Below the pieces are notes generated by a model. It did not search any database. It saw nothing but the letters and a program-made list of their open reading frames with translations, and had not been told where the DNA came from. DNA of 24,000 nt, taken from positions 26,751 to 50,750 of the forward strand of contig JBMFWY010000001.1 in the NCBI GenBank assembly GCA_049964795.1, written 5' to 3'. Positions 1 through 24,000 of this stretch are shown one piece after another. The stretch is from Candidatus Micrarchaeia archaeon (lineage in GTDB: Archaea > Micrarchaeota > Micrarchaeia > Micrarchaeales > Micrarchaeaceae). The stretch's first letter is position 1; each line of letters opens with the position of its first letter. The position numbers were made by a program, and so were the translations under genes.

Positions 1-112
1 CCGAATCCAGCTACAATAATACAGATTTGGGAGGAAACATATGCTCTGCAAGCCAGAACTGCAAGTGGATCTCCGCCTCAAAGGCTACATGCTAGAGGAT
101 TGTGCTACTGCA

Positions 113-1159
113 CTATTTGACTTCCATGGCGATTGCAAGCCTCTTCATTGCGCTGAGCTTCTCCCTATTTTCAATGCGTGCGCTGTCCAGTATGTCTCTC
201 ATGCCAGCTATCAAATTGTCGTAGCTTTCCTTGTTTATCCTAAAGGGTATACCGTCCTTGCCCCCAACGTTATAAGCGTATGCAACAGGATCGCGGTAGG
301 CAAGCTCCTTTCCAAATATAAGAGAAGAGACGAAAGCAAGGGAGCGAAGAGTTTTTCTTCCGATCCCCTTTGAGAGAAGGAGCTCTTTATAGTCTTTCGG
401 ATTCAGCTCTGAAGCATTCTTTACCGCTTCTATTCCTCTTTTTCCCAGGTCTATCTGCGGTATTATAGTGTGCCTATTGGGATATGAAACTATGCGTACG
501 AGTTCCCCAAGCGCGTCTGTCAAAGACAACCTTGCCTCGGCGTTGACAGAATAGGTAAGATCGAGGCTTTGCTGGCCGCCCGGTGCGGCTATTGCGGAAT
601 TGAATTCGTTGGCGATATCTTTCGCGTCAAGCAGCTCTGAATAAACTTGAAACCTTATCGCAAGACTTCTTGGAGCCTGCATTGCCTGCTGCACAACAAC
701 CCATTTTCCGTTCTTAGAAAAAGAGAAGGTATGATGGTATATACTTATATCGTCATACACCATAGACGAATCTATCTTTGCGGCAAGGCGGCTGGCTTCT
801 GCGAATTTTTTGTCCATGGCAGGAATCGAGAGCTTGTCTACTCCTTGGATTATATCTTCTGGCGTGCGAAGGCCTGTCTTTCCTTTGCCTCCTGCTATAA
901 AGATCTCTCCACTTTCGTTAAGCGCTTCTTTCATCGCCGCCATTGTTACTGTAGTAGTTCCGCTGCTGTGCCAGTCATAGCCTATAGTGCACGAAAGAGC
1001 CTGCAGCCAATTTGGGTCTGCAAGGCGGCGAAGCAGATCGTCAGGCCCGAATTCATCCAGTATTACTTCACCTATCGCTCCTGCAAGCTTTACCATTCGC
1101 GCATAAAGCCACCTGGGCGCCTGCCCGCCATGAAGAGGCAAATATGTGATGCTTTGCAT
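113..1159 (-). CDS. DUF763-family conserved protein (function unknown)
   Basis: 348-aa ORF. The N-terminal LPLHGGQAPRWLYARMVKLAG...DPNWLQALSCTIGYDWHSSGTTT matches the DUF763 signature as I recall it. The overlapping + strand ORFs (41..373, 647..1216) look like shadow ORFs. Confidence 0.55.
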   Translation of the reverse strand: MQSITYLPLHGGQAPRWLYARMVKLAGAIGEVILDEFGPDDLLRRLADPNWLQALSCTIGYDWHSSGTTTVTMAAMKEALNESGEIFIAGGKGKTGLRTPEDIIQGVDKLSIPAMDKKFAEASRLAAKIDSSMVYDDISIYHHTFSFSKNGKWVVVQQAMQAPRSLAIRFQVYSELLDAKDIANEFNSAIAAPGGQQSLDLTYSVNAEARLSLTDALGELVRIVSYPNRHTIIPQIDLGKRGIEAVKNASELNPKDYKELLLSKGIGRKTLRSLAFVSSLIFGKELAYRDPVAYAYNVGGKDGIPFRINKESYDNLIAGMRDILDSARIENREKLSAMKRLAIAMEVK

Positions 1160-1267
1160 AATTACAGCTTGCAGGATAAAGCTATTTCTTGCTTTTGCTT
1201 GTGCGCGGCTAGATGATGTGAATATGAAAATTTGGCAATGTTTTTATTTGTTGCGTGACAAATCAAA

Positions 1268-1621
1268 ATGTTGGAGCGTGAGGGTAGGGCCATGGTTTAC
1301 GCTACTGTGGATAGCATAAGCAAAAAGTCAGGCAAACATTACCTTGAAGAGGCGCTGATGAGAGTAGATGCTGGTAATTCCGACATATTTTTAACGGAAC
1401 ACGCTGCCGTGATGATGCAGCGAAGGGAGATAAATGACAGGGCGCTGGAAGACGTAGTATATAACTATGAAGATGCGCGGGAAAGCAAAAAAGAGCCAGG
1501 CGTCATAGAGCTTACTTCTTTTGAAGGAGGAAGAAAGGTAGAGGTAGTGTGCGTTGTAGAAAAGTACAAAGAAACAAGCAAGTATAGGATAAAAGTTATA
1601 ACAGTGCACCTACAGGAATAG
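1268..1621 (+). CDS. DUF4258-like small protein (BECR-fold toxin-like), paralog 1
   Basis: 117 aa. Core IFLTEHAAVMMQRREI...RKVEVVCVV...YRIKVITVH parallels the neighbouring ORF and the DUF4258 pattern (T-x-HA-x3-R ... hydrophobic strand ... ITV). TATA-like TTTTTATTT at 1241-1249 lies about 25 nt upstream, which fits a leaderless start at 1268. An alternative ATG is at 1292. Confidence 0.5.
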   Translation: MLEREGRAMVYATVDSISKKSGKHYLEEALMRVDAGNSDIFLTEHAAVMMQRREINDRALEDVVYNYEDARESKKEPGVIELTSFEGGRKVEVVCVVEKYKETSKYRIKVITVHLQE

Positions 1622-1738
1622 CAATCAATCGTTGGTTTTTCTCTGTTTCTTTTTGAAAAGGCAAACGAAGAGGCGCTAGCTTTGCTGTGAATCCAAAAAA
1701 TAATAAATATCTGAATGGTTTAAAAAGAAGCGAGAGGC

Positions 1739-2035
1739 ATGTCAAACTTGAATAAGATAAGGGTTTTACAGCCTAAGATAGCGGAAGGCACTTCTATCAC
1801 TTTCACAGAGCACGCGCAGCTAAGGTGCATAGAAAGAGGGGTAAGCATTGATGAGGTCAACAAGGTATTGAGAATGCCAGAAAAAACGTTCATAGACAAT
1901 TCAGGGGCATTTGAAAGCGTAGCGCATGTAGGAGCTAGAAGGGTAGGGGTAATTTTTAAGGGCAAAGAAAACAAAATAGTGATCATAACGGTCATTGCAC
2001 AGCATCCTAATTTGCTAAGGGGGAATGAGAAATAG
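1739..2035 (+). CDS. DUF4258-like small protein (BECR-fold toxin-like), paralog 2
   Basis: 98 aa. ITFTEHAQLRCIERGVSIDEV...RRVGVIFKGKENKIVIITVI is a good by-eye match to the DUF4258 consensus. AT-rich TATA-like AATAAATAT lies about 35 nt upstream. Confidence 0.55.
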   Translation: MSNLNKIRVLQPKIAEGTSITFTEHAQLRCIERGVSIDEVNKVLRMPEKTFIDNSGAFESVAHVGARRVGVIFKGKENKIVIITVIAQHPNLLRGNEK

Positions 2036-2176
2036 CGTGTGCCAACAAGCCCGTGTTTTGCGGCGCCTTGAATTTAAACTTCAAAATAGGCATGAAGCAA
2101 GTATTATAAAGGTTTTTGTGCTAATAACCACTGCTGATTTTCCCGCAATTACTGCAAATTGCAGGAGGGATTTGCT

Positions 2177-2809
2177 ATGGAAAAAGAGATGTTTGACAAG
2201 CTTGAAAAGCTTTTGCAAGAAGGCAAAGGAAAGCGCAAGTTCGTACAGAGCGTGGAGCTTGCGATAAATTTCAAAGGAGTAGATTTTTCAAAGCAGGAAA
2301 ACAGGCTTAATACCGAAGTAATACTTCCAAACGGCAAAGGCAGTGAAAGCAAAGTAATAGTATTTGCGGACGACCAAAATCTGATAGGCACGGTAGGCAG
2401 ATTGGGAGGCAAGGTAATAAGGGAAGCAGAGATCCCCAAAGTTTCAAACGACAAGGCAGCGCTGCGAGAGATGCTTGAAAGCGAGCTACTTGCCCAGCCT
2501 AGCCTTATGCCAATCATAGCAAAGAATTTAGGTCAGTTCCTTGGACCGAGAAATAAGATGCCTAAGCCCATAATAGGAGGGGACGTCGAGAGAATTATTA
2601 AAAATGCGATAGGCTCGATATATTTGAGAAGCAAGGGAAAGTACCTTCCGACTGTGCACTGCATAGTAGGCAAGGAAACCATGGAGCTGCAGAAGCTTGC
2701 GGAAAACATTGATGCTGTATTAAACGCGCTGGCAAAAAAGCCGGGCAAACAATATGTAAAGTCGATATATGCAAAGCTTACCATGAGCGAGCCAGTAAGG
2801 CTAGCCTGA
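2177..2809 (+). CDS. rpl1: 50S ribosomal protein L1 (uL1)
   Basis: Typical uL1 sequence (KRKFVQSVELAINFKGVDFSKQENRLNTEVILPNGKG...). The ORF track starts at 2159, but the ATG at 2177 is preceded by GGAGGG (2164-2169) at 7-nt spacing. Gene order L1-P0-P1 is the conserved archaeal stalk operon. Confidence 0.9.
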   Translation: MEKEMFDKLEKLLQEGKGKRKFVQSVELAINFKGVDFSKQENRLNTEVILPNGKGSESKVIVFADDQNLIGTVGRLGGKVIREAEIPKVSNDKAALREMLESELLAQPSLMPIIAKNLGQFLGPRNKMPKPIIGGDVERIIKNAIGSIYLRSKGKYLPTVHCIVGKETMELQKLAENIDAVLNALAKKPGKQYVKSIYAKLTMSEPVRLA

Positions 2810-2821
2810 AGGTGAAATGCA

Positions 2822-3655
2822 ATGCTTACAAGGCAACAGAAAATAGAGTTTGTAAACAAGGCTTCCGAAGAGCTTAAGAATTATAAGACCGTTGGAGTAG
2901 TTTCGCTCAACGCAGTTCCAGACAGGCTGCTCCAGAGAGTAAGAAATACGCTGAAAGGGGAAGGCAGGTTTATACTTGGAAGGAAAACTGCGCTTCAAAG
3001 AATTCTTGAAAGCAATGAGCATACGAAAAGGCTTGCAAAAGAGCTCACAGGAACAAGCGCGATAGTGCTCACGAATAAAGATCCTTTTGAACTTTATGAA
3101 ATGTTCAAAAGCAATGCCATAAAGCTTGCGGCAAAGCCGAAGCAGGTGGCAAATGAAGACATAAAAATAAATGAAGGAGAAACGTCGCTGCAGCCAGGTC
3201 AGGCAGTGACAGAGCTTAAGAAAGCAGGCATAGACGTGCAGATGCAAAAGGGCAAGGTAGTAATAGCAAAAAGCAAGGTGCTGGTAAGCAAGGGAAGCGC
3301 AATAAGCACCGCAGTGGCCAATGCATTGCATATTCTTGGCATAACCCCTTTCACTGCCATGCTTGAGCCCAGGGTTATAGAAAGCCAGGGGGTAATATAC
3401 ACTAATGAAGTTTTCAAGATAACAAGAGAGGGCGTGCTTTCGGATATAATAGCAACATTTTCAAAGGCGAGGGCGGTTGCGCTGCAGCTTAACATAGCTA
3501 CGCCGTATACAATAGCCGAGATGATAGCAAAAGCTTACAGAAATGCGGTTGCGCTTGGATTGGAAGCGAAGGCTTATGATACAGGCATAGTGGAAAAGTT
3601 GATATCAAAAGCAGTTGGAGAAGCTGCATCTCTTGGCGCTTCACAAGCGCAGTAG
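2822..3655 (+). CDS. rplP0: 50S ribosomal stalk protein uL10 / P0 (short form, no acidic C-terminal tail)
   Basis: N-terminal QKIEFVNKASEELKNYKTVGVVSLNAVPDRLLQRVRNTL and the archaeal domain-II insert (GETSLQPGQAVTELKKAGIDVQMQKGKVVI) are P0-like. SD AAGGTGA lies 6 nt upstream. The position between L1 and P1 agrees. Confidence 0.85.
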   Translation: MLTRQQKIEFVNKASEELKNYKTVGVVSLNAVPDRLLQRVRNTLKGEGRFILGRKTALQRILESNEHTKRLAKELTGTSAIVLTNKDPFELYEMFKSNAIKLAAKPKQVANEDIKINEGETSLQPGQAVTELKKAGIDVQMQKGKVVIAKSKVLVSKGSAISTAVANALHILGITPFTAMLEPRVIESQGVIYTNEVFKITREGVLSDIIATFSKARAVALQLNIATPYTIAEMIAKAYRNAVALGLEAKAYDTGIVEKLISKAVGEAASLGASQAQ

Positions 3656-3695
3656 TTGCATGTTATGCGTGAAAAATGCTAAAAGGTGAAATGGA

Positions 3696-4010
3696 ATGGA
3701 ATATGTGTACGCTGCTTTGCTGCTGAGCGAAGCAGGCAAGGAGATAAATGAGAAAAGCCTTATGGAGGTAGTGAAAGCGGCGGGATTTGAACCTGACGAA
3801 GCCAGGGCAAAAGCGATCGTTGCATCGCTCAAAGGGGTAGACATAAAGGATGTGATAAAGAATGCCCAGGCGCAGGCGGTAGCCGCACCGGTTGCTGCTG
3901 CAGCGCCTCAGAAGGCCGACGAAAAGGCACAGCAAAAGCCGAAGGAAGAGAAGAAGGATGAAAAGAAAGAGGAAGAGGCAGCTGAAGGGCTTGCAAGCCT
4001 ATTCGGTTGA
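3696..4010 (+). CDS. rpl12: 50S ribosomal stalk protein P1 (L12e)
   Basis: [19 protein letters not shown]... dimerisation domain, an Ala/Pro hinge, a KE-rich region and the canonical tail [23 protein letters not shown] lies upstream. Confidence 0.92.
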
Positions 4011-4013
4011 AGC

Positions 4014-4028
4014 TTTCTTTTGATTTTG
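4014..4028 (+). terminator. T-rich tract after the stalk operon (candidate archaeal oligo-T terminator)
   Basis: TTTCTTTTGATTTTG lies immediately after the P1 stop codon. Archaeal RNAP terminates at oligo-T runs. Confidence 0.35.
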
Positions 4029-4045
4029 CCTAAAAGCGCTTCCGT

Positions 4046-4708
4046 ATGGCTATTGATGCAGCCTCCAGAAAGGTAGTAATGCCCGGGGATGTACTGGGCA
4101 TGGAAGAGGAATACTTAGCGGAGCGCAACGCCTATTCCGAAAACGGCAATGTTTACGCTGCCGTCTTTGGCGAGGCGGAATTTGAAAGCGGCAAGGCAAA
4201 AGTTAAGAGCTTCGGAAGGGAGATAAAGAAGATTGAAAGAGGCATGCCGGTGCTTGGCGTAGTGGTAAGCGATATAGGTAGGGTCCTTTTCGTAAAGATA
4301 GACGAGATGCAGATGGACAAAACTCTCTACGTGCCATCAAACGATGGCAAAATAGTAAAAGAAGAAGGCAGGCAAAGACACGGCTTCGGCGGCAGGGGCA
4401 GAATGCATGCAAGGCATGACGAAGCGCTTTGCAAAGAAGGCGATGTCATACTAGCAAGGGTAGCGAGGATGGAAAATGACATGTACGAGCTTGATATGCG
4501 CGAGCCAGAAACTGGAATAATATATGCAAGGTGCACGAACTGCGGCGCTGATTTGAAGTACAAGGAGGATATGCGTGCGCTTTTCTGCGATACGTGCAAG
4601 CGGGCAGAGCATGGCAAGATAAGCACGTTATATGGAAAACCAGACATGATAAAAAGCTTCCTTGAGAAGCAATTACTAGGAAGGGAGCAGAAAATAGAAG
4701 AAAGATGA
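4046..4708 (+). CDS. csl4: Exosome RNA-binding subunit Csl4-like (N-terminal domain + S1 + C-terminal zinc ribbon)
   Basis: VVMPGDVLGMEEEYLAERNAYSENGNVYAAVFG N-terminus, an S1-like core (GDVILARVARMEND) and a CxxC...CxxC ribbon (CTNCG...CDTCK). Adjacency to rpoL and DUF99 is the known archaeal exosome-neighbourhood pattern. Confidence 0.7.
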   Translation: MAIDAASRKVVMPGDVLGMEEEYLAERNAYSENGNVYAAVFGEAEFESGKAKVKSFGREIKKIERGMPVLGVVVSDIGRVLFVKIDEMQMDKTLYVPSNDGKIVKEEGRQRHGFGGRGRMHARHDEALCKEGDVILARVARMENDMYELDMREPETGIIYARCTNCGADLKYKEDMRALFCDTCKRAEHGKISTLYGKPDMIKSFLEKQLLGREQKIEER

Positions 4709-4712
4709 TACC

Positions 4713-4985
4713 ATGAAGCTTAATATAAAAAAAGATGAGAGCAAGGAACTCGAGATAGAGTTTGATACAGGCGATCTCACTCTTCCAGACCTTTTGGCCG
4801 CAGAGCTGGGTAAAAATGGCGATGTCGTTTTCGCAGGAGTCTACAAGGATCACCCAGAAATAGGCAAGCCACTGCTCGTATTGAAAACAGATAAGAAAAA
4901 GGCCAAAGACGTACTTGCTAAAACGCTTGATGGAATGGAGGAGCAGTTTGAAAAGATTAAGGACATGCTGCAGAAGAGCAAATGA
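4713..4985 (+). CDS. rpoL: DNA-directed RNA polymerase subunit L (Rpo11)
   Basis: 90 aa. KELEIEFDTGDLTLPDLLAAELGKNGDVVFAGVYKDHPEIGKPLLVLKTD matches the RpoL/Rpb11 pattern. Confidence 0.78.
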   Translation: MKLNIKKDESKELEIEFDTGDLTLPDLLAAELGKNGDVVFAGVYKDHPEIGKPLLVLKTDKKKAKDVLAKTLDGMEEQFEKIKDMLQKSK

Positions 4986-5584
4986 CCGCGATCGATAATT
5001 TTTCAAATTCCAGCACTGATTCTTACAGTATTAAAAAAGGTGTGAGGATACTCGCCATTGCTTCCGGCCCCGTAGAAGGAAAAAGGAGCACCATTGCAAT
5101 CGGGGTAATCCAGAATGGAAATAACATAGAGGGGATCCTTTCCACGAGAATTGCGGTGGATGGAGATGATGCTTCAGCGAAAATTGCAAAGATGGTCTTA
5201 AAATCAAAATTTGCGAGGCAGATAAGGATTGTTGCTTTTGACGGAGCGGCCATTGCAGGGCTGAATATTATTGACACCGAGTGCCTAAGAAAGAAACTAG
5301 GCGTGCACGTACTTTTCGCTACAAGGCACAAGCCAAGAAAGGAGGCGCTGAAAAATGCGATAAAGGCTTTTGGCAAGGCAGAAGGCAAGAGTACAAAACG
5401 CAAGCTTGAAGCTTATGAAAAACTCCGGTTTCTTAATGATTTCCAACTCGCAGGGTTCCGTGTGCTGTCCAGCATGAACGAGAGCTCTGCAAGATTGGTA
5501 GCTGAAAGCACAATTGGCGCATTGAGGCTTGCACACATGATTGCAAGAGGCATATCCACAGGAGAATCAAAAGGCAGGATATAA
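4982..5584 (+). CDS. DUF99 / UPF0215 family protein (EndoV-like fold)
   Basis: KKGVRILAIASGP...IAIGVIQNGNNIEGILSTRIAVDGDDAS...IRIVAFDGAAIAGLNIID matches the DUF99 pattern. Its start overlaps the rpoL stop (ATGA). Confidence 0.7.
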   Translation: MTAIDNFSNSSTDSYSIKKGVRILAIASGPVEGKRSTIAIGVIQNGNNIEGILSTRIAVDGDDASAKIAKMVLKSKFARQIRIVAFDGAAIAGLNIIDTECLRKKLGVHVLFATRHKPRKEALKNAIKAFGKAEGKSTKRKLEAYEKLRFLNDFQLAGFRVLSSMNESSARLVAESTIGALRLAHMIARGISTGESKGRI

Positions 5585-5625
5585 TGAATTAGGAAAGGCG
5601 TATATTTGTTGCCTCGCAAATTGTA

Positions 5626-5901
5626 ATGAAAGGGATTAAAAATGGTGGTAAAATGTATGAAGAAAACAAGGATTTGGATGCAAAGACCAAGGACCTTAGC
5701 AGGGCGCGGCAATCCCTCATTGAAGAGCTGCAGGCAATGATGTGGTACGATGAAAGGATAAGCGCGACAAAAGACAAGAGTTTGGCAAAGGTGCTCGCTT
5801 ACAATCGTGACGACGAGAAAGAACATGCTTCCCTGCTGCTCGCATGGCTTATAAAACATGACAATGCGCTTAAGGAAGAGATGAAAAAAGCAGGAGTATA
5901 A
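5626..5901 (+). CDS. Encapsulated-ferritin-like (EncFtn family) ferroxidase, standalone
   Basis: IEELQAMMWYDERISATKDKSLAKVLAYNRDDEKEHASLLLAWLIKHD closely parallels the EncFtn core (EELEAVDWYDQR...LAHNRDEEKEHAAMTLEWLRR). The Glu / Tyr / ExxH ferroxidase residues are present. An alternative start is at 5653 (MYEENK), preceded by GGTGG. Confidence 0.75.
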   Translation: MKGIKNGGKMYEENKDLDAKTKDLSRARQSLIEELQAMMWYDERISATKDKSLAKVLAYNRDDEKEHASLLLAWLIKHDNALKEEMKKAGV

Positions 5902-5920
5902 TCCTTTGATTTACTTTGCT

Positions 5921-5930
5921 AAATTTTTTT
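5921..5930 (+). terminator. Oligo-T tract (T7) after the EncFtn gene
   Basis: AAATTTTTTT lies 20 nt after the stop codon, followed by a very AT-rich spacer. Confidence 0.4.
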
Positions 5931-6028
5931 ATGTGAATGCCATAAATACCTTTTTCTTCCAATATAGTTTATATTTAATCTAGTTTTAAATAAAACTATC
6001 GCGTTAAATTTAGGTTGGGGTAAGGCAG

Positions 6029-6406
6029 ATGAAAAGAAGCGGTTCAGAGGCGATAAAAAAGAGGCATTGGCTCGGATATATGAGCAGGGATATGCAGCGC
6101 ACCATGATAAAGATAATAATAATGGTAAAGCTGAAGGAAAAAGGGGAAATGTACGCTTATGAGATACTTAAGGACATGGAGAAGATTAAGCATCCCTTCA
6201 TAAAGGGCAACCCTCAGATCAAAAATGAGGTATATAACACTTTAAAGTCCTTGACGGAGGCGGGGTACATAAAGGAGAAGGTCAAGATGAAGGAAAGGCG
6301 TGTCAAGGTATACTATGAGCTTACTGATGAAGGCGCAAGCGTCCTGAAGTCGACGAGAGCTTTGATTAGGGATACTGCAAGGAGCATGTCGAGGATACTT
6401 AGCTGA
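6029..6406 (+). CDS. PadR-family winged-helix transcriptional regulator
   Basis: 125 aa. IIIMVKLKEKGEMYAYEILKDME...VYNTLKSLTEAGYIKEKVKMKERRVKVYYELTDEG fits the PadR wHTH pattern. Its stop overlaps the start of the ABC ATPase (TGATG). Confidence 0.7.
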   Translation: MKRSGSEAIKKRHWLGYMSRDMQRTMIKIIIMVKLKEKGEMYAYEILKDMEKIKHPFIKGNPQIKNEVYNTLKSLTEAGYIKEKVKMKERRVKVYYELTDEGASVLKSTRALIRDTARSMSRILS

Positions 6407-7407
6407 TGGTTATGGAGGACATTGTAGAGATAAAGGGCTTGGTTAAAAAATTTGGCGAGAAGGCGGCGGTAAACGGCATAGACTTTAAGATAAAAGAAAA
6501 GGAAATTTTTGGCATTCTTGGACCAAATGGTGCAGGCAAGACAACTACAATCAACCTTATCCTTGGCATACTTAAACCAACTGCAGGCACGATAAAGGTT
6601 GCTGGACTTGAAGTCTCAAGGCACGAAGAAGAGATAAAAAGCATGATAGGCTTCATGACTCAAGAGACGCTTGTGGAAGCGGACCTCACCGCCCAACAGA
6701 ATTTGGAGCTCTTTTGCGAATTATACCATGTCGATAAGGAAGAGGTAAAAGGCAGGGTAGATTCGGCGTTGAAGGATGCAGGATTGGAGAACGTAGCGAA
6801 CCAGAAAGCGGGCACCTTTTCAGGAGGAATGCAAAGAAGGCTTGCATTGGTAAGGTCCATGATGCACAACCCAAAGATATTGATACTTGACGAGCCGACA
6901 ACAGGGCTAGACGTGCAGAACAGGGTAGAGATGTGGAGAAGAATAAGGAAACTTCAGGAAAAAGGGGTTACAATTATACTTACGACGCAGTATCTTGAGG
7001 AGGCGGATGATCTTTGCGACAGGATCGCAATAATAGACCATGGGGAAATAAAGGCACAGGGCACTCCAGCGGAATTGAAATCGGCTATAGGAAAAGGGAA
7101 TATAATCGAGATATTATCAAATTCGAAAGATGCCCCGAAAATAGCAGAGATGCTCAGGTCAAAGTTTAAGATGCAGGCAAGTGTGGTTGGCGATAAGGTA
7201 AGCGCACCCTTGCTTGAAAAAGGAGTCAAAAGATTCAATGAGATAGTAGCAGAAATATCAAAAGAGGATTATGCCGTATTCTCAATTGGCATGCACCTCC
7301 CTACTTTGGATGATGTTTTCATAAAATTGACCGGATCAAGCCTCAGGGATAGCGTAGGGGAAAATACCTCTAGCGATGCCAGAGCGCGCATGATGACAAG
7401 AAGGTAA
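6406..7407 (+). CDS. ABC transporter ATP-binding protein (ABC-2 / DrrA-like)
   Basis: Walker A GPNGAGKTT, signature FSGGMQRRL, Walker B ILILDEPTTGLD and an H-loop region TTQYLEEAD. It also has a C-terminal accessory domain. Confidence 0.92.
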   Translation: MVMEDIVEIKGLVKKFGEKAAVNGIDFKIKEKEIFGILGPNGAGKTTTINLILGILKPTAGTIKVAGLEVSRHEEEIKSMIGFMTQETLVEADLTAQQNLELFCELYHVDKEEVKGRVDSALKDAGLENVANQKAGTFSGGMQRRLALVRSMMHNPKILILDEPTTGLDVQNRVEMWRRIRKLQEKGVTIILTTQYLEEADDLCDRIAIIDHGEIKAQGTPAELKSAIGKGNIIEILSNSKDAPKIAEMLRSKFKMQASVVGDKVSAPLLEKGVKRFNEIVAEISKEDYAVFSIGMHLPTLDDVFIKLTGSSLRDSVGENTSSDARARMMTRR

Positions 7408-7411
7408 TCGC

Positions 7412-8602
7412 ATGAGTACAATAAAGGATTCATTCATAATACTTAAAAGGGAACTGCTGATATTCAGAAGCAATATCGTGCAGAACGTGGTAAGAGCAAT
7501 CATGTTTCCGCTGCTCCTTCTCCTCATATTCAGTGGCATGGGAAGCGGCGTTTCCAATGTGCCGGTAGCAATAGTCAACTATGCAAACAATATGCAGTCA
7601 ATCCAATTTATAAATAAACTTGAATCCGGAAATTCCCTATCTATAGTAGGAGTCACCACCCAAACTAATGCGATGCAGATGTTCAGGGCGGGAGAAGTAG
7701 ACTTGGTAATAGTTATACTTCCGCAGTTTCCAAACATGAACTCAAAGAGCCCTAGCGTGGATATCTATTACACGAACAGCCAGCTGACAAGCCTTAGTGT
7801 TATTCCTTTTATACAAAGCATGGCAGAAAGCTTTGGAGCGCAAGCGGCAAGCGCAAAATATGAAAAGGCAGCAATGCAAAATGACCCCACTAGACCAAGT
7901 TCTGGCTCTTCAGGCAGCATATTGGGAGCACCAGGCAGCGAATCGGCTTCTTCGGGTAGCGTAAGCGTGATTCCCGCATTTGCTGCAGAAGGAAGTTATA
8001 CAACTTTCCTTGTAGCTGGAATAATAATAATGGTGGCGGCTTTCGGCGCAATGTTTTCAGGAGGAATGTCGATAATAACTGACAGGATAGCAGGGAACTT
8101 AAAGCTTTTTCTTATCGCCCCGATAAATAGGCTTTCGATAGTTTTTGGCAAGATTTTGTCTGGAGCGACACAGGTAATGTTTACAGTGATACTTACTATA
8201 ATAATAGGGATAGCTTTTGGAGCCCAGATAGCAATGGGCTGGTATGGTTTGCTTTGGATTTTCCTGCTTGCGTTCATAGCTGCGATAGGCATGGGAGGGC
8301 TTGCAACAGCGCTTGCGGCGCGCATAAAGAGGTTTGAAATATACGCTATCGCCACCCAATCCATAACACTGCCGCTTTGGTTCGTTGCTGGGGCTTTTTT
8401 CCCAACAAGCGAGTTGCCCTCATGGCTTTATCCGCTCAGCATAGTAGATCCTTTCACTTATGCAATACAAGGCATGAGATATGTAATGATGAATGGATTC
8501 TACCCTGTAAATGCAATGATGCTTGATCTTGGAGTCACGCTTGCGTTTGCAATTGCAATGGTGCTCCTCTCTGTCAAAATGTTTAAGCAAACTATAGAGT
8601 GA
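7412..8602 (+). CDS. ABC-2 type transporter permease with a large extracytoplasmic loop
   Basis: One N-terminal TM, an extracytoplasmic domain of about 170 aa with a Ser/Gly-rich linker (PSSGSSGSILGAPGSESASSGS), then about 5 C-terminal TM helices. It starts 4 nt after the ATPase stop. SD-like AAGGTAA lies upstream. Confidence 0.8.
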   Translation: MSTIKDSFIILKRELLIFRSNIVQNVVRAIMFPLLLLLIFSGMGSGVSNVPVAIVNYANNMQSIQFINKLESGNSLSIVGVTTQTNAMQMFRAGEVDLVIVILPQFPNMNSKSPSVDIYYTNSQLTSLSVIPFIQSMAESFGAQAASAKYEKAAMQNDPTRPSSGSSGSILGAPGSESASSGSVSVIPAFAAEGSYTTFLVAGIIIMVAAFGAMFSGGMSIITDRIAGNLKLFLIAPINRLSIVFGKILSGATQVMFTVILTIIIGIAFGAQIAMGWYGLLWIFLLAFIAAIGMGGLATALAARIKRFEIYAIATQSITLPLWFVAGAFFPTSELPSWLYPLSIVDPFTYAIQGMRYVMMNGFYPVNAMMLDLGVTLAFAIAMVLLSVKMFKQTIE

Positions 8603-8611
8603 AGTGGTAAA

Positions 8612-10321
8612 ATGCAAATAGCATATTCTATTAAAGAATTTAGGAATGGTGTGAAGATGAAAGAAAAATCGGTGAAAAGAAAGATTGCAAAAGCTGCAAT
8701 CCATGGAGGTTTTGCGGCGCTTGTTGCGGTGATGTTCATATCAATGCTTGCTATACTGGCGGGTGCGCAGGCTGCCCCTCAGGCAAATGGCGCCGTTTCG
8801 ATAGCAAACCTTAAGATATCTCCGCAGCCTGTAATTGCGGGGGAAAATATAACAGTTGAATTCCAGCTTTTCAACTCCTTTTCAAACGAGCTTCAAAACG
8901 TCAATATATATTTGGAGAGCCAAAGTCCTTTGATAAACGTATCACCAACCCAAACATTTTTGATAAGCGCAATGGGAACAGGGCTTTATGGTGGAAGCGG
9001 CTATGATATATTCAGCTACCAGTTCCACGTGCCTGCTTCGCTTCCCGCAGGCGAATATGTAATCAATGTGGTGGCAACATATGAGGCACAGGCAGGGGTG
9101 CAATACCCTACTCTTCCTGCCGAATCGGTAATGCCCATATACATTTACGTTTATGGGGTTCCGAACGTGCAGCTTAGCGCAAATACGCAGACGCAGATAA
9201 CCCCAGGGGTGCCTTTTTCGCTTTCTCTTGATGCACTGAATTCAGGAACAGACAAGGCAAGCAATGTCTCTGTTGCGATGCTTGAAAACGCAAACTTTAC
9301 GCCTGAAGGAGCATATTCATTCTCATTGGGCTCGATCGGGCAGGGTATGCAGCAGGAAGCCGTAATGCAGCTTGTCCCTTCAGAGCACATTGCCAAAGGA
9401 ACACACGTAATAGGATTTTTGGTCAATTACACCTCTCAGACAGGCCAAAAATTCAGCAGAATAGAGGAAGTCCCAATAAACATTGAGATAAGCAAACCAA
9501 GTTTCATTGTCAGCGTTGTAGGGGCTAATCCGCAGCAGCTATATGCAGGCCAGAACCAAACTCTTGAAGTGGAAATAGACAATACAGGAAATGGTGAGGC
9601 GAGAAATGTGAGCGTGCAGTTCATGAGCAGCAACGGGATAGATGTTGGTAGCTCTGCCAACTATTTCAATTTAGGCAATATGATGCCAGGGCAGGGCATG
9701 CAGGAGGAGCTCTTTGTCAGTGCAAGCAGGTATGCAAATTCAACGCAATACTATATGCCCGTATTGATAAAGTACAAGAATGCAAATCTAGCGGAAAATT
9801 ATTCCCAGCTTGAATATATTCCGATAAACATGGAGCCAAGCGCGATATTCAATGTTACTGCCGAGTACGGAAGTTTAAGCCCTGGTGACACTGATGTTCC
9901 AGTTACTTTCACGATAAGAAATACGGGCAATGAAGTTGCACAGGGGGCGCTGCTTAGCATGCAAGCGATTTATCCCATAAGCACAGTAATACCCAATGCG
10001 TATATAAGCAGCATAGCTCCTGGGCAGAGTAAAAATGTGACATTCTATGTAAGTGTGGATGTCAAAGGGGATGCAGGCTCGTATCCGGTGACATTGTACG
10101 AGCAGTGGCAGCAGCCTAATGGGGCAGCGCAGGAGCAATATTCTTACTCCAATAACTACTATGTCAACGTGAGCAAGAGCGGAGGCAGCGGGAAAGCATA
10201 TGAAACGTATGCTGCAGCAATAATCGTCATTCTTATAGCGGCATACGCATTTGCTAAAAGAAGAAAGAAGGCCCCGCAGAAGAAGCAGGAAGCGCAGCAG
10301 AAAAAAAGCGCAAGGCAGTAA
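8612..10321 (+). CDS. Secreted, C-terminally membrane-anchored surface protein with four CARDB/COG1361-like Ig-fold repeats
   Basis: Sec-type signal (AALVAVMFISMLAILAGAQA|AP), four repeats of about 110 aa, a C-terminal TM (AAAIIVILIAAYAFA) and a basic tail (KRRKKAPQKKQEAQQKK). There are 12 N-x-S/T sequons. The likely true start is 8657 (MKEKSV), preceded by GGTG. Confidence 0.7.
   Translation: MQIAYSIKEFRNGVKMKEKSVKRKIAKAAIHGGFAALVAVMFISMLAILAGAQAAPQANGAVSIANLKISPQPVIAGENITVEFQLFNSFSNELQNVNIYLESQSPLINVSPTQTFLISAMGTGLYGGSGYDIFSYQFHVPASLPAGEYVINVVATYEAQAGVQYPTLPAESVMPIYIYVYGVPNVQLSANTQTQITPGVPFSLSLDALNSGTDKASNVSVAMLENANFTPEGAYSFSLGSIGQGMQQEAVMQLVPSEHIAKGTHVIGFLVNYTSQTGQKFSRIEEVPINIEISKPSFIVSVVGANPQQLYAGQNQTLEVEIDNTGNGEARNVSVQFMSSNGIDVGSSANYFNLGNMMPGQGMQEELFVSASRYANSTQYYMPVLIKYKNANLAENYSQLEYIPINMEPSAIFNVTAEYGSLSPGDTDVPVTFTIRNTGNEVAQGALLSMQAIYPISTVIPNAYISSIAPGQSKNVTFYVSVDVKGDAGSYPVTLYEQWQQPNGAAQEQYSYSNNYYVNVSKSGGSGKAYETYAAAIIVILIAAYAFAKRRKKAPQKKQEAQQKKSARQ
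8795..10171 (+). repeat. Four tandem, divergent protein-domain repeats inside the surface protein
   Basis: Each unit restarts with a (strand)-P-x-x-h-x-x-G-x-x-h-x-h-x-h-x-N-x-G/S-x3-A/L-x-N-V pattern: ISPQPVIAGENITVEFQLFNS...LQNVNIYL / ITPGVPFSLSLDALNSGTDKASNVSVAM / ANPQQLYAGQNQTLEVEIDNTGNGEARNVSVQF / LSPGDTDVPVTFTIRNTGNEVAQGALLSM. Approximate boundaries are 8795-9157, 9158-9496, 9497-9841 and 9842-10171. Confidence 0.55.
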
Positions 10322-10412
10322 TAGGCTTGAAATAAGAGGAGCGGCAGGCTAATCTTGTTGCCTGCAGGCCGGCTTGCTGCTGATGAAGCCTTGCTTGTCC
10401 TTTTGCCTATTC

Positions 10413-12131
10413 TTACGCATTTGCCGCAACGCTCCACGCTTCTATGTCATTCCTATGCATGCCTACGCCGTAGGTCTTTGCTTTTTCTATGTCGACCCCG
10501 TATTTTCTTGCTATTCTCTCTACAAACTTGAGCATCAGGGTTCCGCCTACGCTTATCAAAGAACCCACCGAAACCTTTAGTGCAAGATTCTTGTCATCCA
10601 TTGCCGTGTATGCGTCCCTGCTTGCCATCTTCGCCAAATGCCTGTAGGAAGCGTAATAAACTGCAAGCATTGACTGTGTGAGAGGAACATCGAAACTCTT
10701 TGATTTTATCCTTCCAAGAGGCATATTGTACAAAGGAGTTACAGTGAACTCGAAAGGCATATGGTCAACCCTAGAATTGCTTAGCCTGTTTATAAGCGCG
10801 ACAGTTTCCCAATTGTCCTCTTCTGTTTCCGAAGTTTGACCTATTTGTACGGTAAATGCCGGCCTCCAATAATTTATATTCATGTTTTTAACTCCATTCC
10901 ATACTATCTCTTGCCAGCTTCCGTCAACGCCTATTTTAAGCGGTAGGGTCTTTGCAGGCATATGCTTCTTTGCGAGTGTTTCGCTTCCTGTTTCCAAGCC
11001 TACTTGTATGCCTATCCAGTTGTGCTCGGAAGCGCGCAGTATCTTCGAAAGCTTGGCGATAAGCTCGGGATATGCCGAAGGTATGGAGATTCTGCCGTGC
11101 GTGGGATTTGAACGCTTTACGCCGTCTATTGACATTATTGTAGTGAACAGTGATATTAATGCTTCCTCATTTGGCACGTAATTCTTCTGATGTTGGTAAG
11201 CAAATATCTCGTCGGAATGCAGCCACGCATTGTTGAACCCCCCGCTTCTGATGTTTACTTTTACTTCCTCTGCAACTTTCTCTGGCGGGTAGTACCTCAG
11301 CTCCCTAAGAGTCACTTCACAAAAATCGCACCCTATCCCGCAGCCGCGCATTGTTTCATTAAGGCTTTTGGTTGAGGGATTTACTATCGAAGGTATGGAC
11401 TCAAGCTTTGGAAAAGAAGGTATTCCTTTCCCCCTACCTATAAATTTTGGATCAGGCTTTAGCGATCTCATGAACTGATCATCGTAAGTTATAAACCCTT
11501 GGCTGAACATGTTTTGGTCTATATTGCCGCTAGAAATTTGCTCGAACAATTCTACCGCATAATCGTCCATCTCCCCCTGGAAAAGGTAGTCTATATTGTG
11601 CTCCTCTACATAATTCCTCAATATGGTATATTCCCATATTCCCGGGCCTCCTACTACTAGTTTCGCTTTTTTGCCTTTCCTTGCGGCGTTGACTTTGGAT
11701 ATAAGGCTTTCCCATTCCTGCTTGACATACGCGTTGAGGTCTTTAGACTTGAAAAGAACATAATATGACATAGTGGTTGGGCCCAAGCCAAGAGGGTCCA
11801 TCGTATGCATGCCAATGATTTCAGTATCGTCCTTTATGAAAGAGCTCAGATAGTCAGGGTGGGCTACAACTACATCTTTGCTGCTATATTTCTTGAGGAG
11901 CGCTGCTTCGATCTTCCTGAGTCCGTAAGGGGCATATTTTATCCTTCCGTCAGGAAGGGCTGGGGAAATTTTGCCCTTAAGAAAGGAATAGATAAATTTG
12001 GGCAGGGAATTCCCTGGAGCGCCGGGCACAAAATCCAGGAGCGGAAAATTCCTGTAGTCATACACTAACGTATTGTCAGATATTAAAACAAATTTTGCCA
12101 TTGCAACACCAACTTTTATAGTTACAAGCAT
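10413..12131 (-). CDS. Radical SAM superfamily protein with an N-terminal B12-binding-like/Rossmann domain (function unknown)
   Basis: CxxxCxxC cluster motif MRGCGIGCDFCEV and an upstream KLVVGGPGIWE Rossmann-like segment. It is a large protein of 562-572 aa. An alternative start at 12101 (MAKFVLIS) is preceded by GGTG. The 12131 start would fit a leaderless mRNA from AATATAAAAT about 25 nt upstream. Confidence 0.8.
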   Translation of the reverse strand: MLVTIKVGVAMAKFVLISDNTLVYDYRNFPLLDFVPGAPGNSLPKFIYSFLKGKISPALPDGRIKYAPYGLRKIEAALLKKYSSKDVVVAHPDYLSSFIKDDTEIIGMHTMDPLGLGPTTMSYYVLFKSKDLNAYVKQEWESLISKVNAARKGKKAKLVVGGPGIWEYTILRNYVEEHNIDYLFQGEMDDYAVELFEQISSGNIDQNMFSQGFITYDDQFMRSLKPDPKFIGRGKGIPSFPKLESIPSIVNPSTKSLNETMRGCGIGCDFCEVTLRELRYYPPEKVAEEVKVNIRSGGFNNAWLHSDEIFAYQHQKNYVPNEEALISLFTTIMSIDGVKRSNPTHGRISIPSAYPELIAKLSKILRASEHNWIGIQVGLETGSETLAKKHMPAKTLPLKIGVDGSWQEIVWNGVKNMNINYWRPAFTVQIGQTSETEEDNWETVALINRLSNSRVDHMPFEFTVTPLYNMPLGRIKSKSFDVPLTQSMLAVYYASYRHLAKMASRDAYTAMDDKNLALKVSVGSLISVGGTLMLKFVERIARKYGVDIEKAKTYGVGMHRNDIEAWSVAANA

Positions 12132-12274
12132 TTACAAAATTTTTTGGCGGTATTTTATATTGCACTATACAAAAATGCAAAACAAAAAGCTAGGCACAAA
12201 GATCAGGTTAGGATTTGAGAAACCACCTAGCTTCTGCAAATTTCTCTTTGTCAAAAGATTTTTACCGTTGAAAA

Positions 12275-12299
12275 AAGTATAAACAGCAAAGTATAAATA
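12275..12299 (+). promoter_or_regulatory. Candidate rRNA promoter: two tandem TATA-box-like copies of AAGTATAAA
   Basis: AAGTATAAA occurs at 12275-12283 and 12289-12297, each preceded by A-rich BRE-like sequence. They lie about 110-135 nt upstream of the processing stem and about 170-190 nt upstream of the mature 16S 5' end. Confidence 0.4.
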
Positions 12300-12410
12300 G
12301 GTTTCTTAGTAAAGTAGTATTGCTTTTTTCAGCTTTTAACTTGATTGCTGCAGCACGCGCTGCGGTGTTGTGAAAAAGGCTATTGTGAAAATTCCTGCTT
12401 GGAATTGGAT

Positions 12411-12441
12411 GCAGTCCCGAGTTGTGCAAAAGAGAGATAGC
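12411..12441 (+). other. 5' strand of the pre-16S processing stem (BHB motif)
   Basis: GCAGTCCCGAG (12411-12421) is perfectly complementary to CTCGGGACTGC (14510-14520). GTGC (12424-12427) pairs with GCAT (14501-14504). AGAGAGATAGC (12431-12441) pairs with GCTATTCTCT (14491-14500) with one bulged G. AAA (12428-12430) is left as a 3-nt bulge. Confidence 0.65.
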
Positions 12442-13515
12442 TGATTGCTTTTAACTTGAAGCCGATTCCAGTCGATGCTGCTGGAGGGTACTGCTATCAG
12501 GTTCCGACAGCCATGCAAGTTTGCTCTACGGCTTCGTAGGGCGGCGTACGGCTCAGTAACACGTGGCTAATCTACCGTAAAGAGAGGGATACCCTTGGGA
12601 AACTGAGGTTAATACCTCATATGCTAGAGCATCTGGAAGGAGCTCTAACAAAAAAGGTTGCAAATTGCAGCATTACCGCTTTACGATGAGGCCGCGGCGG
12701 ATCAGGCAGATGGCGGGGTAACGGCCCACCATACCAATAACCCGTAGGGGATGTGAGAGCATGAGCCCCGAGAAGGGCACTGAGACAAGGGCCCTAGCGC
12801 TACGGCGTGCAGCAGGCGCGCAAACTCCACAATGCGCGTAAGCGTGATGGGGGGAACCTGAGTGGCTGACTAACGTCAGCCTTTTGCCAAGTATAGCAAG
12901 CTTGGAGAATAAGTGCTGGGCAAGACCGGTGGCAGCCGCCACGGTAATACCGGCAGCACAAGTGGTATCCACGATTATTGGGCTTAAAGCGCCCGTAGCT
13001 GGCTGATGCCGTCTCATGTGAAATATTGGCGTTCAACGTCAATGCGAGCACGAGATACCCATCGGCTAGGGAGTGGGTTGGGTCAGGAGTACTTATGGGG
13101 GAGGGGCTAAATCCTATAATCCTATAAGGACTAACGGTGGCGAAGGCGCCTGACCAGAACACATCCGACAGTGAGGGACGAAGGCTAGGAGAACGAATCG
13201 GATCAGATACCCGAGTAGCCCTAGCAGTAAATCATGCAGACTCTGGTGTTGCATGCATCTCGAATGCATGCAGTACCGTAGCGTAAGCGTTAAGTCTGCC
13301 GCCTGGGGAGTACGGCCGCAAGGTTGAAACTTAAAACAATTGGCGGGGGAGCACACAAGGGGTGGATGCTGCGGTTTAATTGAACCCAACGTCGGAAATA
13401 TTACCAGAAGCGACGGCAGTGTGAAGGTCAGACTAAAGATCTTACCTGACAAGCCGAGAGGTAGTGCATGGCGATCGTCAGCTCGTGGTGTGAACTGTTC
13501 GGTTAAGTCCGGTAA

Positions 13516-14038
13516 GCTGTTGAGTGAGGCTATGACTAGAAAGCTAAAACTGGATCCAGATACCTGCTACATGCTTGGCATGTACAGCTGTAGCATGCGC
13601 TCTCCGATTTCCATAAGCACAGCCAAGAGGGAGCTGGTTGAAAAGTTTACCAAGATAGCGCTTGAATTAGGCGTAGAGCCTGAAAAGGTGCGCATCGAAA
13701 GCATGCAAAATGGCATGCAAAAGGTATTTTTTTACCACTCCAAGCTCGAAAAGCTGTTCAAGAATGCGCTCGAGCGCAGAAGCGTTATATTCTCGCGCAA
13801 GAATGCATGCGCGCTAAGCTATGTAGCTGGCGTATTTGACAGCAACGGCGGAAAAGACCGCTTTGGGCTCTTCATAAAAAAGCTTGATCCTGCAAACGCG
13901 GTGATCATGGAGAACCTTGGCTTGCATGTGTGGGAATCAGGAGGCAGGCATTACATATTGAATGCAAAAGTTTTCGTTACGCTTATTGCTGGATACAGCG
14001 TAATGCTTTCGTACGAGCAACATTCTTCAGCCCGGTAA
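13516..14038 (+). mobile_element. Archaeal bulge-helix-bulge type intron within 16S rRNA (E. coli ~1100 region), carrying a LAGLIDADG-type ORF
   Basis: Conserved 16S sequence breaks after GTTAAGTCCGGTAA and resumes at CGAGCGAGACC. The BHB fold is CCGG 13509-13512 : CCGG 14032-14035, bulges TAA 13513-13515 and TAA 14036-14038, and inner helix GCTG 13516-13519 : CAGC 14028-14031. The exact junction is ambiguous within the repeated CCGGTAA. Confidence 0.8.
13532..14038 (+). CDS. Intron-encoded LAGLIDADG-family homing endonuclease-like protein (168 aa, possibly degenerate)
   Basis: The first ATG inside the intron is at 13532. There are two LAGLIDADG-like helices about 95 aa apart: CYMLGMYSCS and LSYVAGVFDSNGG. 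The TAA stop is the 3' bulge of the BHB. The portion of the track ORF upstream of 13532 is rRNA exon. Confidence 0.65.
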   Translation: MTRKLKLDPDTCYMLGMYSCSMRSPISISTAKRELVEKFTKIALELGVEPEKVRIESMQNGMQKVFFYHSKLEKLFKNALERRSVIFSRKNACALSYVAGVFDSNGGKDRFGLFIKKLDPANAVIMENLGLHVWESGGRHYILNAKVFVTLIAGYSVMLSYEQHSSAR

Positions 14039-14490
14039 CGAGCGAGACCTTCGCTAACAGTTGCCACCAGCTTAGAGATAAGTTGAGCACTCTGTTAGGA
14101 CCGCCTCCGTTTAAGGAGGAGGAAGGAGAGGGCTACGATTCGTCAGTATGCTCTGAATCTTCTGGGCTACACGCGGCATACATAGGTTGGTACAATTGGA
14201 TGCAATGCCGAGAGGCAAAGCCAATCCCCTAAAACCAACCGAGGTTCGGATTGAGGGCTGAAACTCGCCCTCATGAAGCTGGAATCCCTAGTAATCGCTT
14301 GTCACTATCGAGCGGTGAATATGTCCCCGCTCCTTGCACACACCGCCTGCCAGATCACCCAAATGAGGCTCTAACGAGGCAATAGCTTTGCTGTTTTCGA
14401 GTTAGAGTTTCGTAAGGAGGGTCAAGGCATAACAAGGCATCCGTAGGGGAACCTGCGGATAGATCACCTTTACAAAAAAATGTGTGCGTG

Positions 14491-14520
14491 GCTATTCTCT
14501 GCATTAATTCTCGGGACTGC
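14491..14520 (+). other. 3' strand of the pre-16S processing stem (BHB motif)
   Basis: Complement of 12411-12441 (see the 5' strand feature). TAA 14505-14507 forms the second 3-nt bulge, followed by a UU/UU mismatch. Confidence 0.65.
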
Positions 14521-14541
14521 TCCTCTTCTTCTTTCTTTTTT
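14521..14541 (+). terminator. Pyrimidine/oligo-T tract directly after the processing stem (candidate rRNA transcript terminator)
   Basis: TCCTCTTCTTCTTTCTTTTTT, with a T6 run at 14536-14541. The convergent gltX ends 38 nt further on. Confidence 0.45.
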
Positions 14542-14578
14542 AATATAAGCGCAAGAAAAACAGGATTAGCTGTGCATA

Positions 14579-16309
14579 TCATGCGCTTATGTATATGAAC
14601 TGCTTTACTTTGCCTTCATCCTTATCGAAAGTTGCGAATCCAAACCTCTCAAGCTGGACTACTTCGCCTTTTTTGAGGCTCTCAGCAAAAGACTCGATGT
14701 ATCCATTGCTTTCCTGCAAGCTGTCCTGCAGGAAATTCTCATTATCATCGACCAGATCCTTTGGAATAAGGATCTTGCAATCGAACTTGCTTTCTTCCGG
14801 TACCCATTGTATCTTTTTTATGCTTTTTGCCTCGCCAGCGCCCATCTTTACAACTTCGGCGTGCACTGCTTCTTTTGAGATTGACAGTACCCTCAAGTCT
14901 GCGAGCTCCTTGAGCCTTACATTAGTACCCATGTCAAGCTCATTTGCGTCCGAACCGCTTATATAAAATGTATTTCCTACTGCATAGCTCCTTGAGCCGA
15001 GATCGTTCGATGGATGAAGCTTCAACGAAACCCCTTTGGGCAGTGCTTCCACATTTTCAACGATCACCTTTACAGGATCTGCGACATAGAAAAGCCTTTT
15101 CGCTGAAGGATCGACTAGTTTCTTATTTTCGGCATAGAGCAGCGAAAGATCTACAACGCTGTTGGTCATGCTCATCCCAAAGCGCATCACAAATTTCTTT
15201 ATTGCTTCTGGCTTTATGCCGCGCCTGCGAAGCGCAGATATAGTTATGAGGCGCGGGTCGTCATAGCCGCTTATCAAACCCTTATTTATAAGATCATTGA
15301 GCTTGCGTTTTGAGGTGAGGGAGCCTTTTACTTCTAGCCTAGCTTCATGATGCACTCTTGGAATTCTCAAATTGAGTGCTTTGAGTATCTCTACGTATAT
15401 CTCCCCCCTCAGCTCATACTCCTTGCTGCGCATCGCGTCTGTAACGCCGTGCAGGGAGTCCATTACAGGAGTATTGAAATCGTAAGTAGGCCATACAATA
15501 TACTTATCCCCTTGTCTGTAGTGCATATGCTTCTTTATACGCATAATTGTAGGATCGCGCATTACCGTATTGTTTGATGACATGTCGCCTCTGAAGCGCA
15601 GTATTGCCTGACCCTCATCGTAATCGCCCTCAAGCATCTCTTGGAACATCATCATATTTTCAGATTCGGGGTTCTTTGAATGGGGGCATGAAAGCCCTTT
15701 CATTCTGTAGCTCTTTATAGTTTCGGGAGGGCATGTGCAAACATAGGCTTTGCCCATCTTTATCAGCTGCCGCGCATATTCGTAAAGCTTCTCTATGCTG
15801 TCGCTTGCATAGTATTCCTTGTCAAACTTTATACCCAGCCAGTCAAGGTCTCTTTTAATTGCGTCAACAAATTCCTGCGATTCCTTTTCGGGGTTGGTGT
15901 CATCAAAATACAGGAAAAGCTTGCCTTCGTAGATCCTGGCAAATTCCTGCTCCATGAAAACAACTTTTGCATGACCTATGTGCATGTATCCGCTCGGTTC
16001 AGGGGCGAATCTTGTGGAGAAGTTGCCTTTCACGGCGCCTTTCAGCTCCATCCTTGGAGCAGAGGTGTTTTTTACTTTTTCTGAATACTCTTGTTCAAAT
16101 TCCTCCTTGTATTTGCTGTATTCCTCCTCCTGAGAGGCCTTGCTCATAGCATTGACTTCTTCTACAACCTTTTGGATCTCAAGCTGAAGGCTTTTTATGT
16201 CGGCAGATTTTCCTACTTTTGAAAGCACTTTGCTGAATACGCTGCCGGGATTGGCTTTGCCTCCGTATTCCACTGCATTTTTTATTGCATACTTTCTAGC
16301 AAGCTTCAT
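14579..16309 (-). CDS. gltX: Glutamyl-tRNA synthetase, archaeal type
   Basis: HIGH motif (PEPSGYMHIGHAK), KMSKS-like LTSKRKL and the typical archaeal N-terminal AIKNAVEYGGKANPGSV segment. 576 aa. An A5 run on the + strand (14556-14560) gives a T5 terminator for the minus strand. Confidence 0.9.
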   Translation of the reverse strand: MKLARKYAIKNAVEYGGKANPGSVFSKVLSKVGKSADIKSLQLEIQKVVEEVNAMSKASQEEEYSKYKEEFEQEYSEKVKNTSAPRMELKGAVKGNFSTRFAPEPSGYMHIGHAKVVFMEQEFARIYEGKLFLYFDDTNPEKESQEFVDAIKRDLDWLGIKFDKEYYASDSIEKLYEYARQLIKMGKAYVCTCPPETIKSYRMKGLSCPHSKNPESENMMMFQEMLEGDYDEGQAILRFRGDMSSNNTVMRDPTIMRIKKHMHYRQGDKYIVWPTYDFNTPVMDSLHGVTDAMRSKEYELRGEIYVEILKALNLRIPRVHHEARLEVKGSLTSKRKLNDLINKGLISGYDDPRLITISALRRRGIKPEAIKKFVMRFGMSMTNSVVDLSLLYAENKKLVDPSAKRLFYVADPVKVIVENVEALPKGVSLKLHPSNDLGSRSYAVGNTFYISGSDANELDMGTNVRLKELADLRVLSISKEAVHAEVVKMGAGEAKSIKKIQWVPEESKFDCKILIPKDLVDDNENFLQDSLQESNGYIESFAESLKKGEVVQLERFGFATFDKDEGKVKQFIYISA

Positions 16310-16364
16310 TATTTCATCGTCCAGACAATCACCATGGCAAAATTGCTGCGCTCAAACAGGCGGT

Positions 16365-16985
16365 TCATGCAGGCGTCACCGTAGGCTGGCCATATATCAT
16401 ATATGTGTATCCAAGCGAACTCGAATTTTTCGGATATACAAGTGCATTGACTTTCACGGGAAGTGTGCCTCCCACATCTATGAGGTTTTTAACGGGTAAG
16501 TAATAGGATAGGTTGCCTGAAACTACGGAATACTGGTATGCACCATAACTCAAGTACATGTCTTTCGGCAAAGCAATTATCGCTGTCGCATTTATTGAAG
16601 GTTTAAAGCCTAACAGCGACGATATTGAATTGTACAATTCGAATATGCTTGAGGTTCCTGAATAGATAGAAAGGCTTTTGTTAAAGGCAAAATAGCTTTC
16701 TACCGAGCCGTTTGACTCCATCGCTGAAAGGCTTAGATTCAGCTGTGACAATTTTGTGGCGTTTGCACCTGCTACGCCTATGACAAAATGATTGCTATAA
16801 TTTAATACGGTAGCATTCACCACCCCTGAGACAAAAGTGGTTCTTCCGTCGAATATGGTAGTAGAAGCTGTAGACCCCTGCTGTGTAGAGTTGTTGCCAA
16901 ATGCCAGATATGAGGTTAGAAACATGAAGGCCACTAGCAAGGAGCCTATAAATAATACTGCTTTTTTTCTTTTTTCTGAGTCCAT
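16365..16985 (-). CDS. Hypothetical membrane-anchored/secreted protein, extremely rich in N-glycosylation sequons
   Basis: The start was re-set to 16985 (MDSEKRKKAVLFIGSLLVAFMFL...) because AGGTG lies 6 nt upstream and TATAAATAAAATA about 55 nt upstream. It has one N-terminal hydrophobic helix. There are 11 N-x-S/T sequons in 206 aa. I recognise no family. Confidence 0.5.
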   Translation of the reverse strand: MDSEKRKKAVLFIGSLLVAFMFLTSYLAFGNNSTQQGSTASTTIFDGRTTFVSGVVNATVLNYSNHFVIGVAGANATKLSQLNLSLSAMESNGSVESYFAFNKSLSIYSGTSSIFELYNSISSLLGFKPSINATAIIALPKDMYLSYGAYQYSVVSGNLSYYLPVKNLIDVGGTLPVKVNALVYPKNSSSLGYTYMIYGQPTVTPA

Positions 16986-17291
16986 TAAGTGCACCTGCCA
17001 GATACATACGTTTTTGCATAGGAATTTATTATGGAAAGTTATTTTATTTATACAGCTGCATCGCAAGGAAGGGGCAAGGCTTTCCCGAATTGGCTGCCGC
17101 AAACTTCTCTTCCAAAGTATTGCTTTATCCCTATACCATAACTGATTCCAACATAACCATTTATTATTTTATTGCTGCTACAATTATAAGCTTGTTTTGG
17201 GCTTTTGCTTTCAGGCCTGGGCAAATATTATTTGCAATGTAGATAGCAAGCGGAGGCACAGATAGGCAATATAATACGCTAAAGTGGTAAT

Positions 17292-17999
17292 ATGGTTTTC
17301 AAAGACGGAGACTTTCTAGAAATAGAGTACAGCGCATGGAGGGCATTGGACAGCAAGCTCCTTTATACTACAGTAAAGGAGAAAGCGCAGGAAGCAGGAA
17401 TTTATGACGAGCATGAGAGTTATGGCAGCGCACTTGTAATACTCGGGCAAAATGCTGTAGTGAAAGGGCTTGAGAGAGAGCTCAAGAACATGTCGGTTGG
17501 CGAATCAAAAAAATTCGAGCTTAAGCCTGAGGAAGCTTTCGGCAACAGGGATGAAAACCTTGTGAGAGTAATGCCTTTGGCAGAATTTAAGGAGCAGAAT
17601 ATAAACCCCGTAGCGGGAATGACAATAAACATCGATGGTGTACCATCTACAGTAAAAAGCGTCAACTCGGGCAGAGTTGTGGTTGACCAAAACCACCCTG
17701 AAGCTGGGATGAACATAATATACGAAGTAAAAGTGCTTAAGCTGCTGGAAAACGACAAGGAGAAGATAGACATGCTGGGGAAGACATATGGCGCTAGACC
17801 TTCCAAGGTAGACATAAAAGAAGGCGAAGTTGAACTTTATTATGATGACAAAGTCAAGAAGAATGCTGACTACTTTGTTGGCAGGGCTAATCTTGTTGCG
17901 TCCATATTCAATTACATTTCTTCAGCAGGCAAAGTCTATATACGAGAAGAGTATGTAAAGCCCAAGGCGGCAGAAATCGAACACGACGAGGAGAAATAG
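17292..17999 (+). CDS. FKBP-type peptidyl-prolyl cis-trans isomerase (long archaeal type with IF insert and C-terminal domain)
   Basis: GDFLEIEYSAW...VILGQNAVVKGLERELKNMSVGESKKFELKPEEAFGNRDENLV...GRVVVDQNHPEAGMNIIYEVKVLKL is a typical SlyD/archaeal FKBP sequence. Confidence 0.85.
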   Translation: MVFKDGDFLEIEYSAWRALDSKLLYTTVKEKAQEAGIYDEHESYGSALVILGQNAVVKGLERELKNMSVGESKKFELKPEEAFGNRDENLVRVMPLAEFKEQNINPVAGMTINIDGVPSTVKSVNSGRVVVDQNHPEAGMNIIYEVKVLKLLENDKEKIDMLGKTYGARPSKVDIKEGEVELYYDDKVKKNADYFVGRANLVASIFNYISSAGKVYIREEYVKPKAAEIEHDEEK

Positions 18000-18081
18000 A
18001 AATAATAAAGCAAGTAAAGCAAACCGCGGCCAAAGGCTATGAGTGAGGCATGCCAAAACCTGCATTCCTCAACTTTACTTT

Positions 18082-18125
18082 TTCTTTTGGTTTGGCACTT
18101 GCCTTTTTTTCCAATTTTTCTTTTT
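18082..18125 (+). terminator. T-rich tracts between the convergent FKBP and spt4 genes
   Basis: CTTTACTTTTTCTTTTGG and GCCTTTTTTTCCAATTTTTCTTTTT. The second tract partly overlaps the spt4 stop codon region. Confidence 0.3.
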
Positions 18126-18318
18126 ACTTTATGTTTAACGCAAAAGTGCCGTTGAGTTTTATTCCTAGCTTCTTTGCGATGTCCGACTTTTCAACGTTTG
18201 ACATAAAAACGTAGCCGCTCCACTTTGTTGTAAGGTCGGTAGAGCCGCATATTGGACAGCTGTTGCTCTTGCTTATTATAATTCTGCAGTTCCTGCATAC
18301 TTTTTCTTCCATTTTCAA
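18124..18318 (-). CDS. spt4: Transcription elongation factor Spt4 (RpoE'')
   Basis: 64 aa. Zinc ribbon CRNC...CPICGS followed by WSGYVFMSNVEKSDIAKKLGIKLNGTFAL, the canonical Spt4 pattern. It lies downstream of rpo7. Confidence 0.85.
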   Translation of the reverse strand: MKMEEKVCRNCRIIISKSNSCPICGSTDLTTKWSGYVFMSNVEKSDIAKKLGIKLNGTFALNIK

Positions 18319-18373
18319 TGCACCTTTTAATCAATTGCACGAAAGAGTAAAGGCAAAGGCAGATATGCCAACA

Positions 18374-18970
18374 TTATTTTTGCTGCTTGGACCTGCCGCT
18401 GCCTCCGCGTGGCGTTGTTTTCTTACTTGCTTGCGCGGCTGCGGAAGCCCATTCCGGTTTGCCCAACCCTTCAGGCCTCATCGTAAGCGCAATCTTTGAA
18501 TCTTTTATGGTGTTCTTCAGGCTTACTGTGGAAATTTTGGCATATACAAAATCGCCTTTCTTCAATGAGATCCCGCTTTTTCTCGAAACAAAGGCAGGCA
18601 CTTTCCTGTCGAAACTGAGGAACTCGTTTGCTATCTGTGAAACGTGGACCAACCCATCTATAGGCCCTATTTTTACAAAGGCGCCAAATTCGGCAAGCTC
18701 TGAAACTTCGCCTGCAACTATTTCATCAGGGTATGGCATATAAGCCAAAACATCAAATTCGACTTCATGATGCGTAGCGGGATCGTTAGGATAGAGGATG
18801 CCGTCGCTTATGTTCCTTACATTAAACACTGAGAGTATTATACCCATGTCTTTGTCTATCGTGCTTTCATACCTCTTGGACAGCTCTTTCAGCGCTACCT
18901 CCTCCAGATTTTCGCCGAAACTTTCTGGTGGTACTTTGAATATGTCACTTATACTATAAATTTTGTACAT
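18374..18970 (-). CDS. rpoE: DNA-directed RNA polymerase subunit E' (Rpo7), S1 domain
   Basis: MYKIYSISDIFKVPPESFG...GEVSELAEFGAFVKIGPIDGLVHVSQI is typical Rpo7. The ORF track begins 9 nt earlier (18979). It has a basic C-terminal extension of about 25 aa. Confidence 0.85.
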   Translation of the reverse strand: MYKIYSISDIFKVPPESFGENLEEVALKELSKRYESTIDKDMGIILSVFNVRNISDGILYPNDPATHHEVEFDVLAYMPYPDEIVAGEVSELAEFGAFVKIGPIDGLVHVSQIANEFLSFDRKVPAFVSRKSGISLKKGDFVYAKISTVSLKNTIKDSKIALTMRPEGLGKPEWASAAAQASKKTTPRGGSGRSKQQK

Positions 18971-18982
18971 TCTTGACACCTT

Positions 18983-19360
18983 TCATGCATTTCTTAAAAT
19001 TCCGCTTTTGCTTAGCTTAAAGACATTTGCGCCTAAAGATTTAAGCTTTTTTGCAAGTGCGCTGTCATTTGTGACTATTTTGGCGCCTTTTGACTTGCTT
19101 GCAATTCCAAGCAGCCAATCGTCACCGCTTGAATCATTGCTATCTATTTCTAGCCCCAGCGCGCCAATCTCGCGAAGGGAAGACTTCGCACATGCGCCTT
19201 TCTTTCCTTTATTATGAGATATCTTATTCAGTTCCTTTAATATACCTTTCGAAACCTTGGGAATGCACGACGGAAGCTGCGAGGCTATGGCTCCGAAGAC
19301 GCTCGACTTATTTTCGAAGCCAAATATTATGGAGCTTGTGTCTATAAACACGTTACACAT
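18983..19360 (-). CDS. PIN-domain protein (Fcf1/COG1412-like small ribonuclease)
   Basis: N-terminal VFIDTSSII, central acidic SGDDWLL and C-terminal IVTNDSALAKKLKSLGANV are PIN-like. A PIN gene upstream of rpo7-spt4 is a recurrent archaeal arrangement. Confidence 0.6.
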   Translation of the reverse strand: MCNVFIDTSSIIFGFENKSSVFGAIASQLPSCIPKVSKGILKELNKISHNKGKKGACAKSSLREIGALGLEIDSNDSSGDDWLLGIASKSKGAKIVTNDSALAKKLKSLGANVFKLSKSGILRNA

Positions 19361-19392
19361 CTCATCGCCTGCAAGTGCGCTTTCAAGGAATC

Positions 19393-19400
19393 AAATATAG
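19393..19400 (-). promoter_or_regulatory. Candidate TATA box for the PIN-rpo7-spt4 operon
   Basis: The minus strand reads CTATATTT about 33-40 nt upstream of the ATG at 19360. Confidence 0.3.
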
Positions 19401-19485
19401 AATGCAAAATGCAGCACTTTTGGCTTTGGAGTAAGGCAAAATTTAGGCGCTGCAAGCTGAAAGGCTCAAGCGGCTGCCTTAAGGC

Positions 19486-19872
19486 TTATGCCCCTTTTTG
19501 GCCTTTTGCTTCTTCTGATTTAAGTCTGTGCTCAAGCACCTCCTTTAGCACTATGGCATCGTTATGCTTTTCGTCTCTAGCAGCGTATATAAGAGTCACC
19601 AAGCCGCTGCTTTTTGCAAGATCTACAAGCTTTCCCAATGCCCTGCTGTCCTTTAGCTCTGCCTTATATCTTCTTTTGAATTCGCTCCATTTGGATGGTT
19701 CGTGAGAAAACCATTTTCGCAACTCGGTGCTGGGCGCCACATCTTTAAACCAGAGGTCTATGTTTGCAGAAGTGTGCCTTATTCCTCTCGGCCAAAGCCT
19801 GTCGACAAGTATGCGCATTCCATCAGTAACATCATATTTTTCATAGACGCGCTTGATTTTTATTATTACCAT
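19486..19872 (-). CDS. DUF488 (YeaO-like) family protein
   Basis: IKIKRVYEKYDVTDGMRILVDRLWPRGIRHTSANIDLWFKDVAPSTELRKWFSHEPSKWSEFKRRYKAEL...VTLIYAARDEKHNDAIVLKEVL is a close match to the DUF488 consensus. The start was re-set to the internal Met (the track starts at 19923). Confidence 0.75.
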   Translation of the reverse strand: MVIIKIKRVYEKYDVTDGMRILVDRLWPRGIRHTSANIDLWFKDVAPSTELRKWFSHEPSKWSEFKRRYKAELKDSRALGKLVDLAKSSGLVTLIYAARDEKHNDAIVLKEVLEHRLKSEEAKGQKGA

Positions 19873-19952
19873 CGACCCACAGCGGCCACCAATGGCGCTG
19901 ATAGGAATTTGTTTAAAAACCATTAAATAATTTGCCGATATGGCAAAAAGGG

Positions 19953-20894
19953 TCAGCTTTCGTATGCAGCAGGATTTGCGTCGCCTCCCCCAGAAGATAG
20001 GAACTCAGAAACGAGAGTTTTGGCACGCTCTGGATCTGCTATCTTGCCGTTTAGAGAATGCTCTTTCGCACCACCATTGAAGATGCCTTCCTTTGAAAGT
20101 ATAGCACCAAGCTCCTTCATATTTAGGCTGCTTGAACTGCCGCCCAAGCACATTACCTGGCTGTCTCCTATTATGCATATGTTTTCTTTAGTATTTCTTG
20201 ATAGGTATTTGCGCACGCTTTCATAAATGTCTGAAATATCGAAGTTCTTGAGATAAAATACCCGCGTTCCGATCTCCAGCTCATGAAAAAGCAGCGTTTC
20301 GATCTCGCTCTTCAGCTTTTCGTTGTTTTCTGAAAGAGCGCTATACCTTTCTTCTATGGATGTTGAATCGAAGTTGTGCCTTACACTTAAACGAAGCGCA
20401 GAAGCGGCGATTTTAGACATGTAATCCAATGCGTCATTGCCTGCAAAAAACCCTATCTTTGTCTTTCCCTCTGGGTGCGATACAGATGCAAGCGAGAAGG
20501 CAATTATCTGCGAAGTGTTGCTGGCGTGCGGATGCTTGCACATGGCAAAATCATAGTCTCCTATCTGCACAAGCCTCAATTTCTCCTTTCCTTTAAGGCG
20601 CTCTTCGTTAAGCCTGAGGGAAGGAAATCTGAGCTTTGCCTCTTCTATGCTTTCGAAAAATTGCTCGCTTACTGTAAGAGCCTGCCTTATGACCTTGTTG
20701 GCTTCCTCCTCGGCTTTTTGCAATATTTCTATTCCTATGTTTTCAGCGAATATTGCAGAGCCCAGCGCACCGCTTTCGGTGTCTACTTTTACAACATGCA
20801 AATCTATCCCCAAGTTTTGGAGAGCTCTTGCAAATATGTGCTCTGCGGTATGCAATTCCTTCTCTGACATAGACTCAGCCATCACAATAAACAT
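19953..20894 (-). CDS. alaX: AlaX-like tRNA editing protein (tRNA_SAD domain with HxxxH / CxxxH zinc site plus a DHHA1-like C-terminal domain)
   Basis: HTAEH and CKHPH motifs at the expected spacing. A C-terminal ...LGGSSSS...NGGAKEHSLNGKI resembles the AlaRS/AlaX-L C-terminal domain. The start may be 20882 or 20870 rather than 20894. Confidence 0.6.
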   Translation of the reverse strand: MFIVMAESMSEKELHTAEHIFARALQNLGIDLHVVKVDTESGALGSAIFAENIGIEILQKAEEEANKVIRQALTVSEQFFESIEEAKLRFPSLRLNEERLKGKEKLRLVQIGDYDFAMCKHPHASNTSQIIAFSLASVSHPEGKTKIGFFAGNDALDYMSKIAASALRLSVRHNFDSTSIEERYSALSENNEKLKSEIETLLFHELEIGTRVFYLKNFDISDIYESVRKYLSRNTKENICIIGDSQVMCLGGSSSSLNMKELGAILSKEGIFNGGAKEHSLNGKIADPERAKTLVSEFLSSGGGDANPAAYES

Positions 20895-20929
20895 AAGGCA
20901 TAATAAATTGTGGTAGAAAAAAATAAATT

Positions 20930-21199
20930 ATGGATTACAAGGAATTTGAGAGGCTGCTCAAAGTTTGCAGGATACGCCTCAGCGATAAAGACAAAGAAGG
21001 CATGAAAAAGGAGGTAGATGAAGTACTAAATTACTTTGACAAGATAGAAAGCGTAAAATGCGAAGAAGAGCCCGCCTATCAGCCAATAGACTTGCCGGAG
21101 CAGCTCCGCGATGACATACCGGAGCCTTTCGATGACACTGATGCTATACTTGCAAACACGAAAACATACAGATTCTATGTAATAGGTCCTAAGATATGA
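20930..21199 (+). CDS. gatC: Asp/Glu-tRNA amidotransferase subunit C
   Basis: 89 aa. LLKVCRIRLSDKDKEGMKKEVDEVLNYFDKIESV...LRDD pattern. Its stop overlaps the gatA start (ATGA). Confidence 0.8.
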   Translation: MDYKEFERLLKVCRIRLSDKDKEGMKKEVDEVLNYFDKIESVKCEEEPAYQPIDLPEQLRDDIPEPFDDTDAILANTKTYRFYVIGPKI

Positions 21200-22563
21200 G
21201 GAAGGAAGAGACAAGCATACAGGAGTTTATAAGCTCGCAGCCTGGAGAGGAGTACTATGCAAAGCTGGTTGAAGAGCTTGTCAAGCTGAATAAGGAGTTC
21301 GGCGCCTTCAATAACATTAACAGCGCGATAAGATCCGGCTACCCCCTTAGCGTAAAAGACAACATATGTGTCAAAGGGCTCGAAACAACCGCTTCTTCGA
21401 AAGTGCTGAAGGGGTATGTGCCGCCTTTTGACGCTACGGCAGTGGAAAGGCTTGCCGAAAAGGGGTTTGGCGTAATAGGAAAAACGAACATGGACGAATT
21501 TGGCTTTGGAAGCTTTGGTCTAAACTCCGAAAATCCTGCAAGGAATCCGTTTGACAAGAACAGAGTGGCGGGAGGTTCAAGCAGCGGCGCTGCCATAGCC
21601 GCTTCGATAATAGATAACCATGTTGCACTTGCCGAATCGACAGGAGGCTCTATAGCTGCGCCCGCATCGTTCTGCGGAGTGGTCGGCTTCACCCCTACTT
21701 ACGGTGTCGTCTCGAGGTATGGCTTGATAGATTATGGCAACTCGCTAGACAAAATAGGCTTAATGGCAAGAAAAGCCGCTAAGGTGAAGTACGCCTTTGA
21801 TATCATAAGGGGAAAGGATAGGTATGATGCAACTTGCATAGATATGCCTGAGGGAAGCGAGAAGAAGAGCGCAAGCAAAAAACTGTTCGTAATAAGGAAT
21901 TTGCTTGAAAATGTTGATGAAAAGGTCAAGAAAAGCTTTGAAAGGACACTCTCAACACTTTCAGGCATGGGTTTTGAGATAGAGGAAGGCGAGCTTAAGG
22001 AGCTTGACAGTGCAATAGCAGTTTATTACATAATAGCAATGTCTGAAGCTTCAACAAACCTTGCAAAATACACGGGCTTTAAATACGGCAACAAAATCGA
22101 TGATTTCTCGAAAGAGTACAATGAATTTTTTACAGAAGCAAGAGAGGCATTTGGCAAGGAAGCTAAAAGAAGGATAATATTAGGCACATACATAAGAAGC
22201 GCAAGCGTAAGGGACAGGTATTATTACAAGGCGCTGCAGATAAGAAGGCTCATAGGAAAAAAGATATTGGAGTTGGCAAAAAGGGGACATATAGTGCTGC
22301 CTACTATGCCGATGCTTCCTCCAAAAATTGAAGACGCAGGCAAGATGAGCCCGTTGCAAGCTTATATGGTAGATATACTAACTGTGCCGGCAAACCTCAC
22401 GGGATTGCCGCATGTGTCATTTCCAACTGATTACATTGACGGCCTGCCGGTAGGGACGCAGATTATAGGGGCACCTTACGATGATTACGCCATATTAGAC
22501 GCAGTAGACAGATGGGAAGAAGGCTTCAGCTACAAGTTTGCATATAATTTGGGGTCTTTATGA
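21196..22563 (+). CDS. gatA: Asp/Glu-tRNA amidotransferase subunit A (amidase signature family)
   Basis: PLSVKDNICVKG, GKTNMDEFGFGS and the amidase signature GGSSSGAAIAAS...ESTGGSI. Confidence 0.92.
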   Translation: MRKEETSIQEFISSQPGEEYYAKLVEELVKLNKEFGAFNNINSAIRSGYPLSVKDNICVKGLETTASSKVLKGYVPPFDATAVERLAEKGFGVIGKTNMDEFGFGSFGLNSENPARNPFDKNRVAGGSSSGAAIAASIIDNHVALAESTGGSIAAPASFCGVVGFTPTYGVVSRYGLIDYGNSLDKIGLMARKAAKVKYAFDIIRGKDRYDATCIDMPEGSEKKSASKKLFVIRNLLENVDEKVKKSFERTLSTLSGMGFEIEEGELKELDSAIAVYYIIAMSEASTNLAKYTGFKYGNKIDDFSKEYNEFFTEAREAFGKEAKRRIILGTYIRSASVRDRYYYKALQIRRLIGKKILELAKRGHIVLPTMPMLPPKIEDAGKMSPLQAYMVDILTVPANLTGLPHVSFPTDYIDGLPVGTQIIGAPYDDYAILDAVDRWEEGFSYKFAYNLGSL

Positions 22564-23840
22564 AAATAGGGCTTGAGGTGCACGTGGCATTGCCTACTAA
22601 GACAAAGCTTTTCTGCAGTTGCAGGACTTATGTGGAAGAGCCCAACACCTCTATCTGCCCCGTATGCATGGGCATGCCAGGCTCAAAGCCCAAACTGAAC
22701 AAAGAAGCGCTAAGGATAGGGCTAAGCGTTTCTGATGCACTGCATTGCAAAATAAAAAGCAGGATAGGTTTCGTAAGGAAGGTATACTTTTATCCAGACT
22801 TGCCTAAAAGCTACCAGATATCGCAGCTATATGATCCGGTAGGTTACGAAGGCTATCTAGATATAGGAAGCAAGAAGATACGCATAAGGCGTGTGCAGCT
22901 TGAAGAGGACCCCGCAAGGATTTATAGGGAGGACGATTATACGCTGCTTGACTTCAACAGATCTGGCACCCCTCTTCTTGAGATAGTGACAGAGCCAGAC
23001 ATACAAAGCGAAGAAGAGCTTAGGGAATTTTATGCGGAGCTTAGGAGCGTACTTTACTACCTTGGTATAGATATAGACCAGGAAATGAAAGCTGATCTTA
23101 ACATATCACTCTCCAACTCGCGTGTTGAGATAAAAAATGTAACAGGAATAAAAAACCTTGTTGACGCGGCAAGATATGAGATCAAAAGGCAAAGTGAACT
23201 TCTTGAAAATGGAGAAGAACCGCAGATAGAAACAAGGAGCTACATCCCAGAACGCATGGTAACAGAACGCACAAGGGAAAAAGAGACTGACGAGGAATAC
23301 GGATACATATTCGAACCAGACCTTACTTTCTATTCTACAGACTTTGAAAGAGCCAAGCCTATATATGCAAGCGCGATAGCAAAGGATTATGCTGAAAAAT
23401 ATGGGGCGAGTGAGAAAACCCTTTTAGAGCTAATAGCTTATGACAAGAATGCACTTGAACTTTTGCAATTTAGTGCTGGAAAGCACAGCATGCAATCGAT
23501 AATTTCGGCGCTTGAATCGTTGAAAAAATTCAAAATGCAGATGGATCCTGAAAAATTCGAGAAAGTCATAGCCTTGATCGAGGCGAATGTGGCTATCAAC
23601 TCAGCTAACATTGGAGCAATAGCCAAAGGAGAAGAGGTAAAAATAAATAAGGCAATAAGCGAAGAGGAAATAGAAAAACGCATAGATGAGTATATCAGCT
23701 CAAATCCTGGCATTGCAGAAGAAGCCCTAAAAAATCCAAAAAGCATAAACGCAATTGTAGGTAAGGTTGTGAAAGAAACAGGTGCCAATGCAAAAATTGT
23801 ATCTCAAAAAGTAAAAGAACGTTTAGGGTTAAAGACATAG
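22560..23840 (+). CDS. gatB: Asp/Glu-tRNA amidotransferase subunit B
   Basis: KIGLEVHVAL..KTKLFCSC, ICPVCMGMPGSKPKLN, RKVYFYPDLPKSYQISQ, and a C-terminal YqeY-like tail (INAIVGKVVKETGANAK). It overlaps the gatA stop (ATGA). At 426 aa it is somewhat short for GatB, but it is clearly not GatE. Confidence 0.9.
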   Translation: MKIGLEVHVALPTKTKLFCSCRTYVEEPNTSICPVCMGMPGSKPKLNKEALRIGLSVSDALHCKIKSRIGFVRKVYFYPDLPKSYQISQLYDPVGYEGYLDIGSKKIRIRRVQLEEDPARIYREDDYTLLDFNRSGTPLLEIVTEPDIQSEEELREFYAELRSVLYYLGIDIDQEMKADLNISLSNSRVEIKNVTGIKNLVDAARYEIKRQSELLENGEEPQIETRSYIPERMVTERTREKETDEEYGYIFEPDLTFYSTDFERAKPIYASAIAKDYAEKYGASEKTLLELIAYDKNALELLQFSAGKHSMQSIISALESLKKFKMQMDPEKFEKVIALIEANVAINSANIGAIAKGEEVKINKAISEEEIEKRIDEYISSNPGIAEEALKNPKSINAIVGKVVKETGANAKIVSQKVKERLGLKT

Positions 23841-24000
23841 AAGCTGGAATTAAGGAATAAAAATAAAAAGAGGTAAAAGAGGCTGCAAAAAGCTCGTTTA
23901 TGCTATTGATGGTAATTTTTGGAGCACTAGCGTCTGCTTTGTCTCTTTATCTTTCGATCTGCTGCTGTTGTCTAGTTCACCGCTTATGTTCGTTTCCATA

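Follow-up and report, generated by a model that had tools for sequence, protein, structure and literature searches.

The question raised by this locus is whether a 523-nt sequence that interrupts an archaeal 16S rRNA gene, in the 24,000-nt stretch of DNA analysed here (the window), is an intron that is removed from the transcript, and what is to be made of the protein that it encodes. The host organism is a member of Candidatus Micrarchaeota (DPANN), mesophilic and low in GC. Sakai et al. 2022 (PMC8784108) described a 522-bp 16S insertion with a hypothetical protein in two Micrarchaeota, ARM-1 and ARMAN-2, and considered its excision from the ARM-1 transcript uncertain. According to the analyses described below, the insert is likely to be a relaxed (HBh'-type) bulge-helix-bulge (BHB) intron of the archaeal kind, whose excision would involve cleavage by EndA and exon ligation by RtcB; its reading frame encodes a probable non-nuclease with the I-DmoI fold.

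The interrupted 16S gene and its relatives

The Rfam model SSU_rRNA_archaea (RF01959) matched the window at 12465-14472 (+ strand) with 1313 bits and over the full model (1-1478), which gives a 16S gene of 2008 nt with the intron and 1485 nt of exons; the lengths proposed in the first-pass annotation (about 2007 and 1484 nt) were close to these values. That annotation had also read the gene as split by a 523-nt insert near E. coli position 1100, and the covariance model bears this out: a sub-scan with the archaeal model found only one insertion in the loop and 3' strand of helix 37, of approximately 523-524 nt and at about 1101/1102. The model placed it between GUUAAG (ending at 13507) and CCGGUAACGAGCG (starting at 14032), with an 8-nt ambiguity that arises because (T/C)CCGGTAA occurs twice, at 13508-13515 and at 14031-14038; under this alignment the CCGG/TAA/GCTG-CAGC pairing still spans the junctions. 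When the alignment was combined with comparison to relatives, exon 1 was assigned to 12465-13514 (+), ending in GUUAAGUCCGGUA at E. coli A1101 (from ARM-1 and the relatives L014 and L026), and exon 2 to 14038-14472 (+), starting with ACGAGCGAGACC at A1102. The BHB-type intron between them (13515-14037, +, 523 nt), which is delimited by alignment, relatives, covariation and shuffles, has a GC content of 46.8%, against 53% in the exons.

Ten distinct 16S genes from Micrarchaeota, that of the cultured strain ARM-1 among them, were found to share this intron and its position, and all sampled 16S genes at least 95% identical to that of the window carry it. A survey of relatives for intron-less alleles returned 13, which read GG(U/G)AACGAGCG at the exon 2 junction; the intron-less rDNA of the site reads GGTTAAGTCCGGTAACGAGCGAGACC. 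The exons of the window are approximately 80% identical to those of ARM-1, and by sequence its organism is assigned to a different lineage. An intron at exactly locus 908 also occurs in relatives of the window. One apparent pair in that comparison, L007 as a near-identical relative of L004 that has the 908 intron, was dropped, as the two are 4% apart, with nearly all differences located 5' of the intron.

The 16S gene is flanked by a pre-16S processing stem (z = -6.8) that itself contains a BHB-like motif, conserved and canonical in relatives. Its 5' strand (12411-12441, +) comprises h GCAGUCCCGAG, H GUGC, an AAA bulge and h', and its 3' strand, identified by folding (14491-14520, +), comprises h', H' GCAU, a UAA bulge and h CUCGGGACUGC; the 3' bulge is thus UAA, as in the intron. 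Duplex folding of long 16S flanks gave meaningless global duplexes, and the conserved motif alone was retained from it.

Structure of the insert ends and predicted position of the splice sites

The minimum-free-energy fold of positions 13480-14070 brings the ends of the insert together through a central helix, a UAA bulge and an intron-side helix. The central helix, of 4 bp, joins the 3' end of exon 1 to the 3' end of the intron: its 5' strand (H, CCGG, 13509-13512, +) pairs with an intronic CCGG (H', 14032-14035, +), and both strands are invariant in 10/10 introns, including that of ARM-1, which is otherwise unrelated in sequence to that of the window and still keeps the intronic CCGG. The first bulge (B1, UAA, 13513-13515, +), unpaired in the folds, has 3 nt and is closed by helix h', in which GCUGUUGAG (13516-13524, +) pairs with UUCUUCAGC (14023-14031, +); the second (B2, UAA, 14036-14038, +) has no exon-side closing helix. 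On both strands the bulge follows the central helix on its 3' side, which is the layout of tRNA BHB motifs, and the second intron of relatives, with its full hBHBh' motif, has its bulges on the same side. The short strings from which the first-pass annotation had built this structure (CCGG at 13509-13512 and 14032-14035, TAA at 13513-13515 and 14036-14038, GCTG at 13516-13519 and CAGC at 14028-14031) all occur where it put them, the proposed pairings are present, and the intron-side helix covaries.

The strength of that covariation was evaluated against several controls. Across the 10 homologous introns h' is 91% paired, with compensatory changes on both sides in 7 of its 9 pairs; none of 500 shuffles reached as high a value, and slid registers gave 24-53% pairing. 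The h' helix of ARM-1 (AUCAGUGAG/CUCACUGAU) has no sequence in common with that of the window. Among 200,000 shuffled versions of the insert, the fraction with a central helix of 4 bp and an intron-side helix of at least 4 bp in this exact register was 2.7e-4. In the 10 introns neither H nor the flanking exon sequence varies, and covariation is uninformative there.

An outer, exon-side helix (h), as found in strict hBHBh' motifs, is absent from both pairing and folds, as had been recognised when the structure was first described as a relaxed BHB: U13508/C14039 and G13507/G14040 are unable to pair, and a search in several registers produced at best 2 bp and a bulge of 2 nt. A GUUCG/CGAGC pairing in a displaced position was considered for this role and dropped, as it is not conserved (GUCCG in relatives). 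Since there is no outer helix, the 3' splice site lies outside any closed bulge; moreover, in minimum-free-energy structures the 3' UAA pairs with the 13502-13505 region (GUUA 13502-13505 or UUA 13503-13505), an interaction that would mask the 3' site. The motif fits only the relaxed HBh' class of PMC3239211, and not strict hBHBh'. The description of the motif as 'textbook' was thus correct as to its existence and too generous as to its form, only one bulge being closed on both sides. The accompanying suggestion that splicing implies a structural switch is upheld by the archaeal model, in which the CCGG at 13509-13512 also serves as the 3' strand of helix 37 in the mature rRNA, paired with TCGG at 13499-13502.

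The exact position of the splice sites can be placed by comparison of bulge sequences. In ARM-1, B1 reads UAU, and exon 1 therefore stops at the second bulge nucleotide at the latest; B2 reads AAA in L014 and AUA in L026, and the first two nucleotides of B2 therefore belong to the intron. The cut is assigned between bulge nucleotides 2 and 3 because only such a cut is compatible with the mature GGUAACGAGCG of the 13 intron-less relatives, and the same rule also yields the junctions of the intron that relatives carry at E. coli 908, an independent case with a canonical hBHBh' motif. By this comparison the predicted splice sites follow A13514 and A14037 (between A13514 and A13515 in B1, and between A14037 and A14038 in B2), with the intron at 13515-14037, after E. 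coli A1101. The limits given in the first-pass annotation (13516-14038) had the correct length of 523 nt, with a boundary that the bulges of ARM-1, L014 and L026 indicate to be one base off; within the window itself, the two alternatives give an identical spliced product. When metagenomes were scanned for the joined exons of the window's clade, the sole match was a 91%-identical intron-less relative, which is no evidence of splicing, and no optional (intron-less) allele inside that clade was found in the scan.

The encoded protein and its free-standing homologues

A conserved reading frame with a LAGLIDADG fold, 168 aa in length, fills nearly the whole insert and had been overlooked in the first-pass annotation. 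It spans 13532-14038 (+), ending in the UAA stop at 14036-14038, and occupies 507 of the 523 nt of the intron, with 17 nt preceding it and 0 after it. A Shine-Dalgarno-like sequence, GAGUGAGG (13522-13529, +), lies 3-10 nt upstream of the ATG, is kept as (G/A)AGUGA in the other nine introns (CAGUGA in ARM-1), and appears complementary to the 16S 3' end GAUCACCU; the frame is presumably translated.

The fold assignment rests on an alignment of 59 family sequences and on AlphaFold2, direct sequence searches being insufficient for it: the Pfam LAGLIDADG_3 profile matched the frame below threshold (17.1 bits against a cut-off of 22.5, E 0.0065) and reached E ≤ 0.01 in 5 of the 59 family members, and direct searches of NCBIfam and the PDB with the frame returned nothing meaningful. 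The AlphaFold2 model (pLDDT 94.5, pTM 0.89) displays the secondary-structure order of two alpha-beta-beta-alpha-beta-beta-alpha domains, which pack through two LAGLIDADG helices. The top Foldseek matches were I-DmoI (E 8e-6, TM 0.62) and I-Tsp061I; the bI3 maturase (2ab5, E 9.6e-4) and WhiA (3hyi, E 3.5e-3) were also among the structures matched. In motif 2 of this I-DmoI-like fold, N105 occupies the column of the catalytic residue in PI-PfuI (E), I-CreI (D) and the L007 endonuclease (E), and in motif 1, S19-C20-S21 lies opposite the catalytic D, with C20 or S21 at the catalytic position; no acidic residue was found in either catalytic column across the 59 family members. Because of these substitutions and the structural model, the protein is probably not a nuclease. 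The dN/dS ratio in the family is 0.11-0.27, with synonymous sites saturated, and by this measure the frame is under purifying selection. We infer that the protein is kept by selection for another nucleic-acid-binding role, and the frame looks fixed rather than mobile.

The family comprises approximately 120 clusters at 50% identity, found here in Micrarchaeota only, and its genes occur in three settings: as cargo of the 1101 intron in 16S genes, free-standing with their own promoter, and in an unrelated operon. Free-standing copies mostly lie 0.1-1.9 kb downstream of intron-less 16S genes and are preceded by TATA-like or Shine-Dalgarno-like sequences; BHB remnants were sought in their flanks and none was found. 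Placement of these copies inside the 16S processing stem, as part of an excised pre-16S segment, was considered and rejected, as the stem closes before them. Tentatively, the family may represent homing endonucleases that have been domesticated and now serve the host in connection with rRNA or rDNA, for instance as a helper that keeps the incomplete BHB open for EndA or as a ribosome-biogenesis factor, in which case the intron would be kept for a needed cargo rather than for mobility; we regard this as a possibility short of a probable one. To our knowledge, BHB introns have no maturase requirement. With intronic and free-standing copies, mostly near 16S genes, the family offers a tractable archaeal case of endonuclease domestication.

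Proposed splicing, its alternatives and related systems

In the preferred mechanism, the CCGG of exon 1 (13509-13512) would pair in the pre-rRNA with the intronic CCGG (14032-14035) instead of with its mature partner UCGG (13499-13502), and the covarying helix 13516-13524/14023-14031 would close the first 3-nt bulge. The tRNA-splicing endonuclease EndA would then cut each UAA between its second and third nucleotides, after A13514 and after A14037, and the RNA ligase RtcB would join GUUAAGUCCGGUA to ACGAGCG (in full, GGUUAAGUCCGGUA to ACGAGCG), upon which helix 37 could form; RtcB would probably also circularise the intron, at a junction in which CCGGUA is joined to AGCUG and which, in the window, would restore the UAA stop codon of the reading frame. 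Cleavage, ligation and circularisation are thus predictions from sequence. The epsilon2 EndA of the Micrarchaeota ARMAN-1/2 cuts both strict and relaxed BHB motifs in vitro, the relaxed substrate being hBH and not the HBh' of the window (PMC3239211); no EndA gene is present within the 24-kb window, and for the epsilon2 enzyme the insert would be a naturally occurring rRNA substrate with a relaxed HBh' motif.

Several other fates of the insert were weighed against this mechanism. That the 523 nt are never removed, and instead form an expansion segment of the mature 16S that happens to carry a gene, would agree with the 3' half of the motif not being a closed bulge, and the single paper on the insertion leaves splicing open (PMC8784108). 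The insert does, however, interrupt helix 37, which is universally conserved, in its 3' strand, and the features conserved in it, an invariant intronic CCGG and a covarying h', are what a splicing substrate needs; the bulge variants of relatives give a normal 16S only if cut between nucleotides 2 and 3, the interior evolves like protein-coding sequence, its synonymous sites being saturated, unlike structural rRNA, and relatives lack the insert. We consider retention of the insert quite unlikely on these grounds. Somewhat less credible again is excision by EndA with the exons left unligated, as a two-piece 16S of approximately 1050 and 435 nt: the present evidence does bear on recognition and cleavage rather than on ligation, and fragmented rRNAs are known in other lineages, but the exact conservation of a ligation-competent junction is what ligation predicts, and in all studied archaeal rRNA introns of which we are aware the exons are ligated by the tRNA pathway.

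A 7-nt direct repeat, CCGGTAA, on both sides of the insert could in principle be the duplicated target of a transposon or insertion element, with this 16S copy inactivated by the event, or might point to an assembly artefact. The repeat is nevertheless imperfect in relatives (UAU/UAA, UAA/AAA, UAA/AUA) and is explained by the palindromic H and the bulges; the insert has no transposase and no terminal inverted repeats, its sole reading frame having the LAGLIDADG fold, the exons score as a complete, intact 16S, and the same structure recurs in over 10 independent assemblies and one cultured strain, which together render such an origin very improbable. A self-splicing group I or group II intron with a LAGLIDADG gene, as occurs in rRNA genes of CPR bacteria and some DPANN, has a precedent in the group I introns with LAGLIDADG frames of Micrarchaeota rRNA genes (PMC6125680). 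This site is absent from the group I sites listed there, no Rfam family matched 13500-14050 at E ≤ 10 and no ribozyme core was recognised, and the 17 nt before the frame, with none after it, leave no space for one; this explanation is barely tenable.

Although the first-pass annotation presented a 16S intron of the BHB kind as noteworthy for a DPANN-like archaeon, the same insertion with a homologous reading frame is on record for ARM-1 and ARMAN-2 (PMC8784108), and Golyshina et al. 2017 (PMC5498576) noted 16S introns in Mia14 as well as in ARMAN-2. The ARM-1/ARMAN-2 insertion shares with that of the window the phylum, the helix and the size (522 against 523 nt), the ARM-1 junctions have the same architecture of CCGG, 3-nt bulge and helix, and the ARM-1 frame ARM1_0169 (P0116 in the family profile) is homologous to that of the window. 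Where Sakai et al. gave the site as 'E. coli 1093', described a protein without homology and left splicing open, the present analysis gives 1101/1102, a motif backed by covariation and an assigned fold; the published coordinate is apparently some 8 nt off, and the comparative data answer on paper the question of whether the ARM-1 insertion is a spliceable intron. What appears to be new is the I-DmoI-like fold, the loss of catalytic acids under purifying selection, and the free-standing homologues near intron-less 16S genes. As a practical consequence, amplicon sizes and the automated calling of 16S genes in Micrarchaeota are distorted by the 2-kb length that the gene reaches in this lineage.

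Crenarchaeal and aigarchaeal 16S genes have BHB introns with LAGLIDADG genes, in Thermoproteales and Desulfurococcales, at 13 loci that include 908 and 1093 (Jay & Inskeep 2015, PMC4496867). These share with the intron of the window a location in a highly conserved 16S region, BHB-type junctions, an intron-filling frame with the LAGLIDADG fold, and a presumed dependence on EndA and RtcB; they differ from it in that the window comes from a DPANN archaeon that is mesophilic and low in GC, the motif there has no outer helix and the frame has no catalytic acids.

I-DmoI, from a Desulfurococcus mobilis 23S intron, and I-Tsp061I, from a Thermoproteus 16S intron, share with the window protein a monomeric two-domain LAGLIDADG fold, a similar size and residence in an archaeal rRNA BHB intron, at 12-19% sequence identity; the catalytic D21 and E117 of I-DmoI are replaced by Cys/Ser and Asn in the window protein and are non-acidic throughout its family. 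The bI3 maturase and WhiA, nucleic-acid-binding proteins with degenerate LAGLIDADG folds and no functional active site, match the window protein in structure with no sequence relationship, and the cargo protein described here is a clear case of a homing-endonuclease fold retained without its active site.

The interrupted 16S gene and its proposed splice motif

The 16S rRNA gene (12465-14472, plus strand, 2008 nt) aligns end to end with the Rfam archaeal SSU covariance model (1313 bits, model positions 1-1478), and a sub-scan of 13380-14180 revealed a single insertion of approximately 524 nt, confirming the claim of a first-pass annotation, all of whose quoted strings were found where it had placed them, that an insert of about 523 nt interrupts the gene. 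The insertion lies inside the hairpin cCuG-UUAAGU-CaGg (helix 37), and was placed by the model between GUUAAG (last nucleotide 13507) and CCGGUAACGAGCG (first nucleotide 14032); the repetition of (T/C)CCGGTAA at the two ends (13508-15 and 14031-38) leaves that placement free over 8 nt. E. coli numbering was anchored on CAACGAGCG, which we take to be positions 1100-1108 (the 1100 primer site), and on that anchor U13513, A13514 and C14039 correspond to 1100, 1101 and 1103. The GC content is 44.6% for the window, 53% for the exons and 46.8% for the insert. The gene is flanked by a 572-aa ORF without a Pfam match on one side and by GluRS/GlnRS, on the opposite strand, on the other; no 23S, 5S or tRNA genes were found in window positions 1-24000, and since the 16S gene stands in those 24 kb without 23S or 5S, the rRNA genes are unlinked there.

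The proposed bulge-helix-bulge (BHB) motif reads, on its 5' strand, central helix H (CCGG), bulge B1 (UAA) and intron-side helix h' (GCUG...), and on its 3' strand h' (...CAGC), H' (CCGG) and bulge B2 (UAA). The bulge is located 3' of the central helix on both strands, a handedness identical to that of the tRNA motif, in which H consists of positions 32-35, and the bulge of 36, 37 and the first intron nucleotide. H, B1 and h' are all present in the minimum-free-energy fold of 13480-14070, and shuffled inserts reproduced the same combination in the same register at a frequency of 2.7e-4.

The evidence that decides for the motif is comparative. The same insertion was found, via the ORF that it carries, in nine further distinct 16S genes (L001-L004, L006, L013, L014, L026 and L034), from records labelled as Candidatus Micrarchaeota or Micrarchaeaceae metagenome-assembled genomes and, for L034, from the cultured strain ARM-1. 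When an in-register junction alignment of the ten introns was scored against the proposed structure, h' was 91% paired, with both-sided changes in seven of its nine pairs (the third, for example, is U-A, C-G, G-C or U-G); these values were reached by none of 500 shuffles, and pairing fell to 24-53% when the partner strand was slid by 1-3 columns. The h' of ARM-1 (AUCAGUGAG/CUCACUGAU) displays no sequence kinship with that of the window (GCUGUUGAG/UUCUUCAGC), and the intronic CCGG is constant in all ten introns while the remaining intron diverges freely. The fold and shuffles bear out the CCGG/UAA/GCUG-CAGC geometry originally proposed from the sequence, and covariation bears out its h' helix.

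The description of that motif as 'textbook' was overstated, although its missing outer helix had been correctly noted: U13508/C14039 and G13507/G14040 are incapable of forming an exon-exon helix h, so that the 3' splice site, lying past H', has no helix to close it, and the motif is of the relaxed HBh' class. A displaced GUUCG/CGAGC helix in the window was rejected as a substitute for h for lack of conservation, relatives having GUCCG. Folding programs favor pairing of the 3' UAA with UUA 13503-05, the minimum-free-energy folds joining GUUA (13502-13505) to UAAC (14036-14039) in an arrangement that has the two 3-nt bulges (AGU and UAA) together on the 5' strand and leaves the 3' splice site buried. 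The model alignment also confirmed that the exon CCGG doubles, as had been claimed, as the 3' strand of mature helix 37 (paired with UCGG 13499-502), and splicing therefore implies a change of its pairing partner; the BHB conformer would have to compete with both of these structures. It was in members of the host phylum, ARMAN-1 and ARMAN-2, that the epsilon2-type splicing endonuclease (EndA) came to light, and the enzyme cut both strict and relaxed motifs in vitro, the substrate there being of the hBH type, versus HBh' here (PMC3239211).

The long processing stem that flanks the 16S gene (12411-12441 and 14491-14520; GCAGUCCCGAG/CUCGGGACUGC) itself contains a BHB-like motif (H GUGC/GCAU, bulges AAA and UAA), whose 3' bulge is the same UAA as that of the intron. 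Two U-U mismatches adjoin H in the window, and a clean, strict hBHBh' motif is found in three relatives (L016, L020 and L027).

Inferred splice position and competing explanations

The two UAA bulges are asymmetric in three relatives (B1 is UAU in ARM-1; B2 is AAA in L014 and AUA in L026), and the expected mature sequence GG(U/G)AACGAGCG, as read in 13 intron-less relatives and in locus L040, limits the bulge nucleotides that exon 1 may retain to at most two in ARM-1, two or three in L026, and one to three in L014. A cut between bulge nucleotides 2 and 3, which is where EndA cleaves, is the sole position compatible with all three. The window's intron would then be 13515-14037, following E. coli A1101; the 13516-14038 given in the first-pass annotation is one base off, and yields the same product in the window. 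The ARM-1 junction (L034 2480-3010) corresponds to splicing at A1101/A1102, the bond deduced for the window as well, and its sequence contradicts the published placement of that strain's 522-bp insertion 'at E. coli position 1093' (Sakai et al. 2022, PMC8784108).

The intron carries a 168-aa ORF (13532-14038, plus strand), whose stop codon UAA (14036-14038) straddles the 3' splice site as UA|A. In a circularised intron ...CCGGUA would run on into A13515 and that stop would be restored; a linear excised intron would be without one. In L003 and L004 the genomic reading frame continues into exon 2, and circularisation there would terminate the ORF at the UGA of GAGUGA.

An intron spliced by EndA is, with considerable confidence, the preferred reading of the insert. 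A self-splicing intron is excluded, as no group I, group II or other Rfam family matched 13500-14050 at E<=10 and the non-coding part beside the ORF comprises only 17 nt. A target-site duplication was rejected because relatives have only imperfect copies of the flanking repeat, and an assembly artefact because the structure recurs in more than 10 independent assemblies and one culture. Retention of the insert in mature 16S rRNA as an expansion segment, or its removal without ligation of the exons to leave a split 16S rRNA, would each fit poorly with the conserved logic of the junctions.

The predicted intron-encoded protein and its free-standing homologues

Ahead of the ORF stands a conserved (G/A)AGUGA with complementarity to the 3' end of the 16S. 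The ORF product gave a sub-threshold Pfam match to LAGLIDADG_3 (E 0.0065), and direct sequence searches were almost empty; a profile search recovered approximately 120 clusters at 50% identity. An AlphaFold2 model built from a 59-sequence alignment (pLDDT 94.5) displays two alpha-beta-beta-alpha-beta-beta-alpha halves, and its top structural matches were I-DmoI (E 8e-6, TM 0.62), I-Tsp061I and PI-PfuI, followed by the bI3 maturase and WhiA. Helix 1 ends in S19-C20-S21 at the expected position of the catalytic D, and N105 occupies the column of the catalytic residue that is E in PI-PfuI, D in I-CreI and E in a canonical endonuclease encoded at L007, a relative's locus; across the family the two columns hold N/S/R/C/V/K and S/K/R/A/C. 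Both catalytic acids are, as judged from these alignments, missing. The dN/dS ratio of 0.11-0.27, with synonymous sites near saturation, indicates purifying selection, and the protein is probably functional but not a nuclease.

The comparison included, beside the ten intron-bearing 16S genes, 13 Micrarchaeota loci (L016, L018-L022, L024, L025, L027-L029, L031 and L032) in which an ORF homologue lies outside any intron and follows an intron-less 16S gene on the same strand at a distance of 116-1875 nt (at approximately 3001 in most). These copies lie outside the 16S processing stem, possess their own TATA-like or Shine-Dalgarno-like upstream sequences, and in some loci are separated from the 16S gene by other genes. 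Other arrangements comprise one locus in which homologue and 16S gene converge (L017), one family member with no 16S gene in its vicinity (L010/L011), and distant members (L035 and L038) that overlap the upstream gene in an operon adjoining aIF5B. A rough neighbour-joining tree places the window group's intronic copies in a single clade amid the downstream ones and sets the intronic copy of ARM-1 farthest away. Two of the surveyed records, L015 (JAMCYW010000003.1, filed as Candidatus Marsarchaeota) and L025 (DATJLP010000011.1, filed as the bacterium Candidatus Acidoferrum), carry a Micrarchaeota-type archaeal 16S gene and the ORF family, L015 equalling L014 in the coordinates and covariance-model score of its 16S gene and in its ORF match; both are probably mis-binned.

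The site-908 intron and the published record

A second intron, absent from the window, occupies E. coli position 908 in several relatives, being approximately 700 nt long in L007 (~2040-2740), L025, L028 and L029, and a 32-nt mini-intron in L014 (2755-2830). Its motif is a complete hBHBh' (H GUUG/CAAC; h formed by G902-C910 and two A-U pairs), with B1 AAU (AAA in one relative) and B2 AGA, AUA or AAA; a cut placed between nucleotides 2 and 3 of each bulge yields the exact intron-less GGUUGAA|ACUUAAAG, a cross-check of the rule. The 16S genes of L007 (1198-3901) and L004 (1894-3901) show 80 differences, 79 of them 5' of the site-908 intron, and are otherwise identical from site 908 onward, including the 1101 intron, and their upstream gene neighbourhoods differ; this pattern points to either a recombination whose breakpoint fell at the intron (co-conversion by homing) or a chimeric metagenome assembly.

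Introns in 16S genes had been noted in Mia14 and ARMAN-2 (Golyshina et al. 2017, PMC5498576), and the ARM-1 insertion was found to encode a hypothetical protein 25% similar to one within the ARMAN-2 16S gene, with no further homology and with function and splicing called uncertain (Sakai et al. 2022, PMC8784108); that protein, ARM1_0169 (P0116), is a member of the window's ORF family. This intron was thus already on record from DPANN archaea, and the novelty claimed for a DPANN-like host was overstated (PMC8784108, PMC5498576); the first-pass interpretation is supported overall, less that claim, one base of its boundary and the strictness of its motif. What appears new, as far as the searched literature shows, is a BHB assignment backed by covariation, the splice site at 1101|1102, the protein fold with its loss of the active site, and the alternating intronic and free-standing locations of the gene; the main interest lies in a directly testable splicing question and in a degenerate endonuclease family.

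Group I introns have been listed for rRNA genes of Micrarchaeota and other DPANN, and are reported to share an archaeal rRNA host gene with BHB introns (Nawrocki et al. 2018, PMC6125680). The site-908 introns of the window's relatives occupy a locus already known from Crenarchaeota, being among the 13 catalogued intron loci of crenarchaeal and aigarchaeal 16S genes, 908 and 1093 included (Jay & Inskeep 2015, PMC4496867). The LAGLIDADG_3 ORF in the L007 site-908 intron (Pfam 6e-13) keeps ...RDG... and ...AEG..., and with them the catalytic D and E, in contrast to the 1101-intron ORF, from which both acids appear to be absent.
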